From: Anaerolineales bacterium
Lineage (GTDB): Bacteria; Chloroflexota; Anaerolineae; Anaerolineales; UBA4823
DNA length: 64,000 nucleotides
NCBI GenBank assembly: GCA_003105035.1
Contig: PQAL01000036.1
Location: forward strand, 72,499 to 136,498
Direction: 5' to 3'
The position numbers were made by a program, and so were the translations under genes. Within the stretch, counting starts at the first letter, position 1. The number at the start of each line of letters is the position of its first letter. The notes beneath the pieces are model-generated. The model saw nothing but the letters and a program-made list of their open reading frames with translations. It searched no databases and was not told the DNA's origin. Of this stretch, positions 1 to 64,000 are shown piece after piece.

Positions 1-450
1 GCCCGTTTTACCACCCCGGGTGAACGGGGCAATTAAATCAATGACTTTAATACCTGTTTCGAACACTTCCACCCGCGTGGACTGATCTTCAAATTTTGGA
101 GCAGGCCGATGGATTGGGTAATATAGCTCAGCGGTAACCTCCGAACCTCCGTCCACAGGGCGTCCTAATACATTAAAGACCCGGCCGAGGGTAGCTGGTC
201 CCACCGGCACTTTGATCGGTGCACCCAAAGCATTCACAGGTAAATTTCTCTGCAAGCCATCCGTCGAGTCCATCGCGACACAGCGCACCCAGTTATTCCC
301 CAGGTGTTTTTCAACTTCGAGGATCAGCGGTAGCTGTCCTTCGCGTGTCACTTCCAGGGCATCATACACATCCGGTAGTTGCCCAATCGGAAATTCAACA
401 TCTACTACACCACCCATTACCTGCACAACCTGGCCGGTCAATCGAGCCAT
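1..450 (-). CDS. atpD: F1 ATP synthase beta subunit, N-terminal ~150 codons (remainder lies beyond the window start)
   Basis: My own minus-strand translation from the ATG at 450-448 gives [34 protein letters not shown]...[37 protein letters not shown]. This is the typical beta N-terminal barrel running toward the P-loop. The gene lies directly downstream of atpG. It is absent from the ORF track because it runs off the window edge. Confidence 0.9.
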
Positions 451-477
451 GCGTACCTCCTGATAAACATAATAACA

Positions 478-1368
478 TCATTTTATTGCCAAAGCCTCTA
501 CACCACCGACAATATCAAGGATTTCACCTGTGATACCTTGCTGTCGGGCTTTGTTGTATTCGAGCTGAAGAGCACTAGCCAGCTCGGTGGCACTGTCAGT
601 CGCATTCTTCATTGCCACCATTCTGGCGGCATGCTCGCTTGCCAGGGATTCCATGATCGCCTGGTAGACCTGCAGTGCGGTGAATCGTGGCACGATTTCA
701 TCGAGAATTTCTTCCTCATTGGGTTCATAAATGTAAGCCGCAGCAGCTTTTTTGGTTTGCTCGAAAGCAACGACCCGGCCTTCTCCACCGCCAATCTCCA
801 GTGGGAGCAGCTGCTTGATCGTTGGAACCTGCAAGACCATATTGATAAAGTCGGTATATACCAGATATACCCGGTCAGCCTTTCCACTCAGAAACTCATC
901 CACGGCCAGTCGTCCAATCGCTGAAACATCTGAGAACGACGGTGCGGCTGGCAAATGGCTGAATTCAGCAATCACGCGCTTCCGCCTGCGCATCATCATA
1001 TCCCGGCCTTTACGGCCAACGCAAATGTAATTTACAGGTGTTTCCTTGGAATTAAATTTACTCAATACAAAGCGGACAATATTTGAGTTGTATGCGCCTG
1101 CCAGACCACGATCTCCGGCTATTAAAACAACCAGTTCGGTTCGGTCTTCAGCTCTTGGCGTAAGCAAGGGATGCAAAGTAGCTCGGCCAGGCTGACCGGC
1201 AATATGGGTCAAAACCTGCCAGGCTTTGGTGGCGTACGGCCTGGTGCGTAGCATAGCCGCCATCGCCTTGCGCACATTGCTGGCACTCACTGCTTGTAGA
1301 GCCCGAGTTACCTGGGCAATATTCTTGACGCTGCGTATGCGAAGTCTGACTTCCCTAGCGTTTGCCAT
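478..1368 (-). CDS. atpG: F1 ATP synthase gamma subunit
   Basis: 296 aa. The N-terminus (MANAREVRLRIRSVKNIAQVTRALQAVSASNVRKA) and C-terminus (ARQQGITGEILDIVGGVEAL) are the conserved gamma helices. The gene sits between atpA and atpD. Confidence 0.95.
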   Translation of the reverse strand: MANAREVRLRIRSVKNIAQVTRALQAVSASNVRKAMAAMLRTRPYATKAWQVLTHIAGQPGRATLHPLLTPRAEDRTELVVLIAGDRGLAGAYNSNIVRFVLSKFNSKETPVNYICVGRKGRDMMMRRRKRVIAEFSHLPAAPSFSDVSAIGRLAVDEFLSGKADRVYLVYTDFINMVLQVPTIKQLLPLEIGGGEGRVVAFEQTKKAAAAYIYEPNEEEILDEIVPRFTALQVYQAIMESLASEHAARMVAMKNATDSATELASALQLEYNKARQQGITGEILDIVGGVEALAIK

Positions 1369-1387
1369 TTATCCTCATCCAATAAAG

Positions 1388-3049
1388 CTATTGCCAGGTT
1401 GATGTAAATGTCGTTAAAGCTTCAGTGAGCTTAGCTTCAGTTTCAGGTGTGATCTTCTTTTCTTCGGTGATCGACTTGCCGATCTCCGGATGTGAAGTCG
1501 CCATATAGCGCAGCAGAGAGGTCTCCCACCTGCGCATTTGATCTAAGGGTACGTTATCAGCAAAACCGCGTGTGCCAGCGAAAATTTCGATGATCTGATC
1601 TTCCAATGATAAAGGTTGGTATTGCGGTTGCTTCAAAATCTCCTGGAGGTGCTGACCACGATTGAGCTGAGCCTGGGTAGCTTTGTCCAAATCGGAGCCG
1701 AACTGAGCAAAAGCGGCCAGCTCGCGGAAAGCAGCCATATCCAGTCGCAATCGACCAGCCACCTGGCGGAACGCACGTGTTTGGGCATCGCCTCCCACGC
1801 GTGATACTGAAAGACCTACGTTCACAGCTGGCCGGATACCAGCATAGAACAGGTTGCCTTCCAGGTAGATCTGCCCATCGGTGATCGAGATCACGTTGGT
1901 TGGAATGTATGCAGACACATCGCCGAGCAGAGTCTCAATAATCGGTAGGGCAGTGAGTGAACCACCGGTACCGCTGAGCCTTACAGCTTTATAACCATCC
2001 GGATTATCCAGCTTTTTAATAGCTTCAGCTACGTACTGCCTGGCTAACGGTCCACCAAACACCTCACCATCCAGACCATCGTTCTTTTCGGCGACATTCC
2101 CAACATAGTCTTGCTTCACAATTACATACTGGTCAGCAAGCCGTGCCGCCCGTTCTAACAAGCGAGAGTGCAAGTAAAACACATCGCCAGGGTAAGCTTC
2201 ACGCCCAGGCGGTCTACGCAGCAGCAGTGATACCTGGCGGTATGCCCAGGCATGCTTCGAAAGGTCATCGTAGATGCAGAGCGCGTCACGCCCGGTTTCC
2301 ATGAACTCTTCCCCAATGGCACAACCTGCATACGGGGCGATGTATTGAAGGGCGGCAGGCTCATCAGCAGCAGCAACAACCACGGTTGTGTATTCCATGG
2401 CACCATAGCGCTCCAGGGTGGCTACGGTGCGAGCAATGGCTGCTTTTTTCTGCCCGATGGCGACATAGATGCAGAAAAGCTCCTTGCCTTTCTGGTTAAT
2501 GATCGTGTCAAGTGCCAGGGCAGTTTTTCCTGTCTGGCGGTCGCCAATGATCAATTCACGCTGGCCTCGCCCCAAGGGGATCATCGAGTCAATCGCTTTA
2601 AGCCCAGTTTGTACGGGTGAATCCACGTCTTTACGCTGTACCACGCCTGGTGCAATACGTTCGATTGGTCGGAAGCTGTTCGATTTGATCGGCCCCTTTC
2701 CATCGACAGGGATACCCAGGGCATTCACTACCCGGCCTACCATGCCATCCCCAACCGGAACAGATGCGATTCTACCCGTAGCGCGTACTAACATCCCTTC
2801 CGCGATTTCAGAGTATTCGCCCATGATGATGACGCCTACGTTGTCTTTCTCAAGGTTGAAGGCGATTCCCATCACCCCATTAGCAAACTGTACCAGTTCC
2901 TGTGATTTGACATCCACCAGCCCGCGGACGCGGGCAATACCATCACCCGCTTCGACGACATTCCCAACGTCACTTAAGCCTAATTCAGGCTTGTAGGAAT
3001 CGATTTGCTTTTGAAGATCATCAGTGATTTGCTTGATTAGGTCTGTCAT
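1388..3049 (-). CDS. atpA: F1 ATP synthase alpha subunit (long form with internal insertion)
   Basis: Walker A GDRQTGKT and the motifs [24 protein letters not shown] and [18 protein letters not shown] are present. The start is set at ATG 3049 (MTDLIKQ) because GGAGGGAG lies 4 nt upstream. The track ORF extends to 3067. Confidence 0.95.
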
Positions 3050-3069
3050 TACTCCCTCCGGCTGCATTG

Positions 3070-4140
3070 CTACTCAGTTAAGGATGCTACCGTGCTGGCA
3101 TCCAACCGGTCAATGAGCGCCAATAACAACTTCACCGTATTATCGTAGTCATCGCGATGGATGATCGAGCTATGGGAATGAATATGGCGAGCGGTCACCC
3201 CGAGAACGATGGTTGGCACCCCGATGCCATGCAGGTGTATGGCCGCGCCATCGGTCGCACCACCTTCAATTGCTGACAGTTGTAAAGGAACCCCAACCTG
3301 TTTGGCAACCTCAATTACCAGGTCCCTCAGGCGGATATTGGGGATCATCCTTACGTCATATAACACCATGCTTGGACCTTGCCCAAGCTTGAGCGATGAT
3401 TCATCTGGTTTGATACCTGGGATATCACCAGCGATATCCGACTCTAGGACGATCGCTACATCCGGGTCAACTGCTCGTACGCTGGTGGTTGCGCCGCGAA
3501 TCCCAACCTCCTCCATCACGGTTGCCACGCCATACACCGTGTTGGGGTGATGCTTATTCTGCAGTTCTTTTAAAGCCGATATGAGCATGGCAGTTCCAAC
3601 CCGGTCATCGAAGGCTTTTGACAGGTAGGTTTTCCCGCCGGTTAGCTCGACAAAATCAGCCCTGGGGGAGACCGGATCACCTAACTGTACACCCGCAGCC
3701 TCAACATCTTCCTTACTGGTGGCCCCGATATCGATATACATATCTTTACGCTTGACTACTTTTTCCCGCTCATCGGCGGGTAATAAATGAGGGGGTTTCG
3801 CACCGATTACACCAACAACATCACCTTTCTTTGTTTGAACGACAACCCGCTGGCCTAAAAGGACCTGGTCAAACCAACCACCGAGCGTTAAGAATTTTAA
3901 GAATCCTTCAGGTGTAATTTGCTTGACCATGAAACCGATTTCGTCCATATGACCGGCCAGCATGATCCTAGGTCTTTCAGCATCCCCGAGTTTTCGGCAG
4001 ATCACGCTCCCAATCTTGTCCTGGCTAAGCTCTCCATAGCCATCCAGATATTTCCGTACAATAGCACGGATCGGTGTTTCGTAGCCTGATACTCCTGGAG
4101 TTTCAGTTAGTTCTTTCAGTAAATTTAATGTAAAATCCAT
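3070..4140 (-). CDS. M42 family metallopeptidase (FrvX/glutamyl aminopeptidase-like)
   Basis: 356 aa. [14 protein letters not shown] at the N-terminus, [16 protein letters not shown], EEVGxRGA and a C-terminal HS..S pattern are typical of M42 peptidases. Confidence 0.85.
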
Positions 4141-4352
4141 TGGAGGGATACCTCAAATTTCAGGAATAAAAGCGGTCAAATGATACCTGAAAGAATCAAT
4201 CTTGTCTAGTTATCGCGCTCTTTCAAATAAAATATTACTGAATGATAATCGTTCGGTAACATTATCTTTTGATTTGACTAGGTTATTCACGAAGTGAAGC
4301 TTTCCTATAAAATATTGAAGAAGGTTATTCTTGAGATCGAGGAGAAATGCAA

Positions 4353-5198
4353 ATGATTCACATAATAACCGATACAACTTCCGGTCTTCCCAGGGAATAT
4401 GCTGAAAAATATCATATTCCAGTGATTCCTCAGATCATTAACTTTGAAAACAAGTCATTTTACGAGGGAGTGGATATTAACAACGCACAATTCATGCGTA
4501 TGCTTAAAGAAGCAAAAATTCTTCCGAAAACCGCCGCCCCTCCTCCCGAACTTTTTGTAAAGGAATTTGAGCAACTTGTTCAATTAAACGAACCGATTTT
4601 TTGCATTCATCCATCTGCTGAGGTAAGTGGCACCGTCAGGTCAGCCCAAACAGCAGCTCTGGAATTCCCCACAGCGGATATCCGCGTCATTGATACCCGC
4701 ACGATCGGTAGCCCTCTTGCAACACTCATCGAGCTAGCTGCTGAGTGGAACGAAGCCGGTGTGGGTGCAGACATGATCGAGCGAAATATTGAGCAAATGA
4801 TCCCTCGCAACCGCGTCTATTTCATGGTGGACACTCTTGAGTATTTGGCCAAAGGTGGCAGGATTGGTGGCGCTGCGGCGCTCTTGGGAAGTGTCCTCAA
4901 AATAAAACCTATCCTTGTTTTGAAGGATGGGCGCGTTGACCAATTCGAAAAAGAACGGACTCAGAAACATGCCTTCAACCGCATGATTGAGCTGGTGAAA
5001 ACCCAGGCTGCCGGAAATGGGCAAGCGTTTGTATCCGTGATGCATGCTGCTGTACCAGAACTGGCGGTTAATTTTCGCGATGCGTTATGCGGGATAATGA
5101 ATATCACCAATATCCCAATTCTCGATGTGCCCCCAGCAATCGTCACTCATGGAGGCCCTGGTATTTTGGCCGCGGCTTTCTTTACCGACGGCTTGTAA
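4353..5198 (+). CDS. DegV family fatty-acid-binding protein
   Basis: IHIITDTTSGLP, YFMVDTLEYLAKGGRIG and overall length fit DegV. GAGGAG lies 8 nt upstream of ATG 4353. The track start at 4347 is also possible. Confidence 0.85.
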   Translation: MIHIITDTTSGLPREYAEKYHIPVIPQIINFENKSFYEGVDINNAQFMRMLKEAKILPKTAAPPPELFVKEFEQLVQLNEPIFCIHPSAEVSGTVRSAQTAALEFPTADIRVIDTRTIGSPLATLIELAAEWNEAGVGADMIERNIEQMIPRNRVYFMVDTLEYLAKGGRIGGAAALLGSVLKIKPILVLKDGRVDQFEKERTQKHAFNRMIELVKTQAAGNGQAFVSVMHAAVPELAVNFRDALCGIMNITNIPILDVPPAIVTHGGPGILAAAFFTDGL

Positions 5199-7302
5199 TA
5201 AACCAGTTTTGGATGCTTAAAGGCTCGTCATTTTCTTGTGGCTTTACCCTTACATAAGAGCCATCTGCAAGCATCCTCCTGGCTTTGATATTGTCCTGGT
5301 AATAGATCTTCAAGATATTATCGCGGATATGCAGGATCATGTCCTTGTCCTGCACCGGGAATAACGCTTCAACCCGGCGGTCAATATTGCGCGGCATTAG
5401 ATCAGCGCTGCCGAGATATATCTCCTCATTGCCGCCATTTTTAAAGTAGTAGATACGGCTGTGCTCAAGGAACCTACCCACAATGCTAGTGACTTGAATA
5501 TTATCACTGACCCCTGGCAAGCCTGGCCGCAAGCAGCAGATACCTCGTACGAATAGATCAACCTTTACCCCGGCTTGTGAAGCTACATAAAGCAACTGGA
5601 TCATCTTCTTATCGACAAGTGAGTTGATCTTGAAAATGAGGTGTCCCTGTCCGCCGTTTCTTTGAATCTCGATTTCTCGATTTATTAGGGCGGTCATCTG
5701 GCTGCGCAAGTTAATCGGAGCCACCAACAGTTTTAAGTATTCTTTTTTGGAGGAGTATCCAGTAAGGTAATTAAATAGATCTGTAGCATCGGCCCCCATT
5801 TGTGGGTCGCAGGTGAACATGCCGATATCTTCGTAGATCTGGGCCGTGATAGCATTGTAATTCCCAGTTGCCAGATGGAGGTACCTGGTAATGCCTTCTC
5901 CTTCCTTGCGAATCACCATCGCGACTTTAGAGTGGGTTTTCAATCCCAGCAAGCCATAGACCACATGCACTCCTTCTTTTTCAAGCATCCTGGCCCAGAC
6001 GATATTGCTCTCTTCATCAAAACGAGCTTTAAGTTCAACCAATACGGCCACTTGCTTCCCATTCTCGGCTGCTTCGAGTAAGGCATCCACAACGGGCGGT
6101 TTGCTTCCAACCCGGTAGAGAGTCATTTTGATCGCCAGTACATCCGGATCATTGGCTGCAGTTTTCAAGAATTTAATCACCGGTGAGAACGAGTCATATG
6201 GATGGTGCAGCAGGATGTCATGCTCACGAATTGCAGCAAATATGTTTTCACCATCAATGTGCTTAAGCGGCCTTGGCACAGCCGGCTTGAATGGCGGATC
6301 CTTGATATCGTAGCGGTCAATGGCATGCAGCGCCCATAGGTCACTGTATCCCATCGGCCCTTCAATCGTGTAAACCTCATTTCGGGTGATCTCGAGGTTT
6401 TCTATCAAAATCTCCTGGATACGTGCAGACATTGTCTCGTTGATGGTGATCATGATCACAGTTCCAAAGCGTCGTTGCCTAACCGTTTGTTCCATGGTCT
6501 CCAACAAATCTGCCGCTTCCAATTCCTGGATTGCCATATCAGCATCTCGGACTACCCGGAACGGGTAAGCTTGAACGACCTCCATTCCCGGAAATAACGA
6601 AGACAGGTTCGTAGCGATAACTTGCTCCAGCCAAACAAAATAATGGTGATAAGGAACTGTCCCATCCTTCCGCACTCCTCCGGATGAGCGTTTTATGGGT
6701 ACCAGGCGAGGTAAGGTGTTTGGAACCTTAATCCTGGCGAAATGCTGATTTCCTTTTTTATCCTTAAGCAACACTGCCATATTTAATGAAAGGTTTGATA
6801 TATGCGGGAAAGGATGCCCTGGATCGAAAGCCAACGGGGTTAACACAGGGAATATCACATCACGGTAGTAGTTTTCGATGTTTTCTTTTTGCTGTTTATT
6901 CAGCTCTTTATAATCCAGGATGAAGATGCCAGCATCCTTCAAAGCAGGTATGAGCTTGGTCCGGAAATATGATGATGCTTCCTTCATTGCAGAACTTGCT
7001 ACCTTACGGATTTCTGCCAGCTGTTCCGCCGGGGTCAATCCATCAGCAGGTAGATCAAGCACACCCGCATCCACTTGTTTCTTTAAACCAGCGACTCTCA
7101 CCATGAAGAACTCGTCCAGGTTTGAGCCAACAATTGCGAGAAACTTCACCCGTTCTAGAAGAGGGTTATTTTCATCGACAGCTTCTTCGAAAACACGGTG
7201 CTGAAATTGAAGTGCGCTGAGCTCGCGGTTAATGAATAATCGCGGAGAGTCCAGGTCGATTATTGTTTCTGGGCTAACAGTTTTTTCAGTTGTTGTGTCC
7301 AA
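5182..7302 (-). CDS. ppk: polyphosphate kinase 1
   Basis: 706 aa. FINRELSALQFQHRVFEEA, the region around the HSK autophosphorylation histidine (LGLKTHSKVAMV) and two PLD-like C-terminal domains match PPK1. Confidence 0.95.
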   Translation of the reverse strand: MDTTTEKTVSPETIIDLDSPRLFINRELSALQFQHRVFEEAVDENNPLLERVKFLAIVGSNLDEFFMVRVAGLKKQVDAGVLDLPADGLTPAEQLAEIRKVASSAMKEASSYFRTKLIPALKDAGIFILDYKELNKQQKENIENYYRDVIFPVLTPLAFDPGHPFPHISNLSLNMAVLLKDKKGNQHFARIKVPNTLPRLVPIKRSSGGVRKDGTVPYHHYFVWLEQVIATNLSSLFPGMEVVQAYPFRVVRDADMAIQELEAADLLETMEQTVRQRRFGTVIMITINETMSARIQEILIENLEITRNEVYTIEGPMGYSDLWALHAIDRYDIKDPPFKPAVPRPLKHIDGENIFAAIREHDILLHHPYDSFSPVIKFLKTAANDPDVLAIKMTLYRVGSKPPVVDALLEAAENGKQVAVLVELKARFDEESNIVWARMLEKEGVHVVYGLLGLKTHSKVAMVIRKEGEGITRYLHLATGNYNAITAQIYEDIGMFTCDPQMGADATDLFNYLTGYSSKKEYLKLLVAPINLRSQMTALINREIEIQRNGGQGHLIFKINSLVDKKMIQLLYVASQAGVKVDLFVRGICCLRPGLPGVSDNIQVTSIVGRFLEHSRIYYFKNGGNEEIYLGSADLMPRNIDRRVEALFPVQDKDMILHIRDNILKIYYQDNIKARRMLADGSYVRVKPQENDEPLSIQNWFITSRR

Positions 7303-7326
7303 TGCACACCTTGATGACCAGAGTTA

Positions 7327-8085
7327 TTAGCCAAATCTACCCATGATGTAATCTTCGGTACGTTTGTCTTTAGGGGTGACAAACAATTCCTGCCCCATTC
7401 CTTGTTCAATCACTTCGCCTTGCAAAAAAAATATCGCGAGGTCAGCCACGCGTGCTGCCTGCTGGATGGAGTGTGGAACCAGGATGATTGTATACGTTTT
7501 TTTAAGTTCCTGCAATGAAGCTTCTACTTTACCGGTTGAGATAGGATCCAGGCCAGATGTCGGTTCGTCCAGCAGGATCACTTCAGGTTTCAAGACCAGG
7601 CTGCGGGCAAGACACAGCCGTTGTTGTTGGCCACCCGACAAGGCGATTGCTGGATCATCCAAGCGATCCTTGACTTCATCCCACAAGGCAGCCTGTCTCA
7701 GGCTGCTTTCGACAGCTTCATTCATCGTTTTGCTGCTTTTTTCACCAGCGACTTCCAGGCCATAGGTGAGATTACCCCGGATACTCATCGGTAGTACAAC
7801 CGGACGGGCGAAAACCATACCGACCCGCCTGCGTAACGAGATCACATCTACCCTAGGCCCCAGGATATCCTCGTTGTCCAGCAGCACTTTTCCCGTTAAC
7901 AGCTTCACGTCCGCCAGGTCATTCAAACGGTTGAACACGCGCAGGATCGAGGATTTTCCACCACCAGCTGGACCGAAAAACACTGTAATCTGGTTTGCCG
8001 GGATATCGATACTGATATCCCGCAGCGATTCCTTCCCATCAGAATACATCAGATTCAAGTGCTCAATCTTTATCTTGATCATCAT
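7327..8085 (-). CDS. pstB: phosphate ABC transporter ATP-binding protein, divergent copy (Q-loop Gln replaced)
   Basis: Last gene of the pstSCAB string. Walker A is GPAGGGKSS, signature LSGGQQQRLCLAR, Walker B ILLDEPTSGLD, and the tail EDYIMGRFG. The Q-loop position reads VGMVFARP instead of VGMVFQKP. Confidence 0.9.
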   Translation of the reverse strand: MMIKIKIEHLNLMYSDGKESLRDISIDIPANQITVFFGPAGGGKSSILRVFNRLNDLADVKLLTGKVLLDNEDILGPRVDVISLRRRVGMVFARPVVLPMSIRGNLTYGLEVAGEKSSKTMNEAVESSLRQAALWDEVKDRLDDPAIALSGGQQQRLCLARSLVLKPEVILLDEPTSGLDPISTGKVEASLQELKKTYTIILVPHSIQQAARVADLAIFFLQGEVIEQGMGQELFVTPKDKRTEDYIMGRFG

Positions 8086-8091
8086 TGCAAC

Positions 8092-8982
8092 CTACCATTG
8101 CCTATGCGCACGTGCCCTGGAACGTATGAGCGTTGCAATCAGGTTCATCCCAAGCACAAAAGCGATCAACACTAAAGCCGTCCCATATTGAATTTGAACA
8201 GGCATGCCTGGTACTTGCGTGGATATCACATATAAGTGGTATGGCAACGCCATGGTTGGATCAAATACGGATTGAGGTAATTTCGGTAGGAAGAAAGCCG
8301 CCGCAGTAAACAGGATCGGTGCAGTTTCACCAGCTGCGCGTTCCAAACCAAGGATCACGCCCGTCATAATCCCAGGCAGCGATTGAGGAAGGACAATCCT
8401 GCGGATAGTTTGCCATTTGGTGGCACCGACCGAAATGCTTACCACTCTGAAGGATTGCGGCACCGCTCTCAAAGCTTCTTCGGCCGTGCTGATGATCACC
8501 GGTATGGTCATGATGGATAAGGTCAGCGAACCTGCCAGAATGCTGGTTCCGAATTTCAAGAAAATCACGAACATTCCCAATCCGAAGAGTCCATAGACCA
8601 CTGAAGGAATTCCTGCCAGATTGATGATCGAGATGCGTATCATCCTCGTCCAGCGGTTATCGGGGGCATACTCTGATAGGTAAATTGCTGACCCAATTCC
8701 CAGTGGAACCGAAAATACCGCCGTGCCAATCGTGAGCAAAATTGTGCCCACAATCGCTGGCATGATCCCACCTTGCTTGACGCCATCAGACGGAAATGTG
8801 GTTAAGAATTCCCAAGAGATGGCTGGTAATCCTTTAATTAATATGTAGATGACAATGGCACAAATCGGGATAACCGTGAGCACCGTGGTGAGTAATAAAA
8901 AGCCAAATCCAATCTTCTGTTTGAATAGGCGCGTTCCAGAAGATCCAGGATTTTTATAAAGTTTGGCTATCCGCCCAATCAC
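8092..8982 (-). CDS. pstA: phosphate ABC transporter permease PstA
   Basis: 296 aa polytopic permease with the EAA-type loop (ALRAVPQSFRVVSISVGATKWQTIRRIVLP). Its position after pstC fits PstA. Confidence 0.9.
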   Translation of the reverse strand: MIGRIAKLYKNPGSSGTRLFKQKIGFGFLLLTTVLTVIPICAIVIYILIKGLPAISWEFLTTFPSDGVKQGGIMPAIVGTILLTIGTAVFSVPLGIGSAIYLSEYAPDNRWTRMIRISIINLAGIPSVVYGLFGLGMFVIFLKFGTSILAGSLTLSIMTIPVIISTAEEALRAVPQSFRVVSISVGATKWQTIRRIVLPQSLPGIMTGVILGLERAAGETAPILFTAAAFFLPKLPQSVFDPTMALPYHLYVISTQVPGMPVQIQYGTALVLIAFVLGMNLIATLIRSRARAHRQW

Positions 8983-8994
8983 ACTAAAATCTCC

Positions 8995-9900
8995 CTAGGA
9001 TAATATCCGTTCAGAACGCTTGCGCTGTTTGAACATCGCCGAAGACGCCGCTATATTGATGCCAAGCGATATCACGAATAAAACCAGCCCGATGAAGAAC
9101 AGCACATGGTAATGCGTGCTTCCGGTAGCTACCTCACCCATCTCAGCAGCAATGGTGGCAGTCATTGTTCTTACCGGACTAATAAATGAGTTCAGATGGA
9201 TTGGCATAATTGGCGCATTCCCGGTGACCATCATCACTGCCATCGTCTCACCGATAACCCGCCCAACTCCCAGCATGACACCGGTGATCACCCCGCTACG
9301 CGCGGCTGGTAAGGTTACCCGCCAGATGGTCTGCCATTGGGTAGCCCCCAGGGCAAGTGCCGCATCCCGATACGACCTGGGTACCGAATCAAGAGCATCT
9401 TCAGCCACAGAGACGATCGTGGGTATAGCCACTGCACTGAGTAATATAAATCCAGCCAATGCTGAGAGACCGGTTGGCAAGTCCAGCAAACGGCGGAGGT
9501 TTGGGGCCAGTATGATGATACCCAGAAAACCAAGTACCACCGATGGGATGCCCCCTAATACTTCAACGATCGGCTTCAGGAAATCGCGCGTCTTACGCGG
9601 GGCAACTTCAGCGATGTATACTGCGGTAAACAAGCCAACCGGTATGGCAATCACCGCGGCTCCGATGGTTACTATGATCGAACCGCCCAGTAAGGGTAGT
9701 AAACCAAAATAATCTTCGATCGGATACCATCGTGTGGATAACAGGTTAGATATCGAAACCTCTTGAAGAGTCGGTAAGCCTTCACGCAATAAAAAGAAAA
9801 ATATCATCAAGACAAAGATGATTGCCGAATAACCCGATACCTTAATTAATAAAGTCAGGATAAATTCCGTTGGTTTTTGTGTCTTGTTCATTCTTTCCAT
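8995..9900 (-). CDS. pstC: phosphate ABC transporter permease PstC
   Basis: 301 aa polytopic permease with ALDSVPRSYRDAALALGATQWQTIWRVTLPAA. Its position after pstS fits PstC. Confidence 0.9.
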   Translation of the reverse strand: MERMNKTQKPTEFILTLLIKVSGYSAIIFVLMIFFFLLREGLPTLQEVSISNLLSTRWYPIEDYFGLLPLLGGSIIVTIGAAVIAIPVGLFTAVYIAEVAPRKTRDFLKPIVEVLGGIPSVVLGFLGIIILAPNLRRLLDLPTGLSALAGFILLSAVAIPTIVSVAEDALDSVPRSYRDAALALGATQWQTIWRVTLPAARSGVITGVMLGVGRVIGETMAVMMVTGNAPIMPIHLNSFISPVRTMTATIAAEMGEVATGSTHYHVLFFIGLVLFVISLGINIAASSAMFKQRKRSERILS

Positions 9901-9914
9901 ATGAATCGATGAGG

Positions 9915-10793
9915 TTATTTAATCGGGACAAATCCCAACTGTTTAACAATTGCCTGCGCTTCAGGAGTCATGATCCAATTTATGTAGTCCAACACCTTGC
10001 CGGTAGGTTCTCCATTGGTATACATATATAGGTCACGAGCGATGGGATACTTTCCGCTGTTCACCGTCTCCGCAGACGGCATTACAAAAGGCCCTGAGGC
10101 ATCTTTTCCAACTGCAACGACTTTCACTTCAGGGGTAACATATCCGAGCCCATCATAGCCAATTGCATTCGGGTTATCCCTGGTTTCAGCGGTGATCCCT
10201 TCGGAAGAAGGCAGTAGCAGCGTATCAGGCGAAAAAAAGGTTTTATTGTTTGGATCGCCCATTCGGACTACGTTCTCAAGAAAGAACACATGGGTTCCTG
10301 AATTGGTTTCCCTTGATAAGCGCACGATCACCCGGTCTTCTCCTCCCAGCTCTTTCCAGTTATTTATTTTTCCGCTATAAATATCCGACAACTGCTGGAT
10401 GGTTAGTTCGTTTACCGGGTTGGTTGGGTTCACTACGATCGCAATCGCATCCCTGGCAACAACGAATTCTTTGGGTGTTACTCCATTTGCCTGCGCTTGT
10501 TGGACCTCTTCTGCTTTGATCTGCCGGCTGGCATTGGCAAGGTCAACTGTCCCATTAATTAATGCAGCTATGCCCGTCCCAGAACCCCCACCTGTAACGG
10601 AAATCTCAATCTCAGGGTACAGCTCATGGTATTTTTCTGCCCAAGCCAAAGCCAGGTTTACCAGGGTATCTGATCCTTTATTTACGATCGTGGATGCCTG
10701 AGCATTACTTAGACCACCTGGATTGGCTTTACCGCCCGTGCTACAAGCAGAAAACAAGAGCAAAAAAAGCAATAATAAAGTACCTGTTTTCAT
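9915..10793 (-). CDS. pstS: phosphate-binding lipoprotein PstS
   Basis: Lipobox LLFSAC is present. VTGGGSGTGIAAL and SRE(T)NSGT phosphate-binding motifs match the PBP superfamily PstS type. Confidence 0.9.
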   Translation of the reverse strand: MKTGTLLLLFLLLFSACSTGGKANPGGLSNAQASTIVNKGSDTLVNLALAWAEKYHELYPEIEISVTGGGSGTGIAALINGTVDLANASRQIKAEEVQQAQANGVTPKEFVVARDAIAIVVNPTNPVNELTIQQLSDIYSGKINNWKELGGEDRVIVRLSRETNSGTHVFFLENVVRMGDPNNKTFFSPDTLLLPSSEGITAETRDNPNAIGYDGLGYVTPEVKVVAVGKDASGPFVMPSAETVNSGKYPIARDLYMYTNGEPTGKVLDYINWIMTPEAQAIVKQLGFVPIK

Positions 10794-10870
10794 CTTGAAA
10801 ATTATAGCTTATAAATTCGTGCAAACAAGGAGATGACGAATAATCCAGTTATCGAGTAAAATTTTAAAGT

Positions 10871-11638
10871 ATGAGTAATCCTGAACCTGTGTTTAGCATC
10901 ATCGATCTTGACTTCTTCTACGGGGCTGTTAAAGCGCTACAGCAGATTAATATGGAAGTACAGCCGAACCTCATCACAGCCTTGATTGGTCCGTCGGGCT
11001 GTGGCAAATCGACGTTCTTGCGCTGTCTCAACCGGATGAACGATACCATCCCTGGCACCCATGTTGAAGGCCGAATTTTACTCAATGGGAAAGATATCTA
11101 TGCGCAAGATGTGGATTTAGCCAATCTCCGCCAGCGAGTGGGCATGGTTTTCCAAAAACCCAATCCTTTTCCACAGTCCGTATATGACAACGTGGCCTTC
11201 GGACCTCGCGTCGTGGGTCTCACCAAGGATAAAAAAGAACTTGACAATATTGTTGAGCGAAGTTTACGCCAGGCCGCTCTATGGGACGAAGTCAAAGACC
11301 ACATCAATGAAAATGCAATGGGTTTTTCTCTAGGCGAGCAGCAACGCTTGTGCATCGCCCGTTTACTGGCAGTTCAGCCTGAGGTTATCTTGATGGATGA
11401 ACCTGCATCAGCCCTAGATCCAATTGCAACCACGCATATTGAAGAATTGATTACTGAGCTAAAGAAGGACTACACGATTGTGATCGTTACCCACAACATG
11501 CAACAAGCCGCCCGAGTTTCTGATTTCACGGGGCTGTTTTGGCTCGGTGAATTAATTGAATTCTCACCAACTAATATTATGTTCACGCGCCCTGAAAAAC
11601 AGCTCTCCGAAGACTATATCACCGGTAAGCTTGGGTGA
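10871..11638 (+). CDS. pstB: phosphate ABC transporter ATP-binding protein, second copy (degenerate signature motif)
   Basis: Canonical [43 protein letters not shown] and EDYITGKLG are present. The LSGGQ signature is replaced by [13 protein letters not shown]. The gene is transcribed divergently from pstS. Confidence 0.9.
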
Positions 11639-11685
11639 ACCTTGCTTTCATCAACTACTGGTATTAATTACTGCTGTTAATTGTT

Positions 11686-11946
11686 TTATCTGGAAGACTT
11701 TTCGAACCAAGTGTCAAGCTCTTTTTCAGTTGGCTCAACCAATATTGAACCGTCGGGAAATACAATGGTAGGTACACTCCGCATCCCATGGTTGGCGGCC
11801 ATAACAAATTGCTCAGCAGCCGGGTCCTTATCGACATCTATCCAGATGTATCTAATAGCATTCCGGTCAAAATACCGACGCACTCGTGAACAATCACCGC
11901 ACCACCAGGTAGCATATATTGTGATTTCTGTTTCCACTATCATCAC
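11686..11946 (-). CDS. glutaredoxin/NrdH-like thioredoxin-fold protein
   Basis: 86 aa with a CxxC site (WCGDC) after beta1 (ITIYAT). The later SVPTIVFPDG cis-Pro motif is typical of the Grx/mycoredoxin fold. Confidence 0.75.
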   Translation of the reverse strand: MMIVETEITIYATWWCGDCSRVRRYFDRNAIRYIWIDVDKDPAAEQFVMAANHGMRSVPTIVFPDGSILVEPTEKELDTWFEKSSR

Positions 11947-12001
11947 CTTTGTGTTCGTTTGGATTTCGAGGATAACTTAAGCAATTTTACCAAATCATTC
12001 C

Positions 12002-12790
12002 ATGATGAAACACTGGTATCTCGGAACGATAGGATTCAGCTATAAGGAATGGGTTGGCCCATTTTATCCAGCGGGCACGACCGCACGCGATTATCTTCCT
12101 TACTACAGCAAAATATTCAACGCTTTGGAGCTCGATACAACCTTTCACTCAATTCCTCCCAGAGCCTCGGTCGAAGGGTGGAACAACACTGTCCCGTTAG
12201 ATTTTAAATTCTGCCCAAAGACACCTCGTTCAGTCACCCACGAGCTGCGATTAAAAGGCGCGGAGGGGATAATGGCTGAATTTTTAGACGCCCTCTCGCC
12301 AATTAAGCAAAAACTCGGGCCAATCCTGATCCAACTTCCACCTAGCTTTCGGCAGGAAAACTATCCCATCCTGCAAAATTTTCTTGAGGCCCTGCCTCAC
12401 ACCTACCGGTATGCAGTCGAATTTCGTCATGCATCGTGGTATAACGATAAAACCACCGAGCTGCTCAGGCGACATCAAGTTGGTTGGGTAGCGGTAGACT
12501 TTCCCAAGATTCCCCGGAAAATTATTCCCACTACCGATTTCATGTTTCTCCGCTGGATTGGCGTGAATGGTATGTATCAGGGTCATTCTTATGAACGAAT
12601 AGACACAACTGGTCAATTACACTGGTGGCTTCAGGCAATGCAGGAGTTTTACCCCCAAATTCCTGTCGTCTATGGTTTTTTTAATAACGATTATGCTGGA
12701 TATGCAGCTGGAACTTGCCAAAGGTTTATGCTCCTGGCTGGCCTGATAGATCCGAGCCAGGATCTTCCCTATCAGGAAAGACTGTTTTAA
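12002..12790 (+). CDS. DUF72 (YecE-like) family protein
   Basis: WYLGTIGFSYKEWVGPFYP, LDTTFHSIP, ILIQLPPSF and AVEFRHASW are the characteristic DUF72 motifs. Confidence 0.85.
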   Translation: MMKHWYLGTIGFSYKEWVGPFYPAGTTARDYLPYYSKIFNALELDTTFHSIPPRASVEGWNNTVPLDFKFCPKTPRSVTHELRLKGAEGIMAEFLDALSPIKQKLGPILIQLPPSFRQENYPILQNFLEALPHTYRYAVEFRHASWYNDKTTELLRRHQVGWVAVDFPKIPRKIIPTTDFMFLRWIGVNGMYQGHSYERIDTTGQLHWWLQAMQEFYPQIPVVYGFFNNDYAGYAAGTCQRFMLLAGLIDPSQDLPYQERLF

Positions 12791-12857
12791 CAGATAGAAT
12801 AAAACATCGGAAATTATTTTCATACTATCGATATCGTATTTCAATGGAGAGTTAATA

Positions 12858-13163
12858 ATGATCGTTGCAATAATCAATATCCATGTCAAACCAGAGTCTG
12901 TGGAGCTATTTAAAGCAGCTACGATCGATAACGCCAGAAATAGCATGAAAGAGCCCGGAGTGATCAGGTTTGATTTTTATCAACAAACCGATGATTCATT
13001 CCGATTTGTGCTCGTTGAAATATACAAGACGGAAGTCGATATCGCTAAACATCGCGACACTGCCCATTATGTGCGTTGGCGCGATAGTGTGGCAGACATG
13101 ATGGTGGAGCCCCGCGCTCGTAATACTTACCATATCGTGTACCCCCCTGAAGCTGAGTGGTAA
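12858..13163 (+). CDS. antibiotic-biosynthesis-monooxygenase (ABM/YgiN-like) domain protein
   Basis: 101 aa with a ferredoxin-like pattern: hydrophobic beta1, EPG(V)IRFDFYQ, and F.LVEIYK..... H..T.HY. Confidence 0.75.
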   Translation: MIVAIINIHVKPESVELFKAATIDNARNSMKEPGVIRFDFYQQTDDSFRFVLVEIYKTEVDIAKHRDTAHYVRWRDSVADMMVEPRARNTYHIVYPPEAEW

Positions 13164-14318
13164 ATGCAGTTCGAATTTACCACTGCTTCTCGCATCATCT
13201 TCGGCCCAGGCAGGATCAGTACCATTCCTGCCCTAATCGAAGAATTCGGGACGCGCATCCTAGTTTTTAATGGGGCACCACCGGATATATCGAACCGCCT
13301 GGTTAAGCTCCTGGCTGACCAACAGATGGAAACCATGATCCTTGCTGTCAAAGGTGAACCGACGGTTGCATCCATTCAAGAGCTTGTAGAAATGGCACGC
13401 CAATTTTTCCCCGACGGTCTGATTGCCATCGGAGGTGGAAGCACGTTGGATACCGCTAAGGCTGTTTCAGCTTTATTGACCAATCCAGGTGATGTTAGTG
13501 ACTATTTAGAAGTTATTGGCCTTAATCTTCCACTTAAATTACCTTCCATTCCATTGGTAGCGATTCCTACCACAGCCGGCACGGGTACCGAAGTCACCCG
13601 CAATGCCGTCATAGGTTCATCAACCCATAGAGTCAAAGTAAGCCTGCGGAGCCAATACCTTTTGCCACGTATTGCCCTCATTGACCCAGAGCTCACCCTA
13701 TCTCTACCACCATTCATCACCGCCAGCACCGGATTGGATGCCCTCACCCAACTGATCGAGCCATATACCAGCAATAGCCCTAACCCGCTGACGGATGCAG
13801 TCTGCGTCGAAGGGATTCGCAGAATCGCGCATGCAATTAAACGTGCTTTTGAGCATGGTGAGGATCTTGAAGCACGCCAGGATATGTCATTAGCAACTTT
13901 AATGAGTGGAATTGCCCTGGCAAATTCCAGACTGGGAGCTGTGCACGGTTTCGCCGGGCCGATCGGTGGTGAAATCGCTGCTCCACACGGTGCGGTGTGT
14001 GCCAGTTTATTAGCTGAGGTTATGTCAGCTAATATGCAGGCGTTGCTCGAGCGCGACTCACAGAACCCCGTGCTTGAGCGCTACACCCGGATTGCCAGGT
14101 TGCTCACCGGCAATCCAGCTGCATTTGCCGATGATGGTATCGCCTGGGTGCGTGATTTTTGTGACTACGCTGGCGTGCAACCATTATCAAAACTTGGCTT
14201 ATCTCTGGAGCTATTTCCTCTAATCATTGAAAAAGCACAAAAATCGAGCAGTATGAAGGGCAATCCAGTGCTACTTACAGTTAACGAATTACGTAGTATA
14301 TTAGAGACATCCATGTAA
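13164..14318 (+). CDS. iron-containing (type III) alcohol dehydrogenase family protein
   Basis: 384 aa with GGGSTLDTAKA, AIPTTAGTGTEVT and the GAVHG/APHG histidine motifs. TAAATG stop-start coupling links it to the preceding ABM gene. Confidence 0.85.
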   Translation: MQFEFTTASRIIFGPGRISTIPALIEEFGTRILVFNGAPPDISNRLVKLLADQQMETMILAVKGEPTVASIQELVEMARQFFPDGLIAIGGGSTLDTAKAVSALLTNPGDVSDYLEVIGLNLPLKLPSIPLVAIPTTAGTGTEVTRNAVIGSSTHRVKVSLRSQYLLPRIALIDPELTLSLPPFITASTGLDALTQLIEPYTSNSPNPLTDAVCVEGIRRIAHAIKRAFEHGEDLEARQDMSLATLMSGIALANSRLGAVHGFAGPIGGEIAAPHGAVCASLLAEVMSANMQALLERDSQNPVLERYTRIARLLTGNPAAFADDGIAWVRDFCDYAGVQPLSKLGLSLELFPLIIEKAQKSSSMKGNPVLLTVNELRSILETSM

Positions 14319-14381
14319 TCAATGGTCGTATTCACTTGTCCGCATACATGAACAGATGTAAACTAACGTCTGGAGGTGAAC

Positions 14382-14786
14382 ATGAGTACAGGAAGAACGC
14401 TTTCATATGTTGCTGCAGTGCTCCTAATCCTCATCGGTGTGGTGTCGCTGTTCATCGGTATCATCTTCATCTGGGGTAGTGCGAGTGCTAATGCTCAACC
14501 AGGTTGGGTGGCCATCGGCCTGGTCTCGGCCGCCATTGGTATCGTCTTGATCGGTGGAGGGGCCTATTTAATATCACTTGCCGGCCGAGGTAAAATGGGA
14601 GCCCCGACACAGAACGTCACGTATAAAGTTGATCTACCAGCCAATGTATCAATGGATACCTTGAAATGCAAATCTTGCGGTGGGTCTTTAACCATGGACA
14701 ATATCACCATGGTTGCTGGTGCACCAGTGGTAAACTGCCCGTATTGTCACAGCACCTATCAATTAACAGAAGAACCTAAATGGTGA
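14382..14786 (+). CDS. small membrane protein: two TM helices plus C-terminal CxxC...CxxC zinc ribbon
   Basis: GGAGG lies 5 nt upstream of ATG 14382 (the track starts at GTG 14376). The hydrophobic helices are LSYVAAVLLILIGVVSLFIGIIFIW and WVAIGLVSAAIGIVLIGGGAYLISL. The C-terminal ribbon reads CKSCGG...CPYCHSTY. Confidence 0.65.
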   Translation: MSTGRTLSYVAAVLLILIGVVSLFIGIIFIWGSASANAQPGWVAIGLVSAAIGIVLIGGGAYLISLAGRGKMGAPTQNVTYKVDLPANVSMDTLKCKSCGGSLTMDNITMVAGAPVVNCPYCHSTYQLTEEPKW

Positions 14787-14847
14787 AATTAATTGTTATT
14801 GAGGTGTCATGACCGGTTCACATAGGAATAGGTTTTCCGGAGGCTAT

Positions 14848-16512
14848 ATGCGTAAACTTTTTATTTCTTTCTCGTTATTATTATGCCTGTTAGTGTGGAT
14901 ATCCTCCCCGGCTCTTGCTCAGACGTATTCCTACACATTACCTAAGGAAACGGTGGATGTTTATTGGAATTCTGACGGCACACTTTCACTGGACTATACC
15001 TATATCTTTACCAACGATCCTTCCGGACCAACAATAGAGTATGTGGATCTTGGTTTACCGAACAACAATTTTTCAATTAACGATATCAGCGCATCCATAA
15101 ACGGCAACCCTGTGTATGATATTTCAACGTCAGGTTTCCAAGGGGAAGGCTGTTGCGGTGTGGCGATCGGCCTTGGTCAGTATTCGGTTCCACCTGGCTC
15201 ATCTGGCACTTTTCAAGCACATGTCAGCAATATTACCGGTGTCCTTGATACCGATACCGAGGATAGCAGCTATGCCAGTGCGGTTTTTGCTCCGAATTAC
15301 TTCGGTGGAAAGATCCATGGCAATACCGATGTGATCGTTACGTTTCATCTGCCCCCCGGGGTTAAACCTGAAGAGCCCAAGTGGCATCCCGCTCCGTCAG
15401 GTTTCCCCGAGACGCCGGTTACAGCGACGGATAGCGAAGGCCGAATTATATATGAATGGGAAAATCAAAATGCTAATGGTCACACATTTTATTTGTTCGG
15501 TGCATCCTTCCCCAAGAGTTACGTACCTGCAGATGCCATCGTAAAGATAGAACCAACAACTCCGTCGGGTTCAAGTGGGCTGAGTAATTTTATAAGCAGT
15601 GCCTTATTGCCTATCTTGTGCATAGGCGGCTTCATCGCCATTGTTGTCAGCGGTATATCATCCAGCCGGAATCGAAAGTTATCATATCTGCCGCCCAAGA
15701 TATCCATTGAGGGTCATGGGATCAAGCGCGGATTGACTGCAGTAGAAGCAGCAATTTTATTGGAAGAACCCCTGGACAAGATCATGACCATGATCCTGTT
15801 TAGCACAATCAAAAAGGAAGCAGCAGAGGTGGTCACGCGCGACCCGCTAGAAGTTAAAGTCTCCGACCCATTGCCAGAAGGTGTCCAATCCTATGAAAAG
15901 GATTTTCTCGAAGCCTTCAAAACCAAAGACCCAGTTGTTCGTCGAAAAGCGATGCGTGATATGGTGGTAAGCCTGGTCAGGAATGTATCGGAAAAAATGA
16001 AGGGGTTCAGCCGACAGGAGACAGTAGCATACTACAAGGACATAACCAAGCGTGCCTGGGAACAGGTGGAAGCTGCAGCGACCCCTGAAGTTAAAAGCGC
16101 GAAGTACGAAGAAGTTATGGAATGGACGATGCTGGACAAGAACTACAATGACCGAACAGAAGATGTATTTCGGCATACACCCGTCTTCATCCCAACCTGG
16201 TGGGGCCATTACGATCCTACGTTTGGTAAGGTTGGGACTTCAGCCGGCGCACCAATCTCAACTGGTGGATCCCATAGTGTCCCAGGTGCGGATTTTGCTG
16301 CTTCGATGGCCGCCGGAGTCCAAACCTTCTCGTCCAAAGCCGTTGGCAGCATCACTGATTTCACCTCCAGCATTACTCAGGTCACAAATCCGCCTCCAAA
16401 ACCTTCAACAAGTACCTACCGAAGCAGCGGAGGTGGTGGGCACAGTTGTGCTTGCGCCTGTGCTTGCGCTTGCGCTGGTTGTGCGTGTGCTTGTGCTGGT
16501 GGCGGTCGTTAG
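14848..16512 (+). CDS. signal-peptide/single-TM, DUF2207-like membrane protein with a C-terminal (Cys-Ala)n tail
   Basis: From M at 14848 the sequence MRKLFISFSLLLCLLVWISSPALA|Q looks like an SPase I signal. The ecto-domain begins YSYTLPKETVDVYWNSDGTLSLDYTYIF (DUF2207-like pattern). One TM helix (LLPILCIGGFIAIVVSGI) is followed by SSSRNRK, consistent with positive-inside. A cytoplasmic domain of about 280 aa (GLTAVEAAILLEEPLDKIMTMILF...) ends in GGGGHSCACACACACAGCACACAGGGR*. Confidence 0.8.
   Translation: MRKLFISFSLLLCLLVWISSPALAQTYSYTLPKETVDVYWNSDGTLSLDYTYIFTNDPSGPTIEYVDLGLPNNNFSINDISASINGNPVYDISTSGFQGEGCCGVAIGLGQYSVPPGSSGTFQAHVSNITGVLDTDTEDSSYASAVFAPNYFGGKIHGNTDVIVTFHLPPGVKPEEPKWHPAPSGFPETPVTATDSEGRIIYEWENQNANGHTFYLFGASFPKSYVPADAIVKIEPTTPSGSSGLSNFISSALLPILCIGGFIAIVVSGISSSRNRKLSYLPPKISIEGHGIKRGLTAVEAAILLEEPLDKIMTMILFSTIKKEAAEVVTRDPLEVKVSDPLPEGVQSYEKDFLEAFKTKDPVVRRKAMRDMVVSLVRNVSEKMKGFSRQETVAYYKDITKRAWEQVEAAATPEVKSAKYEEVMEWTMLDKNYNDRTEDVFRHTPVFIPTWWGHYDPTFGKVGTSAGAPISTGGSHSVPGADFAASMAAGVQTFSSKAVGSITDFTSSITQVTNPPPKPSTSTYRSSGGGGHSCACACACACAGCACACAGGGR
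16447..16497 (+). repeat. coding low-complexity tract (TGY-GCN)5-GGT-(TGY-GCN)3 = CACACACACA-G-CACACA
   Basis: Read directly: tgt gct tgc gcc tgt gct tgc gct tgc gct ggt tgt gcg tgt gct tgt gct. Gly codons flank it, and the stop is at 16510-16512. Confidence 0.95.
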
Positions 16513-16532
16513 GATTTCTCAGGTAATCTTTT

Positions 16533-17918
16533 GTGAATGCCTTTAATTCCCTGATCAAGAAGATCCAGGTCCGGGTTGGGTATAACGATAGGCTTCCTCA
16601 ACCCGGTCTATACCATTATGATCGCCAGGATAATGGTGAGAGATCCCGCATCCATTTACGTGTTGACCCGGATGGTACTGGTTTATTGATCGTGAATGCC
16701 AGCCGGATTATGCATCTCAACCCCACCGCAGCCTCAATGGCTTACCTGATCCTGGAAGACACGCCTCAACAAGCAGCCACACGTTCTCTTGCTCATTTGT
16801 ATCACGCCCGTAAAGAAACAATTGTTAATGACTATGCGCAAACTGCCGAGAAATTGCATGAGCTGATCAGGCCGGATGGTGCCTGCCCCATTCATGAGCT
16901 CGACCTTGAGGTCACGGCACCTTTCTCCACCCGCCCTTCTGCTCCATACCGCATGGACCTGGCTATCACCTACCGTTGTAATAATGATTGCTCTCATTGC
17001 TACAATGCTCGCCCCCGCGATTATCCAGAGCTTTCAACTCGAACCTGGCACCAGGTTCTCGACAAGCTATGGGCGATTGGCATCCCCCACGTGGTATTTA
17101 CCGGCGGAGAGCCTACCCTGCGTAAGGATCTACCTGAGCTGATCGCTCATGCAGAACAAAATGGCCAGATCACAGGGATCAATACGAATGGAAGGCGATT
17201 ATCCGATCGAAATTATGTTGACCGGCTGGTGGAAGCAGGCCTGGATCATGTGCAGATCACGCTCGAATCACATTCTGCAGAGGTCCATGACTCCATGGTC
17301 CACTCGCCTGGTGCCTGGAAACAGACTGTGGCTGGGATCCGCAATGTGCTGGAATCACCTCTTTATGTGATGACCAACACCACGATGCTCACCACGAACA
17401 GCCCCACATTATCCCAAACGCTGGAATTCCTGGCAGAGTTGGGAGTTCCTACGGTTGGCTTGAATGCCTTGATCTACTCTGGTCGGGGTCGAACCGTTGA
17501 TAGTGGCCTGGCTGAAAACAAGCTCCACAGCCTGCTTGAATTGGCCAGGGAGAGCACCAACATTCATCAACAGCGCCTGATCTGGTATACGCCTACCCAA
17601 TATTGCCATTTTGATCCTATGCAGTTTGAATTGGGCGTAAAAGGTTGCACTGCGGCCCTTTATAACATGTGTGTCGAGCCCGATGGTTCAGTTATACCCT
17701 GCCAGTCCTATTATCAATCCCTGGGTAATATCCTATCCAACGAGTGGAAGGATATTTGGAACCACAAACTATCCATACGGCTCCGTGAACGTCAAGACAT
17801 CCCTGAGAAATGTGTACCCTGTTCATTGTTATCAGAGTGTGGGGGTGGCTGCCCCCTGGCAATCATTTCTGGCGAGGCAAATTCGGTTTTAGGAGGAGAA
17901 AATGACCAGCATAATTGA
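16533..17918 (+). CDS. radical SAM/SPASM-domain enzyme with N-terminal PqqD/RRE-like extension
   Basis: The GTG start is supported by N-terminal similarity to the downstream paralogue. The CX3CX2C motif reads AITYRCNNDCSHCYN (Cys codons 16977-17000). The SAM motif is FTGGEPTL. The SPASM pattern is GCTAALYNMCVEPDGSVIPCQ...LGNI...CVPCSLLSECGGGCP. N-terminal residues ~45-95 (GLLIVNASRIMHLNPTAASMAYLILEDTPQQAATRSLAHLY) resemble a PqqD-like peptide-recognition element. Confidence 0.85.
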   Translation: MNAFNSLIKKIQVRVGYNDRLPQPGLYHYDRQDNGERSRIHLRVDPDGTGLLIVNASRIMHLNPTAASMAYLILEDTPQQAATRSLAHLYHARKETIVNDYAQTAEKLHELIRPDGACPIHELDLEVTAPFSTRPSAPYRMDLAITYRCNNDCSHCYNARPRDYPELSTRTWHQVLDKLWAIGIPHVVFTGGEPTLRKDLPELIAHAEQNGQITGINTNGRRLSDRNYVDRLVEAGLDHVQITLESHSAEVHDSMVHSPGAWKQTVAGIRNVLESPLYVMTNTTMLTTNSPTLSQTLEFLAELGVPTVGLNALIYSGRGRTVDSGLAENKLHSLLELARESTNIHQQRLIWYTPTQYCHFDPMQFELGVKGCTAALYNMCVEPDGSVIPCQSYYQSLGNILSNEWKDIWNHKLSIRLRERQDIPEKCVPCSLLSECGGGCPLAIISGEANSVLGGENDQHN

Positions 17919-19050
17919 TTCAATCAAGAGACTCTTCACCAAGGAAACCCCTCTTCCTCCTGGGATTTACCATTATCAGGCTCCGCCTGATGCCCCTACC
18001 CCATACCGCTTGCACCTACGCCTGGAGCCGGATGGGACTGGTCTGCTGATTGTCAATGCATCGACTATCCTGCACCTTAATCAGACTGCGGCGGAACTTG
18101 CCTATCACATGATTATTCAGACCCCTGAAAACCAGGTTGCGGATGAAGTCGTCGCTCGCTACCGGGTAAATCGCCAGCAAGCTCTCCAGGATTATCAATC
18201 TCTTAACGAACGTATCCATACCCTGATCAACACTCCTGATCTCGACCCAGAAATGTTCCTTGATTTCGAACGCACTACCCCACATACTCAAAAAACCTCC
18301 GCACCCTTCCGCCTGGATTGTGCATTAACGTATCGATTACCTGAAGGTGCAATGACAGCTTCTTTTCGCCCTCCCAGGCACATTAACCAGGAGCTGACCA
18401 CCCAGGAGTGGTGCAGCATTTTCGATAAGGCATGGACCGTAGGGATCCCACATATTATCCTTACGGGTGGTGAGCCGACCTTACGAGAAGATTTACCCGC
18501 ATTAATCGCCCACACTGAAGCAAATGGCCAGGTGGTAGGGTTATTGAGTGATGGGTTAATACTGTCGAATAATGCTTACCTCCAAGAACTCCTACAGACC
18601 GGGCTAGATCATTTGATGTTATCTCTTAATCCCGATGATGAGAGATCGTGGCAAGCACTCAATAACGCACTATCCGCTGACCTGTTTGTGGCTGTCCACC
18701 ATACGATGACTCTTCAGAATGCGGATTCAACTCAGCAGATTCTAGAGAAAATTGCGAAAGCAGGCGTAAAAGCCATTTCGCTTACCGCAGCCGACTCAAC
18801 CTTACACGCCCTGTTGGAGACTTCCCGTAATCAAGCAGCTTCATTGGGCATGACACTTATCTGGGATTTACCAGTACCGTATTCTGCCTTCAACCCGATT
18901 GCCCTGGAGGTGCAGGAAGATGAGGTACCAACTGCCGCAGGACAAGCATGGTTATATATCGAACCCGATGGGGATGTTTTACCAGCCCAGGGGGTCAATC
19001 AGGTGCACGGAAATATCCTGCGTGATCCGTGGGATAAACTGTGGCGGTAA
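17902..19050 (+). CDS. radical-SAM-fold paralogue lacking all Fe-S cluster cysteines (probable non-catalytic partner)
   Basis: A strong AGGAGG lies 5 nt upstream of the ATG, and the gene overlaps the preceding gene by 17 nt. It is collinear with the upstream enzyme (PGIYHY, GLLIVNASTILHLNQTAAELAYHMI, SAPFRLD, LTGGEPTLREDLPALIAHTEANGQ, GLDHL). The CX3CX2C position reads ALTYRLPEGAMTASF, the SPASM cysteines are absent, and the whole protein has only 2 Cys. Confidence 0.8.
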   Translation: MTSIIDSIKRLFTKETPLPPGIYHYQAPPDAPTPYRLHLRLEPDGTGLLIVNASTILHLNQTAAELAYHMIIQTPENQVADEVVARYRVNRQQALQDYQSLNERIHTLINTPDLDPEMFLDFERTTPHTQKTSAPFRLDCALTYRLPEGAMTASFRPPRHINQELTTQEWCSIFDKAWTVGIPHIILTGGEPTLREDLPALIAHTEANGQVVGLLSDGLILSNNAYLQELLQTGLDHLMLSLNPDDERSWQALNNALSADLFVAVHHTMTLQNADSTQQILEKIAKAGVKAISLTAADSTLHALLETSRNQAASLGMTLIWDLPVPYSAFNPIALEVQEDEVPTAAGQAWLYIEPDGDVLPAQGVNQVHGNILRDPWDKLWR

Positions 19051-19673
19051 AACAAAAAACTTGCCGCCATCCCAAAAGCCACAGCCACGTTATATGATTG
19101 CTTTTTCCCCAGCATGGGAATAGCTAGCACCTGGTCGCAAAGAGACAGTAAACCAGGGTCTACTCCGCATACTTCATTGCCAACGATTAGAACAAGCGGT
19201 TGCAGTTGGACCGATAATTCCATTTCATATAGAGGGACAGCCTCGGGAGTATCTTCCAATGCCCAAATCCGATATCCCTCTGCTTTCAACCTATCTACCA
19301 ATAACAGGCTGTTATTCGCCTGCGCCCATGGGAGGTTTAATTCCGCCCCCAAGGCAGTCTTGCTGACCCTGGGATTTTCTGGGGTTGGTGTAATCCCGCA
19401 CAGGTGCAGCTTTTTAATCCCGGTACCGTCCGCGGTCCGCAATATTGAACCAACATTCCACGCGCTGCGCACGTTATCTAATAATGCTTCGACCCACCAA
19501 CCATCAAGCGAAGATACCCTTGGGTTTCCTGCGATCGGGTTATCTAGAGATATCGCCAGTTGCATGCTTGACCGGCACAAAGGGCAACGCTTATTCTTTA
19601 ACTGCCCTTGAACCACAGGGAAGCGTAATCTACAGGTGGGATTCAAGCATTCATAAAATTCTATCGCTGACAT
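18999..19673 (-). CDS. SpoU/TrmH-family RNA 2'-O-methyltransferase with N-terminal zinc ribbon
   Basis: CLNPTCRLRF...CPLCRS forms the ribbon. SpoU motifs follow: NVGSILRTADGTG, LVLIVGNEVCGV and IPMLGKKQSYNVAVAFGMA. Confidence 0.8.
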   Translation of the reverse strand: MSAIEFYECLNPTCRLRFPVVQGQLKNKRCPLCRSSMQLAISLDNPIAGNPRVSSLDGWWVEALLDNVRSAWNVGSILRTADGTGIKKLHLCGITPTPENPRVSKTALGAELNLPWAQANNSLLLVDRLKAEGYRIWALEDTPEAVPLYEMELSVQLQPLVLIVGNEVCGVDPGLLSLCDQVLAIPMLGKKQSYNVAVAFGMAASFLFYRHSLSHGSRRIFPCT

Positions 19674-19744
19674 TTCTATGACTTACCAGATTCATTCATT
19701 ATAATATCCCTTGGTGTATTTTCTCACACGGAGAAATCTCGGCT

Positions 19745-20503
19745 ATGGTTTTCTCAATCGCACAATGGCACCAAAGGTACATGCAACAGGCTCAATGGAG
19801 TGCCAGCCTTCGCGCCTACTTATATTCCCGGGTAGGGATGCGACCTTCCACCAAGGTTTTAGATGTGGGTTGTGGCACAGGAGTTTTGGAGAAGGAGCTG
19901 GATAACCGATTCAGGGCCCCCTCGGTTGGCCTTGATATTGCCATAAGCGCCTTGGATTTTGCCCAATCATACTCCCGAGCAAGCCGATTTGTGGCGGGAG
20001 ATGCCTGTTCCATTCCGTTTGCCTCCCAGAGTTTTGATATCACCCAATGCCATTTTTTGCTTTTATGGCTCAAGGATGTTCGTCAGGCATTGTGTGAAAT
20101 GTCTCGCGTTACCCGTTCTATGGGATTCGTTATCGCTCTTTCCGAGCCTGATTACGGCGGCCGGATCGATTACCCCAACGAATTAGTGCAGCTTGGCACC
20201 TGGCAGACGCAAGCCTTACAGCAGCAAGGCGCCAATCCCTTTATCGGCCGGGAGCTACGGGCACTATTCCATGAAGCTGGCTTGATCAATATCGAAACTG
20301 GCGTAATGGGCGGCCAATGGGCGAAGACTGAGCCGAAAAGTGAATTTGGGCTTGAATGGGACGTAGTCTGCTCAGACCTATCCAATAACTCAACCTTTAT
20401 CCAGCAGGCAGACCAATTAAAACAAATTGACCAGCATTCTCGCGATGCTGGTCAAAGGATATTATTTATTCCAACCTTCTATGCGATTGGACAGGTAAGC
20501 TGA
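19745..20503 (+). CDS. class I SAM-dependent methyltransferase
   Basis: Motif I is VLDVGCGTGVL, followed by the post-I acidic residue and the FD.. motif typical of the Methyltransf_11 type. Confidence 0.8.
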   Translation: MVFSIAQWHQRYMQQAQWSASLRAYLYSRVGMRPSTKVLDVGCGTGVLEKELDNRFRAPSVGLDIAISALDFAQSYSRASRFVAGDACSIPFASQSFDITQCHFLLLWLKDVRQALCEMSRVTRSMGFVIALSEPDYGGRIDYPNELVQLGTWQTQALQQQGANPFIGRELRALFHEAGLINIETGVMGGQWAKTEPKSEFGLEWDVVCSDLSNNSTFIQQADQLKQIDQHSRDAGQRILFIPTFYAIGQVS

Positions 20504-20507
20504 TAAT

Positions 20508-20858
20508 CTATTCCTCTGCTGGCAAACCGAGCTCAATTTGGTCACCGTTTATCCGCACCGGGTATGCCGGGATATCCACAAATGCGGGAAGTGCCAATAC
20601 TTTTCCCGTCCGAATATCGAATCGAGCCCCGTGCCTGGGGCAGGTGATCTCATAACCTTCCAGCGTGCCTTCACCGACCGGGCCATCGTCATGTGAACAC
20701 ACATCAGCAATGGCATAATAATTTCCCGCCAAATTGAAAATCACGATAGGTGTGCCATCGATTTCGATGAATAACCGCTGTCCCTGTCCTAATTCTTCGA
20801 TAGTCGCAACTGGAATGAACTCAAGCTTATCCTGCTCGAGCGTCTTATAGTTATACAT
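20508..20858 (-). CDS. Rieske [2Fe-2S] domain protein (last gene of the suf string)
   Basis: The CSHDDG...CPRHGARF Rieske motifs are present in a 116 aa protein. Confidence 0.85.
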   Translation of the reverse strand: MYNYKTLEQDKLEFIPVATIEELGQGQRLFIEIDGTPIVIFNLAGNYYAIADVCSHDDGPVGEGTLEGYEITCPRHGARFDIRTGKVLALPAFVDIPAYPVRINGDQIELGLPAEE

Positions 20859-20860
20859 GC

Positions 20861-21259
20861 TTAGTTGTCAACCAGGTCGTCACTGGCTTCACCCAGGCCG
20901 TAAACCCCTGCCTTGAGTACTTTTAAGGACAGCAGCGCACATTTTAAACGCACCGGTCCGAGCTCGATACCCAGCATGTCCAAGATATCCTGCTTGTTGA
21001 TCTGTTTGACCTCGTCAAGCGTTTTGCCAATTACGCTCTCTGCCAACAAATCAGCTGAGGCTTGCGAGATAGCACATCCATGTCCATCAAAGGCAACTTC
21101 GCTGACCTTGTTATCACCATTGACACGTAAGTCAATGCGAATATGGTCTCCGCATAACGGGTTATCATCCTCAAACGTAATATCGTGCGGTTCCAGAGCA
21201 CCCCTGAAATGCGGATTTTTATACCGGTCTATGATCAATTCGCGATAAAGGTCATCCAT
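20861..21259 (-). CDS. sufU: SufU/IscU-like Fe-S scaffold or sulfur acceptor
   Basis: LYRELIIDRYKNPHFRG, NPLCGD, GHGCAISQAS and RLKCALL are the SufU-type conserved Cys motifs. Confidence 0.85.
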   Translation of the reverse strand: MDDLYRELIIDRYKNPHFRGALEPHDITFEDDNPLCGDHIRIDLRVNGDNKVSEVAFDGHGCAISQASADLLAESVIGKTLDEVKQINKQDILDMLGIELGPVRLKCALLSLKVLKAGVYGLGEASDDLVDN

Positions 21260-21261
21260 AG

Positions 21262-22509
21262 TTATCCAAAGAAACGCTTGACTTCATGTAAGCCGTCGAT
21301 CAACTGGTCGACTTCGCCAAGGGTATTATATAGGTAAAAACTTGCCCGGGTCGTGGCAGCGATGTTGAACTTTTCATGCAGCGGCATGGCACAGTGATGG
21401 CCTGCGCGTACAGCAATCCCTGAACGGTCCAGCACCTGGGCTACATCGTGAGGATGAACGCCCTCAAAGGTAAAGGAGGCTACCCCACCCTTATAGTTGG
21501 CATCCGGTCCAAATACGCGTACTTCTGGGATCTCAGCCAACCGCCGTAGTGCATAAGCAATCAATTCCTTCTCATGCGTAGCGATCTTTTCCATCCCAAT
21601 AGCCTTAACATAGTCGAGTGCGGCATGCAGTCCGATGGCTTCAGCAATCGCGGGTGTGCCAGCTTCAAACTTGTGCGGTAGCTCATTGGGGCTGAAAGAG
21701 CGCAAAAAGACCCGTTTGATCATCTCTCCACCACCGAGGAAGGGGGGCATTTTGTTTAGCAGTTCTGCCTTGCCATACAACACGCCGATACCGGTCGGCC
21801 CACAAACCTTGTGCGACGAAAAAGCCAAAAAATCCGCATCCAAATCCTGCACATCCACCGGGAAATGTGGCACCGATTGAGCACCGTCAATTAAGGCGAC
21901 TGCCCCCGCTCGGTGAGCTAGCTCCACAATTTCCTTCGCCGGATTGATCGTCCCCAGTACGTTGGACATGTGGGTAAAAGCCACCAGCCTTGGCTTTTGT
22001 TCCAGCAACTTTCGATATACATCTAGCTCTAGCAAGCCATCGGGCGTGATGGTGATAAATTCCAGGCGGATGCCTTTCTCAGCTGCCAGGATGTGCCAGG
22101 GAACCAGGTTGGAGTGATGCTCCATTTCAGTCAGGATCACCAGGTCGTCTTCTTTTAAGAAGGTCCTTCCCCAACTATAAGCGACCAGATTAATCGATTC
22201 AGTCGTGTTGCGGGTAAAGATGACCTCCTTGTTGGACCCTGCATGGATAAAATCGGCCACACGTTGCCTTGCACCTTCATACGCTGCAGTAGCTTCTTCT
22301 GCCAGGGTGTGGACCCCCCGGTGAACATTGGCATTATTCAGCTGGTAGTAATCATCCATCGCCCTGATAACCTGGTTTGGTTTTTGGGTGGTTGCGGTGG
22401 AATCAAGGTATACCAGTGGCACTCCAGGCTGAACCTCGCGGCTTAAGATTGGAAAATCCGATCGAATGGCAGTAATATTAAGTGCAGTTTTTGTCGATGG
22501 GCTAATCAT
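21262..22509 (-). CDS. sufS: cysteine desulfurase SufS (class V aminotransferase group II)
   Basis: IRSDFPIL, the PLP lysine motif SSHKVCGPTGIG and the active-site loop RAGHHCAMP are present. Start chosen at ATG 22509 (MISPST...), directly after the stop of the upstream small ORF. The track ORF extends to 22587. Confidence 0.9.
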   Translation of the reverse strand: MISPSTKTALNITAIRSDFPILSREVQPGVPLVYLDSTATTQKPNQVIRAMDDYYQLNNANVHRGVHTLAEEATAAYEGARQRVADFIHAGSNKEVIFTRNTTESINLVAYSWGRTFLKEDDLVILTEMEHHSNLVPWHILAAEKGIRLEFITITPDGLLELDVYRKLLEQKPRLVAFTHMSNVLGTINPAKEIVELAHRAGAVALIDGAQSVPHFPVDVQDLDADFLAFSSHKVCGPTGIGVLYGKAELLNKMPPFLGGGEMIKRVFLRSFSPNELPHKFEAGTPAIAEAIGLHAALDYVKAIGMEKIATHEKELIAYALRRLAEIPEVRVFGPDANYKGGVASFTFEGVHPHDVAQVLDRSGIAVRAGHHCAMPLHEKFNIAATTRASFYLYNTLGEVDQLIDGLHEVKRFFG

Positions 22510-22517
22510 AGGCGTGG

Positions 22518-22802
22518 TTAGGCAATTGTCCGTGGTTTTGTTCGCCGGCGCGATGGGCGGATTTGGGTAGAATTCTTCGGGCACCATAGGACATGATCCG
22601 GTACCATCCAGCCATCCGTAAGATAGACGCTATCCTTGAATTGAACGGCGATCATTTTTGGATCAACTTGCACCACAGTACCCTCCAGCCAATCGCGGAT
22701 TCGCTCATTTGACTTATCGTGATCGCAATATACTTCAACCCTGTCTCCAACATGGTACTGTTCCTCAAGGTCAGGTGCGTGTGTGAAATACATCTCAGCC
22801 AA
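22518..22802 (-). CDS. hypothetical small protein inside the suf operon (possible SH3/Tudor-like beta fold)
   Basis: 94-aa ORF filling the sufD-sufS gap, with AAGGAGG just upstream. I recognise no family. Confidence 0.5.
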   Translation of the reverse strand: MAEMYFTHAPDLEEQYHVGDRVEVYCDHDKSNERIRDWLEGTVVQVDPKMIAVQFKDSVYLTDGWMVPDHVLWCPKNSTQIRPSRRRTKPRTIA

Positions 22803-22822
22803 CTTTCCTCCTTAGATCCTGC

Positions 22823-24181
22823 TTACTTCATCTTTACAACAATAGCATCTTGAAATCGCTTACGAACGCCTTCAAAAGGGATACGTTGCATGATCGGATC
22901 GAAAAAGCCCTCCACGATCAGATGCTCCGCTTCTGCATACGGGATCCCCCGGCTTAATAAGTAAAATAACGAATCCTGATCTATCTTCCCGACGGTTGCC
23001 CCGTGTGTACAGCGCACATCATCCGCCAGGATCTCCAACCCTGGGATGGAATCAGCGCGAGCCTTGGAGCTCAGCACCAGGTTCCGATTCGCCTGGTAAC
23101 CATCCGTCTTTTGTGCACCCGGTGCCACATAAATCATTCCCTGCCATACCGATCGGCTGCTGTCTTTCAATGCGCCTTTGAATAACAAGTCGCTAGTGGT
23201 GTGCGGAGCAAGGTGGTTCTGTTGGGTATCATGGTCCAGGTGTTGCTTTCCATCAGTAAAGTAAAAACCCGACATTTTCCCTGTCGCACCATCACCAATC
23301 AAGTCGATCTCAGAAAAATTCTTGGTCAGGTTGCTCCCTAAGGCTCCGAAAATCCATTCCAGGGTAGCCTCCCTTCCCACTTGGGCACGCTCATGGCTGA
23401 AATTCCATACATTGTCTCCCCAGGATTGTAGCTCCACGAACCGCAGACTGGCATTATCGCTTATATGTATCTCCACAATGCCCGAATGCATCGTTTGACC
23501 AGGGATTCCATTGGGAGAGGCAGCTTCATGCACATACGTCAACGAAGAGCCAGGCTCCAACCACACCATGATATGTGAAAAATATGCTAATCCTTCCCCC
23601 GGTCCCCAAATCACTGAGTGAAGGGGCACCTCAACCTGTACCCCCGCGGGGATGTAGGCAAACACGCCATACTGCTCCATGGCAGCCGTAAGTGCTGCAA
23701 ACCTGCCTTCTTCAGGCTTGACCACCTGGCCAATAATATTCGCCAATAATTCAGGATATTCTCGCTCAGCTGTATGCAGGTCGGTGAAAATCACGCCCTG
23801 GCGGGTCAATGCCTCATCAACTTTAACCTTCGTATGCTTCGGTTCGATGATCACCTGCCCACCATGCTTCTTGGTGACCAGAGGTTTAAGCAACCAGCTC
23901 GGTGCGGGAGGCAGTGTCGGGTGTTGGCTTCCATTGGGTACGGTAAATTTAGCAACATCCAGGCCGCGTATATCTGTCCTGCGCCATGGTTCGTCCTTAA
24001 TCGTCGGCATGTGCAGGGATTGGTAGAGCGCCCAGGCTTTCTCCCGGTAATCCCTAACAAAGTCCGGGCCTGCCCAATTGCTGGAAAGCGTTTTAATCGA
24101 GTCGCGTGTAAATTGAAAATCACCGGGCTCAGCGCTTACGGTGGGTTTATTACGCGTGATTATCCGGTGTGTGCTCATCAT
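22823..24181 (-). CDS. sufD: Fe-S cluster assembly protein SufD
   Basis: 452 aa with the C-terminal beta-helix pattern ([29 protein letters not shown]...LFYLLSRGI). The 4-nt start overlap with sufB fits SufD. Confidence 0.9.
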
Positions 24182-25584
24182 CCCACCGATCCTGCCATCT
24201 GAAGTTGGATTAGTCGGTTCATCTCTATGGCGTATTCCATCGGCAATTCTTTCACCAATGGCTCAATGAAGCCTGAAACTACCATGGTTGTCGATTCTTC
24301 CTCCGATAAACCCCGGCTCATCAGGTAGAACAGCTGCTCTTCACCTACCTTCGATACGGTTGCTTCATGTCCGATGGTCACATCCTGTTCATCGATCTCA
24401 ATCGATGGGTAAGTATCTGATCGCGACAACGGGTCGAGCAGCAATGCATCGCACACCGTGTTGGATTTACTATCGACGGCTCCCTTATAGACCTTCAATA
24501 AACCCCTGAAAGAGGTTCGTCCACCACCCTTGCTGATCGATTTTGAGGTGATCTTGCTTGAGGTGTGCGGGGCAAAATGGATCGCTTTGCCACCTGCGTC
24601 TTGCGTCTGCCCAGGTCCGGCAAATGCCATAGACAGGATTTCACCCTTCGCACCAGGTTCAAGCAGGTAGCAGGATGGGTATTTCATTGTTAGCTTCGAA
24701 CCCAGGTTCGAATCCACCCACTCCATCGTCCCGCCTTCATGCACCAGAGCCCGCTGGGTTACCAGGTTATACACGTTGGTAGACCAGTTCTGGATGGTGG
24801 TGTAGCGAACCCGGGCACCTTTGTTGACGATGATCTCGATCACACCACTGTGCAGCGAATCTGTCGTATATGTAGGCGCTGTGCAGCCTTCAACGTAATG
24901 CACCTGCGCGCCTTCATCGGCGATGATCAATGAGCGCTCGAACTGCCCGATATTAGCAACATTTAAGCGGAAGTAAGCTTGCAGGGGCAGGTCAACTTTG
25001 ACGCCTTTGGGCACGTAAACAAACGAGCCACCAGACCACACCGCGCTGTTCAATGCGGCGAATTTATTATCTTCGATCGGAATGACTTTACCGAAATACT
25101 GCTTAAAGATATCAGGGTGCTTCCGTAACCCGTCTTCAATGCTCAGGAAAATTACACCCTGTTTTTCGAGGTGCTCCTGGATGTTGTGGTAAACCATCTC
25201 GCTTTCGTATTGGGCACCTACACCAGCCAGGAATTTTTGCTCTGCTTCAGGGATGCCGAGCTTGTTAAAAGTATCCTTGATGGTGTTTGGCACCTCATCC
25301 CAGTTCTTGCTTTCCTGCTGAGTTGGCTTGACATAATAGAATATCTCATGTAGATTAAGGCCTGAAAGGTCACCGCCCCATGTTGGGATGGGTCGTTTTT
25401 CAAAGTGCTCCAGGGCTTTCAAGCGGAAATCCAACATCCATTGGGGCTCGCCCTTCATATCGGATATCTGCTCAACTACCCTTTTCGATAAGCCCTTGCG
25501 TGATTTAAAAACGTAGGTTTCCGGATCACTGAAACCGTACTTGTAATCACCAATATTATCCAAAGTATTTGAGTTCGAGCTCAT
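24178..25584 (-). CDS. sufB: Fe-S cluster assembly protein SufB
   Basis: [23 protein letters not shown], and [11 protein letters not shown]...[24 protein letters not shown] match SufB. Start set at ATG 25584 (GAGGT 4 nt upstream), because the track start at 25644 would overlap sufC. Confidence 0.95.
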
Positions 25585-25607
25585 ATCAACCTCTAAAATC
25601 ACCTGGC

Positions 25608-26381
25608 TCAGGCTGGCACCGTCTCGTATTTCTCGCGCACCCACTCGTAGCCGTGCTCCTCAAGGTTCAACGCCAGGTCTGAGCCGCCTGACTCGACGAT
25701 GCGCCCATCCAGCATGATATGTACGAATTCCGGTTTAATGTAGTTTAGAATGCGTTGGTAATGGGTAATCACCAGTACACCCATCTCGGGACCGCGCAGG
25801 GTGTTAACCCCTTCCGATACGATCCGTAAGGCATCGATATCCAGGCCCGAATCAGTTTCATCCAGGATGGCGATCTCTGGCTTTAACACAGCCATCTGCA
25901 GGATCTCTGCCCGCTTTTTCTCACCCCCAGAAAAGCCTTCATTTAGATAGCGACTTGCAAAGGAGTAATCCATCTTGAGCAAATCCATGCGATCCTTGAG
26001 CATCTTGCGAAATTCCGGCACCGAGATGCCCTTATCTTCCGGGTTTAAGGCCTTCCTGCGAGCGTTAATTGCCGTGCGCAGGAAATTTGCCACCGATACA
26101 CCGGCAATCGATACCGGGTACTGGAAAGCCAGGAAAATGCCCAACCTCGATCTCTCATCAGGTTTCAGCTCAAGGATATTGGTATCCTTAAAAAGCACTT
26201 CGCCTTGAGTCACCAAATAACCGGGATGCCCCATCAGTGTATAAGCTAATGTCGATTTTCCTGTTCCATTGGGACCCATCAGGGCATGTACTTCACCTTG
26301 ATTGACGGTCAGGTTGACACCTTTTAGGATTTCGCGCCCCGCGACATTAACATGCAAGTCCCGAATGTTGATCTCAGACAT
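25608..26381 (-). CDS. sufC: Fe-S cluster assembly ATPase SufC
   Basis: [10 protein letters not shown], the SGGEKKR signature, [14 protein letters not shown] and ITHY match SufC. Confidence 0.95.
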
Positions 26382-26457
26382 GAATTACTCCTTGGGAAGG
26401 ATATAAACGAACAATCCTTGACGATAGATCGATCAAGGATTCCGACTCGATTTGCGC

Positions 26458-26486
26458 ATTATAGCATGTTGGCTTATTATTGTCAA
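26458..26486 (-). promoter_or_regulatory. sigma70-type promoter for sufCBD...: TTGACA-17 nt-TATAAT
   Basis: On the minus strand, TTGACA is at 26486-26481 and TATAAT at 26463-26458, separated by exactly 17 nt. The promoter lies about 75 nt upstream of the sufC ATG. Confidence 0.6.
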
Positions 26487-26520
26487 TATTTATGATAATT
26501 ATAATAAATATTGACAATAA
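26477..26520. promoter_or_regulatory. perfect 17-bp inverted repeat (TTATTGTCAATATTTAT-N10-ATAAATATTGACAATAA), candidate SufR operator
   Basis: Read directly from the sequence. Each arm contains the -35 hexamer of one of the two divergent promoters. Confidence 0.7.
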
Positions 26521-26539
26521 ACTCGGTTGTTGGTATACT
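26511..26539 (+). promoter_or_regulatory. sigma70-type promoter for the sufR-like gene: TTGACA-17 nt-TATACT
   Basis: TTGACA is at 26511-26516 and TATACT at 26534-26539. The ATG at 26551 is only 11 nt after the -10, so the mRNA would be nearly leaderless. Confidence 0.55.
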
Positions 26540-26550
26540 GCCATAAACAT

Positions 26551-27177
26551 ATGTCAGGTACACGAGACCAAGTCCTTCGAACATTATTAGCGCAACCGCG
26601 TTGTACGATCAATGAGATCTCTGATAAGGTTGGGATCTCACCCATTTCTGTGCGCCACCACATCGCCAGCTTGGAAGCTGAAGGTTTGATTACCAGCGAT
26701 GATGAGCGTCATGGTGTGGGCAGGCCACGCCAGGTATTTTACCTCACCGAAACCGGCATCGAGCAGTTTCCCACCCGTTACGTCCGTCTGACGATCCGCC
26801 TGCTTGAGCATCTCAAAGAGACCATGCCTGAAGCCATGATCAATAAGCTATTCTCACAGATGGCGGAAGACCTTGCCCGCGACCTTTCAGAAGGTACCGA
26901 GTTGAAAGACCTGAGCATGCAGGAACGCCTCAATCTGGTTAAATCCTTACTCGGCCGTGAAGGTTTTAATATTGAATGGGAACAGCTGGAGGACGGATTC
27001 CAAATTAACGAGACCAGCTGTCCCTACTACTATATTGGCCAGAATCACCCGGAAATATGCACGGTAGATCAGATCCTGATCTCTAAAGTCCTCTCCGTCC
27101 CCGCCGAGAAGGTTAAATGCATTCTGAACGGTGACAGCAGCTGCACCTACCTGGTTGCCAACGCTTCAGGGAATTGA
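26551..27177 (+). CDS. sufR: SufR-like HTH transcriptional regulator with C-terminal 4-Cys cluster-binding region
   Basis: The winged-helix N-terminus reads RDQVLRTLLAQPRCTINEISDKVGISPISVRHHIASLEAEGLI. The C-terminus has C-X12-C-X19-C-X7-C (SCPYYYIGQNHPEIC...KC...SC). The gene is divergent from the suf operon. Start moved to ATG 26551 because the track start at 26527 lies inside the promoter. Confidence 0.7.
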   Translation: MSGTRDQVLRTLLAQPRCTINEISDKVGISPISVRHHIASLEAEGLITSDDERHGVGRPRQVFYLTETGIEQFPTRYVRLTIRLLEHLKETMPEAMINKLFSQMAEDLARDLSEGTELKDLSMQERLNLVKSLLGREGFNIEWEQLEDGFQINETSCPYYYIGQNHPEICTVDQILISKVLSVPAEKVKCILNGDSSCTYLVANASGN

Positions 27178-27527
27178 TGATCAATATGACAGAAGAATAT
27201 CAGAACCGACCTGTGTGGGACATAGAAAGCACCAACCCTGAGCTTGTAGAACCCCTCACCGAAGAGCTAAAAAAAGTGATGGATCCTGAAATCGGCTTGA
27301 ATGTGCTTGAGCTCGGATTGGTCCGTAATGTAGCCGTGATTGAAGGCGAAGCCAAGATCATGATGATCATGACCACCCCATTTTGCCCCTATGCCCCAGC
27401 GCTGCTGGAAACCGCCCGCCAGCAAGCCGAGATCGGCCTCAAGCTGCCTACCTCCGTCACACTTAGCTATGAGCCGTGGGACCCGTCTATGATGGACGAA
27501 AATGCCCGCTTTGACTGGGGATTTTAA
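27177..27527 (+). CDS. DUF59 (SufT/PaaD-like) Fe-S assembly factor
   Basis: L..V.DPEIGLNVLELGLV and TTPFCPYA are DUF59 hallmarks. The ATG overlaps the sufR stop (TGATG). Confidence 0.8.
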   Translation: MINMTEEYQNRPVWDIESTNPELVEPLTEELKKVMDPEIGLNVLELGLVRNVAVIEGEAKIMMIMTTPFCPYAPALLETARQQAEIGLKLPTSVTLSYEPWDPSMMDENARFDWGF

Positions 27528-27567
27528 TAATAATTTCACACAGAAATATTTGATACTAAAAATCTTC

Positions 27568-27596
27568 AGCTGGCTTATGAATAAGCCAGCTTTTTA
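27568..27596 (+). terminator. Rho-independent terminator after the sufR-DUF59 unit
   Basis: A 10-bp stem AGCTGGCTTA/TAAGCCAGCT has a 4-nt loop and is followed by TTTTT. Confidence 0.75.
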
Positions 27597-27907
27597 ATTA
27601 TTAAACACAGCGCTTAGTGTTATAAATAAAAATATCGTCCTTATCCATTAATACCTGCCAATTGACGAGCATTAAAGGGAGTTTCTTTAAAAGGTTTGCC
27701 TCATGATCGAATCCGCAGAAGATACCAACAAAGGCTGTTTGAGATTTCTCACCCGGGAAATCATCTTAGTCTTCATTGCTCTTATTCTGATGGCGACACC
27801 TTGCGTTATCTGTGGAACATGGATTTTTAGATTTGGCGATTGACAAATCTGTCTTGAAAATATAATATTCTCGATCACAAATTTTTCAACGTAATCAAGT
27901 AAATAAC

Positions 27908-27938
27908 AAAAAAGCTGACTAATCATCAATAAGTCAGC
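27908..27938 (-). terminator. Rho-independent terminator downstream of the tRNA
   Basis: On the minus strand, GCTGACT-11 nt loop-AGTCAGC is followed by TTTTTT, 29 nt after the tRNA 3' end. Confidence 0.5.
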
Positions 27939-27967
27939 AGTTGAAAAAAATCTATATTTCATATCTG

Positions 27968-28040
27968 TGGCGAGGGTGGGACTTGAACCCACGACCTGAG
28001 GATTATGATGCCCCTGCTCTGCCAACTGAGCTACCTCGCC
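27968..28040 (-). tRNA. tRNA with CAU anticodon (elongator Met, or Ile2 if lysidinylated); CCA not encoded
   Basis: The reverse complement is GGCGAGG TA GCTC AGTTGGCA GAGC A GGGGC ATCATAA TCCTC AGGTC GTGGG TTCAAGT CCCAC CCTCGCC A. This folds as a full 73-nt cloverleaf. The G1-C72 pair argues against a bacterial initiator. Confidence 0.9.
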
Positions 28041-28058
28041 ATGCATGAGAGCGGCAGA

Positions 28059-28087
28059 ATATTACTATGACCTCAGTCTTTTGTCAA
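28059..28087 (-). promoter_or_regulatory. sigma70-type promoter for the tRNA: TTGACA-17 nt-TAATAT
   Basis: On the minus strand, TTGACA is at 28087-28082 and TAATAT at 28064-28059. The -10 ends 18 nt before tRNA position 1. The -35 abuts the stop codon of the upstream polyprenyl synthase gene. Confidence 0.55.
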
Positions 28088-29053
28088 CTATATTTCCCGG
28101 TCAACGATATATACTGCCAGTTCCTCAAGCGCCTTACGCTCACGGCTTTCGGGAAGCTTCATCAATCCATCCAGTCCTTTTTGCACGTACTGGCGTGCCT
28201 CGTCATGTGATTGTTGGATTGCTCCACTTTCACGTATCGAAGCAATCAGCCGGTTCAGGCAGTTCTCATCGCAGAAGTTGGATTCCAGGATGTTGCGCAT
28301 GTCAGCATCGCTGGGATTATCTTCGAGGTAATAGAGTACAGGTAATGTGATCAATCCCTGGCGAAGGTCACTTGCCACGGGTTTACCCATGGTTGCCTGC
28401 TCGCTGGTGAAATCCAGAATATCATCAATGATCTGGAACGCCATGCCGATATCATAGCCAAATTGCTTCACCGTGGATAACACTGACGGCTCTGAGTTAC
28501 TCAGCAGCGCAGCAGTGGTCGTAGACGCTTCGAACAACGATGCAGTCTTGGCATAAATGCGGTGGTAGTAGTTTTCACGATTAACGATCCACTTGCTGCT
28601 GAATAGCTGGTTGATCTCGCCGTTCACGATCGTTGCCAGTGTCTCAGCGAAGACGTGCATCACATTCACCGAGCCAGTCTCCGAAGCCAGCTTGGCAGCC
28701 TTGGCGAAGATAAAATCACCCGTGAGTACCGTTGCCGCAGGCGACCATTGCGCATTTAATGTGGGGATGCCTCTACGGATCAACGCACCATCGATCAAGT
28801 CATCATGTACCAAGGTGGCAGTATGCAGGCTCTCGATCGAAGCTGCCAGGGTGACCAGTTTATCAGCGTCAGCTCCCAGCATTTTGCCGGTAAGTAAGGT
28901 CACAATTACGCGGATACGCTTTCCACCCGAGCTCAACAGATGGTGCAACGCAGCTCCTACTGGAGTATGATGACCGTCAGCTTGAGAACGTATCTTATCT
29001 TCGACCAGTCCGATCCGGTCTTCGATGGGAGTGGTATATTTGGCGTCTATCAA
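28088..29053 (-). CDS. polyprenyl diphosphate synthase (trans-isoprenyl, long-chain type)
   Basis: The two Asp-rich motifs are present: LVHDDLIDG and FQIIDDILD. Length is 321 aa. Confidence 0.9.
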   Translation of the reverse strand: MIDAKYTTPIEDRIGLVEDKIRSQADGHHTPVGAALHHLLSSGGKRIRVIVTLLTGKMLGADADKLVTLAASIESLHTATLVHDDLIDGALIRRGIPTLNAQWSPAATVLTGDFIFAKAAKLASETGSVNVMHVFAETLATIVNGEINQLFSSKWIVNRENYYHRIYAKTASLFEASTTTAALLSNSEPSVLSTVKQFGYDIGMAFQIIDDILDFTSEQATMGKPVASDLRQGLITLPVLYYLEDNPSDADMRNILESNFCDENCLNRLIASIRESGAIQQSHDEARQYVQKGLDGLMKLPESRERKALEELAVYIVDREI

Positions 29054-29874
29054 TGAAATCCTCTCAATCTGAACATCTTGTTGGCTTCGCCCGTAGTAGC
29101 CTGCGCCACTTGCTCTACCTTAATTTCTTTAATTTCAGCGATTTTCTCTGCCACTATTCTAACATTGGTTGGTTCATTTCGCTTACCTCGAAATGGAAGT
29201 GGCGTCTGATACGGAGCATCGGTTTCTATCAGAAAAGACTCCAACGGAAGGGATTCGATTACTTCGTACAGGTTTTCTGAATTCGGGTAAGTCACCGAGC
29301 CAGCAATCCCCAGCTTATATTGATGTGTTAATAATGTATTCGCCACCGACACATCACCCGAGAATGAATGGACAACTCCGGGATGACTGGCGACCAAGGA
29401 CTTTCGAGCTTTGAGCTCTTCCTGCCATGACACCAGTATAGCCAGGATATCATTCTCCGAATCACGCATGTGCACGATCACTGGCAAACCCAATTCAGCA
29501 GCCAGCTTGAGCTGTGCAGTAAATATCTGTTTTTGGATTTCCTTCGGGCAATGATCCCGATAATAATCCAGGCCAATCTCACCCAACGCAACGACTTTCT
29601 TCTCCCGTGCGAACTCCCTGAGCTCTGCAAGGGTTCCATCATTCCAGCTCAGACCACTGTTTGGATGCACACCTACAGCTGCAAATACCTGGGGATATTG
29701 TCGTGCTAATTCAACAGCCGATTTGCTGGTGTCAAGATCAATCCCAGGGATGACAAACCACGAAATCCCTGCCTCGAGTGCACGTTGAATAACGCGGTCG
29801 CGGTCCTGACCAAACTCATCAAGATTCAGGTGGCAGTGACTATCGACAAGACTCTGGGTGGGCTCACCGGTCAC
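29050..29874 (-). CDS. TatD family metal-dependent hydrolase
   Basis: [14 protein letters not shown], the histidine-bearing stretches PVIVHMRD and GVVHSF, and ETDAPY are present. 4-nt overlaps on both sides indicate an operon. Confidence 0.9.
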
Positions 29875-31292
29875 GATTTCAAGCCTGCCACCCGCAATCC
29901 ATCCGCCAGGATCTCTTTTACGCTTTCCTGATGAGTGGTCTCACAATAAACGCGCATAATCGGCTCGGTGCCAGAAAATCGGATCAGCAACCAGCCGCCG
30001 TCTTCCAGGTTAAATTTGAACCCATCGGTCGTATCCAGGTTGACCACCCTCATACCGCCGATTGTTTCCGGCTTGCTGTCCAGGATGCTCTGTTCACGAG
30101 AGGCGCGATCTCCCGAAAACGGGGTGTCGATGCGATCATAATAATGCGGGCCAACCTTCTTGAACAGCTCACCGATCAATTCAGAAGGTTTCTTGCCCAA
30201 CCGCACCATCATATCGAGGATGTAAAGGCCTGCCAAAATGCCATCCCGCTCGGGGACGTGATTCCTGAATGCATATCCGCCGGATTCTTCACCACCCAGC
30301 ATGGCATTCGTTTCCAGCATCTTGGGTGCCACATACTTAAAGCCAACCCCGGTCTCGTATACCGGGACGTCATAGAGCTTGCCCAGCTTGGTCAGCATAT
30401 TGGTGGTGGACAGGGTTTTTACGATCGGGCCGCGTTCCTTCCTTACCTCAAGGAAATAATACCCTAGCAAGGCGTACACGCGCAGCTGGTCTATGAATCT
30501 ACCGTCTTCATCACCCACGCCCAGGCGATCAGCATCCCCGTCAGTGATGATCAACACATCTGCTTTGCGCTGCACGGTTTCGCGCAATCCCACGTCCACA
30601 TTAGGTGGGATTGGCTCCGGGCGTTTCATTTCTGGGAAAATCGGGTTACGTTGGTTATGGATTTCCTCCACCCTTGTCCTGCCGCCTGATAGCAGACGTG
30701 GGAACCACCCGATACCGTTCCCCCACATTGGCTCAACCAGCACTTGTAAGCCGGAATCCTTGATTTTTTGAAAATCGATCAGCTTGTTCAGCTGCTCAAT
30801 GTATGCCGTGTTAGGATCAAATACCTGTATGGTATGCTGCGAAATCCCTTCTTCAAGCGAGATGCGCCGGGCTTTATCAGCAGTATCCGGGATGCGTGCT
30901 TCGATTTCCAGCAATCCTGCCGGATCGATTGCACCACCGTGTTCATCACGCACCTTGAAGCCATTATCGGTCGGGGGGTTGTGTGAGGCAGTTATATTGA
31001 CTGCACCAACAGCTTTTTTGTTGACCACTGAAAATGCGATGGTCGGCGTTGGTGTAGCCTTATCGGTTAAATATACCCTCAAATTGTTTGCAGCCAGTAC
31101 TTCAGCGACTGCTGCAGCGAAATTTTCTGAATGAAAGCGCTGGTCATATCCGACGATAACCCACTCATCTCTGGCACCTTTATTGATCAGGTAGTCAGCG
31201 AATCCTTGTGTGCAACGACGAATATTCGCAAATGTGTAGTCTTCAGCGATTCTCCCTCGCCAGCCATCAGTCCCAAAATGGATTTTTTCCAC
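29871..31292 (-). CDS. phosphoglucomutase/phosphomannomutase family protein
   Basis: FGTDGWRG, the active-site motif [13 protein letters not shown], the Mg loop DGDADR and GGEESGG are present. Start set at GTG 31292 (GGAGGA 6 nt upstream). The track extension to 31388 would run through promoter-like elements. Confidence 0.9.
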
Positions 31293-31329
31293 CTCTAATC
31301 CTCCACTTCTTGAGTTTAAACCGGAGTTT

Positions 31330-31338
31330 ATTATATCA
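31330..31338 (-). promoter_or_regulatory. extended -10 element TGATATAAT for the phosphohexomutase operon
   Basis: The minus strand reads TGATATAAT (complement of 31330-31338), about 38 nt upstream of GTG 31292. Confidence 0.4.
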
Positions 31339-31373
31339 AGGGACATACGAGAGCGGAATAGGCATGCCAGAAA

Positions 31374-31382
31374 TGATATAAT
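31374..31382 (+). promoter_or_regulatory. extended -10 element TGATATAAT for the aldolase gene
   Basis: The plus strand reads TGATATAAT at 31374-31382, 36 nt upstream of ATG 31419, which is preceded by AGGAGG. Confidence 0.4.
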
Positions 31383-31418
31383 CCTCACTTGTGAATTTTT
31401 AAGATTAGGAGGATATCA

Positions 31419-32840
31419 ATGACCACATCACTTTTTCAAGATCAACTTGCATTGCTCCATGGCAGCCTGAAGTTAACCGAACATGGGGCTGAGATTGTCG
31501 ACAGACAACGGCTGCAGGACAACATTTACAAGCTCGTTGAAATTTCGGCTTTGGGAGATCCGTCTTCCAAAGGAGCTGCCCAATACCTGATCCGCCAGGC
31601 AGCTCTAGCTTTTGGTGTTATCCCCAGCTCTATCAATGATTTATACCTGGCACGCGGGCGGGGCGAAATCCCTACTACATTCACAGTACCTGCGATGAAC
31701 CTGCGCATGCTGGCCTTCGATTCGGCGCGTGCTGTATTCAGGATTGCCAACGAGATGAATGCAGGTGCGTTCATTTTTGAAATCGCTCGTTCAGAGATGG
31801 GATACACGGATCAGCGACCCGCCGAGTATGCTTCGAACATACTGGCAGCCGCAATAGCAGAAGGCTACACCGGTCCAGTATTCATCCAGGGTGACCATTT
31901 TCAGGTATCTGCCAAACGTTATACATCTTCACCAGAAACAGAAACCCAGGCAGTTAAAGATTTGACAAAAGAAGCCATTGCGGCTGGCTTTTATAACATC
32001 GATATCGATACCTCAACCCTGGTCGATATCACCAAATCCACCATTCCCGAGCAGCAAACTTTGAATAACCACCTGTCTGCCATGTACTCAGCCAATATTC
32101 GCTCACTTCAACCCGAAGGCGTGCAGATATCCATTGGCGGTGAGATTGGTGAAGTAGGTGGTCACAATTCCACTGAAGAAGAGCTGCGCGCCTATATGGA
32201 CGGCTATCACAGCGAGCTGACCAAGCTTGGTCCTAAGGCACAGGGATTAAGCAAGATCAGCATCCAGACCGGTACATCTCACGGTGGCGTGGTCCTGCCG
32301 GATGGCACAATCGCTAAAGTCAACCTTGATTTTGGCATCCTGCTTAAGCTCAGCCGTTTAGCTCGCTCGGTTTATGGCATGGGCGGTACAGTCCAGCATG
32401 GTGCATCAACCCTGCCTGATAATGCCTTTGGCAAATTCGTCGAGTCTGAAGCTGTTGAGGTTCACCTGGCAACCAATTTTCAGAATATCATCTTTGAGCA
32501 TATACCCGAAACTCTCCGCTCAGAAATGTATGCCTACTTAGACAAGAACTCGGCCTCTGAACGTAAACCGGATATGACCGACGAGCAGTTCTACTACAAG
32601 ACTCGGAAAAATGCCATTGGGCCTTTCAAATCAAAGACGTGGAATCTGCCTGCGGAAGTAAAAAATGCCATCTCCCGAGCGCTGGAGGAGCAGTTCCGCA
32701 AGCTGTTCGTGTATCTCGGGATGCAAGGCACGCGCAAATATACCGATATCTTTATACATCCGGTCAAAGTCATACCCGATTTGAAGTTCTATCTAGGTGA
32801 AACAGCAGTGGAAGAGGAAGTATCCGATCTGGCTGATTGA
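31419..32840 (+). CDS. class II (metal-dependent) ketose-bisphosphate aldolase family protein, long form
   Basis: VFIQGDHFQ, GGEIGEVGG and IQTGTSHGG correspond to the class II FBA/tagatose-bisphosphate aldolase metal and substrate motifs. Length is 473 aa. Confidence 0.6.
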   Translation: MTTSLFQDQLALLHGSLKLTEHGAEIVDRQRLQDNIYKLVEISALGDPSSKGAAQYLIRQAALAFGVIPSSINDLYLARGRGEIPTTFTVPAMNLRMLAFDSARAVFRIANEMNAGAFIFEIARSEMGYTDQRPAEYASNILAAAIAEGYTGPVFIQGDHFQVSAKRYTSSPETETQAVKDLTKEAIAAGFYNIDIDTSTLVDITKSTIPEQQTLNNHLSAMYSANIRSLQPEGVQISIGGEIGEVGGHNSTEEELRAYMDGYHSELTKLGPKAQGLSKISIQTGTSHGGVVLPDGTIAKVNLDFGILLKLSRLARSVYGMGGTVQHGASTLPDNAFGKFVESEAVEVHLATNFQNIIFEHIPETLRSEMYAYLDKNSASERKPDMTDEQFYYKTRKNAIGPFKSKTWNLPAEVKNAISRALEEQFRKLFVYLGMQGTRKYTDIFIHPVKVIPDLKFYLGETAVEEEVSDLAD

Positions 32841-32842
32841 TC

Positions 32843-33343
32843 ATGCCTGCCAGTGACCAGGGTGTTAACCTCAACCACTATATGCTCGTCCCACGTACCC
32901 TGGTTTTTATCACCCGCGGGGATGAAGTCTTGTTGCTGAAAGGCACTAAAGGAAAACGCCTGTGGGCCGGGCTATACAATGGTATTGGTGGCCATGTTGA
33001 ACAAGGTGAGGATATCGTTTTAGCAGCCAGGCGTGAGCTTTTTGAAGAGACCGGCCTGGTCTCCAATAATTTGTGGTTATGCGGCATCACCACCGTTGAC
33101 ACCCAAACCAACCCAGGTGTTTGTATTTTCCTGTTTAAAGGCGAATTTCCTGGTGGTGAGATTATTTCTTCAGCAGAAGGCACCTTGGAATGGGTAAAAC
33201 AATCCGCTCTAGCTGGTCTACCCCTGGTCGCTGATCTTCAACAGCTGCTTCCCAAGGTGCTTAGCATGCGGCACGGAGATCCACCTTTTTTAGCCCATAC
33301 CAGCTATAACCGTGACGGGCAAATGCAAGTCTCAATCGGATAA
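32843..33343 (+). CDS. NUDIX hydrolase
   Basis: The Nudix box is GIGGHVEQGEDIVLAARRELFEETGL. The track start at TTG 32837 is also possible. Confidence 0.85.
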   Translation: MPASDQGVNLNHYMLVPRTLVFITRGDEVLLLKGTKGKRLWAGLYNGIGGHVEQGEDIVLAARRELFEETGLVSNNLWLCGITTVDTQTNPGVCIFLFKGEFPGGEIISSAEGTLEWVKQSALAGLPLVADLQQLLPKVLSMRHGDPPFLAHTSYNRDGQMQVSIG

Positions 33344-33365
33344 GGAAAGGCTACATTAACGACAG

Positions 33366-33405
33366 GGAGCAGCGTACACCATTCCATATGGCTAAGCGCT
33401 GCTCC
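33366..33405. terminator. possible bidirectional stem-loop between convergent genes
   Basis: A 9-bp GC-rich stem GGAGCAGCG/CGCTGCTCC has a large (22-nt) loop and is followed by TTGATTT on the plus strand. Confidence 0.3.
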
Positions 33406-33428
33406 TTGATTTATTCGTAAATTCTCAG

Positions 33429-34064
33429 CTAACGCCTAAATGAACGAATGATCAATTGCAATCCACAGATGATAAGAGCCAGGGGCCAGATGTAATTGAG
33501 TAAATCTTCCTGGGCGACCAGGAGTACCAGCCCAAAGACTCCCAGAATGCCACCTGGTATCCAGGCCCACTTCATACTGCCCACCTTGTTGGGTAAGATT
33601 GCTACCAAAACGAATGTGAGCCCAAGCCCCAGGAAAAAGATCCCGCTGGTTGGTATCCTGGTCTGGTTGCTCAGCACGGCAACACTGCCAAGTGTCGCCA
33701 TTATGCCCATCGGGATGATCGCCCACCAATTCATACGGTCTGCCAGGTATACCAGCAGGAAGCTGAGTGCGATCCCACCAAATATGACCAAAGGCTCCAG
33801 ATTTGAATCTGAAAATCCGGGTAGATAGGTTGTCAGGCCGATCAATGTGGCTAAGGCAAGCAAGATGATGCCTGGGATGAGTGCCCACCAATGGTCATGA
33901 TTGAATAAATATACGGCGACGAACAACACACCTGCTACAGCGGTGATGATCAACCATAATAGATCATCAATACTAATAATGTTAAATGTATCCAACAGGA
34001 ATAGCACCCCTCCCAGGATCAGTAACACACCCCAAAATATCGGCGATGTAAGAATTTTTTTCAT
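33429..34064 (-). CDS. polytopic membrane protein with repeated W-x-x-IPG helix motifs
   Basis: 211 aa and almost entirely hydrophobic. The motifs HWWALIPGIILL, NWWAIIPMGIMA, KWAWIPGGILG and YIWPLALII recur. Confidence 0.7.
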   Translation of the reverse strand: MKKILTSPIFWGVLLILGGVLFLLDTFNIISIDDLLWLIITAVAGVLFVAVYLFNHDHWWALIPGIILLALATLIGLTTYLPGFSDSNLEPLVIFGGIALSFLLVYLADRMNWWAIIPMGIMATLGSVAVLSNQTRIPTSGIFFLGLGLTFVLVAILPNKVGSMKWAWIPGGILGVFGLVLLVAQEDLLNYIWPLALIICGLQLIIRSFRR

Positions 34065-34076
34065 GGTTCCTCCTGC

Positions 34077-34595
34077 TTATTTCTTCCGTATAACTGTCTG
34101 GACAATGATCCAAATTCCAGCCAGGATCACAAGCACAGGCCAATATTTGATGAAATATCCCTGTCCGGAAAGCAGCATGAAAAACACCACGAATAAGATG
34201 CCACTGATCAAGAGCAACCGCAATCCATCCTTGTAACCACTTTTATCATTTCCGCCCAGCAAAGTAGCAATGATGATCCCAACACCGACAAAACCAGGGA
34301 TGAGTGTCCATAGATATGACCAGGCACCCCACTGGCCAGACGAGTTTGTCCAAAATAAGAGACCACCAATCCCCCCTACGATACAAGCTGGAACGCTTAA
34401 TCCAGGTGCGCGAGTCAGCAATCCCAGCAGGAATAAGAGTAAACCCACCCCAATGACAATTAATGGCCACTGGTATTGGAGATCCATGATCTCATTCAAG
34501 CCTGGCACCAGGTTGAACTGAGCAGCCAGGAACCATGCTCCGATGAGCAACAGGATGATCCCGAATACCAGATCCGATCTTCTCTCCTTAGACAT
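34077..34595 (-). CDS. polytopic membrane protein, distant paralogue of the downstream gene
   Basis: AGGAGG lies 4 nt upstream of ATG 34595 (MSKERRSD...). The motifs YQWPLIVIGVG, LWTLIPGFVGVG and KYWPVLVILAG are present. Confidence 0.7.
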   Translation of the reverse strand: MSKERRSDLVFGIILLLIGAWFLAAQFNLVPGLNEIMDLQYQWPLIVIGVGLLLFLLGLLTRAPGLSVPACIVGGIGGLLFWTNSSGQWGAWSYLWTLIPGFVGVGIIIATLLGGNDKSGYKDGLRLLLISGILFVVFFMLLSGQGYFIKYWPVLVILAGIWIIVQTVIRKK

Positions 34596-34871
34596 ATTTC
34601 CTCCTATCGATGCGCTATTCTGAGCTGTTAAAGTATACATCTAAATTTAATCTAACCTTAATAGTAATACGTAAAACTTGTTAAGAAGTCGTATTATTCA
34701 ATAAACACGCCGGAAGTGAGGAAATGCCCGAACGCCCCAAACATCAATTTATAAGAATTATGGTAATCACGCTGCCAAAATTATATGTGGAATCACGCCA
34801 AGAAGCCGAAGAGCGATAATATTGTCGGATAAATCGACAAATTTTGTAATAGAATCTGAAAATTGTGGGCA

Positions 34872-35129
34872 ATGACGTATTCCGTTGAAGATTTACACAG
34901 CATGAACAAACCAGCTGAAGGAATGGTTGTTTCAGAATATCTAGCGTTCGCCTCAGGTACCTACCTCATGCACAGAGGCATTACGATTGGCAGGAGCAAC
35001 CTCACCCTTGACGGTCAACACGCCATTCATAACAAACAGATTGAAGAAAATGAATACGCAATCGAACAAGCAGATGTCATGGACACAACGCTTATCAATA
35101 ATTCTTTTGAAATGAAAACGTATGCCTGA
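34872..35129 (+). CDS. hypothetical protein (85 aa)
   Basis: The ORF's stop overlaps the start of the next gene by 8 nt, suggesting translational coupling. No recognisable motif and no clear RBS. Confidence 0.35.
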   Translation: MTYSVEDLHSMNKPAEGMVVSEYLAFASGTYLMHRGITIGRSNLTLDGQHAIHNKQIEENEYAIEQADVMDTTLINNSFEMKTYA

Positions 35130-36864
35130 AACACCGTCTATCGGTATCTACCATGCTATCCAGGATTTCCACTCGGCTCGCCAAAAAGCTGCCTTGCGGG
35201 AAATTATTGCCCGTTTCACAGGTGATTCTATTGAACTGATGTCTTTCGGAGAGGTAAGGCAGAAACTCAAAGCCCAGATCAGTGCCAAAAAAGAGCTTAA
35301 AGAAATCCCGCTTGATTCGATTATTGGCAGCGTAAATCGCTATCAGGATTTTTACCGCGATTTTTTACCGGGCAAAAATATCGATGAAGAGCGTTGGGCA
35401 AATATCGATCTGGCAAATTATGGATTTAAAGGTCTACCACCCATTGAGGTCTATCAAATTGACCAGGCGTATTTTGTGATCGATGGTAACCATCGCGTAT
35501 CGGTAGCGAAACAGCTCGGCGCTTCTCACATCCAGGCATATGTCACCCAGGTCAGCACGCGTGTCTCTTTCACACCAGATTCCCTGCCAACAGACTTGAT
35601 TTTAAAATCGGAATATGCAGACTTTCTCGAGCATACTAACCTGGACAAGTCACGCCCAACTGCTGATTTATCAGTTTCGTTCCCAGGCCAGTACCCTGTA
35701 GTTGAAGAGCATATTGTGGTTCACCGTTATTTCATGGGGATTGAACAGCAGCGTGAAATCCCCATTGCAGAAGCAGCTGCTGACTGGTACGATGGGGTCT
35801 ACCTCCCAATCATCACCCTCATCCAGGAACGTGGCTTGCTCACCGACTTTCCTGAACGCACCGAGCTGGACCTATACCTTTGGATTGCCGAACATCGTGC
35901 TCTTTTAGAAGAAGATCTGAACACCCAGGTGGAGGTCATCTCCGCCTTGGATGATTTGTCCGACCAGTTTAGCCAACGGCCATACCGGGTCATCGCTCGG
36001 CTGGGTAATAAAATCGTCAAAACATTGGTTCCCTCCTCCCTTGAATCTGGGCCAGCAATCGGAGAATGGCGGCAAGCAGTCCAAAACGCCAATAAATCGG
36101 AGCGATTGTTTGGAGAAATCCTTGTACCAATTAATGGTCGCGAAGATGGCTGGTGGGCGCTCGAGCAAGCCATAACCATCGCCAGGCGCGAGCCTTCCCG
36201 GCTGCATGGTTTTTATATCCTGAACAGTGACGATGAGCAGGAAACCATTCCTGCCGAAGTGGTAGAAAGCGAATTTTTTAACCGCTGCCAGGCAGCTGGC
36301 ATCCAGTCTGATTTTCAAGCAAAAACCGGCGATATCACCTCGAATATCTGCGAGCGTGCACGCTGGAGTGACCTGGTAATCATCAACCTAAGCTTTCCTC
36401 CGGAAGCTTCGTTGCTCGGCAGGCTGAGCTCAGGTATCCGCAACCTAGTGCAAAGATGCCCTCGGCCGATTATGTTTACTCCACAGCTTGTAACTCCATT
36501 GAACCATGCCCTGTTAGCCTATGATGGTAGCCTCAAAGCCCAAGAAGCATTATTCATCGCTGCCTATCTGGCTGCCAAGTGGGAGATCCCACTGTCCGTA
36601 ATTACCATCGGGCCGAAAAGTGACGCCAGCGAGATCCTGGGCGATGCTGAAAAATATCTGGAGGTCCATAATATTACCGCCAGCTATTTCCTGGCTGATG
36701 GTCAAAATCCATCCGAGGTCATTTTGCAACAATCCACCGACTTGAAGGCTGATTTTTTAATCATAGGGGGTTATAGCCGGAACCCTGTTCTTGAAGTGTT
36801 GCAAGGTGGAGACGTCGATCAACTTTTACGGCAGACGCATCTACCGGTCATCATCTGCCGTTAA
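35122..36864 (+). CDS. ParB/Srx-like N-terminal domain protein fused to an uncharacterised middle domain and two universal stress protein (USP) domains
   Basis: IPLDSIIGS and YFVIDGNHRVSVAKQLG are the ParB-N-like motifs. The two C-terminal USP modules are ILVPINGRED...DLVIINL...RCPRPIMF and ALLAYDGSLKAQEAL...DFLIIGGYSRNPVLEVLQGGDVDQLLRQTHLPVIICR. Confidence 0.7.
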   Translation: MPETPSIGIYHAIQDFHSARQKAALREIIARFTGDSIELMSFGEVRQKLKAQISAKKELKEIPLDSIIGSVNRYQDFYRDFLPGKNIDEERWANIDLANYGFKGLPPIEVYQIDQAYFVIDGNHRVSVAKQLGASHIQAYVTQVSTRVSFTPDSLPTDLILKSEYADFLEHTNLDKSRPTADLSVSFPGQYPVVEEHIVVHRYFMGIEQQREIPIAEAAADWYDGVYLPIITLIQERGLLTDFPERTELDLYLWIAEHRALLEEDLNTQVEVISALDDLSDQFSQRPYRVIARLGNKIVKTLVPSSLESGPAIGEWRQAVQNANKSERLFGEILVPINGREDGWWALEQAITIARREPSRLHGFYILNSDDEQETIPAEVVESEFFNRCQAAGIQSDFQAKTGDITSNICERARWSDLVIINLSFPPEASLLGRLSSGIRNLVQRCPRPIMFTPQLVTPLNHALLAYDGSLKAQEALFIAAYLAAKWEIPLSVITIGPKSDASEILGDAEKYLEVHNITASYFLADGQNPSEVILQQSTDLKADFLIIGGYSRNPVLEVLQGGDVDQLLRQTHLPVIICR

Positions 36865-36879
36865 AGCTACCTATCGCAG

Positions 36880-37497
36880 TCAAAGCTCAATCACGCGATA
36901 CCCGAATGCGTTGATCACCCGGGTTTTCCCAAGATTTGTTTCGGTAACTGCGTCCGGGCGATAAACATGGATATGGCCATGAAGATGGTAATCGGGCTGG
37001 AAGGTATTAACCAGCCAGCGAAAAGCGTGAATCCCTTGATGGGTTAAATCTTGTCCATCGTGTATTCCACGCGGGGGTGTATGGGAAACAAATACATTCA
37101 AGTATTTCCCATATTTGGCTCTGTTCATCAATAGAGACGGGATAATCCGAAAACAATTTAACCACATTTCCGATTGCGAGTATTGGTAGGCACCATTGTT
37201 ATAACATAAGCTGCCCTCCACACCTGCAAATGAGCAACCTCTATACAGGAGTACTTTACAATGGATGTCCTGTGCGCCAATGGTATGATGGTCCCCTTGA
37301 GCTTCTACTTCTTCAGGGAAGGAATGATTTCCGCGCACGTGAAGTAGTGGTTTATCCAATGTGCTGACCAGGTATTCAAGGTAGTATGCAGGAAGATCGC
37401 CACAACTGATGATCAGATCAACATCTGCAAAGACAACGCGGATTTGTGGGCTATATAGCCAATCGATCACCACATCACTGACCACCAGGATTTTCAT
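36880..37497 (-). CDS. metallophosphoesterase family protein
   Basis: MKILVVSDV, CGDL, RGNH, SHTPP and HGHIH are the calcineurin-like phosphoesterase motifs. Confidence 0.8.
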   Translation of the reverse strand: MKILVVSDVVIDWLYSPQIRVVFADVDLIISCGDLPAYYLEYLVSTLDKPLLHVRGNHSFPEEVEAQGDHHTIGAQDIHCKVLLYRGCSFAGVEGSLCYNNGAYQYSQSEMWLNCFRIIPSLLMNRAKYGKYLNVFVSHTPPRGIHDGQDLTHQGIHAFRWLVNTFQPDYHLHGHIHVYRPDAVTETNLGKTRVINAFGYRVIEL

Positions 37498-37554
37498 CGT
37501 GTTATCAGATACTCACCAACATAGGCTAACACACCTGTTTATTACTCGACCTGT

Positions 37555-38478
37555 CTAATTTCCCAATAAATCTGCCAGTGCATCGGCAAGGAATGGGAAT
37601 TTAAATTGGTAACCAAGCTCCAACAACCTCTTCGGAACCACCCTGTCACCTTCCAATACCATGGATGCGACTTCTCCCAAGGCAAGCTTCATGGCTGTAG
37701 CCGGCACAGGGAAATAATGTGGCCGCTTCAATACTTTACCTAACGTCCTACCGAACTCATCGTTGCTCAAGGGGGAAGGAGAGGTCAGGTTATAGACACC
37801 TTGAGCATCATTATGCATAATTAAATACCGAATTGCTTCGATCTCATCCTTGATGTGTATCCATGAATACACCTGCTTTCCGCTACCCATCCGGCCTCCC
37901 ACCCATAATTTGTATGGCAGCATAAGCAGCGGTAGTGCTCCACCTCGTTTCGAGAGGACAATGCCATTGCGGGTCACAATCCTGCGTACGCCCATCGCCT
38001 CCACCGGCTTCGAGGAGGCTTCCCACTCAACACTCAATCTAGCCAAGAAATCATTGCCTGCTGGATCCTCCTCTGTGATGACTTTTGGCGATTCAGAGGC
38101 ATAATAATCTATCCCTGAAGCTTGCACAAACACACTGGGTTTTCGCCTGGCTAATTCAATGGCCTTGGTGAGCACCTTGCCCGATTCAACCCGACTTTGT
38201 ACCAATAGCTGCTTGCGTTTTTCCGTCCATCTTGTTGGAGGGAACCCCTTCCCAGACAGGTTCTCGCCAGTTAAGTTGATAATCACCTCACAATTGTCAA
38301 CTTCTCGGGCCCACTCCTGCACAGTTTTACCATCCCAAGGGATGGCACCAATCCCAACCATCGCGGGTACTTTCGTTGGGTTACGGCTCAAGATCAGCAC
38401 TTCGTCACCTGAGGCGACAAGCAGAGAGGCTAGCTCCCTTCCAATCAATCCACTTCCACCTGCCATCATGATGCGCAT
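37555..38478 (-). CDS. TIGR01777/YfcH-like NAD-dependent epimerase/dehydratase family protein (DUF1731 C-terminus)
   Basis: The Rossmann motif is GGSGLIGREL. The C-terminal PKRLLELGYQFKFP is typical of the YfcH family. Confidence 0.8.
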   Translation of the reverse strand: MRIMMAGGSGLIGRELASLLVASGDEVLILSRNPTKVPAMVGIGAIPWDGKTVQEWAREVDNCEVIINLTGENLSGKGFPPTRWTEKRKQLLVQSRVESGKVLTKAIELARRKPSVFVQASGIDYYASESPKVITEEDPAGNDFLARLSVEWEASSKPVEAMGVRRIVTRNGIVLSKRGGALPLLMLPYKLWVGGRMGSGKQVYSWIHIKDEIEAIRYLIMHNDAQGVYNLTSPSPLSNDEFGRTLGKVLKRPHYFPVPATAMKLALGEVASMVLEGDRVVPKRLLELGYQFKFPFLADALADLLGN

Positions 38479-38506
38479 GATATTATCTCCTCCAGTATGA
38501 TCACCG

Positions 38507-38541
38507 CCTGATAATATATCGTATTATGATATATTATCAGG
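38507..38541. promoter_or_regulatory. perfect 14-bp inverted repeat CCTGATAATATATC-N7-GATATATTATCAGG in a divergent intergenic region
   Basis: Read directly from the sequence. It lies 29 nt upstream of the epimerase start (minus strand) and 79 nt upstream of the aminotransferase start (plus strand). Confidence 0.6.
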
Positions 38542-38619
38542 GAATGATAACTTCATTGGATTTTTGTCCCATGATGATAAAATAAACTCCTGTAATGAAC
38601 CGGTATTTGATATTATACG

Positions 38620-39780
38620 ATGCTTAAAGAACAATTCCTGTTGGACCCGGCGGTAATTTTCCTCAACCATGGATCATTTGGTGCCTGCCCGCGCTTGGTG
38701 TTCGAAGCTTATCAAGCCTGGCAGAAAAAACTTGAAGAACAACCTGTACAATTCCTGGGTGTAGAGCTGGATGACAGGCTGCATCACGCCCGCCAGGTAT
38801 TGGGTAAGTACGTGGGAGCACCGGTAAGCGATCTTGTTTTCATACCCAACGCCACACACGGAGTAAACATTGTCTCGCGGTCGCTAAACTTATCTCCGGG
38901 TGATGAAGTGCTCACCTCCGACCAGGAATATGGGGCATGTAATTTCGCCTGGGATTTTGTTTGCCAGAAAACTGGGGCAATCTACAAGCAGCAGCCCATC
39001 CGAACCCCCATCACCAATCCTGATGAAATTATCGACCAGTTTTGGCAAGGAGTGACAGACCGGACTAAAGTTATCTACACCAGCCATATTTGCTCACCGA
39101 CTGCCCTGAGCTTTCCGGTTGGAGAAATTTGCCGACGTGCCCGTGAGGCAGGCATCCTCACGTTAATCGATGGTGCCCATGCTCCCGGCCAGGTACAGCT
39201 CAACCTGTCTTCACTTCAGGCAGATTTCTATACCGGCAACTGCCATAAATGGATGCTGGCTCCCAAGGGTGCCGGTTTTCTGTATGCCCGACCCGATGTT
39301 CAGAATATGCTCGAACCACTAGTCGTGAGTTGGGGTTACCAATCCAAATCGTCCTTACCTCGAGAATCTGCTTTCATCGATCTCTTCCAATGGACGGGAA
39401 CGCGCGATCCAGCTGCCGCCCTTTCCGTCCCGGTTGCAATTGCCTTTATGCACGAACATCAGTGGGAGCAGGTCCAGCTGTGCTGCCATGAGCTGCTGAA
39501 AGATACCATGCAACGGATATCCAGCCTGACGGGCTACCCGCCTCTTTATCCTCTCGCATCTGATCTTTTTTATCAGATGGGTACCATACCCATCCCAAAA
39601 GTGCGCGATCTGAACGAGCTCAAGCAGGGGTTGCTCCATGAGCACCACATCGAGATTCCGACGATAGATTGGAACAACGCCCATTTCCTTCGCCTTTCTG
39701 TTCAGGGGTATAATTCGACATCCGATATGGACGCCCTGATAAACGCTTTAGCCGCTTTGCTGCCGGTTATGTTGGCATAA
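38620..39780 (+). CDS. class V aminotransferase (isopenicillin-N-epimerase/cysteine-desulfurase-like)
   Basis: FLNHGSFGACP at the N-terminus and the PLP lysine context YTGNCHKWM are present. Length is 386 aa. Confidence 0.8.
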   Translation: MLKEQFLLDPAVIFLNHGSFGACPRLVFEAYQAWQKKLEEQPVQFLGVELDDRLHHARQVLGKYVGAPVSDLVFIPNATHGVNIVSRSLNLSPGDEVLTSDQEYGACNFAWDFVCQKTGAIYKQQPIRTPITNPDEIIDQFWQGVTDRTKVIYTSHICSPTALSFPVGEICRRAREAGILTLIDGAHAPGQVQLNLSSLQADFYTGNCHKWMLAPKGAGFLYARPDVQNMLEPLVVSWGYQSKSSLPRESAFIDLFQWTGTRDPAAALSVPVAIAFMHEHQWEQVQLCCHELLKDTMQRISSLTGYPPLYPLASDLFYQMGTIPIPKVRDLNELKQGLLHEHHIEIPTIDWNNAHFLRLSVQGYNSTSDMDALINALAALLPVMLA

Positions 39781-39834
39781 TATTTATCGGGTTAACCATA
39801 AATACATGGAAGATGAAGGTGATTTGATATCCTT

Positions 39835-40542
39835 ATGCCCATCCTAGACCAATGGGAAATCCCTCTGACTATCGATGATGTCCTCCAAGCCCAGGGCGCT
39901 GACCCTCAGGTGATACGGGCGCGCCGGCCAGCCTTGGTGACAGCCACAGAGCATGCCATTGAACGAAGTAATATCTTACTCGAGCCACGCATATTATTTG
40001 AAAAATTTCAGGTTAAACACCTGGTGCACGAGCGGTTGGAGTTGCTTGTGGAAAATCACACACCAGGCAAGGCTTATCTCTCTGGTGAGCTGGTAGTTCG
40101 CCATCTCGCTCGCGCTGAGGAAGTTGTCGTCATGGTCGCAACCATCGGTAACCAGCTGGACGATATGGTTTCAAGCTTGTTCAAGGTCGATCCAGTCATT
40201 GCAGTCGCCCTGGATGGAGTGGGGTCAGCGGCAGTCGAGAAACTGGCTATCCAGGCTGCGAATCATTTTGAGGCATCTGCACATAAAGACGGATTGAACA
40301 CCACAATCCCATTAAACCCGGGCATGGTTGGCTGGCCGGTTGATCAAGGCCAACCGGAGATATTCTCGCTTCTCGACAGTCAGCTTATCCAGGTCGATCT
40401 GACCGATTCATGCATGATGTCACCCAATAAATCGCTATCCATGGTGCTCGGAATAGGCCGGGATGTGTCGCCGATCGGATCTTCCTGTGATTATTGCAGC
40501 CTGAATGGCGTATGTAGATATCAAAATCATTATGCCAGCTAA
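39835..40542 (+). CDS. methionine-synthase activation-domain-like (Met_synt_B12-like) stand-alone protein
   Basis: The pattern VMVATIGNQLD...ALDGVGSAAVEKLA...PLNPGMVGWPVDQGQPEIFSLLD...LTDSCMMSPNKSLSMVLGIG resembles the AdoMet-binding reactivation domain of MetH. A C-terminal CDYCSLNGVC is also present. Confidence 0.55.
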   Translation: MPILDQWEIPLTIDDVLQAQGADPQVIRARRPALVTATEHAIERSNILLEPRILFEKFQVKHLVHERLELLVENHTPGKAYLSGELVVRHLARAEEVVVMVATIGNQLDDMVSSLFKVDPVIAVALDGVGSAAVEKLAIQAANHFEASAHKDGLNTTIPLNPGMVGWPVDQGQPEIFSLLDSQLIQVDLTDSCMMSPNKSLSMVLGIGRDVSPIGSSCDYCSLNGVCRYQNHYAS

Positions 40543-42364
40543 AACGCTATTCACGGTTAATTTTCAGCCTATCGGAAAACGTGTACAGGTTGATCCTGAG
40601 ACCACGCTATTGGCAGCTGCTCAGGGTGCAGGGATCGATATCGCCTCGATTTGCGGAGGCGTTGGTATCTGTAATAGCTGCAAAGTACGCCTGGTTAGTG
40701 GCTTACTGAGTGCGCTAACGTTTGAAGAGGAAGCGATCTTTACCGACGAGGAGCTGTCCTCCGGGTTTCGCCTGGCTTGCCAAGCGTATGCTGAAAATGA
40801 CCTGACCATTGAAATACCGCCAGAATCGCTCACTGCACCTCAAAGATTACAGATTGAAGGTCAAGGCCAGTCTGTATTAATTGAACCAGTGGTACGGTCA
40901 ATAACAGTGTCCATCCCCGAACCATCAATTTCTGATTTAAGGTCGGATGCAACGAGATTAACCGATGTACTTTGTAGCGCAGGTGAAATTCCACCTTTTC
41001 ACTTTGCTGCGCCTGTCCTGGACGAGCTATCACCTCTGCTTCGCAACCAGCAATGGCACACGAATGTGGTTATGCGCAACGACCAGATTATTGCCATCCT
41101 ACCTCCATCACTACCTCTACTCGGTCTTGCTGTTGACGTCGGTACCACAAAATTAGCTGCCTATCTGTGTGACCTCACCACTGGCGCTGTGATTGCCAAG
41201 GCAGGTGCCATGAACCCGCAGACGGCCTTCGGTGAAGATGTCATCAGCCGCATCAGTTATTCCCATAACAATCCCAATGGCCGTAGCCTGCTGCAGCACA
41301 GGCTGGTAGAGACCCTTAACCAGCTCATTCAGGACCTATGCTTAAAAGCAGGCACTTTCAAAGCTCCAATTTTCCCCACTCAGATCATTGAAGCTGTGGT
41401 GGTCGGCAATACCGCTATGCACCACCTGTTTGCTGGGCTGCCCGTACACCAGCTCGGTATTGCCCCATACGTGCCTGCCGTTAGTGAGGCCCTCGAAATC
41501 GAGGCTGTCAGGATCGGTCTAGCTATCGCCCCAGGGGCAAAGATCTACCTGCCTCCCAATATTGCCGGGTATGTTGGTGCAGATCATGTGTCAATGTTAC
41601 TGGCGACGGGGGTCTGGTCATCCACAAAGACTGCCATCGCCCTGGATATTGGCACGAACACAGAGATTTCACTTGTTCATAACAACCAGATCCTGGCTTG
41701 TTCGTGTGCATCCGGTCCAGCATTTGAAGGAGCGCATATCGGATCAGGGATGCGTGCTGCACCTGGTGCGGTCGAACGCGTCCAGGTGATCCAGGGTGAT
41801 GTACGAACTCAGACCATCGATGGTCTTCCAGCAGTGGGCATCTGCGGCTCAGGCATCCTGGATGCCCTGGCCTGCATGCTTCAAATTGGTGCCATGGACC
41901 AGCGTGGGTCGTTTACACGCAGCCACCCACTGGTTCGCCAAACAGGGAACACACCTGAATTCCTGCTGGTTGATAAATCACAGACCGGCACCGGCCAAGA
42001 CCTGACCATCTCCCGTAAGGATGTCAATGAGATTCAACTGGCAAAGGGTGCTATCCGGGCGGGCGTTGAGGTCTTGCTGGAAGTGGCAGGTATCCCCGCG
42101 GAGGCACTGGAGGAATTCATCATTGCAGGTGCCTTCGGTACCTATATCAACGTACCCAGCGCGATCCAGATTGGGATGTTCCCCTCCCTGCCGCTTGAGC
42201 GTTTTAACCAAGTAGGGAATGCTGCGGGTGAAGGAGCGCGCCAAATGCTGCTTTCAACTTCTCAGCGCAAAACCGCCCAGGAGGTTGCCAGGCGGGTGAA
42301 GTACGTTGAGCTATCCAATTACCCTGGTTTCACGAACATTTTCTCAAGATCGTTGTTCTTCTAA
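40532..42364 (+). CDS. RACo-like corrinoid reductive activase (N-terminal [2Fe-2S] ferredoxin plus ASKHA ATPase/DUF4445)
   Basis: The plant-type ferredoxin motif is CGGVGICNSCKV...C. The ASKHA phosphate-1 motif is GLAVDVGTTKLAAYL, with later DIGTNTEI, CSCASGPAFEG and GICGSG. Start moved to ATG 40532 (MPAKTLFTVNF). Confidence 0.8.
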   Translation: MPAKTLFTVNFQPIGKRVQVDPETTLLAAAQGAGIDIASICGGVGICNSCKVRLVSGLLSALTFEEEAIFTDEELSSGFRLACQAYAENDLTIEIPPESLTAPQRLQIEGQGQSVLIEPVVRSITVSIPEPSISDLRSDATRLTDVLCSAGEIPPFHFAAPVLDELSPLLRNQQWHTNVVMRNDQIIAILPPSLPLLGLAVDVGTTKLAAYLCDLTTGAVIAKAGAMNPQTAFGEDVISRISYSHNNPNGRSLLQHRLVETLNQLIQDLCLKAGTFKAPIFPTQIIEAVVVGNTAMHHLFAGLPVHQLGIAPYVPAVSEALEIEAVRIGLAIAPGAKIYLPPNIAGYVGADHVSMLLATGVWSSTKTAIALDIGTNTEISLVHNNQILACSCASGPAFEGAHIGSGMRAAPGAVERVQVIQGDVRTQTIDGLPAVGICGSGILDALACMLQIGAMDQRGSFTRSHPLVRQTGNTPEFLLVDKSQTGTGQDLTISRKDVNEIQLAKGAIRAGVEVLLEVAGIPAEALEEFIIAGAFGTYINVPSAIQIGMFPSLPLERFNQVGNAAGEGARQMLLSTSQRKTAQEVARRVKYVELSNYPGFTNIFSRSLFF

Positions 42365-44943
42365 CCTCGGTCGGCCAGTACTTTTAACAAAGCCAGCGCT
42401 TCCCGCTTGCCGCCGTACCCCACCTCACCCCCAGGCCCTACGCAGGATGGGCAGCCATCTTCACAGGCACAGGCTTCCACCAACTCGCATCCCCGCAGCA
42501 TCAGCTCAGCATGGATTTCGTACAATCTTTCGGATAAGCCAATCCCACCTGGGATCTTGTCATAGAGGATGACAGCAGGCTTACCTTCCGCGAGTGATGA
42601 TTGCGGGTCAGAGTGGATCCCCAGGTCGCCAATGTCGCACATCAGGAAGAGAGGTGCCAGGTTACCCAGGGTGAAGGCCAGGCCAGCCAGGCCACTACGC
42701 ACTCGCACGGCAGTCTCAATTTTCCGGTGGCAGGAATTACAAACCGTGATCAGGTTAGCCAGTTGGTTGGCTTGTTCAGCAGTGTCGAACATGCGGAATG
42801 GAACCTTGTGATGGATATGATGCGCCTTGTCACCTTCTGGTAAACCGCATACCTGGCACCTGAATCCATCCCTGGCCCGGGCCAGGTCGCGCATTTTAGG
42901 CCATGAAGGTCCATAGTCATTCGGAGCATTTGACCACAATCCCTCGTCTTTTAGCTTATCGACCGTTGCATCCGCTAACGCCAACCAATACCCCGTAGTC
43001 AATAATTCAGTGGGCGGCAGATCCAGGCTCTCAAGACCCAACGTTTCATTGGTATGCCACCTGATCTTCCTGAAACCAATCACTTGAGAAGTTACCTGCA
43101 CATCCCCGTATGCTTTACTCCCTCCAGGCACGCCGGTTTCGTACTTTTTTTCCACCTGCTGGACGATATCTTCACGGCGAGGCTCGGTATAGTAATCCAC
43201 GCTACTTGGCTGCAGGGTGGCAATATGCTGCCCCAGGTCAAGGTCTTTCACCAGGTAGGTTGTTCCTTCGTGCATGTAGACTGCGCCAGGATGCACCATC
43301 CAATACGAGCTGGCAGTATCCACTTCACCAATCGTCAGGGAGGCATTTTCATCGCGGGTATTTCCCACAGGTGCTTGTAATAAAACTGTATCAGTGGAAG
43401 CGCTGCGTAAAGACACATTCTGAGCTGGGTATTTATCAGCCATCCAAAAAAACTTGTTCCCTGAGCGGTGGAGCACGCCTTCACCTTGTAGAAAATCCAT
43501 CAGCTCCTGCATCTCAGATGGTCGGATAGAGCCAAATACTTCGTCGGATGTGAACGGTAGCTCGAATGCAGCACACCTTAAGTGTCCCAGCAGGATGAGC
43601 AAGTTATCTGGGTTGATCATGCCGTGCTCGGGTGACTGGCTAAAGAAATAATCAGGATGCTGTGCCAGGTATTGATCCAACGGATTTGGGGATGCAATCA
43701 ACACCGCCAAAGAAGGCTTATCCCCTCGTCCAGCCCGACCGGCTTGCTGCCAGGTTGCTGCAATTGTCCCTGGATAGCCGACCAGCAGTGACGCCTCCAT
43801 ACCACCAATATCGATGCCGAGCTCCAGGGCGTTGGTAGCGACGACCACCCGTACATCACCCTTGCGCAGTCCCTCTTCAATCGCCCTGCGTTGCCCAGGC
43901 AGGTAGCCAGAGCGATACCCCCGGATAATACCTTCTTCATCTACCTCTTTCCCAGTGATAGGCGATTTTATACCCCGGGCTTGTTCACGCAGGTAGGTCA
44001 GGATGATTTCCACTGTCCGACGGGCTCGACTGAAGACGATGGTTTGTAAATTGTGGCTCAATAAGTCATCCGCCAGGCTGACCCCTGATTGGATGGCACT
44101 CTTGCGCAATCCCAGGCTTTTATCGAGAATGGGAGGGTTATAAATCAGGAAGTGTTTTTCCCCTTTGCCTGCCCCATCATTGTCAATCAAGGTCACCGGC
44201 TCATCAATCATCCGCCGACCCAGATCATCCGGGTTGCCAATCGTCGCTGAAGTCAGGATGAATTGGGGAGTGGCGCCGTAAAATTTAGCCACCCGCTTCA
44301 ATCGGCGGATCACATTCGCCACGTGCGAGCCGAATACCCCGCGGTAGCTATGGACTTCATCAATCACTACAAACCGCAGGCCATGAAAAAATTGCGCCCA
44401 TCCGGTGTGGTGCGGAAGAATACCGGTATGCAGCATGTCTGGGTTGGTTAGTACGAGACGTGCCTGGCTACGGATGGTAGACCGTGCATGGACAGGGGTA
44501 TCGCCATCATAAATCGCACATTTCAGACTATTTACTGCTTCTATACTTTCGTTATTCGCCTGGATTTGAGACGATAACGCTTGAAGAACGGTCAGCTGAT
44601 CCTGAGCCAGTGCCTTGGTTGGGAATATATAAAGAGCGGTTGCTTCTTTATCCTTAACAAAATGATCAAGTACCGCCAGGTTATAACACAAGGTCTTCCC
44701 GCTGGCAGTTCCTGTGACAATGACGATATTTTCTCCATCATTAATCGCAAAATAAGACGACGTCTGATGTGTATATAATGACCGATACCCACGACTTTCT
44801 AATGCTCTTCTTAGCGCTGGGTGGACGCCCTCCGGAATTGGAGCAAAGCTGGCAATTTTTCTCGGTAGGCGGCGCCATTCAATCAGGTTCGGTCCCACTT
44901 GCGGATCGGATCTCCAGTGGGCTAATAATGCTGAGAGTGTCAT
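42361..44943 (-). CDS. MrfA/YprA-like DEXH-box helicase with C-terminal DUF1998 (MZB) zinc domain and an inserted HNH nuclease module
   Basis: Helicase motifs are TGTASGKT, VIDEVH, TSAT, and ATNALELGIDIG...QQAGRAGR. The HNH module at 42715-42858 reads CQVCG...HHIHHKVPF...N..NLITVCNSCHRKIE. The DUF1998 end reads LMCDIGDLG...ACACEDGCPSCV. Confidence 0.85.
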   Translation of the reverse strand: MTLSALLAHWRSDPQVGPNLIEWRRLPRKIASFAPIPEGVHPALRRALESRGYRSLYTHQTSSYFAINDGENIVIVTGTASGKTLCYNLAVLDHFVKDKEATALYIFPTKALAQDQLTVLQALSSQIQANNESIEAVNSLKCAIYDGDTPVHARSTIRSQARLVLTNPDMLHTGILPHHTGWAQFFHGLRFVVIDEVHSYRGVFGSHVANVIRRLKRVAKFYGATPQFILTSATIGNPDDLGRRMIDEPVTLIDNDGAGKGEKHFLIYNPPILDKSLGLRKSAIQSGVSLADDLLSHNLQTIVFSRARRTVEIILTYLREQARGIKSPITGKEVDEEGIIRGYRSGYLPGQRRAIEEGLRKGDVRVVVATNALELGIDIGGMEASLLVGYPGTIAATWQQAGRAGRGDKPSLAVLIASPNPLDQYLAQHPDYFFSQSPEHGMINPDNLLILLGHLRCAAFELPFTSDEVFGSIRPSEMQELMDFLQGEGVLHRSGNKFFWMADKYPAQNVSLRSASTDTVLLQAPVGNTRDENASLTIGEVDTASSYWMVHPGAVYMHEGTTYLVKDLDLGQHIATLQPSSVDYYTEPRREDIVQQVEKKYETGVPGGSKAYGDVQVTSQVIGFRKIRWHTNETLGLESLDLPPTELLTTGYWLALADATVDKLKDEGLWSNAPNDYGPSWPKMRDLARARDGFRCQVCGLPEGDKAHHIHHKVPFRMFDTAEQANQLANLITVCNSCHRKIETAVRVRSGLAGLAFTLGNLAPLFLMCDIGDLGIHSDPQSSLAEGKPAVILYDKIPGGIGLSERLYEIHAELMLRGCELVEACACEDGCPSCVGPGGEVGYGGKREALALLKVLADRG

Positions 44944-45003
44944 AATCTATTATTATACTCACAAGGAAGTGAAAGCCGTATTGGGCGGGTATAATTATGC
45001 TTG

Positions 45004-46017
45004 ATGGCAGCTCACTCTCGTCTGCATTGGGGTCTCCTTGGTACAGGCCGGATCAATCGGGCAGTGATCCCACCCATCCGCTCATCAAACAGGAGTGCTT
45101 TGCTGGCAGTCGCCAGCCGAACCCAGGAAAGAGCCGCTGCCTATGCATCCGAATGGGGCATTCCCCGCTACCATGCTAGTTATGAAGCCCTTTTGCAAGA
45201 CCATGAAATCGATGTGGTGTACATCTCGTTACCCAATAGCCTGCACGCAGAATGGTCAATTCGGGCGATGCAGTCAGGCAAGCATGTATTATGTGAGAAG
45301 CCGCTTACCACCAGCACCATCGATATGGATAAGGTGATCAAGACCGCACAATTAACCGGGATGGTGATTGCCGAAGCATACATGTATCGCCACCATCCCC
45401 AGACCCTGTTGGTCAAAATGATGCTCGACCAGGGTGATATTGGCAGCGTTCAGCTGATCCGAGGCTCATTCAGCTATACCAATACTCGCCCATCCGACCC
45501 GCGTTTTTCGCTGAATCTGGGCGGAGGTTGCTTATGGGATGTGGGCTGCTACCCGATCGGCTATGCCAGCTTTCTTACTGGGAAGCACCCTGAAGAAGTG
45601 TACGGCCAGCAGATCACCGGCCCAACCGGTGTAGACTTGTTTTTCGCAGGCCAGCTAATTTATCCAGACCAGATAACCTGCCAGTTTGATTGCAGCTTCA
45701 TTTCGGAATACAAGGCCGAAATTGAGATCACAGGCACAAAAGGTCGCATCACTGTCCCGGAGCCATATAAACCAGGGACAAAAACCAGGATTATTCAAAA
45801 ACTCTCCGGGCAAGAAAAAATCTTTAAAGTTAAGGGGCAAGAACTTTACCAGGGTGAAATAATAGACATCGAGGATGCGGTTTTGTTGGGCGAACTACCA
45901 AGGGTCAGTTTACAAGAAAGCCGGGGAATCATAAAAACCACCGAAGCGTTGTACCAATCAGCCCGGTTATCCACATATGTATCAATTCAAGAATTAACCA
46001 ACCAGGAAAAATTTTAA
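45004..46017 (+). CDS. Gfo/Idh/MocA family oxidoreductase
   Basis: The N-terminal Rossmann motif is WGLLGTGRIN, and EKP is present (VLCEKPL). Length is ~337 aa. Confidence 0.85.
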   Translation: MAAHSRLHWGLLGTGRINRAVIPPIRSSNRSALLAVASRTQERAAAYASEWGIPRYHASYEALLQDHEIDVVYISLPNSLHAEWSIRAMQSGKHVLCEKPLTTSTIDMDKVIKTAQLTGMVIAEAYMYRHHPQTLLVKMMLDQGDIGSVQLIRGSFSYTNTRPSDPRFSLNLGGGCLWDVGCYPIGYASFLTGKHPEEVYGQQITGPTGVDLFFAGQLIYPDQITCQFDCSFISEYKAEIEITGTKGRITVPEPYKPGTKTRIIQKLSGQEKIFKVKGQELYQGEIIDIEDAVLLGELPRVSLQESRGIIKTTEALYQSARLSTYVSIQELTNQEKF

Positions 46018-46019
46018 CG

Positions 46020-46340
46020 ATGATAACTATAAATTCTGATGCTAATCCAGTTCAAGTGCTACCCGGGCTGACCCGCCGGACTCTAGCCACCGGGCAATCC
46101 ATCATGATCTGCGAATTCACCTTTGATGCCCATATCGAGATTCCTGTGCATACTCATCCGCACGAACAAGTGGGCTATCTTGCGAAAGGCAGGATGGAAA
46201 TGATCATCGATGGCAAAAAATACGAGCTTAAAATGGGTGATACTTACTGTGCTCTGCCGAATGTTCCCCATGGTGCATTCAGCCTGGAACCATCTGTGAT
46301 GGTGGATACTTTCTGCCCTCCTCGGGAGGATTACCGATGA
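46020..46340 (+). CDS. cupin domain protein
   Basis: 106 aa with HTHPHEQVGY...G.......PH, the two-motif cupin metal site. Confidence 0.8.
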   Translation: MITINSDANPVQVLPGLTRRTLATGQSIMICEFTFDAHIEIPVHTHPHEQVGYLAKGRMEMIIDGKKYELKMGDTYCALPNVPHGAFSLEPSVMVDTFCPPREDYR

Positions 46341-47347
46341 ATATTCTCGTGACTGGAGGGGCAGGCTACATCGGCAGCCACACCTGCGTGGAGCTTCTGA
46401 ATGCTGGCTATCAGGTCACCGTGGTGGACAACCTTTCCAACAGCAAGGAAGAATCGTTACATCGCGTTCAAGAGCTGGCTGGCAAGAAGTTATCCTTCCA
46501 TAAAGTAGACATCCGTGACCGTGAAGGTTTAACGTCCATATTAAAGACTTATCCGGTTCATGCAGTAATCCACTTCGCTGGGTTTAAGGCAGTTGGGGAA
46601 TCGGTCACTATCCCATTGAGCTATTATGATAATAATATAACGGGAACCCTGGTCTTATTAGAGGTTATGAAGGAAGCTGCCGTCAAAAATATTGTTTTTA
46701 GCTCTTCTTCAACTGTTTATGGCTATTCTAACAATGTTCCTTTCAAGGAATATTACCCCTTGGGTGCCATCAATCCCTATGGACGCACGAAGCTTATGAT
46801 TGAAGAAATCATGCGCGATCTGCATGCCGCCGAGCCAGAGTGGAACATTGCCTTGCTCCGCTATTTCAACCCCGTGGGGGCACACCCCAGTGGCCGAATT
46901 GGCGAAGACCCAAACGGGATTCCCAATAACCTGATGCCATATGTGGCCCAGGTGGCAGTCGGCAGGCATCCATATGTGCGGGTGTGGGGCAACGATTATC
47001 CTACCCTGGATGGCACCGGCGTCAGGGATTATATCCATGTCATGGACCTGGCTACTGGTCATATCAAAGCCCTTGAGAGACTGGATGAAAATCCAGGATT
47101 GGTAACCTACAATCTTGGCACCGGCCGCGGCTACAGCGTGCTGGAGGTGATCAAGGCTTTTGAAAAAGCATGCGGACATAATATCCCGTACCAGATCATG
47201 GAACGTCGCTCCGGTGATGCAGCTATCTCATATTGTGATCCTTCGCGCGCAAGGACTGAGCTGAATTGGATTGCCCAACGCGGCCTGGATGATATGTGCC
47301 GGGATGCCTGGCGCTGGCAGTCTCAGAATCCGGAAGGTTATGCCTGA
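46337..47347 (+). CDS. galE: UDP-glucose 4-epimerase
   Basis: VTGGAGYIGSH, SSSTVYG and YGRTK (the YxxxK catalytic motif) are present. RDYIHVMDLA and length of 336 aa also fit GalE. Confidence 0.93.
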   Translation: MNILVTGGAGYIGSHTCVELLNAGYQVTVVDNLSNSKEESLHRVQELAGKKLSFHKVDIRDREGLTSILKTYPVHAVIHFAGFKAVGESVTIPLSYYDNNITGTLVLLEVMKEAAVKNIVFSSSSTVYGYSNNVPFKEYYPLGAINPYGRTKLMIEEIMRDLHAAEPEWNIALLRYFNPVGAHPSGRIGEDPNGIPNNLMPYVAQVAVGRHPYVRVWGNDYPTLDGTGVRDYIHVMDLATGHIKALERLDENPGLVTYNLGTGRGYSVLEVIKAFEKACGHNIPYQIMERRSGDAAISYCDPSRARTELNWIAQRGLDDMCRDAWRWQSQNPEGYA

Positions 47348-47407
47348 TCAAGTCTGCTCGACGACACTAGCATTAAGCAGAAGCTGCCACACAAGAAAGG
47401 ACAGGAT

Positions 47408-47851
47408 ATGGCAAAGAAAACCAGGAACATCATTTTGGCGATCATCATTATTGGTGTGGCCCTTTTTGTGATCATCCAGCTGGTACCTTACGGCAAGGAT
47501 CATGCGAATCCTCTCGTGGTCAGTGAACCGAATTGGGACAGCCAGCAAACCCACGACCTGGCCAGGCGTGCCTGCTTTGATTGCCACAGCAACGAGACGA
47601 TTTGGCCCTGGTACTCAAATATTGCCCCAGTATCTTGGCTAGTCTATCATGATGTAGAAGAAGGGAGAAACCGGTTTAATTTATCTGATTGGCAGAATTC
47701 TTCTCCACCCGATGCAGGTGAATTCTCAGAAGTGATTTCTGAAAGCGAGATGCCGCCCTTCCAATATCTGCTCATGCATTCATCTGCCAAGCTGAGCGCG
47801 GTTGAAAAAGAACAGCTAATCACCGGTCTCCAAAAATCCCTCGGTAAATGA
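47408..47851 (+). CDS. membrane-anchored haem-binding-domain protein (CXXCH)
   Basis: An N-terminal TM helix is followed by CFDCHSNET and [11 protein letters not shown], a Haem_bd-like pattern. The stop overlaps the first possible glpK ATG (ATGA). Confidence 0.65.
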
Positions 47852-49374
47852 TACGTCAAAGTATGAAAAAGTATATTGCTGCCATCGACCAGGGGACTAC
47901 CAGCACGCGTTGCATCCTCTTTGATCATGCTGGGCTTATCGTACATGCTGCACAGCGTGAGCACCAGCAGATCTACCCCCAACCTGGCTGGGTCGAGCAT
48001 GACCCATGCGAAATTTGGGAGCGTACCTGCCAGGTTATCCAGGAAGTCCTGGCTGTCAGCAAGGTGCAGCCGAGCGAGATTGAAGCTATCGGGGTGACCA
48101 ACCAGCGCGAGACCACCCTGGTGTGGGACCGGCTGACTGGGAAACCTCTATCCAACGCCATCGTCTGGCAGGACACCCGCACGAAAGAAATCTGTGATCA
48201 GCTTGCTGCAGATGGAGGGCAGGACAGGTTCAGATCCCGTGTGGGATTGCCACTCACCACCTACTTCTCCGGTCCAAAACTCCGTTGGCTGCTGGATCAT
48301 GTTCACGGCCTGCGTCAAGCTGCGGAGCAAGGTCAGGCGTTGTTTGGCAACATCGACACCTGGCTGATCTGGTGGCTGACCGGCGGTCCGGATGGTGGCG
48401 TGCATGTGACCGATGTGACCAATGCAAGCCGTACCATGCTAATGAACCTGGCAACCATTGATTGGGATGACGAAGTCCTGCAGGTAATCAAGATTCCCAA
48501 AAAGATGTTACCCAATATTCGAGCCTCCAGCCATGACTCAGCCTACGGGGTTGCCTCCAGCACAGGCCCATTCCAGGCAAATATTCCCATCTGTGGTGAC
48601 CTGGGGGACCAGCAAGCAGCCATGATTGGCCAGGCTTGTTTCAGCCCTGGTGAAGCGAAAAACACCTACGGAACGGGTTGTTTTATGTTAATGAACACTG
48701 GGGCTCACCCGGTCCAATCTCAAAAAGGGTTATTAACCACACTGGCATATCGATTTGGTCAAAATCCTCCCACCTACGCCTTGGAAGGTTCCGTAGCCAT
48801 CACTGGGGCGTTGGTCCAGTGGATGCGCGATAACCTGGGTTTGATTCAAAAGTCAGCGGATATTGAAATCCTGGCCAGATCGGTTGAAGATAGTGGCGGG
48901 ATCTATTTTGTACCGGCATTTTCCGGATTATACGCGCCCTACTGGCGGTCAGATGCCAGGGGAGTGATCGTTGGCTTGACCCGATATATCAATAAAGGCC
49001 ACCTGGCCAGGGCAGTCTTGGAAGCTACTGCCTACCAGAGCCGCGAGGTTTTGGAAGCGATGGAAGTAGATTCTGGGGTCAAGCTACGCAGCCTTAAAGT
49101 TGATGGCGGCATGGTAGGCAACGACTTGTTGATGCAATTTCAAGCTGATATCCTGGGTGTAGAGGTTGTCCGGCCTCAAGTAGCGGAAACGACAGCCCTG
49201 GGAGCTGCATACGCAGCCGGTTTAGCAGTTGATTTTTGGGATAGTCTTGACGATTTACGTGCTAATTGGCAGGTCAGTCATACCTGGGAACCGGCAATGG
49301 ATGAAACCAAAAGAGCGGCTCTTTACAAAGGCTGGTTAAAAGCGATCCAGCGAACTTTTGATTGGGTAGAGTAG
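47848..49374 (+). CDS. glpK: glycerol kinase
   Basis: [30 protein letters not shown] and DGG are present. Length is ~500 aa. ATG 47863 is an alternative start. Confidence 0.95.
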
Positions 49375-49418
49375 TCGATTCCTTTTACTTTGCACCATCC
49401 TAACTATGAGGTAATTCC

Positions 49419-52364
49419 ATGCGGCAAATTCAGACAGATGTCCTGGTGATCGGTGGAGGTGCAACCGGCACTGGTGTCCTCCGCGATTTAGCCATGCGCG
49501 GCTTTCAGTGCGTGCTCATCGAACGCCGTGACCTGGCATATGGCACAACGGGGCGATACCATGGTTTGCTGCATAGCGGTGGGCGTTATGTGGTCAAAGA
49601 CCCCCAAGCTGCCCGGGAGTGTATTGAAGAAAACCAAATCCTGCGCCGTATCATGCCACAATGCATCGAAGACACGGGTGGTTATTTCGTGCTGACACCC
49701 CAAGATGACCCTGCTTACGTTCCCTTATTCTTATTGGGCTGTAAAAACGCGGGTATTCCGGTCGAAGAAATCCCCATTCCTGAGATGCTGAAAACTGAGC
49801 CGTTAATGGATGCTCATATCCAGCGTTGTTTCCGCGTGCCTGATGGGTCAGCCGATTCCTTCCTGGCTGCAGAGCTGAATGCCCAATCGGCGGTTGAATA
49901 CGGCGCACAGCTGCTCTTATACCACGAATTTACCCGTCTACTTTTCAAAGAGAATTCATCAAATAGCTCCGTAATTATTGGAGCAGTTTGTCAGAACATT
50001 GTAAAAGACGAAGAAGTACAGATTTATGCCAGCCTGGTTGTCAATGCCTCCGGCGCCTGGGCAGGCAAGGTCGTGCAGACTGCCGGAGTCGAGCTGGTCA
50101 TGGTCCCCGGAAAGGGCACCATGGTTGCATTAAACCATCGTGTGGTCAACACAGTCATCAATCGCTGCAAGCTGCCTGCCGATGGCGATATCCTTGTCCC
50201 TGCCCACACCGTGGCAGTCATGGGTACCACCGATATTAAGGTTACCGACCCTGATCACTATGCCATTGAACCCTGGGAAATTCGTTTGATGTTGGATGAA
50301 GGCGAAAAGATCATTCCTTGTTTCAAGCAATTCAGGATTCTTCGTGCATGGGCAGGTGTTCGTCCATTAGTCCAGACTTCAGGCACGACAAGTGATCGTG
50401 ACATCAGCCGCGGTTTCGTCTTGCTTGATCATGCCACCCGCGATGGCATGGAAAACCTCGTGACCATCACGAGTGGAAAATGGACTACATACCGGAAAAT
50501 GGCACAGGAGACGGTGAACCTGGTCTGCCAGAAGCTTAAAGTCGACCAACCCTGCCGGACACACCTCGAACCTCTCCCACCAAATAATGGACACCCCGCG
50601 TACCATCAGTCGGGGCATCGGCTGGAACAGATTGAGCATGAATATTCCTATGGTCAACTGATGTGTGAGTGTGAGCTAGTAAAGGTCGACGAAGTGCAAC
50701 ACTCGATTATCCAATCCAATGCCGCCACGCTGGATGATATCCGCCGGGATACCCGCCTAGGGATGGGTCCGTGCCAGGCAGCGTTTTGCTCATTGCGGGC
50801 AATGGGGATGCTACACACCCTGAGAAAGCCCCCCGTGGAAATGACCAACGTCTCCTTGCGCGATTTTCTCAATGAGCGTTGGAAGGGTAATCTACCGATC
50901 CTATTTGGCCAGCAGCTACGCCAGGCACGTTTCAATGAATATGTCTATATAAACGTACTCAATGCTGATCATCTACCCGGTGAAAGTGCATCGAAGCTGG
51001 CTGCGGAGACATATTCGGAATCCTTTACCCAGCCCACCGTGGTTGAGCCCAGTCTACCTCTGGAGGGTAACTATCCTCCTTCTACTCATCATTTACAGCC
51101 TCAGGATGTGCTCGTCATTGGCGCAGGTCTGGCTGGCCTTACTACCGCCTGGCAGCTTGGTGAACATGGAAAACACGCTAAGGTGATCACTCGGGGCTGG
51201 GGTGCTCATTACTGGGGAACTGGTTGCATCGATATCATTGGCTACGCACCGCCTGATTATCAGCTACGGATTGACTCCCCATCCAAATTCCTGGAAGAGT
51301 ATTTAACGTCCAACCCTGATCACCCCTATGCACTGGCCGGATTGGCTGCCCTGGAAAATGCAGCCGATGCTTTCCTGGCGTTATGCCGGGAGGCTGGTTA
51401 CCCGTACAGCGGTTCACTCGATAAGAATATCCTGCTCGCCACTTCCCTGGGTACTTTACGACCGACTTGCCTCGTCCCGGAGACGATGATGGCTGGTGAT
51501 TGTTCAGAGAACACACCCATGTTGATTGTGGGGTTTGATAGGTTTTTTGATTTTTATCCTTCTCTTATCGCTGATAACCTGTCTTTCCAGGGGATCCTCG
51601 CTCAGGAGCTCGTTCTCGAGTTACCTTCGTTACGAAAACGCAAATTTGTTACCGCCATGGTTTTGGCGCGTTTATTTGATGACCCTGCCTTCTGCCAGGA
51701 AGTTAGCGATGCAATCAAGCCACGTTTAGGAAGTGCAGGTCGGGTTGGTTTCCCGGCTGTGCTGGGACTGAAGGATGCTCACACTGCGATTCAGCACCTG
51801 CAGGCTTCTCTTGGGGTACCGGTGTTCGAGATTCCCGGCATGCCTCCTTCGATTCCCGGCATCCGCTTACAAAATATCCTGGTATCTTCCATTGAGCAGC
51901 GCCATGGCGTTGTTTCAAACGGCATGCTTGCAACTGATTCTACTAATGACGGTACATCTATTTTATCGGTTCATACGGAAGCAGCTGCACGCCATGTCGA
52001 TCACCTTGCCAAATCATATGTCCTCGCCACGGGCGGCTTCCTGGGTGGTGGAATAACCAGCACCAATAATGTCTATGCGCAAGAGCCCATCTTTAATTTA
52101 CCCATCACTCCAAGCCCAGCCGAACATCCTTACCAAAACCAATTCATTTCACCCCCAGGCCATCCGCGCTTCCGTACCGGGATTCGCATCGATCACACGC
52201 TTCAGCCCACCGACCAGGCTGACCACCCACTCTATTCCAACCTCTACGCAGCTGGCTCACTTTTCCATGGATGCGATTCCGTGCGCGAGCGTAGCCTCGA
52301 AGGCATCGCACTGGCTACCGCATTTCGAGTCGCAGAAGTGATCTCGAAGGAACGTGAATCATGA
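49419..52364 (+). CDS. glpA: anaerobic glycerol-3-phosphate dehydrogenase, fused GlpA-GlpB polypeptide
   Basis: The N-terminal half has DVLVIGGGATGTG and the BFD-like 2Fe-2S segment CECE...GPCQAAFC (GlpA). After a low-complexity linker a second FAD fold starts with DVLVIGAGLAGLTTA...VITRG (GlpB-like). The whole 981 aa is one open frame. Confidence 0.85.
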   Translation: MRQIQTDVLVIGGGATGTGVLRDLAMRGFQCVLIERRDLAYGTTGRYHGLLHSGGRYVVKDPQAARECIEENQILRRIMPQCIEDTGGYFVLTPQDDPAYVPLFLLGCKNAGIPVEEIPIPEMLKTEPLMDAHIQRCFRVPDGSADSFLAAELNAQSAVEYGAQLLLYHEFTRLLFKENSSNSSVIIGAVCQNIVKDEEVQIYASLVVNASGAWAGKVVQTAGVELVMVPGKGTMVALNHRVVNTVINRCKLPADGDILVPAHTVAVMGTTDIKVTDPDHYAIEPWEIRLMLDEGEKIIPCFKQFRILRAWAGVRPLVQTSGTTSDRDISRGFVLLDHATRDGMENLVTITSGKWTTYRKMAQETVNLVCQKLKVDQPCRTHLEPLPPNNGHPAYHQSGHRLEQIEHEYSYGQLMCECELVKVDEVQHSIIQSNAATLDDIRRDTRLGMGPCQAAFCSLRAMGMLHTLRKPPVEMTNVSLRDFLNERWKGNLPILFGQQLRQARFNEYVYINVLNADHLPGESASKLAAETYSESFTQPTVVEPSLPLEGNYPPSTHHLQPQDVLVIGAGLAGLTTAWQLGEHGKHAKVITRGWGAHYWGTGCIDIIGYAPPDYQLRIDSPSKFLEEYLTSNPDHPYALAGLAALENAADAFLALCREAGYPYSGSLDKNILLATSLGTLRPTCLVPETMMAGDCSENTPMLIVGFDRFFDFYPSLIADNLSFQGILAQELVLELPSLRKRKFVTAMVLARLFDDPAFCQEVSDAIKPRLGSAGRVGFPAVLGLKDAHTAIQHLQASLGVPVFEIPGMPPSIPGIRLQNILVSSIEQRHGVVSNGMLATDSTNDGTSILSVHTEAAARHVDHLAKSYVLATGGFLGGGITSTNNVYAQEPIFNLPITPSPAEHPYQNQFISPPGHPRFRTGIRIDHTLQPTDQADHPLYSNLYAAGSLFHGCDSVRERSLEGIALATAFRVAEVISKERES

Positions 52365-53659
52365 GACTGCCTTCTTCGATCGACAACTGCGCTGGTAATA
52401 CTACCTTTCAACGATCACCGGTCATTTCACTGGATCAATGCATCAAGTGCAACATATGCACCACGGCTTGCCCTGTATCGGCAGTGACCGACCTGTTCCC
52501 CAGTCCCAAGTATGAAGGCCCGCAAGCTGAACGCTTCCGTTTACCAAGCCAGTTATCACCTGATCAATCCGTGGATTATTGTACCGGTTGCCGGGTATGT
52601 AACATGGTCTGCCCGAATGGAGTGAAGATCGCCGAGTTGAATGCCCGGGCACGTGCCGCCATGGTGAAAAGCGGCAAGGTTCCCCTCCGATTGCGATTGC
52701 GGAATAACCTGGTTGCCCGGGCTGAGCTGCTTGGGAAGGTTGGCCTACCCATCGCTCCTGTTGCGAACACCCTGCTTTCCCTAAAACCTGCCCGCCAGTT
52801 CGCTGAATTTGCTCTCTCCATCCACCACGACGCACCCTTGCCTTCCTTTAGCAGGCACCGTTTCACGACCTGGTTTCACAAACGCCAAAACCCCCTGCGT
52901 TCAGCTAGAAAAGTTGTCTACTTCCACGGGTGTTCTACCCAATACTACGAGCCACGCGTCGGTAGGGCTGCCGTTCAGGTCTTGGAGCGCAACGGTTTTG
53001 AGGTTATCGTGCCAGCCCAAAACTGTTGCGGTCTTCCGCTGCTATCCAACGGGGAATTTCCCGCTGCCCGCAGGTATCTTCAGAGCAACGTCCGTCACCT
53101 GGTTGAGTATGCCCGCCAGGGGATACCGATTATCGGCACCTCGACGAGTTGTTCGCTGACCTTGAAAGAAGAAGCCCCAGAGCTGCTGGACATGCATGAC
53201 GAAGACACCCGGCTGGTCGCAGAGAACACTTATGACTTCAATGAATTCATGTTATCTTTGTTGGATCAAGGTCTGCTCGATACCGACTTAAGTCCGATCC
53301 CCTATACCCTGGTTTACCATATCCCCTGTCAGTACCGTGGCCACCGCATCGGTAAACCTGGCCTGCCCTTGTTGGGCTTGATCCCCGGGCTAAACATCAT
53401 CGATAGCCGCGCAGATTGCTGTGGCATCGCTGGCACGTACGGCTATAAAAAAGAAAAGTATGCCATATCAATGGATATCGGCCAACCACTATTCGATTTC
53501 ATAACCCATTCCTACCCTGAGAGTCCGCTCGTAGTATGTGATAGTGAAACCTGCCGCTGGCAGATCACTCACGCCACCGGGAAACCGGCAATTCACCCGG
53601 TCGAGCTGCTGGCACAGTCTTACGGCATTGGTGCGATTACCGGTTTGATCACATCTTAA
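52361..53659 (+). CDS. glpC: anaerobic glycerol-3-phosphate dehydrogenase subunit C
   Basis: Two ferredoxin motifs (CIKCNICTTACP and CTGCRVCNMVCP) and two CCG domains (NCCGLP, DCCGIAG) are present. The gene has a 4-nt overlap with glpAB. Confidence 0.9.
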   Translation: MRLPSSIDNCAGNTTFQRSPVISLDQCIKCNICTTACPVSAVTDLFPSPKYEGPQAERFRLPSQLSPDQSVDYCTGCRVCNMVCPNGVKIAELNARARAAMVKSGKVPLRLRLRNNLVARAELLGKVGLPIAPVANTLLSLKPARQFAEFALSIHHDAPLPSFSRHRFTTWFHKRQNPLRSARKVVYFHGCSTQYYEPRVGRAAVQVLERNGFEVIVPAQNCCGLPLLSNGEFPAARRYLQSNVRHLVEYARQGIPIIGTSTSCSLTLKEEAPELLDMHDEDTRLVAENTYDFNEFMLSLLDQGLLDTDLSPIPYTLVYHIPCQYRGHRIGKPGLPLLGLIPGLNIIDSRADCCGIAGTYGYKKEKYAISMDIGQPLFDFITHSYPESPLVVCDSETCRWQITHATGKPAIHPVELLAQSYGIGAITGLITS

Positions 53660-53674
53660 TTTATCGGATATTTT

Positions 53675-54892
53675 GTGCACAACCCTTTTGCTTTATTAAA
53701 AGAATACCCACGCCAGTTCAGGCTGATGTTCTATGGCATGCTGATCAGCACGATTGGCTCATCCATGATATGGCCGTTCCTGATGATCTATGTCAAAGAA
53801 CGCGTCCAGCTACCCCTCACCCAGGTTGCCAGCTTGATGACCTTCAATGCTATTGCCGGCATCATTGCATCATTGATCGCCGGGCCAATCACCGATCGGG
53901 TTGGGAGGAAATGGGTCATGGTCGTCAGCCTGGTCGGTAATGGCCTGGTGTACTTTTTCATGATCAATGCCCAAACCTATTTGCATTTCGCCCTGCTTCT
54001 ATCGCTCAGTGGTACATTCAACCCACTCTACCGGGTAGGGGCAGATGCCATGCTAGCAGACCTTATCCCGGCTGAGAAACGCCCAGATGCTTATGCCTTG
54101 ATCCGCCTCAGCAACAATGCCGGGATTGCCCTTGGACCAACCATCGGCGGATTCCTATCGTCAATCTCGTTTTCGATTACTTTTTACTGCGCAGGGGCAG
54201 GGATGATCGCCTACAGCCTTCTACTAGCCTTCCAGGCACATGAGACGTTGCCAGAACAAGCCGGGTTCACCGAAGATCTAGTAGGCATGTTTAGAGGTTA
54301 CCTGCGAGTCCTGCGCGATGCGCACTTTTTATCCTTTATCGGTGCTTTTATCCTGGCCCAGATGTGCGCAGTGCTTATCTGGATATTGATGCCTGTCTAT
54401 GCCAACAATAACTTTAATGTTCCAGAAAGCCTGTATGGGTTTATCCCCACCACCAATGCCTTGATGGTCGTATTCCTGCAGGTCTTCGTTACAAACCGCA
54501 CCAAGCGCTATCAGCCTGCACCAGTGATGATGCTTGGTACTTTCTTTTACACGCTCGGTGTTGGCAGTGTCGCTTTCGGTCACTCGTTCATCGGTTTTTG
54601 GATCAGTATTGTGATCATGACCATCGGTGAGCTTATTTTGATGCCTACCGCCTCAACCTACGTGGCTTCCCTCGCGCCCCCCGATATGCGCGGTCGTTAT
54701 ATGAGCATCGCCGGTCTCACCTGGCCTGCCGCTGCCGGTATCGCCCCTCTCATGGGAGGTTATCTCAATGACAATATTGCTCCAGTTGCCATATGGTATG
54801 GTGGCTTTTTAGTCGGCATTGTCGGTATCCTTGGTTTTTATTTCCTTTCTAAACGACGACCAGCACCCCAGCCTTCTCTTGTTTCTGATTAA
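53675..54892 (+). CDS. MFS transporter
   Basis: About 12 TM segments. The MFS loop motif GPITDRVGRK lies between TM2 and TM3. Confidence 0.85.
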   Translation: MHNPFALLKEYPRQFRLMFYGMLISTIGSSMIWPFLMIYVKERVQLPLTQVASLMTFNAIAGIIASLIAGPITDRVGRKWVMVVSLVGNGLVYFFMINAQTYLHFALLLSLSGTFNPLYRVGADAMLADLIPAEKRPDAYALIRLSNNAGIALGPTIGGFLSSISFSITFYCAGAGMIAYSLLLAFQAHETLPEQAGFTEDLVGMFRGYLRVLRDAHFLSFIGAFILAQMCAVLIWILMPVYANNNFNVPESLYGFIPTTNALMVVFLQVFVTNRTKRYQPAPVMMLGTFFYTLGVGSVAFGHSFIGFWISIVIMTIGELILMPTASTYVASLAPPDMRGRYMSIAGLTWPAAAGIAPLMGGYLNDNIAPVAIWYGGFLVGIVGILGFYFLSKRRPAPQPSLVSD

Positions 54893-54942
54893 TGGATATC
54901 TAGTAAAATTAACTACATAATCATTGTTGAGGAGAACAGAAA

Positions 54943-56253
54943 ATGAAATCTTCATCAAGATACCGTTGGGTAGTGGTAGCAATCTTTTTCTTATTCACCC
55001 TTCTGCACCAGGCAGATAAGCTCCTGATCGGACCAATGACGGAGATTATCATCCAGGATTTCAATATCACGATGACCCAGATGGGTTTGGTTTCTACCGG
55101 CGCTTTGATCGTTGGTGCCATTTTTTATCCGATCTGGGGCTATTTATACGACCGCTTCGCCCGGCCAAAATTGCTGGCCTTAGCATCGTTTATCTGGGGT
55201 GCCACCACCTGGTTGAATGCCATCGCTCCTACGTATTCTGCTTTTCTGGTCACGCGCTCATCGACCGGTATCGACGATTCCAGCTATCCCGGCATGTACA
55301 GCCTGATATCTGATTATTTCGGTCCAAAACTACGCGGTAAGGTCTATGGTTTATTACAATTTACCCAACCCCTGGGATACCTTGTGGGCATGGTGCTTGG
55401 TCTGCTGCTGGCGGGTGTTATTGGTTGGAGAGGGGTATTCTATATCACTGGCTCATTAGGCGTGCTCATGGCGTTCGTAATCTTCTTCGGAGTCAAGGAC
55501 GTTCCCCGCGGGCAAAGTGAACCCGAAATGGCCGGTGTTGAAATCCAGGGCCAGTATAAGTTCAGCTTGCGAACAGCCGGTAGACTGTTTACAAAACCCA
55601 GCCTGTTGATCCTGTTTATCCAGGGTTTTTTCGGCGTCTTCCCCTGGAACGCCATCACCATCTGGTTTTTCTATTATCTTGGCTCCGAACGGGGTTTTGA
55701 CTCTAACACACAACTGATCGTAATGGTCATTGCGGTGCTTGTCCTGGCGATCGGTTATCCGATCGGTGGCACCTTGGGCGACTTCTTCTTCAAACGTGAT
55801 CGGCGCGGTCGATTGTATGTATCCATGGTCGGTGTGCTCCTGGGAGCAATCTTCCTTTACTTTTGTCTGAACGTACCCAATGAAGATGTGCTCCTGTTCA
55901 CCATCATGCTGGCTCTGACTGCCCTGTTCATGCCTTGGGCATCGCCGAACGTAATATCAACGGTTTACGATATCACCCTGCCAGAAGTTCGCAGTACTGC
56001 CCTTTCCATCCAATATTTGATTGAATCAGCCGGTGCAGCCACAGCACCATTGATTGTCGGCCTGATCGCTGACCAGTCTTCACTAAAAAATGCATTCTTG
56101 ATCATCTGCATCGCCACCTGGGTATTGTGCGCTGGCTTCTTCGTAGTTACCTCCTTATTTATCCGCAAGGATATCAGCGTATTACGCGATGAGATGTCGC
56201 GCCGTGCTGAGCAGGAAAAAAGCCACCAGCCAGGCCTCGAGGAAGTCGCCTAA
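54943..56253 (+). CDS. MFS transporter (Spinster-like type)
   Basis: About 12 TM segments, with the motifs WGYLYDRFARPK and GDFFFKRDRRGR. Confidence 0.8.
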   Translation: MKSSSRYRWVVVAIFFLFTLLHQADKLLIGPMTEIIIQDFNITMTQMGLVSTGALIVGAIFYPIWGYLYDRFARPKLLALASFIWGATTWLNAIAPTYSAFLVTRSSTGIDDSSYPGMYSLISDYFGPKLRGKVYGLLQFTQPLGYLVGMVLGLLLAGVIGWRGVFYITGSLGVLMAFVIFFGVKDVPRGQSEPEMAGVEIQGQYKFSLRTAGRLFTKPSLLILFIQGFFGVFPWNAITIWFFYYLGSERGFDSNTQLIVMVIAVLVLAIGYPIGGTLGDFFFKRDRRGRLYVSMVGVLLGAIFLYFCLNVPNEDVLLFTIMLALTALFMPWASPNVISTVYDITLPEVRSTALSIQYLIESAGAATAPLIVGLIADQSSLKNAFLIICIATWVLCAGFFVVTSLFIRKDISVLRDEMSRRAEQEKSHQPGLEEVA

Positions 56254-57624
56254 GTGAAGCTCGCCATCATCGGTGCAGGAGGGGTACGAACTCCCCTGCT
56301 CGTTCAATCAATCTTGAAACGACAGGCTCGCCTCGGTATCACCGAGCTTAGCCTGATGGATATTGACGCTGAGCGGCTGGAATTGATCGGAGCGCTCACA
56401 TCACCCATTGAGGATTCGCCAGACACCAGGTTCCATATCACCCGTACCACTGATCCGTGTCTCGCCCTATCCGCTGCGGATTTCGTGATCACCACCTTCC
56501 GCGTAGGTGGAATCGAATCGCGTGTCATCGATGAGACGGTGCCGCTAAAGTACGGTGTTCTCGGCCAGGAGACTACTGGTCCGGGTGGTTTCGCCATGGG
56601 CCTTCGCTCGATTCCCGTGCTTTTGGATTACGTCAGGCTGATGCATGACGTCTGCCCAGGGGCATGGCTGATCAACTTCGCCAACCCATCTGGAATGCTC
56701 ACCGAAGCAGTCATCCGTCACGGCAATTGGCCTCGCATCGTCGGCATTTGCGATGGGCCATCGAGTATCCACGAATTAATAGCTGCGGTATTGGGAAAAA
56801 GCCCTCAAGATGTTCACCCGGATTACTTCGGACTGAACCACCTCGGCTGGATTCACAGCATCACCACAGACAATCACGACCGTCTGCCAGAATTGATGGA
56901 ATTAATCAAATCAATGGGCACCGTGCCGGGAATGCCATTTGATGCGGATTTCATCACCAGCCTGGGGATGATCCCAAATGAATATTGTTATTACTATTAC
57001 TACAACAAACAGGCAGTCAACAATATCCTCCAGGCAGGTGAAAGCCGTGGCGAACAGGTTGCTCGAGAAAATCTCAAGTTATTCGCAGCATTGAAAGAAA
57101 AGCATCAGGCTCAGGATTTCGATGGGATGCAATCGCTTTACCATGAGTATCTGGAACGGCGGGGCAGCAGCTACATGGTAAAGGAGACCGGTAGGTCACA
57201 TGACCTGTCATTTCTTCCGCCAAATATCCTCGCGCCGATCGGTTTGGAAGGATATGCCGGTGTAGCCCTAAATCTCATTGAAGCATTGAATAGTTCTGCA
57301 CCGATGGTTCAAATAATTAATATTGCTAACCATGGTGCCATCCCCACACTCGATGACCAGGATGTCGTGGAAATACCAGTACTTGTCAGTACTGATCATA
57401 TTCAACCGATGCCGGTTGGCAATATCCCGCCACATTGCATGGGCCTCATCCAGCAGGTCAAGGAATATGAGCATCTGACCATCCAGGCAGCAGTGGAAAA
57501 TTCTTATTACAAAGCGCTCCTGGCTCTGACCATTCATCCCCTGGTGCGCGATTATTCTATCGCCAGGTTGATCCTGGATGAATATCTTGCCCAGCACCGA
57601 TCGTATTTCCCGAGCTTGCACTAG
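56254..57624 (+). CDS. glycoside hydrolase family 4 (NAD/Mn-dependent 6-phospho-glycosidase type)
   Basis: The N-terminal Rossmann motif is KLAIIGAGG. GQETTGPGG, NFANPSGM, the ICDGP cysteine motif and GLNHLGW are present. Confidence 0.85.
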   Translation: MKLAIIGAGGVRTPLLVQSILKRQARLGITELSLMDIDAERLELIGALTSPIEDSPDTRFHITRTTDPCLALSAADFVITTFRVGGIESRVIDETVPLKYGVLGQETTGPGGFAMGLRSIPVLLDYVRLMHDVCPGAWLINFANPSGMLTEAVIRHGNWPRIVGICDGPSSIHELIAAVLGKSPQDVHPDYFGLNHLGWIHSITTDNHDRLPELMELIKSMGTVPGMPFDADFITSLGMIPNEYCYYYYYNKQAVNNILQAGESRGEQVARENLKLFAALKEKHQAQDFDGMQSLYHEYLERRGSSYMVKETGRSHDLSFLPPNILAPIGLEGYAGVALNLIEALNSSAPMVQIINIANHGAIPTLDDQDVVEIPVLVSTDHIQPMPVGNIPPHCMGLIQQVKEYEHLTIQAAVENSYYKALLALTIHPLVRDYSIARLILDEYLAQHRSYFPSLH

Positions 57625-58617
57625 ATGGCCTATGATTTTGACGTAATCATCGCCGGGAGCTACTCTGCCGACTTGATATTCACTGGCATGCAGGGGTTGC
57701 CTCAGCTTGGCATGGATACGGTCGGTTCTGATTTTTTAATGACCCCTGGTGAAGCCTATATCTCAGCTGTCAGCATGCACCGGTTGGGAGTAAAGGTAGG
57801 CTGGGCTGCCGACTTTGGTAATGATGATTTCAGCTTGTTCGCGCTCAAATGTGCCCGTGAAGAAGGCCTGGACGAAACCTTGTTTATCCATCATGACCGA
57901 CCCTACCGACGGATATCCGCGGCCGCTTCTTACCCGGAAGATCGCATGTTTATCACCTATTACGATCCTGATCCACAGGTCCCTGCAGTCATCCCAGCAT
58001 TAGTCAAAAACCGTGCCAGGGTGCTATATCTCCCTGGCCTGTATACGGGAAAGCTGCTCAGTGCAGGTAAAAAATTGGTCAGCCGGAAGGGAATGCAATT
58101 AGTGATGGATGGAAACTCCTCGGTGGGAGATATCACTGGAAAATCACGCCAGAGCAGCCTGGTGAGGCAGGCTATCCGAAGTGCGGATATCTTCCTACCC
58201 AATGCGCTCGAAGCCCGGCGATTGACCGGGGATCAAGACCTGGCGATCGCTGCCTGGCGTCTTGCTGAGCATTGTAAGAACGTGATAATCAAGGATGGAC
58301 CCAACGGTTCATTGGCGTATGTAGCTGGCCACATTTATACAATGCCAGCCATCCCCGTCAAGCCTGTGGATACCACTGGAGCAGGCGATAATTTTAGTGC
58401 TGGCTTTTTGTGTGCCTGGCTGAATGGGCAGCCTGTCGATACCTGTTTAAAATGGGGAAACATCACGGGGGGTCTCTCTACCACAGCCACAGGCGGCACA
58501 TATCCGAAGATTACCCGCGATGATGTGCTTATATACCTGGAAAACTGGCCAGATAACTCCAGTGTCTCAACTGGTCACCGAAAACATGAGGAAAATTATG
58601 AAAATCGTGCACATTGA
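57625..58617 (+). CDS. PfkB family carbohydrate kinase
   Basis: The C-terminal signature DTTGAGDNFSAGF is present. Length is ~330 aa. Confidence 0.85.
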   Translation: MAYDFDVIIAGSYSADLIFTGMQGLPQLGMDTVGSDFLMTPGEAYISAVSMHRLGVKVGWAADFGNDDFSLFALKCAREEGLDETLFIHHDRPYRRISAAASYPEDRMFITYYDPDPQVPAVIPALVKNRARVLYLPGLYTGKLLSAGKKLVSRKGMQLVMDGNSSVGDITGKSRQSSLVRQAIRSADIFLPNALEARRLTGDQDLAIAAWRLAEHCKNVIIKDGPNGSLAYVAGHIYTMPAIPVKPVDTTGAGDNFSAGFLCAWLNGQPVDTCLKWGNITGGLSTTATGGTYPKITRDDVLIYLENWPDNSSVSTGHRKHEENYENRAH

Positions 58618-59719
58618 CCCTGCCGATCGTTACCGGACTGAACAATTCATCGATCTCCCAAATAAGATCTATAGCGACACACCTCAATGGGTTCCACCCC
58701 TTGCCACAGACACCCGGCGGATTTTCGACACAAAAGGCAATCCATTTTTCCATCATTCTCGGGCTGCCTTTTTCCTGGCCCTGGCTGCTGATGGCTCAGC
58801 CGTCGCCCGCCTGGCAGTTTTGAATAACCATCACTACAATGATTTCAACCATGAGCAGACAGCTTTCTTTTATCATTTTGAATGTTTTTATCATCCGGAA
58901 GCTTCGAATATGTTGTTCGAAGCAGGTTTTGAGTGGGCCAGGAACGCTGGGTTGACCAAGATCATCGGCCCCCGGGGTTTTTCCTCGCTCGATGGGCTGG
59001 GCTTGCTGGTTAAAGGTTTCGAGCACCGGCCAGCATTCGGAATTCCGTATAACCAATCATATTACGCTGATTTGGTCGAAGCTGCCGGATTTACCACCGA
59101 ATCGGATATCGTTTCAGGCTATCTTCCCAGCGATATGCAATTCCCCGAAAAGGTCCATAGGATATCTGAATTGGTGCAAAAACGCCGCGGGTTGAGTATC
59201 GCCAGGTATCACAGCCGTAGTGATCTACGTAAGCTGGTCCCACAGTTTAAAGACCTGTACAACGCGATGCTCGGCAGTCTCCCAGGGAATGTGCCTCTCA
59301 CCGACCAGGAAGCAAAATCGATAGCCGAGCAGCTATTATGGTTTGCTGACCCACGTCTGATCAAAGTCATTATGAAGGATAATACCCCCATCGGCTTCTT
59401 GTTCGCCTATCCCGATATCTCAGAGGCTGTTCAGAAAACAAAAGGCCGGGTCTACCCGCTTGGCTGGATCAAGCTGCTGTTGGAAAAACGGCACACGAGT
59501 TGGGTGAATATCAACGGCGCTGGGATCCTGGAAGAATATCAGGGCTTGGGCGGCACGGCGATTTTATTTAGTGAAATGTATAAAAGTATCACCGAGGGTG
59601 GCTTCAAGCATGCAGAGATCGTCCAGATCGGTGCTGAAAACGAAAAGATGCAGCGTGAGCTGCGCGAAATGGGGATCGATTTCTACAAAACCCATCGCAT
59701 GTATCAAAAATCTTTATAA
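58598..59719 (+). CDS. GNAT-like acyltransferase family protein (tentative)
   Basis: GAGGA lies 5 nt upstream of ATG 58598 (MKIVHID...). The C-terminal INGAGILEEYQGLGGTAILF resembles the acetyl-CoA binding Q/RxxGxG/A motif. Confidence 0.45.
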   Translation: MKIVHIDPADRYRTEQFIDLPNKIYSDTPQWVPPLATDTRRIFDTKGNPFFHHSRAAFFLALAADGSAVARLAVLNNHHYNDFNHEQTAFFYHFECFYHPEASNMLFEAGFEWARNAGLTKIIGPRGFSSLDGLGLLVKGFEHRPAFGIPYNQSYYADLVEAAGFTTESDIVSGYLPSDMQFPEKVHRISELVQKRRGLSIARYHSRSDLRKLVPQFKDLYNAMLGSLPGNVPLTDQEAKSIAEQLLWFADPRLIKVIMKDNTPIGFLFAYPDISEAVQKTKGRVYPLGWIKLLLEKRHTSWVNINGAGILEEYQGLGGTAILFSEMYKSITEGGFKHAEIVQIGAENEKMQRELREMGIDFYKTHRMYQKSL

Positions 59720-59733
59720 GCTTGATATTGAGG

Positions 59734-60756
59734 TTAAGTTGCTTTGGCCAGGTGGCAGGCAACCCAATGGCCGGGCATGATCTCGCGCCATTCGGGGATC
59801 GCAAGCTTGCATTGTTCAACAGCAATGGGGCATCGAGGATGGAAACGGCAACCTGGGGGAGGATTGATTGGGCTGGGGATCTCGCCTTTCAGGATGATCC
59901 GCTGGCGCTGGCGGTCACGCTTGGGGTCAGGGATTGGAACGGATGACAGCAGTGCCTGAGTATATGGATGCAGCGGGTTCTCGTATAGCTCATTCCGCTC
60001 AGCCAGCTCAACGATAATACCCAGGTACATCACAGCCACCCGATCGCATATGTGGCGCACCATGCTCAAGTCGTGGGCAATGAAAAGGTAGGTCAGGTTG
60101 AACTCATCTTGAAGCTCTTCCAACAAGTTCACCACCTGGGCCTGGATGGATACGTCAAGGGCTGAGATTGGTTCGTCGCATACAATGAATTCAGGGCTGC
60201 AGGCTAGAGCACGGGCCACACCGATGCGTTGGCGTTGCCCACCAGAAAATTCATGGGGGAAACGGTTGATCAACCTGGGGCTCAGGCCAACTTTTAACAT
60301 CAGCTCGTGCACTCGTTCATCGCGCTCATGCGTGCTGCCGAACAAATTATGCACACGTAAGGGCTCGCCGATAATGGCACTGACCGTCCAGCGTGGGTTG
60401 AGTGACGCATACGGATCCTGGAAGATCATCTGTGCCTTACGGCGTAGCAACTTGATGTGCGTTTTGTCCGCTTCTGCCAGTGAGATACCGCTGATAACTA
60501 CTTTACCATCAGTAATGGGGTATAGCCCCAGGATGGTCCTCCCGGCAGTTGTTTTTCCACAACCACTCTCACCCACTAACCCCAGTGTTTCACCCCTGAG
60601 GATATCAAAAGTGATGCCATCCACAGCCTTAACAGAACCGGTTTCCTTTTCAATGATTAAACCCTGCCGAATCGGAAAATGCTTCTTAAGCTGCTTTACC
60701 TCTATCAGCGGCTGGTTCAGTTCAACTGGTGTTGGTGAGGGAAGTGCCAAAATCAA
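59734..60756 (-). CDS. oligopeptide/dipeptide ABC transporter ATP-binding protein (OppF/DppF type)
   Basis: [24 protein letters not shown] and [11 protein letters not shown] are present. The C-terminal oligo_HPY extension has CRFHPRCP. Confidence 0.9.
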
Positions 60757-60768
60757 TCTCCTGAAGTA

Positions 60769-61797
60769 TTAACGGGGTTTACCAGTAGTCAAATCCATCC
60801 AGCAGGCAGCCTGGTGATTATCTGCAGCAACATGGATTAATGGAGGCATTTCTTGAAGACAACGATCAAAGGTATGATCACAGCGTGGTGCAAATGGGCA
60901 CCCTTTGGGTTCAACCAGCAGGTTGGGTGGCGCACCAGGAATTGAGTGTAAGCGTTTTTCCCGACGAAGGTCTACCCTGGGCAAAGCTGCTAATAGAGCA
61001 TGAGTATATGGGTGTCTTGCATCTTCGTACAGGTGATCGACCAGGGCTTCTTCGACGATGAAGCCGGAATACATGACGATCACGCGTTCTGCAATTTCAG
61101 CGACCACACCCAGGTCATGCGTGATCCAGATCACAGACATGTTCATTGCTGTTCGGATAGACTGCACCAGCTCGACAATCTGCGCCTGGATGGTCACATC
61201 GAGAGCTGTGGTAGGTTCATCTGCGATCAGGATGCTAGGATTACAGGAAAGTGCCATGGCGATCATTGCCCGTTGCCGCATTCCCCCTGAGAACTGGTGT
61301 GGAAAATCTTTTAAACGGTTGGCTGGTTCAGGAATTCCAACCATTTCTAGCAGTTCAACACAACGCTGTTGGTTTTTTTCTTTTTCCAAGCCAAGGTGGA
61401 TACGCAGTGGCTCGCTTAGCTGTCGACCAATACTAAGTACTGGATTGAACGCTGTCATCGGGTCCTGGAATACCATGGCAATATCCCTGCCACGTATCTC
61501 TTCCATTTGTGATTCTTCTAATTTAATCAGATCCTTCCCCTGAAATAATGCCTGGCCACTGGCAATCTCACCCGGAGGGATGGGGATCAGGCCCATGATA
61601 GACATCATCGTCACAGATTTACCGCAACCGCTTTCGCCTACGACGCCGATCGTCTCACCCTCATTCAAGTGGAAAGATACCCCATTTACAGCATGTACAG
61701 TGCCTTCAGCAATGTGAAAACGGGTCTTCAGGTCAATGACTTCCAGGATCTTATGCGGAGTCGTTCCATTGTTCATAGCAATCAGTATTCTATCCAA
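60769..61797 (-). CDS. oligopeptide/dipeptide ABC transporter ATP-binding protein (OppD/DppD type)
   Basis: GESGCGKSV, FSGGMRQRAMIAMAL and LIADEPTTALD are present. The C-terminal extension has CPFAPRC. Confidence 0.9.
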   Translation of the reverse strand: MDRILIAMNNGTTPHKILEVIDLKTRFHIAEGTVHAVNGVSFHLNEGETIGVVGESGCGKSVTMMSIMGLIPIPPGEIASGQALFQGKDLIKLEESQMEEIRGRDIAMVFQDPMTAFNPVLSIGRQLSEPLRIHLGLEKEKNQQRCVELLEMVGIPEPANRLKDFPHQFSGGMRQRAMIAMALSCNPSILIADEPTTALDVTIQAQIVELVQSIRTAMNMSVIWITHDLGVVAEIAERVIVMYSGFIVEEALVDHLYEDARHPYTHALLAALPRVDLRREKRLHSIPGAPPNLLVEPKGCPFAPRCDHTFDRCLQEMPPLIHVAADNHQAACWMDLTTGKPR

Positions 61798-61800
61798 TCA

Positions 61801-62763
61801 TTACACGGCTCGGCTGTGTGGATCGAGTGCATCTCGCAACCCATCCCCCAGGAAATTTATGCTTAAAACGATCAGCACAATGAACATACCCGGGAAGAAC
61901 CACAACCACCAGGCTGATTCAATATAGTTGTAAGCCCCTTCCAGCATATTTCCCCACGTAGCGGTGGGCGGTTGTACTCCTAGACCTAAAAAACTTATAT
62001 AAGCTTCCAAAATGATTGCTGCGGCAATACTAAGTGTTGCTGATACAATGATGGGGGCAATACTGTTGGGGAGTACATGTCGCAGGATAATATCCTTGGT
62101 CGATGTGCCGGTTGCTCTTGCAGCCAATATATAATCGTTTTCTTTCACCGATAAGAATTGAGCGCGCACCAACCTCGCCAAATAAGGCCAGCTGGTGATA
62201 CCAATCACAAATACGATCACGATCACGCTGCCACTGAAAGTTCGTCCTGCAAATTTTATGTTAGGTATCGATGCAGCGAAATAACGCGCCATAACCAGAA
62301 GCAGGAAGATCTGCGGGATCACCAGAATTGCTTCGGTAACACGCATCAATGCGCTATCCAGCCAGCCGCCAAAATATCCCGCCATGGCGCCAATGCTGAC
62401 GCCTAAAATCACCTCCACCAGCATGGCGGTTAATCCGATCAGTATGGATATCTGGCCGCCATAGATGGTTCGCGCCAGTATGTCTCGGCCGATTGTGTCG
62501 GTTCCGAAGGGATGCTCACGCGAAGGAGATTGCAATGCGTTGCCCGTTTCGGTACGGTTCGAGTAACCCTCAGTAAAAACGAAAGATCCTATTAAGGCAT
62601 ATAGTAGAATCAGCAGCAGGGTGATCGTTCCAAATATCGCCATTCGATGGCGTCGAAAACGGCGCCAAGTGAGCTGGGTAAGTGTTAATGGTGGGGTTTC
62701 CAGCTCATCGGGAGTCAGGTTGGGGATGCCTGGTTTAGGTTGTGATAAGGTTGCGTCAGTCAT
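61801..62763 (-). CDS. ABC peptide transporter permease (OppC/DppC type)
   Basis: Polytopic, with the EAA loop region ENDYILAARATGTSTKDIILRHVLPN. Confidence 0.88.
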   Translation of the reverse strand: MTDATLSQPKPGIPNLTPDELETPPLTLTQLTWRRFRRHRMAIFGTITLLLILLYALIGSFVFTEGYSNRTETGNALQSPSREHPFGTDTIGRDILARTIYGGQISILIGLTAMLVEVILGVSIGAMAGYFGGWLDSALMRVTEAILVIPQIFLLLVMARYFAASIPNIKFAGRTFSGSVIVIVFVIGITSWPYLARLVRAQFLSVKENDYILAARATGTSTKDIILRHVLPNSIAPIIVSATLSIAAAIILEAYISFLGLGVQPPTATWGNMLEGAYNYIESAWWLWFFPGMFIVLIVLSINFLGDGLRDALDPHSRAV

Positions 62764-62772
62764 AATTTACCA

Positions 62773-63861
62773 TTATTTATAGCGGATGCGCGGATCCAGC
62801 CAGGCATATGTTACATCCGCAATGATCTGGAAGATGATCACAGCAAAAGCAATCATCATCATGATACCCATGACCACAGCGGTATCCGAACGCTCGACGT
62901 GATCAAGGAATAATCGTCCCATACCAGGCCATCCGAAAATTCGCTCAGTCACGATTGCGCCTCCAAGCAGGAAGGGTAAGTCAAGAGCGACTAGGGTGAC
63001 AATCGGTAAGGCAGCATTTTTTAAGGCATGGATATATACCACCTCCCGCCTGGGTAAACCCTTGGCTTTAGCAGTTCGTACATAATCTTGCCCAAGGGTT
63101 TCCAGCATGGCACTACGGATATAGCGGCTATAGCCAGCAATAAAACCGAATGAAAGTGTAGCGACAGGCAGAATCATATGCCAGGCGAGCTGCATAGTCG
63201 ATGGGCCAGCCGATGGCTCAAACATGCCCACCGTCGGCAAGTAAGGTAGCCCCCATTTCCTGAAATTCACCGAAAATATATACATGGCTAATAATGCAAA
63301 AAAGAACACTGGCATCGAATATAGCACAAAAGTAGTTGCTGTGATGATATTGTCTGCAGCCGAGTACTGGTGCAGGGCAGAATAAATCCCGATGAGTAAT
63401 GCAACGGATATGATAATAGCTTCAGCTGTGACCATCAAAAGTAGTGTGTTTGTTAATCGTTCACCGATTACTTTGGTAACCGGCTGGCGATTGACTAACG
63501 AGATGCCCCAATCACCTCGTAACACACCTTTCCGAGTACCAGTAGCGTATGAATCAATGTAATTAAGTGGATTTAAGCATTTCACAATGGGATTTAAAAT
63601 CCCCGCATTTGGCTCGGGAATCTCACCCACAGGCCTGGTCCAGTCATTGCCGATCAACCAGTAGACATATTGGACACAGCCAGGCTTATCCAATCCCAAT
63701 TGCTTGGCTAGCCGGATGCGATCTTCTGGCCTAGTCACTTTACGTCCCCCCATGGTGGCAAGCGGGTCACCCATAGCTTGCATCATGGCAAACAGGACGA
63801 TACTTATAATCAATAACAGTGGAATGGCTTGTAATAACCGGCGAATGATATAACGAGTCAT
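62773..63861 (-). CDS. ABC peptide transporter permease (OppB/DppB type)
   Basis: MTRYIIRRLLQAIPLLLIISI is the typical N-terminus. The EAA loop is QDYVRTAKAKGLPRREVVYIHALKNA. The track extension to 63909 is a translation of an intergenic hairpin. Confidence 0.88.
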   Translation of the reverse strand: MTRYIIRRLLQAIPLLLIISIVLFAMMQAMGDPLATMGGRKVTRPEDRIRLAKQLGLDKPGCVQYVYWLIGNDWTRPVGEIPEPNAGILNPIVKCLNPLNYIDSYATGTRKGVLRGDWGISLVNRQPVTKVIGERLTNTLLLMVTAEAIIISVALLIGIYSALHQYSAADNIITATTFVLYSMPVFFFALLAMYIFSVNFRKWGLPYLPTVGMFEPSAGPSTMQLAWHMILPVATLSFGFIAGYSRYIRSAMLETLGQDYVRTAKAKGLPRREVVYIHALKNAALPIVTLVALDLPFLLGGAIVTERIFGWPGMGRLFLDHVERSDTAVVMGIMMMIAFAVIIFQIIADVTYAWLDPRIRYK

Positions 63862-63879
63862 TGATTTTTGGTGATATTC

Positions 63880-63909
63880 ATGTGCAGGCGGGCCACCCCG
63901 CCTGCACAT
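63880..63909 (-). other. 13-bp perfect GC-rich stem-loop between the binding-protein gene and the first permease gene
   Basis: ATGTGCAGGCGGG-CCAC-CCCGCCTGCACAT was read directly. No T-tract follows on the transcribed strand. Confidence 0.7.
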
Positions 63910-63927
63910 ATTGAGTAGAAATGATTA

Positions 63928-64000
63928 TTATTTAATATCCCACTCAGCAATATTGAAGAATGGGGTCGCACCGGACATTTTGTAACCAGTCATCCGGTCG
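63928..64000 (-). CDS. C-terminal end of a probable peptide-binding protein (family 5 SBP); partial
   Basis: An open minus-strand frame reads ...DRMTGYKMSGATPFFNIAEWDIK* and lies upstream of the opp/dpp permeases. Only 24 codons are visible. Confidence 0.4.
   Translation of the reverse strand, partial: DRMTGYKMSGATPFFNIAEWDIK

Follow-up and report, generated by a model that had tools for sequence, protein, structure and literature searches.

A conserved cassette, present in bacteria as well as archaea, places the gene for a membrane protein with a near-invariant Cys-Ala tail directly ahead of a radical SAM enzyme gene, and the evidence leans, if only modestly, toward a role for this cassette in the post-translational maturation of the tail. 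The window, which is the whole stretch of Anaerolineales DNA that was analyzed (64,000 nucleotides), carries four tightly packed genes, g1 to g4, at 14382-19050. The cassette consists, in order, of g1, g2, g3, an optional g4 and a methyltransferase gene, and the core kept by conservation is g1-g2-g3. Both the substrate relation between the tail and the g3 enzyme and the chemistry are inferred.

Organization of the cassette

The first-pass annotation located the four genes and the tail sequence accurately, but it took the four genes as the full extent and overlooked the methyltransferase gene at 19745-20503, a conserved member of the cassette lying beyond 19050. All five genes are on the forward strand. 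The first, g1 (14382-14786), has an ATG preceded by a GGAGG ribosome-binding site and encodes a small membrane protein of 134 aa that has two TM helices, carries a CxxC...CPYC zinc ribbon on the cytoplasmic side and terminates in EEPKW, an assignment borne out by the ORF and by alignment. Its only Pfam match, to DUF7559, is weak and sub-threshold, and it matches no NCBIfam model at all. It lies upstream of g2 in 79 of 88 evaluable loci. Across an alignment that runs from Bathyarchaeia to Chloroflexi the zinc ribbon is conserved, and the E(E/A)PKW terminus is kept in every sequence except one. No g1 adjoining g2 was found in Asgard loci.

Intergenic gaps inside the cassette are no longer than 22 nt and therefore leave no room for a peptide gene, which upholds the earlier statement that a short precursor ORF is lacking. 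A suf Fe-S assembly operon adjoins the cassette in the window; this synteny is restricted to the closest relatives (7-12 loci). A SpoU gene on the reverse strand (18999-19673) is a convergent insertion between g4 and the methyltransferase gene in the window.

The membrane protein g2 and its C-terminal tail

The g2 gene (14848-16512) encodes a type I membrane protein of 554 aa, as judged from the ORF and an AF2 model, and its product is identical to database protein P0001. An in-frame ATG upstream of the g2 start, at 14809, would make the protein 567 aa. The architecture first proposed for g2 is confirmed: a signal peptide (residues 1-25, ALA|Q), an ecto-domain that forms a beta-sandwich (residues 28-222), one TM helix (about residues 244-277) and a cytoplasmic part of about 280 aa, which comprises a conserved domain (residues about 280-443) and a C-terminal region (residues 444-554) that is disordered in the AF2 model. 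The AF2 models of g2 and g3 are of moderate confidence (mean pLDDT 61-63). Foldseek ranks ribophorin I/Ost1 and the M1 aminopeptidase N-domain highest for g2.

The label 'DUF2207-like' does not hold for g2 of the window, which matched no family in Pfam (E <= 1) or NCBIfam. Weak DUF2207 matches, to the N- and C-domain, occur in only 2-3 of 38 diverse g2 homologues, most homologues having none even at E <= 1, and UniProt names the Ornatilinea apprima orthologue 'DUF2207 domain-containing protein'. DUF2207 membrane proteins (PF09972/PF20990) resemble g2 in having an extracytoplasmic beta-sandwich, a membrane anchor, a cytoplasmic region and a Gly-rich C-terminus, and the relation, as far as sequence comparison indicates, is only a remote one. 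Neither a Cys-Ala tail nor a radical SAM partner is known to have been reported for DUF2207 proteins, and a literature search returned no paper in which DUF2207 and radical SAM appear together.

The C-terminal end of g2 is CACACACACAGCACACAGGGR, which has the make-up (Cys-Ala)5-Gly-(Cys-Ala)3-Gly-Gly-Gly-Arg. The candidate core spans residues 534-554 (16447-16509) and reads ...GGGGHSCACACACACAGCACACAGGGR up to the stop codon, which follows directly. Databases hold more than 4600 homologues of g2, and CACACACAGCACACAGGGR is invariant at the C-terminus of the best 120 of these (63-100% identity). When 1.84 billion representatives were searched exhaustively, 839 matched at the 50% clustering level; the Cys positions of the tail are constant in this set and the x positions vary among A, V and D. 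Cys-x alternation is found at the end of essentially every full-length representative down to about 29% identity, with the consensus core (Cys-x)3-5 - Gly/Ser - (Cys-x)3-4 - GGGR, in which x is usually Ala or Val. The tail is thus nearly invariant although the rest of the homologues are only about 29-80% identical. Searching GTDB species genomes for DNA that encodes CACACAGCACACAGG yielded at least 120 loci, and in all 120 of those listed the hit codes for the C-terminal end of a g2 homologue. The tail DNA differs among all 120 listed loci, which between them use all the synonymous codons, including six Arg codons and three stop codons; selection therefore acts on the amino acids, and conservation of the tail exceeds chance.

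Upstream of the core, a leader-like TNPPP motif (residues 513-517, 16384-16398) sits inside a conserved F..S.IT.VTNPxP segment in which T513, N514, P515 and P517 are invariant (alignment A1). Of 465 homologues with a tail, 341 contain an [NHYL]PxP motif; it precedes the first Cys of the tail by 11-21 aa in most cases (mode 16-18), and the intervening linker is 61% Gly/Ser. The C-terminal segment of g2 is thus laid out like a RiPP precursor, with a motif, a spacer and a core. Tandem tail genes precede a single g3 in two loci (L074 and L087), and one Planctomycetota MAG has a tail gene without an adjoining enzyme (L021) along with another that has one (L058). By analogy with other systems, several tail genes per enzyme may be read as what is usually seen with a maturase and its substrates.

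The radical SAM enzyme g3, its paralogue and the methyltransferase

The g3 gene (16533-17918) begins with GTG 20 nt past the g2 stop codon and encodes a protein of 461 aa. The domain content first assigned to it, an RRE followed by radical SAM and SPASM domains, is substantiated by Pfam, alignment and the AF2 model. Pfam matches are Radical_SAM (E = 1.7e-27) and SPASM (E = 8.7e-9). The PqqD match is sub-threshold in g3 itself (residues 53-110) and is found in 12 of 17 orthologues (best E = 7e-7); the PqqD-like domain covers residues about 25-112, and the N-terminal domain is modeled with four strands and three helices. The CX3CX2C motif corresponds to C149/C153/C156, and seven conserved Cys residues follow toward the C-terminus (C358, C372, C390, C427, C430, C436 and C440); the cluster Cys residues are invariant columns in a cross-phylum alignment (A2). 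The closest solved relative is the sactisynthase SkfB, the top PDB sequence match (E = 1.7e-20, residues 29-418 aligned) and the top structural match as well. Foldseek matches of the g3 model include SkfB, SuiB, PqqE, CteB, anSME and the epimerase EpeE, of which only SkfB, SuiB and CteB cover most of the length of g3 (406-459 alignment columns). In NCBIfam, g3 stays below the cut-off of every model, and the scores are about equal for NirJ2, PqqE, AhbD, MftC and SkfB.

The g4 gene (17902-19050) overlaps g3 by 17 nt and encodes a degenerate paralogue of 382 aa (36% identity over 410 aa, E = 2e-85). Its description as a paralogue stands, but it is not cysteine-free: two Cys residues are present, neither at a cluster-ligand position. 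The CX3CX2C motif and all SPASM Cys residues are missing, and the protein ends before the final CxxC...CGGGC block of g3. It retains the RRE-like domain and a GGE motif, and Radical_SAM and PqqD are weak matches. A separate g4 gene is present in 67 of 94 Chloroflexota-like loci and in none of 26 other loci; g4 is thus an accessory limited to Chloroflexota, and of the 'rSAM pair' proposed as a unit only g3 is linked across phyla. A comparable loss of cluster Cys residues from a radical SAM/SPASM-like protein is seen in the haloarchaeal pseudo-SAM/SPASM family (NCBIfam TIGR04347), which appears among the matches of g4 (39.5 bits against a cut-off of 525). Unlike that family, g4 is a lineage-specific duplicate of g3, and the two have no kinship by descent.

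The methyltransferase is a class I SAM-dependent enzyme of 252 aa (Methyltransf_11, E = 1.4e-18) for which no NCBIfam model reaches its cut-off. A homologue was found in 95 loci. It lies downstream of the tail gene in 52 genome loci, mostly co-directional and straight after the last radical SAM gene, and this set spans Asgard, Planctomycetota, Zixibacteria and Coatesbacteria loci.

Linkage and distribution

A g3 orthologue with an intact CX3CX2C motif is the next gene in 91 of the 107 tail loci with enough flank. Among the others, the tail gene is followed by a g4-like gene in seven (all Chloroflexota) and by another tail gene and then g3 in two, and seven (L002, L005, L021, L024, L038, L105 and L107) have no radical SAM gene in the available flank. 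In the opposite direction, a g3 profile search placed a tail gene upstream in 64 of 66 evaluable metagenome loci, a test limited to close g3 orthologues (identity at least 60%). Among the observations that the first-pass annotation had named as refuting it are enzymes of this type regularly lacking a tail protein and tails that are widespread without the enzyme; neither is borne out by these counts, every listed tail match being on a g2 homologue.

The order g1-g2-g3 recurs in Bathyarchaeia among unrelated flanking genes. The cassette also occurs in Fermentibacterota, Aminicenantes/Acidobacteriota, Zixibacteria, Coatesbacteria, Planctomycetota and Asgard archaea, the last retaining g2, g3 and the methyltransferase. 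No protease or exporter conserved near the cassette was found. A paralogous pair in two loci (L053 and L077) consists of a g2-like protein without a Cys tail and a g3-like enzyme with its own Cys/Gly-rich C-terminus.

A model for maturation of the tail

Although there is no biochemical evidence, the most likely reading is that g3 binds TNPxP in the disordered cytoplasmic end of g2 and acts on the tail, probably introducing thioether crosslinks. In this model, g2 would be exported via its signal peptide and held by its single TM helix, leaving the C-terminal part of about 280 aa in the cytoplasm. Its last 110 or so residues would be disordered and present the F..S.IT.VTNPxP motif, a variable Gly/Ser-rich spacer of 11-21 residues and the core, and the PqqD-like element of cytoplasmic g3 would dock on the motif. 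Cleavage of SAM at the CX3CX2C [4Fe-4S] cluster of g3 would yield a 5'-deoxyadenosyl radical that takes hydrogen from Ala/Val positions of the tail, and neighboring Cys thiols would then form sactionine- or lanthionine-type thioether crosslinks with the assistance of the SPASM auxiliary clusters. The one extra Gly/Ser moves the Cys-x register by one, and with this residue as the center of a hairpin turn each cross-strand pair would set Cys against Ala/Val, the geometry that a ladder of crosslinks would require. The methyltransferase may then methylate leftover thiols or the C-terminal carboxylate. In Chloroflexota, the catalytically dead g4 would probably assist without catalysis, by binding either g3 or the tail. 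Since no protease or exporter is conserved nearby, the modified tail would stay on the membrane protein. Gene linkage indicates a functional connection and is not proof of an enzyme-substrate relation, and the seven tail loci without a radical SAM gene and the seven with the cluster-less g4 type next also count against the model.

Alternatively, and possibly though with less likelihood, the tail is not a substrate and instead serves as a metal- or Fe-S-binding module on the cytoplasmic face, whether as a metallothionein-like thiolate cluster, as a carrier of clusters or as an electron relay, with g3 forming a complex with g2 and modifying something else, or taking electrons or clusters from the tail. 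CxC repeats like those of the tail are classic metal-thiolate ligands, as in metallothionein and CopY, the latter reportedly with a CxCxxxxCxC motif. The radical SAM gene is not adjacent to some tail genes, and the L053/L077 pair indicates from its sequences that the g2 cytoplasmic domain can partner a radical SAM enzyme without a tail; the Cys segment, which is on the enzyme there, could serve a cofactor or metal site just as it could be a substrate. The neighboring suf operon points the same way, but that synteny does not extend past the closest relatives. Small Ala/Val residues at the x positions and a conserved GGGR end are also needless for simple thiolate ligands, g3 has a peptide-recognition domain with no other peptide-like partner conserved nearby, and the register shift, as inferred from sequence, would put Cys on both hairpin faces, which suits cross-strand Cys-to-Ala links better.

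It is rather doubtful, but conceivable, that g3 acts on the tail with a chemistry other than thioether crosslinking, such as anSME-like conversion of Cys to formylglycine or thioaldehyde, epimerization of Ala/Val, C- or S-methylation with the methyltransferase, or formation of a tail-derived cofactor that is released later. The even spread of g3 scores over SPASM families, the structural matches to anSME and EpeE and the conserved methyltransferase would be consistent with this, and PQQ and mycofactocin are precedents for peptide-derived cofactors made by PqqD-dependent SPASM enzymes. However, the tail lacks the sulfatase-type C/S-x-P-x-R motif, the cassette has no conserved protease, and the thioether-forming SkfB and CteB are among the best and the only near-full-length matches of g3.

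That g1 is the substrate, or a second one, with a Lys-Trp crosslink or a modified C-terminal residue and some other use for the g2 tail, is improbable: its frequent position upstream and its conserved PKW end, the match of most of g3 to SuiB, which forms Lys-Trp crosslinks, and the action of MftC and PqqE close to peptide C-termini speak for it, but Asgard loci have no adjoining g1 although g2, g3 and the methyltransferase are retained, g1 is a folded zinc-ribbon protein without a leader, spacer and core, and the g2 tail is more strictly conserved and always directly ahead of g3.

Comparison with known maturases

Maturation of the g2 tail by g3 would have its nearest parallels in SkfB (sporulation killing factor), AlbA (subtilosin) and CteB/Tte1186 (SCIFF), which share with g3 the succession of a PqqD-like RRE, CX3CX2C and an auxiliary-cluster domain and have a Cys-rich candidate substrate encoded right beside the enzyme. 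SCIFF is broadly conserved in Clostridia, and the g3 system is likewise widely conserved within its lineage and resembles a housekeeping function more than an antibiotic cluster. In contrast, the substrates of sactisynthases are peptides of 40-60 aa and the candidate here is the C-terminus of a 554-aa membrane protein; the cassette lacks a conserved leader peptidase or exporter and includes a methyltransferase as well as, in Chloroflexota, the dead paralogue g4; the strict Cys-x alternation is unlike any listed sactipeptide core; and g3 scores 94.6 against a cut-off of 300 for NCBIfam skfB.

QhpD installs Cys thioether links in the QhpC subunit of quinohemoprotein amine dehydrogenase, and anSME oxidizes Cys/Ser in full-length sulfatases, so that SPASM enzymes are known to act on Cys of proteins that function afterwards. 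QhpC and sulfatases are soluble or periplasmic subunits with unrelated motifs, however, and neither is a membrane protein or has a (Cys-Ala)n tail; the g2 tail has no sulfatase motif, and g3 gave no sequence match at equivalog level. The ACGX-repeat system (TIGR04340, Ala-Cys-Gly-Xaa) also pairs a SPASM enzyme with a short Cys-containing repeat and is among the NCBIfam matches of g3 (67.7 bits against a cut-off of 400), but its repeat unit differs from Cys-Ala, and its substrates are short repeat peptides, whereas the candidate here is the end of a membrane protein.

No described equivalent was known at the outset, and none has emerged: no curated family covers the system, with g1 and g2 unmatched and g3 below NCBIfam cut-offs, and a literature search returned no paper describing the cassette or its product. 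The initial interpretation is supported, each computational test that could be made having come out in its favor, while the substrate relation, the formation of thioethers, what g1, g4 and the methyltransferase each contribute, and the physiological role of the cassette remain inferences. What the analysis establishes is the anatomy of the genes, their domains, the near-invariant tail with selection on its amino acids, and the linkage of the genes across phyla in bacteria and archaea. The cassette suggests a modification, not described before, whose target is an entire membrane protein and not a small peptide.

The Cys-x tail of the membrane protein

The gene g2 (14848-16512, + strand) encodes a type I membrane protein of 554 aa with the same sequence as the database protein P0001, and an alternative in-frame ATG upstream, at 14809, would lengthen the product to 567 aa. 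The C-terminus of the protein is GGGGHSCACACACACAGCACACAGGGR, followed immediately by the stop codon, and the first-pass annotation had written this tail of alternating Cys-x residues correctly. A word-indexed search returned more than 4600 homologues of g2, and the best 120 of these (63-100% identity) have CACACACAGCACACAGGGR as their C-terminal end. When 1.84 billion representatives were searched exhaustively with HMMER, 839 matches were obtained. The canonical tail is observed in 75 of the best 150 of the 839 (29-78% identity), and most of the other sequences in this set that reach the C-terminus have tail variants in which the Cys positions are kept. In these variants Gly is replaced by Ser, the blocks are arranged as (CA)3-G-(CA)4, only one block, (CA)4-5GGGR, is present, or x is Val or Asp. 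The tail in Bathyarchaeia consists of three blocks, C[AV]CACA-x-CAC[AV]CACV-S-CACACA-[SG]GG[VA]G. The g2 sequences in which no tail is present look like fragments or genes that were called too short.

When one genome per GTDB species was scanned for DNA that encodes CACACAGCACACAGG, at least 120 loci were identified. All 120 genomic matches listed are C-termini of g2 homologues (26-69% identity to g2 of the window); judged from these matches, identical tails are not widespread on unrelated proteins. Since TGCGCA is self-complementary, a conserved palindromic element was considered as the origin of the tail. The 120 DNA versions listed all differ from one another and use every synonymous codon, all six for Arg among them, and each of the three stop codons, which excludes an explanation at the DNA or RNA level. 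Judged from these comparisons, the tail is under strong selection at the amino acid level, and few short motifs would be expected to be conserved more strictly.

A conserved TNPxP motif, embedded in F..S.IT.VTNPxP, lies upstream of the tail and is separated from the first Cys by 11-21 residues (mode 16-18). The linker between them is variable and 61% of its residues are Gly or Ser. Motif, Gly/Ser linker and Cys-x tail together therefore have the motif-spacer-core layout of a RiPP precursor.

The g2 protein has no match in Pfam or NCBIfam, even at E ≤ 1, and no sulfatase domain was found with either collection. An AlphaFold2 model built from 25 homologues has a signal-peptide helix at the N-terminus, a beta-sandwich predicted with confidence (residues 28-222), a long transmembrane helix (residues 244-277), a helical, winged-helix-like cytoplasmic domain of moderate confidence at about 298-443, and disorder from residue 444 to 554. 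Structure comparison relates the ecto-domain to ribophorin I/Ost1 and also to the N-domain of M1 aminopeptidases. The basic stretch SSRNRKLSYLPPK follows the transmembrane helix, indicating that the C-terminal half of g2 is cytoplasmic and within reach of the radical SAM enzyme. The initial description of g2 as DUF2207-like stands only in weakened form: the window protein itself has no such match, but among 38 diverse homologues two match the N-terminal domain DUF2207 (PF09972, best E = 2.3e-5) and three match the C-terminal domain DUF2207_C (PF20990, best E = 2.3e-4). Matches this few and weak make g2 at most a distant DUF2207 relative, and the two families are probably related at that distance. 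The g2 orthologue of Ornatilinea apprima (WP_075064617.1 in strain P3M-1) is named DUF2207 in UniProt and hypothetical protein in RefSeq. Some g2 homologues (P0241, P0242, P0244, P0245 and P0250; 766-838 aa) are longer at the N-terminus by about 220-250 residues, which precede the region aligning with g2 of the window.

The radical SAM enzyme and its degenerate paralogue

The next gene, g3 (16533-17918, + strand), has a GTG start 20 nt past the g2 stop. Its product matches the Pfam families Radical_SAM (E = 1.7e-27) and SPASM (E = 8.7e-9), and SPASM (PF13186) is matched in 17 of 17 g3 orthologues. The CX3CX2C cysteines (C149, C153 and C156) are invariant in these 17 orthologues from bacteria and archaea, as are the C-terminal cysteines C358, C372, C390, C427, C430, C436 and C440. 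The intact CX3CX2C and SPASM domain reported by the first-pass annotation are thereby confirmed, and the PqqD-type RiPP recognition element (RRE) that it inferred is supported as well. In the window protein the PqqD match is sub-threshold (residues 53-110, 18.9 bits versus 23.4), and PqqD is matched in 12 of the 17 orthologues (best E = 7e-7). The N-terminal domain is modelled by AlphaFold2 as four strands and three helices. The best sequence match in the PDB, the sactisynthase SkfB (E = 1.7e-20), aligns from residue 29 to 418 and therefore includes this domain; BlsE and PqqE are the next matches. In a Foldseek comparison the only structures that cover most of the length of g3 (406-459 columns) are the RRE-bearing RiPP maturases SkfB, SuiB and CteB.

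No curated family accounts for g3. Its 70 NCBIfam matches all fall far under the cut-offs, the best being NirJ2 (130.5 bits versus 500); the equivalogs considered included SkfB, PqqE, MftC, NirJ, AhbD, SCIFF-type, ACGX and GeoRSP. PADLOC anti-phage models gave only generic cross-matches with the cassette proteins, of radical SAM to viperin and of methyltransferase to mad2.

The fourth gene, g4 (17902-19050, + strand), shares 17 nt with g3, and its product shows 36% identity to that of g3 across 410 residues (E = 2e-85). It has RLPEGAMTASF in place of CX3CX2C, lacks every SPASM cysteine and ends ahead of the final CxxC...CGGGC block. It had been described as cysteine-free, which is not strictly so since two Cys are present, but neither is a cluster ligand. 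Among the matches listed, g4 is a separate gene in 67 of the 94 Chloroflexota-like loci and in 0 of the 26 remaining ones; on the genomes compared, g4 is a Chloroflexota-specific addition.

Extent of the cassette

The first gene, g1 (14382-14786, + strand), starts with an ATG behind a GGAGG ribosome-binding site, and all four ORFs sit where they were originally placed. The product of g1 has two transmembrane helices and a zinc ribbon (CxxC...CPYC), its C-terminal residues are E(E/A)PKW, and the protein is kept from Bathyarchaeia to Chloroflexi in the alignment. E(E/A)PKW forms the extreme C-terminus of the aligned orthologues, with EEPAW as the single deviation; an end kept so strictly may be a site of modification or recognition in its own right. 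Among the matches listed, g1 precedes g2 in 79 of the 88 loci that could be evaluated, and in the Asgard loci it is not adjacent to g2. No NCBIfam model matches g1, and Pfam yields only a weak sub-threshold match to DUF7559.

The interval 14382-19050 first assigned to the cassette does contain these four genes, but its boundary was drawn too short. A class I SAM-dependent methyltransferase (19745-20503, + strand; Methyltransf_11, E = 1.4e-18), absent from the first-pass annotation, is by its gene neighborhood a conserved member. Homologues are present in 95 fetched loci, and in 52 genome loci the gene is downstream of the tail gene in the same direction, in most of these right after the last radical SAM gene and frequently overlapping it. 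Loci with this arrangement include Asgard, Planctomycetota, Zixibacteria and Coatesbacteria. Neither g4 nor the methyltransferase has an NCBIfam equivalog.

Other neighbors were rejected as members. A SpoU-family RNA methyltransferase gene (18999-19673, - strand) is a convergent insert between g4 and the cassette methyltransferase that shares 52 nt with the 3' end of g4. The closest relative, locus L203, has the same insertion, and because only 7 closely related loci have SpoU there, it looks like a lineage-specific insertion and is ruled out. An upstream Fe-ADH gene is ruled out as well (3 loci only). The suf Fe-S assembly genes (20508-26381, - strand) encode a Rieske protein, a NifU/SufU-like scaffold, the cysteine desulfurase SufS and SufBCD-like proteins; their synteny with the cassette is confined to 7-12 close relatives, so they are not part of it and a functional link is unsupported. 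A tRNA-Met (CAT) at 27967-28040 (- strand) is the sole Rfam/ARAGORN match in the 64-kb window. When all ORFs of the 120 listed loci were clustered, the groups obtained were g1-g4, the methyltransferase, a PAS-like insert and genes of lineage-level synteny only, and there was no conserved protease, leader peptidase or transporter/exporter. A small protein of about 110-160 aa, judged PAS-like by eye, is encoded downstream of the tail gene in 21 loci and absent from the window; in locus L055 (1561-2046) its gene is between g3 and g4.

Linkage and distribution

Among the matches listed, 107 tail loci have at least 700 nt of downstream sequence. The next gene is a g3 orthologue with CX3CX2C in 91 of the 107, a g4-type gene in 7, a second tail gene and then g3 in 2, and neither in 7. 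In these last seven listed loci the operon stops and the genes beyond are on the opposite strand. For the reverse scan, metagenomes were searched with a g3 profile built across phyla; of the 80 loci retained, 66 were evaluable, and a tail gene is upstream of g3 in 64 of the 66. The co-occurrence of radical SAM and tail genes that the first-pass annotation required is thus observed from either side, though the g3 orthologues obtained in the reverse scan are all close ones (60% identity or more) and the scan is silent on distant radical SAM relatives. Tandem tail genes precede a single g3 in L074 (tails at 51 and 2213) and L087 (2663 and ~4498, oriented). One Planctomycetota MAG has two tail genes on separate contigs (L021 and L058), only one of them beside a radical SAM gene.

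Anaerolineae form the majority of the listed tail loci and include the cultured Ornatilinea apprima P3M-1 and Leptolinea sp. HRD-7. Other bacterial loci belong to Fermentibacterota (Sabulitectum, Hyd24-12), Aminicenantes/Acidobacteriota, Zixibacteria, Coatesbacteria, Edwardsbacteria, Planctomycetota and one Clostridia bin. The Asgard loci are from Hod-, Heimdall- and Promethearchaeota. In two Bathyarchaeia loci the zinc-ribbon gene, g2 and the radical SAM/SPASM gene occur together with unrelated flanks.

A model for tail modification and its alternatives

No gap within the cassette is longer than 22 nt, which rules out a hidden precursor peptide gene and upholds the initial view that no short precursor ORF lies nearby. 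The sole peptide-like partner of g3 is the disordered C-terminus of g2. In the best-supported model, in which the enzyme-substrate relation is inferred, the RRE of g3 would bind to TNPxP within the disordered C-terminal region that g2 exposes to the cytoplasm, and g3 would then modify the Cys-x core. The methyltransferase would act after g3, g4 would serve in Chloroflexota as a non-catalytic partner, and the modified product would remain on the g2 membrane protein. The anatomy of the genes, their conservation and their linkage are demonstrated, and beyond these the model is inference.

RiPP-type radical SAM maturases are known to act on short dedicated precursor peptides, and radical SAM modification is known for Cys-rich peptides and some proteins (QhpC, sulfatases). 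RRE-dependent SPASM maturases of the sactisynthase type share with g3 the CX3CX2C, the SPASM/twitch cysteines and the PqqD-like element. Such systems, however, have a short separate precursor peptide beside the enzyme, and a leader peptidase and/or exporter that releases the mature peptide; the cassette has no such precursor and no conserved gene of the latter kinds. Unlike anSME/sulfatase substrates, the tail CACACACACAGCACACAGGGR lacks the motif C/S-x-P-x-R.

The most likely chemistry of g3 on the tail, inferred by analogy, is thioether crosslinking. The closest characterised relatives of g3 make Cys thioethers, x is a small residue with abstractable C-alpha/C-beta hydrogens, and the single Gly/Ser insertion shifts the register. 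By inference from the tail sequence, this shift would set Cys opposite Ala/Val in every cross-strand pair of a hairpin. Other g3 chemistries on the tail cannot be excluded.

Alternatively, the tail could bind a metal or Fe-S cluster and work with g3 rather than under it, a possibility that is kept alive by a paralogous gene pair in two loci, L053 (2807-5936) and L077 (2565-5194; tail gene oriented +, pair on the opposite strand). The g2-like protein of this pair has the transmembrane and cytoplasmic domains without ecto-domain or Cys tail, and the g3-like radical SAM/SPASM enzyme carries its own Cys/Gly-rich C-terminal extension, GGGGCSGCSGSCGTGG; the pair is convergent to a g2-g4 pair without adjacent g3. 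The few tail genes without an adjacent radical SAM gene also speak for this possibility, and the tail contains CxC repeats, as a metallothionein-like metal-thiolate tail would. Metal binding leaves the peptide-recognition domain of g3 unexplained. It is also possible that g1, with its conserved EEPKW end, is a substrate of g3, but Asgard cassettes lack g1.

Significance

Full-text literature searches for the exact tail, for Cys-Ala repeats, for DUF2207 with radical SAM, and for the lineage with maturase found no description of the system. RefSeq names the Ornatilinea cassette proteins 'hypothetical protein' and 'radical SAM protein'. With no curated equivalog for g3 either, the early impression that no equivalent had been described still holds. 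The 'CxCxCx' of one radical SAM paper refers to StsB/streptosactin precursors and is unrelated to the cassette (PMC10288494).

The cassette genetically locks a RiPP-type recognition-domain architecture to the tail of a conserved membrane protein of about 550 aa. It is spread over at least 120 species-level genomes, and clustering at 50% leaves hundreds of g2 representatives; the hosts are anaerobes that are mostly uncultured (Anaerolineae, Bathyarchaeia, Asgard archaea, Aminicenantes, Fermentibacterota and others). To our knowledge, no system has been described in which an RRE guides the maturation of the tail of a full-length, conserved membrane protein and which extends over both prokaryotic domains. 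It is proposed tentatively, and with somewhat less than even confidence, that an ancient RRE-guided RiPP-type radical SAM chemistry, common to Bacteria and Archaea including Asgard, acts on a full-length membrane protein and yields either a thioether ladder on the cytoplasmic face, multiply crosslinked and possibly methylated, or a protein-tethered cofactor. Its physiological role is likewise a matter of inference. The two cultured hosts and the short substrate fragment make the proposal directly testable. If the inference holds, the cassette would represent a new post-translational protein modification, SPASM enzymes would gain a new substrate class, and there would be a functional handle on three 'hypothetical' families (g1, g2 and the g3 clade), which lineages dominant in the environment carry as core genes.

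Follow-up and report, generated by a model that had tools for sequence, protein, structure and literature searches.

A Cys-Ala tail of a membrane protein as proposed substrate of an adjacent radical SAM/SPASM enzyme in Bacteria and Archaea

A single-pass membrane protein encoded in the 64,000-nt stretch of Anaerolineales DNA analysed here (the window) ends in an alternating Cys-Ala tail, which is proposed to be the substrate of the RRE-radical SAM (rSAM)-SPASM enzyme encoded downstream (rSAM1) and is probably cross-linked into Cys-Ala thioethers. This reading is assigned a probability of about one half. It is based on (i) the invariance of the tail under saturated synonymous change and its retention across Bacteria and Archaea with protein identity dropping to 25–28 %, (ii) the restriction of the tail to a single family with an rSAM/SPASM gene downstream in 132 of 149 occurrences and an order kept across phyla, (iii) the RiPP-maturase architecture of rSAM1, whose nearest solved structures are peptide maturases, (iv) the leader-linker-core logic of the C-terminus with its disordered, solvent-exposed core at a free end, and (v) the parallel divergence of both genes and the tight packing of the cassette.

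Sequence and conservation of the tail

The final 21 residues of the 554-aa protein, CACACACACAGCACACAGGGR, are encoded at 16447–16509 (+ strand) of the window, followed by the stop codon tag (16510–16512). The core has the arrangement CACACACACA-G-CACACA-GGGR (5 + 3 units, 8 Cys) and is read in the frame of the ORF 14809/14848–16512, with the codons tgt gct tgc gcc tgt gct tgc gct tgc gct ggt for the first block and spacer, and tgt gcg tgt gct tgt gct ggt ggc ggt cgt for the remainder. The succession of five TGY-GCN units, GGT and three TGY-GCN units between Gly-rich flanks (SSGGGGHS before, GGG after), ending four residues past the last Cys-Ala unit, is thus present in the DNA exactly as the original prediction had described it. 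With 8 Cys in 17 residues, the tail displays the dense CxC pattern of metallothionein-like tails. Cys accounts for 1.2 % of the residues in the long ORFs of the window, giving CACACACACA a probability of ~9e-16 per given position, and across every reading frame of the window the tail is the sole (C-x)n run of this kind unbroken by stops or random residues. This rarity and uniqueness, together with conservation in 397 homolog tails, exclude a chance origin.

The C-terminal end reads CACACACAGCACACAGGGR in 120 of the 120 closest homologs, and every genome locus reaching the 3' end of the gene encodes the last 17 residues or more (CACACAGCACACAGGGR). The tail of the window and those of the first 54 genome loci (55 in total) agree in every one of these 17 residues, and the same core recurs in 120 loci from more than 10 phyla retrieved by DNA pattern. 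The 397 collected homolog tails encode it in 169 distinct DNA versions with a third-codon-position identity of only 0.40, synonymous sites being near-saturated. Selection at the protein level, as claimed beforehand, is borne out by this retention of one peptide under so many DNA sequences. Ala is as invariant as Cys across the collected tails. Not a single residue of the core differs between Chloroflexota and Asgard archaea, the latter sharing only 25–28 % identity in the rest of the protein.

A hypermutable hexanucleotide microsatellite (contingency locus) or a functionless low-complexity gene end is an extremely improbable explanation of the tract. Tandem repeat analysis (TRF) did retrieve an imperfect period-6 array (73 % matches, 9.8 copies; also period 21, 2 copies), the first block varies between lineages by whole Cys-Ala units (3, 4 or 5), and in a few database entries the tract is translated in a different frame. 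However, the longest perfect hexamer run comprises 2.5 copies, while a contingency locus requires perfect repeats with polymorphism in copy number or frame; the second block has 3 units in 379 of the 397 tails, loss of the spacer Gly or of the GGGR end is very rare, and the first block is the only length-variable part. The 169 DNA versions of one 17-residue peptide likewise speak against a microsatellite. Frameshifts are rare and leave the tail codons present; some of these entries stem from 'MFD' MAG assemblies, which we take to be long-read and indel-prone. The earlier idea of ongoing gain or loss of 6-nt units is therefore mostly refuted by the comparison of repeat numbers among relatives. 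In some loci, a three-block Val-containing variant of the tail occurs with an unchanged gene order relative to the rSAM gene.

A generic C-terminal tag on unrelated proteins was also considered and rejected, since a DNA-pattern scan of GTDB genomes assigned every intact tail-bearing ORF to one protein family. A close homolog devoid of the tail (P0231) ends in acidic DGGHDGG; its locus was not found in genome contigs or metagenome contigs.

The tail-bearing protein and its gene cassette

The tail-bearing protein (14848–16512, + strand; 567 aa if translated from an alternative ATG at 14809) comprises a signal peptide, a β-sandwich ectodomain, one transmembrane helix, a cytoplasmic helical domain, a leader-like element, a linker and the core. 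Its AF2 model (pLDDT 86.7) consists of E29–222, H242–278, a helical domain at 283–513 and disordered residues 528–554, pLDDT falling below 50 from residue 528 on. The leader-like element (16285–16398, + strand; residues 480–517, GADFAASMAAGVQTFSSKAVGSITDFTSSITQVTNPPP) forms two helices (H480–499 and H502–513) and ends in N-P-x-P; 10-residue blocks over 481–520 average pLDDT values of 86–92. Its consensus F..VT..TNP.P is conserved across phyla, archaea included, with P515 nearly invariant, and the element may represent the docking site of the RRE. It is followed by a variable Gly/Ser-rich linker (16399–16446, + strand; residues 518–533, KPSTSTYRSSGGGGHS), with Gly making up 43 % and Ser 27 % of the 14 residues that precede the core. 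In most cases, 11–21 residues (mode 18) separate the first Cys from the P-x-P motif. The C-terminus is thus laid out like a RiPP precursor, with the F..VT..TNP.P element, a Gly/Ser linker of ~11–21 residues and a disordered core.

Searches with this protein retrieved no Pfam family at E ≤ 0.01 (only noise with its halves at E ≤ 1), no NCBIfam family (including SCIFF TIGR03973, ACGX-repeat TIGR04341 and HxsD) and only noise in a PDB sequence search; none of the models in Pfam, NCBIfam and PADLOC fits it. Fold search indicated a generic β-sandwich likeness to ribophorin I/OST1 and to M1 aminopeptidase N-domains (TM-score ~0.24). The initial label 'DUF2207-type' holds as a remote resemblance: 7 of 76 relatives weakly match DUF2207_C (best E = 1.2e-4), and the ortholog of Ornatilinea carries DUF2207 as automatic UniRef name. 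Membership proper does not stand, since the window protein has no Pfam match at E ≤ 1 and does not reach the gathering score of PF09972 or PF20990. The tail-bearing genes form one family, a remote relative of DUF2207, which appears to be nearly universal in Anaerolineae and is also carried by Acidobacteriota/Aminicenantes, Zixibacteria, Fermentibacteria, Planctomycetota as well as Asgard and Nitrososphaeria archaea, lineages that we take to be mostly anaerobic.

The cassette begins with a gene (14376–14786, + strand) for a small membrane protein that has two transmembrane helices, a CxxC...CxxC zinc ribbon on the cytoplasmic side and EEPKW as its C-terminal residues, and that weakly matches DUF7559 (Pfam). 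In Nitrososphaeria and in the majority of bacterial loci, this gene immediately precedes the tail gene. An RRE-rSAM-SPASM gene is located on the same strand within 1 kb downstream in 132 of the 149 tail occurrences, in Bacteria and Archaea alike, so that the link to the adjacent rSAM enzyme made in the original prediction is supported as far as comparative genomics reaches. In 8 further occurrences, the paralog rSAM2 takes the downstream place of rSAM1, and 6 have no rSAM gene within reach. The same gene order was observed in loci of Asgard archaea, Nitrososphaeria, Fermentibacteria, Zixibacteria, Coatesbacteria and Acidobacteriota. Divergence of the tail gene correlates with that of the rSAM gene (Spearman 0.59, n = 124), and the cassette genes overlap or follow one another closely, no terminator-like site intervening. 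No protease, exporter or transporter gene is conserved in the cassette among the compared loci. A link to Fe-S assembly was discarded as a conserved feature, since the suf operon adjoins the cassette in the window but is a neighbour only in close relatives. A sister system (loci L107 and L131) carries a Cys-rich segment, GGGCSGCSGSCGTGG, on the enzyme itself, beside a membrane paralog without tail.

The product of the downstream gene, rSAM1 (16533–17918, + strand), is the proposed maturase of the tail. It combines an N-terminal PqqD-like RRE, an rSAM core and a SPASM domain (Pfam: Radical_SAM, 1.7e-27; SPASM, PF13186, 8.7e-9; PqqD, 0.002, the last below the Pfam gathering score). The CxxxCxxC motif (C149-x3-C153-x2-C156) is present and invariant, as are all eight SPASM cysteines (C358, C372, C380, C390, C427, C430, C436 and C440), including CX2CX5CX3C. 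As to the RRE, several orthologs carry precomputed PF05402, SkfB aligns best among the PDB sequences (residues 29–418), the top full-length Foldseek matches are SkfB, PqqE, SuiB and CteB, and the N-domain is modelled as a β-sheet with three helices (10-residue-block mean pLDDT 66–91, in a model of moderate overall quality with pLDDT 64). Each of these indications is moderate; jointly with the PqqD match they are convincing. The enzyme and the methyltransferase described below score far below the cut-offs of NCBIfam. For rSAM1 no model reaches its cut-off (SkfB, 94.6 versus 300; StsB, 87.9 versus 625), and the scores do not prefer sactisynthases over PqqE, NirJ or AhbD-like models; with the AlbA model, an archaeal ortholog (L175) scored 68.2 and the variant enzyme of the sister system (L107) 84.3 against a cut-off of 850. 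A function as lipid synthase (Gms/Tes) was dismissed, because the N-domain is a β-sheet with three helices and only the rSAM core aligns to GDGT-MAS. Gms, a SPASM rSAM enzyme with membrane lipids as substrates, carries six helices in its N-domain and occurs exclusively in archaea (PMC11186832).

The start of the rSAM2 gene (17902–19050, + strand) overlaps rSAM1 by 17 nt. Its product is a paralog of rSAM1, found only in Chloroflexota, with an RRE-like N-terminus and an rSAM fold (Pfam: Radical_SAM, 1.4e-8; PqqD, 0.0013). Since it contains only 2 Cys in total and lacks both the CxxxCxxC motif and the SPASM cysteines, rSAM2 is probably a non-catalytic partner, judging from its sequence. A class I SAM-dependent methyltransferase (19745–20503, + strand; Methyltransf_11, Pfam 1.4e-18) is separated from rSAM2 in the window by an antisense SpoU gene; in most other lineages, Asgard archaea included, it directly follows the rSAM genes, and it may belong to the pathway. 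None of the NCBIfam models matched it at cut-off, the nearest being BioC, DVU_1556 and UbiE.

Comparison with known systems

A search of the literature for the motif string, for the pairing of DUF2207 with radical SAM and for such a Cys-Ala repeat yielded no description. The substrates known for RRE-bearing rSAM/SPASM enzymes are small, secreted peptides of hypervariable sequence; here, the same enzyme architecture stands beside a leader-linker-core segment retained in a large membrane protein. As in the SCIFF/CteA-CteB, SkfA-SkfB and PapA-PapB (freyrasin) systems, a Cys-rich C-terminal core is encoded beside an RRE-rSAM-SPASM enzyme. SkfB, which matches rSAM1 best in both sequence and fold, is a thioether synthase, and in PapA a short repeated motif is converted to a ladder of thioethers. 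Unlike in these sacti- and ranthipeptide systems, the candidate substrate is the tail of a 554-aa membrane protein rather than a ~45-aa peptide, protease and exporter are missing, the core is invariant across two domains rather than hypervariable, and the sole possible acceptors are Ala, Gly or Cys. The cassette shares with RiPP systems the candidate substrate gene beside the enzyme (132 of 149 tails); it does not share the short precursor, the removal of the leader and the release of the product.

The proposed target would stay a functional protein, as in QhpC-QhpD and anSME-sulfatase, where rSAM/SPASM enzymes generate intraprotein Cys thioethers (QhpC) or convert Cys/Ser to formylglycine (sulfatases). 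The present cassette has no sequence relationship to either system; its proposed target is a low-complexity repeat at the end of a membrane protein, and it includes an RRE and a leader-like element. Pairing of a residue-repeat target with a SPASM rSAM enzyme is also known from Haft-type cassettes (ACGX-repeat/TIGR04340, HxsBC His-Xaa-Ser, GeoRSP), which sometimes include a second rSAM-like partner; TIGR04347 provides a pseudo-rSAM precedent. Models of such cassettes were among the weak NCBIfam matches, none reaching cut-off, and the present repeat differs by its C-A alternation in two blocks (versus ACGX/HXS) and by its fusion to a large DUF2207-like membrane protein. With DUF2207 (PF09972/PF20990), the protein shares the signal peptide, β-sandwich ectodomain, transmembrane region, cytoplasmic part and Gly-rich C-terminus; to our knowledge, DUF2207 proper has neither a Cys-Ala core nor an obligatory rSAM neighbour. 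Dense C-x-C cysteines at a flexible terminus are common to the tail and to metallothioneins or CopY-type sites (CopY C-terminal motif: CxCxxxxCxC), from which it is distinguished by X being fixed as Ala, by the membrane-protein tether and by the rSAM partner in 132 of 149 occurrences.

Proposed modification and alternative explanations

In the proposed modification, the tail would represent a ribosomally made 'core peptide' that stays on the full-length membrane protein. According to topology and model, the protein is inserted into the membrane with the β-sandwich outside and the helical domain and tail in the cytoplasm. The N-terminal RRE of rSAM1 may then dock on F..VT..TNP.P, ~20 residues upstream of the core, and the flexible Gly/Ser linker would allow the disordered core to thread into the rSAM/SPASM active site. 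There, 5'-deoxyadenosyl radical chemistry would alter the core covalently, most likely forming intramolecular thioethers between Cys sulfur and Ala carbon of the sactionine or ranthionine type, at the extreme lanthionine-like; bridging to an Ala carbon would account for Ala being as strictly kept as Cys. One may speculate that the conserved methyltransferase adds a methyl group. In Chloroflexota, rSAM2, which is probably non-catalytic and keeps its RRE, would likely act as a scaffold. The modified tail would then serve the membrane protein's own function. More specifically, conversion of the frozen (Cys-Ala)n end by its dedicated enzyme to a poly-thioether ladder or a new metallo- or redox cofactor is tentatively considered, at somewhat below even odds; such a ladder would possibly consist of protein-bound, radical-made lanthionine-type Cys-Ala bridges. 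With similar reserve, RiPP-style chemistry might here be a housekeeping modification of a membrane protein rather than the route to a secreted natural product.

Several observations argue against the tail as substrate of rSAM1. RiPP cores normally vary, and a frozen core would rather point to a cofactor or metal site; neither a protease nor an exporter belongs to the cassette, and a membrane protein of 554 aa is unusual as a partner of an RRE. Eight conserved SPASM cysteines would suffice to ligate both auxiliary clusters completely, so that an open iron site, as reported for the sactisynthase CteB, is not evident from sequence. Further points are the 6 tails devoid of an rSAM gene in reach, the sister system (L107/L131) with its Cys-rich segment on the enzyme, the PqqD match below gathering score and the pLDDT of only 64 for the rSAM1 model. 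Some of these would fit an unmodified metal-, Fe-S- or sulfur-binding tail (metallothionein-like or a cluster scaffold), the thiolates of which hold Cu, Zn, Fe-S or persulfide. The rSAM/SPASM enzyme might then be held at the membrane by contacts with the tail cluster and by docking of its RRE on the leader, its own substrate being a different one (lipid or small molecule), or clusters might be passed to or from the tail. This explanation is rather unlikely. It draws on the 6–8 Cys per tail in a CxC spacing resembling that of fungal Cu-metallothionein and CopY-type sites, on the total invariance of the tail (complete sequence invariance being typical of cofactor or metal sites), on the tail genes without adjacent rSAM gene, and on the sister enzyme bearing GGGCSGCSGSCGTGG beside a tail-less membrane paralog. 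Moreover, lipid-acting SPASM rSAM enzymes exist (Gms; PMC11186832), and GDGT-MAS, a relative of Tes, is among the PDB matches of rSAM1. However, the N-domain of rSAM1 is RRE-like rather than a six-helix lipid-binding cap as in Gms, the suf genes adjoin the cassette only in close relatives, and a pure metal site would need no dedicated rSAM enzyme in ~90 % of the loci across two domains. Furthermore, Ala is as invariant as Cys, whereas the X residues vary in the CxC metal sites known to us. For a redox sensor, the further role offered in the original prediction, the analysis speaks neither in favour nor against.

The tail may also be an rSAM substrate undergoing chemistry other than thioether formation, such as anSME-like oxidation of Cys to formylglycine or thioaldehyde, formation of a Cys-derived heterocycle or thioamide, C- or S-methylation involving the methyltransferase, or conversion to a protein-bound redox cofactor as in QhpC/CTQ. 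Synteny and architecture argue for these options in the same way as for thioethers. In addition, the eight invariant SPASM cysteines would allow complete ligation of the auxiliary clusters, as found in anSME, SuiB or PqqE, the methyltransferase is conserved in the cassette, and the NCBIfam scores of rSAM1 are without preference for sactisynthases. Yet strict conservation of Ala is harder to explain if Cys alone is modified, and such chemistry is considered improbable.

If the tail is modified, it would define a new class of protein-tethered rSAM modification, possibly with a new thioether type because the available acceptors are only Ala and Gly, and would provide the first functional handle on the widespread DUF2207-like family. 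For curators, the rSAM enzyme and its proposed target form a clean pair that is captured by no current NCBIfam or Pfam model. The proposal is directly testable: the operon is compact enough for heterologous co-expression, linker and core together form a single tryptic peptide, SSGGGGHSCACACACACAGCACACAGGGR, and cultured carriers exist with Ornatilinea apprima (WP_075064617.1) and Leptolinea sp. HRD-7 (BCY18966.1).

Conservation and repeat structure of the tail

The Cys-Ala tract at 16447–16509 (+ strand) reads, exactly as in the original prediction, as five TGY-GCN pairs, GGT, three further TGY-GCN pairs and GGT GGC GGT CGT, followed by the stop codon TAG. It forms the in-frame 3' end of an ORF (14809/14848..16512, +), the database copy of which begins at the second ATG (554 aa) and has its C-terminus encoded as ...SSGGGGHS-CACACACACA-G-CACACA-GGGR. 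Since Cys accounts for 1.2 % of residues in the long ORFs of the window (chance of a tail-like run ~9e-16 per position), the run is not explained by chance, and scanning all reading frames revealed no second comparable run elsewhere in the window.

All of the best 120 database homologs (63–100 % identity) end in CACACACAGCACACAGGGR, and CACACAGCACACAGGGR followed by a stop is encoded in every locus reaching the 3' end among 54 genome loci retrieved through similarity at the protein level (41–77 % identity to the window protein). The underlying codons vary: TGT and TGC are used near-evenly at each Cys position (19–36 of 55 each way), all four codons occur for Ala as well as for Gly, and all six Arg codons at the last position. 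Across all collected loci, 176 copies of the 17-residue core are encoded by 169 distinct 51-nt sequences yielding one identical peptide, with a third-position identity of 0.40. Thus, the core peptide is under strong purifying selection rather than being a slippage-maintained repeat, bearing out the protein-level selection previously proposed. Conversely, the microsatellite reading is refuted by this diversity of DNA versions and by the shortness of the longest perfect hexamer run (2.5 copies) in an imperfect repeat (TRF: period 6 with 73 % matches; period 21 with two copies). What remains of the suggested gain or loss of units is a difference between lineages in the first block: 260 of 397 tails possess 4+3 Cys-Ala units, 92 the 5+3 arrangement of the window, 26 the 3+3 and 8 the 3+4 arrangement, three-block or single-block tails being rare. 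Length change is thus confined to the N-terminal block. Ala to Val is the only kind of substitution seen within the blocks of the collected tails, and the junction Gly may be replaced by Ser, Val-Ser or Asp-Ser.

The tail-bearing protein family

No model for the tail protein was found in Pfam, NCBIfam or PADLOC. The Ornatilinea ortholog is a hypothetical protein in RefSeq and auto-labelled 'DUF2207 domain-containing' in UniRef; DUF2207_C was matched weakly by 7 of 76 relatives. The AlphaFold2 model of the protein (14848–16509; alignment of 76 sequences, mean pLDDT 86.7) predicts an N-terminal signal peptide, a beta-sandwich ectodomain (residues 29–222), a single TM helix (242–278) with Arg and Lys residues after it, a cytoplasmic helical domain (283–513) and a disordered end (528–554, pLDDT below 50). 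This predicted topology places the tail on the cytoplasmic side, reachable by a cytoplasmic enzyme. Cross-phylum alignment reveals a tripartite C-terminus, i.e., a conserved element (consensus F-T-x-x-V-T-x-x-T-N-P-x-P, residues ~502–517) with a PGADFA helix ahead of it, a variable linker of mostly 11–21 residues and the invariant core; Gly plus Ser make up 70 % of the 14 residues preceding the core. RiPP precursors share this leader-linker-core layout, which here forms the end of a large protein.

Similarity of the ectodomain to the ribophorin I/OST1 sandwich and to that of M1 aminopeptidase N-domains comes with low TM-scores (only ~0.24 for ribophorin I/OST1). In the PDB, the tail protein came closest in fold to eukaryotic oligosaccharyltransferase ribophorin I/OST1 subunits (8b6l_O, 6s7o_E, 6ezn_A), which likewise have one TM helix after a beta-sandwich ectodomain. 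The likeness is curious, since the family occurs in Asgard archaea, but may perhaps just reflect generic sandwich similarity.

Scanning one genome per GTDB species with a degenerate nucleotide pattern encoding the core yielded at least 120 matches, the resulting taxon list being a lower bound. Among the matches listed are Anaerolineae (Ornatilinea apprima and Leptolinea sp. HRD-7, both cultured, among them), Heimdall-, Hod- and Promethearchaeota, Candidatus Sabulitectum and Hyd24-12, Zixibacteria, Coatesbacteria, Edwardsbacteria, Acidobacteriota, Aminicenantes and Planctomycetota, as well as one delta-proteobacterial MAG and Clostridia MAGs; many taxonomic labels of MAGs may be imprecise (e.g., those assigning contigs to Gallionella, Bacteroidota or Microthrixaceae). 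All intact tail-bearing ORFs are homologous to the window protein along their length (identity down to 25–28 % in Asgard archaea), which marks the tail as the hallmark of a single protein family rather than a mobile tag. An exhaustive representative search (839 cluster representatives, E<=0.001) found the tail or a variant in nearly all full-length members; a Nitrososphaeria member ends in CVCACVSCACVCACVSCACACAGGGAG.

Gene cassette and synteny

The cassette (all + strand) comprises, in window order, genes for a small two-TM Zn-ribbon protein (14376–14786), the tail protein, an RRE-radical SAM-SPASM protein (rSAM1, 16533–17918) starting 20 nt past the tail-gene stop, its paralog rSAM2 (17902–19050; 17-nt overlap with rSAM1) and a Methyltransf_11 methyltransferase (19745–20503). 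No terminator-like site was found between these + strand genes. A SpoU-family RNA methyltransferase gene (18999–19673, − strand) sits in the gap after rSAM2, ahead of the cassette methyltransferase, and shares ~50 nt with the rSAM2 3' end; it occupies this position in close relatives only. The Zn-ribbon protein ends in ...EEPKW (14772–14786; TEQPKW, QEEPKW or SEEPLW in other phyla), and this pentapeptide recurs as KPEEPKWH in the tail-protein ectodomain (~15373–15393). Genes for a Rieske-type ferredoxin and SufU-, SufS- and SufD-like proteins (20508–25644, − strand; identities as read from the translations) adjoin the cassette methyltransferase on its downstream side. This adjacency looks incidental, since Rieske, SufU and SufS homologs are cassette neighbours only in close relatives (loci L001–L013, L019, L086 and L133).

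rSAM1 carries the CxxxCxxC motif, eight invariant Cys in its SPASM domain and, at the N-terminus, a PqqD-like domain modelled as a beta-sheet plus three helices (AlphaFold2, pLDDT 64). Sactisynthase SkfB was the best match in the PDB sequence search (residues 29–418), with BlsE and PqqE next, and also in Foldseek, where SuiB and CteB likewise align across most of the length. Assignment of the RiPP recognition element (RRE) combines several moderate lines of evidence, with no single strong one. The NCBIfam equivalog cut-off was reached by none of rSAM1, its archaeal ortholog and the methyltransferase, and the names given in databases are generic. A lipid synthase function (Gms/Tes) of rSAM1 is unlikely, since the N-domain differs. 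An invariant Cys118-Pro-Ile-His121 (16884–16895) in the linker between RRE and radical SAM core may add two ligands for a metal or cluster; variant enzymes carry Cys-Ala-Thr-Cys (L107) or Cys-Tyr-Thr-Cys (L131) at this position. rSAM2 retains an RRE-like N-terminus and the radical SAM barrel, has two Cys in total and contains neither CxxxCxxC nor SPASM cysteines; by sequence, it is a pseudo-enzyme found in Chloroflexota cassettes only.

Tabulating gene neighbours, as had been suggested, placed rSAM1 within 1 kb downstream of the tail on the same strand in 132 of 149 occurrences with at least 1.5 kb downstream (some contigs fetched twice and hence not fully independent). An rSAM2-like gene directly follows the tail gene in 8 cases, tandem paralogs or insertions account for 3, and 6 lack an rSAM within reach. 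Genes for the tail protein, rSAM1 and the methyltransferase follow one another in this order also in Asgard archaea, Coatesbacteria, Zixibacteria, Acidobacteriota and Sabulitectum, with the Zn-ribbon gene upstream in most bacteria and in Nitrososphaeria. The more the tail protein departs from its window copy, the more rSAM1 tends to depart from its own (Spearman 0.59, n=124).

In L024 (7684–8451), the full-length tail gene is separated from rSAM1 by an inserted gene for a 255-aa paralog, which has a TM helix, cytoplasmic domain and identical CACACACAGCACACAGGGR tail and lacks the ectodomain. L141 harbours tandem full-length duplicates, and L128 a second tail at the edge of the sequence chunk. 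A clade of unclassified, GC-rich-looking bacteria (L059, L078, L092) has a convergent S15 X-Pro dipeptidyl-peptidase gene in place of rSAM; L059 and L078 retain the Zn-ribbon partner, and in L078 a PMT_2 glycosyltransferase-like membrane protein is additionally encoded after the tail gene.

Possible function of the tail

Comparative genomics and predicted structures are the sole basis for functional statements on the cassette. The RRE-rSAM-SPASM neighbour in two domains of life, the leader-linker-core layout, the disordered free C-terminus and the invariant Cys and Ala make a role of the tail as substrate of rSAM1, with thioether formation, the most economical reading (probability about 0.5). 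SkfB and CteB, which come closest among characterised enzymes, install Cys thioethers. Bridges from Cys to Ala within the core of Cys, Ala and Gly would account for Ala being as fixed as Cys, favouring a thioether ladder; the modified tail would stay part of the membrane protein. That rSAM1 acts on the tail by some other chemistry seems rather improbable. Somewhat less doubtful is non-covalent binding of metal, Fe-S or sulfur by the tail, the rSAM enzyme being coupled differently. The CxC spacing argues for such binding, as do the frozen core, unusual among RiPPs, and the six tail loci with no rSAM in reach, three of which form the L059/L078/L092 clade. So does the sister system of L107 and L131, where an enzyme bears its own GGGCSGCSGSCGTGG extension and the partner membrane paralog ends directly after the leader-like helix.

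The enzyme class of rSAM1 and the pairing of rSAM enzymes with Cys-rich targets are already known. Searches of about 8 million papers and preprints in full text for the tail motif string, for DUF2207 paired with radical SAM and for similar Cys-Ala repeats yielded no relevant match, and the general rSAM-RiPP surveys consulted do not mention such a system. A substrate tethered to a protein, a frozen core, a spread across Bacteria and Archaea and a pseudo-rSAM partner appear to be undescribed in this combination.

The sister system (L107:2062–5191 and L131:2783–5433) consists of a divergent RRE-rSAM-SPASM enzyme, 39–42 % identical to rSAM1, with the C-terminal extension, and a subsequent short tail-family paralog without Cys tail. 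Both loci also carry a canonical tail gene followed by a pseudo-rSAM on the other strand.
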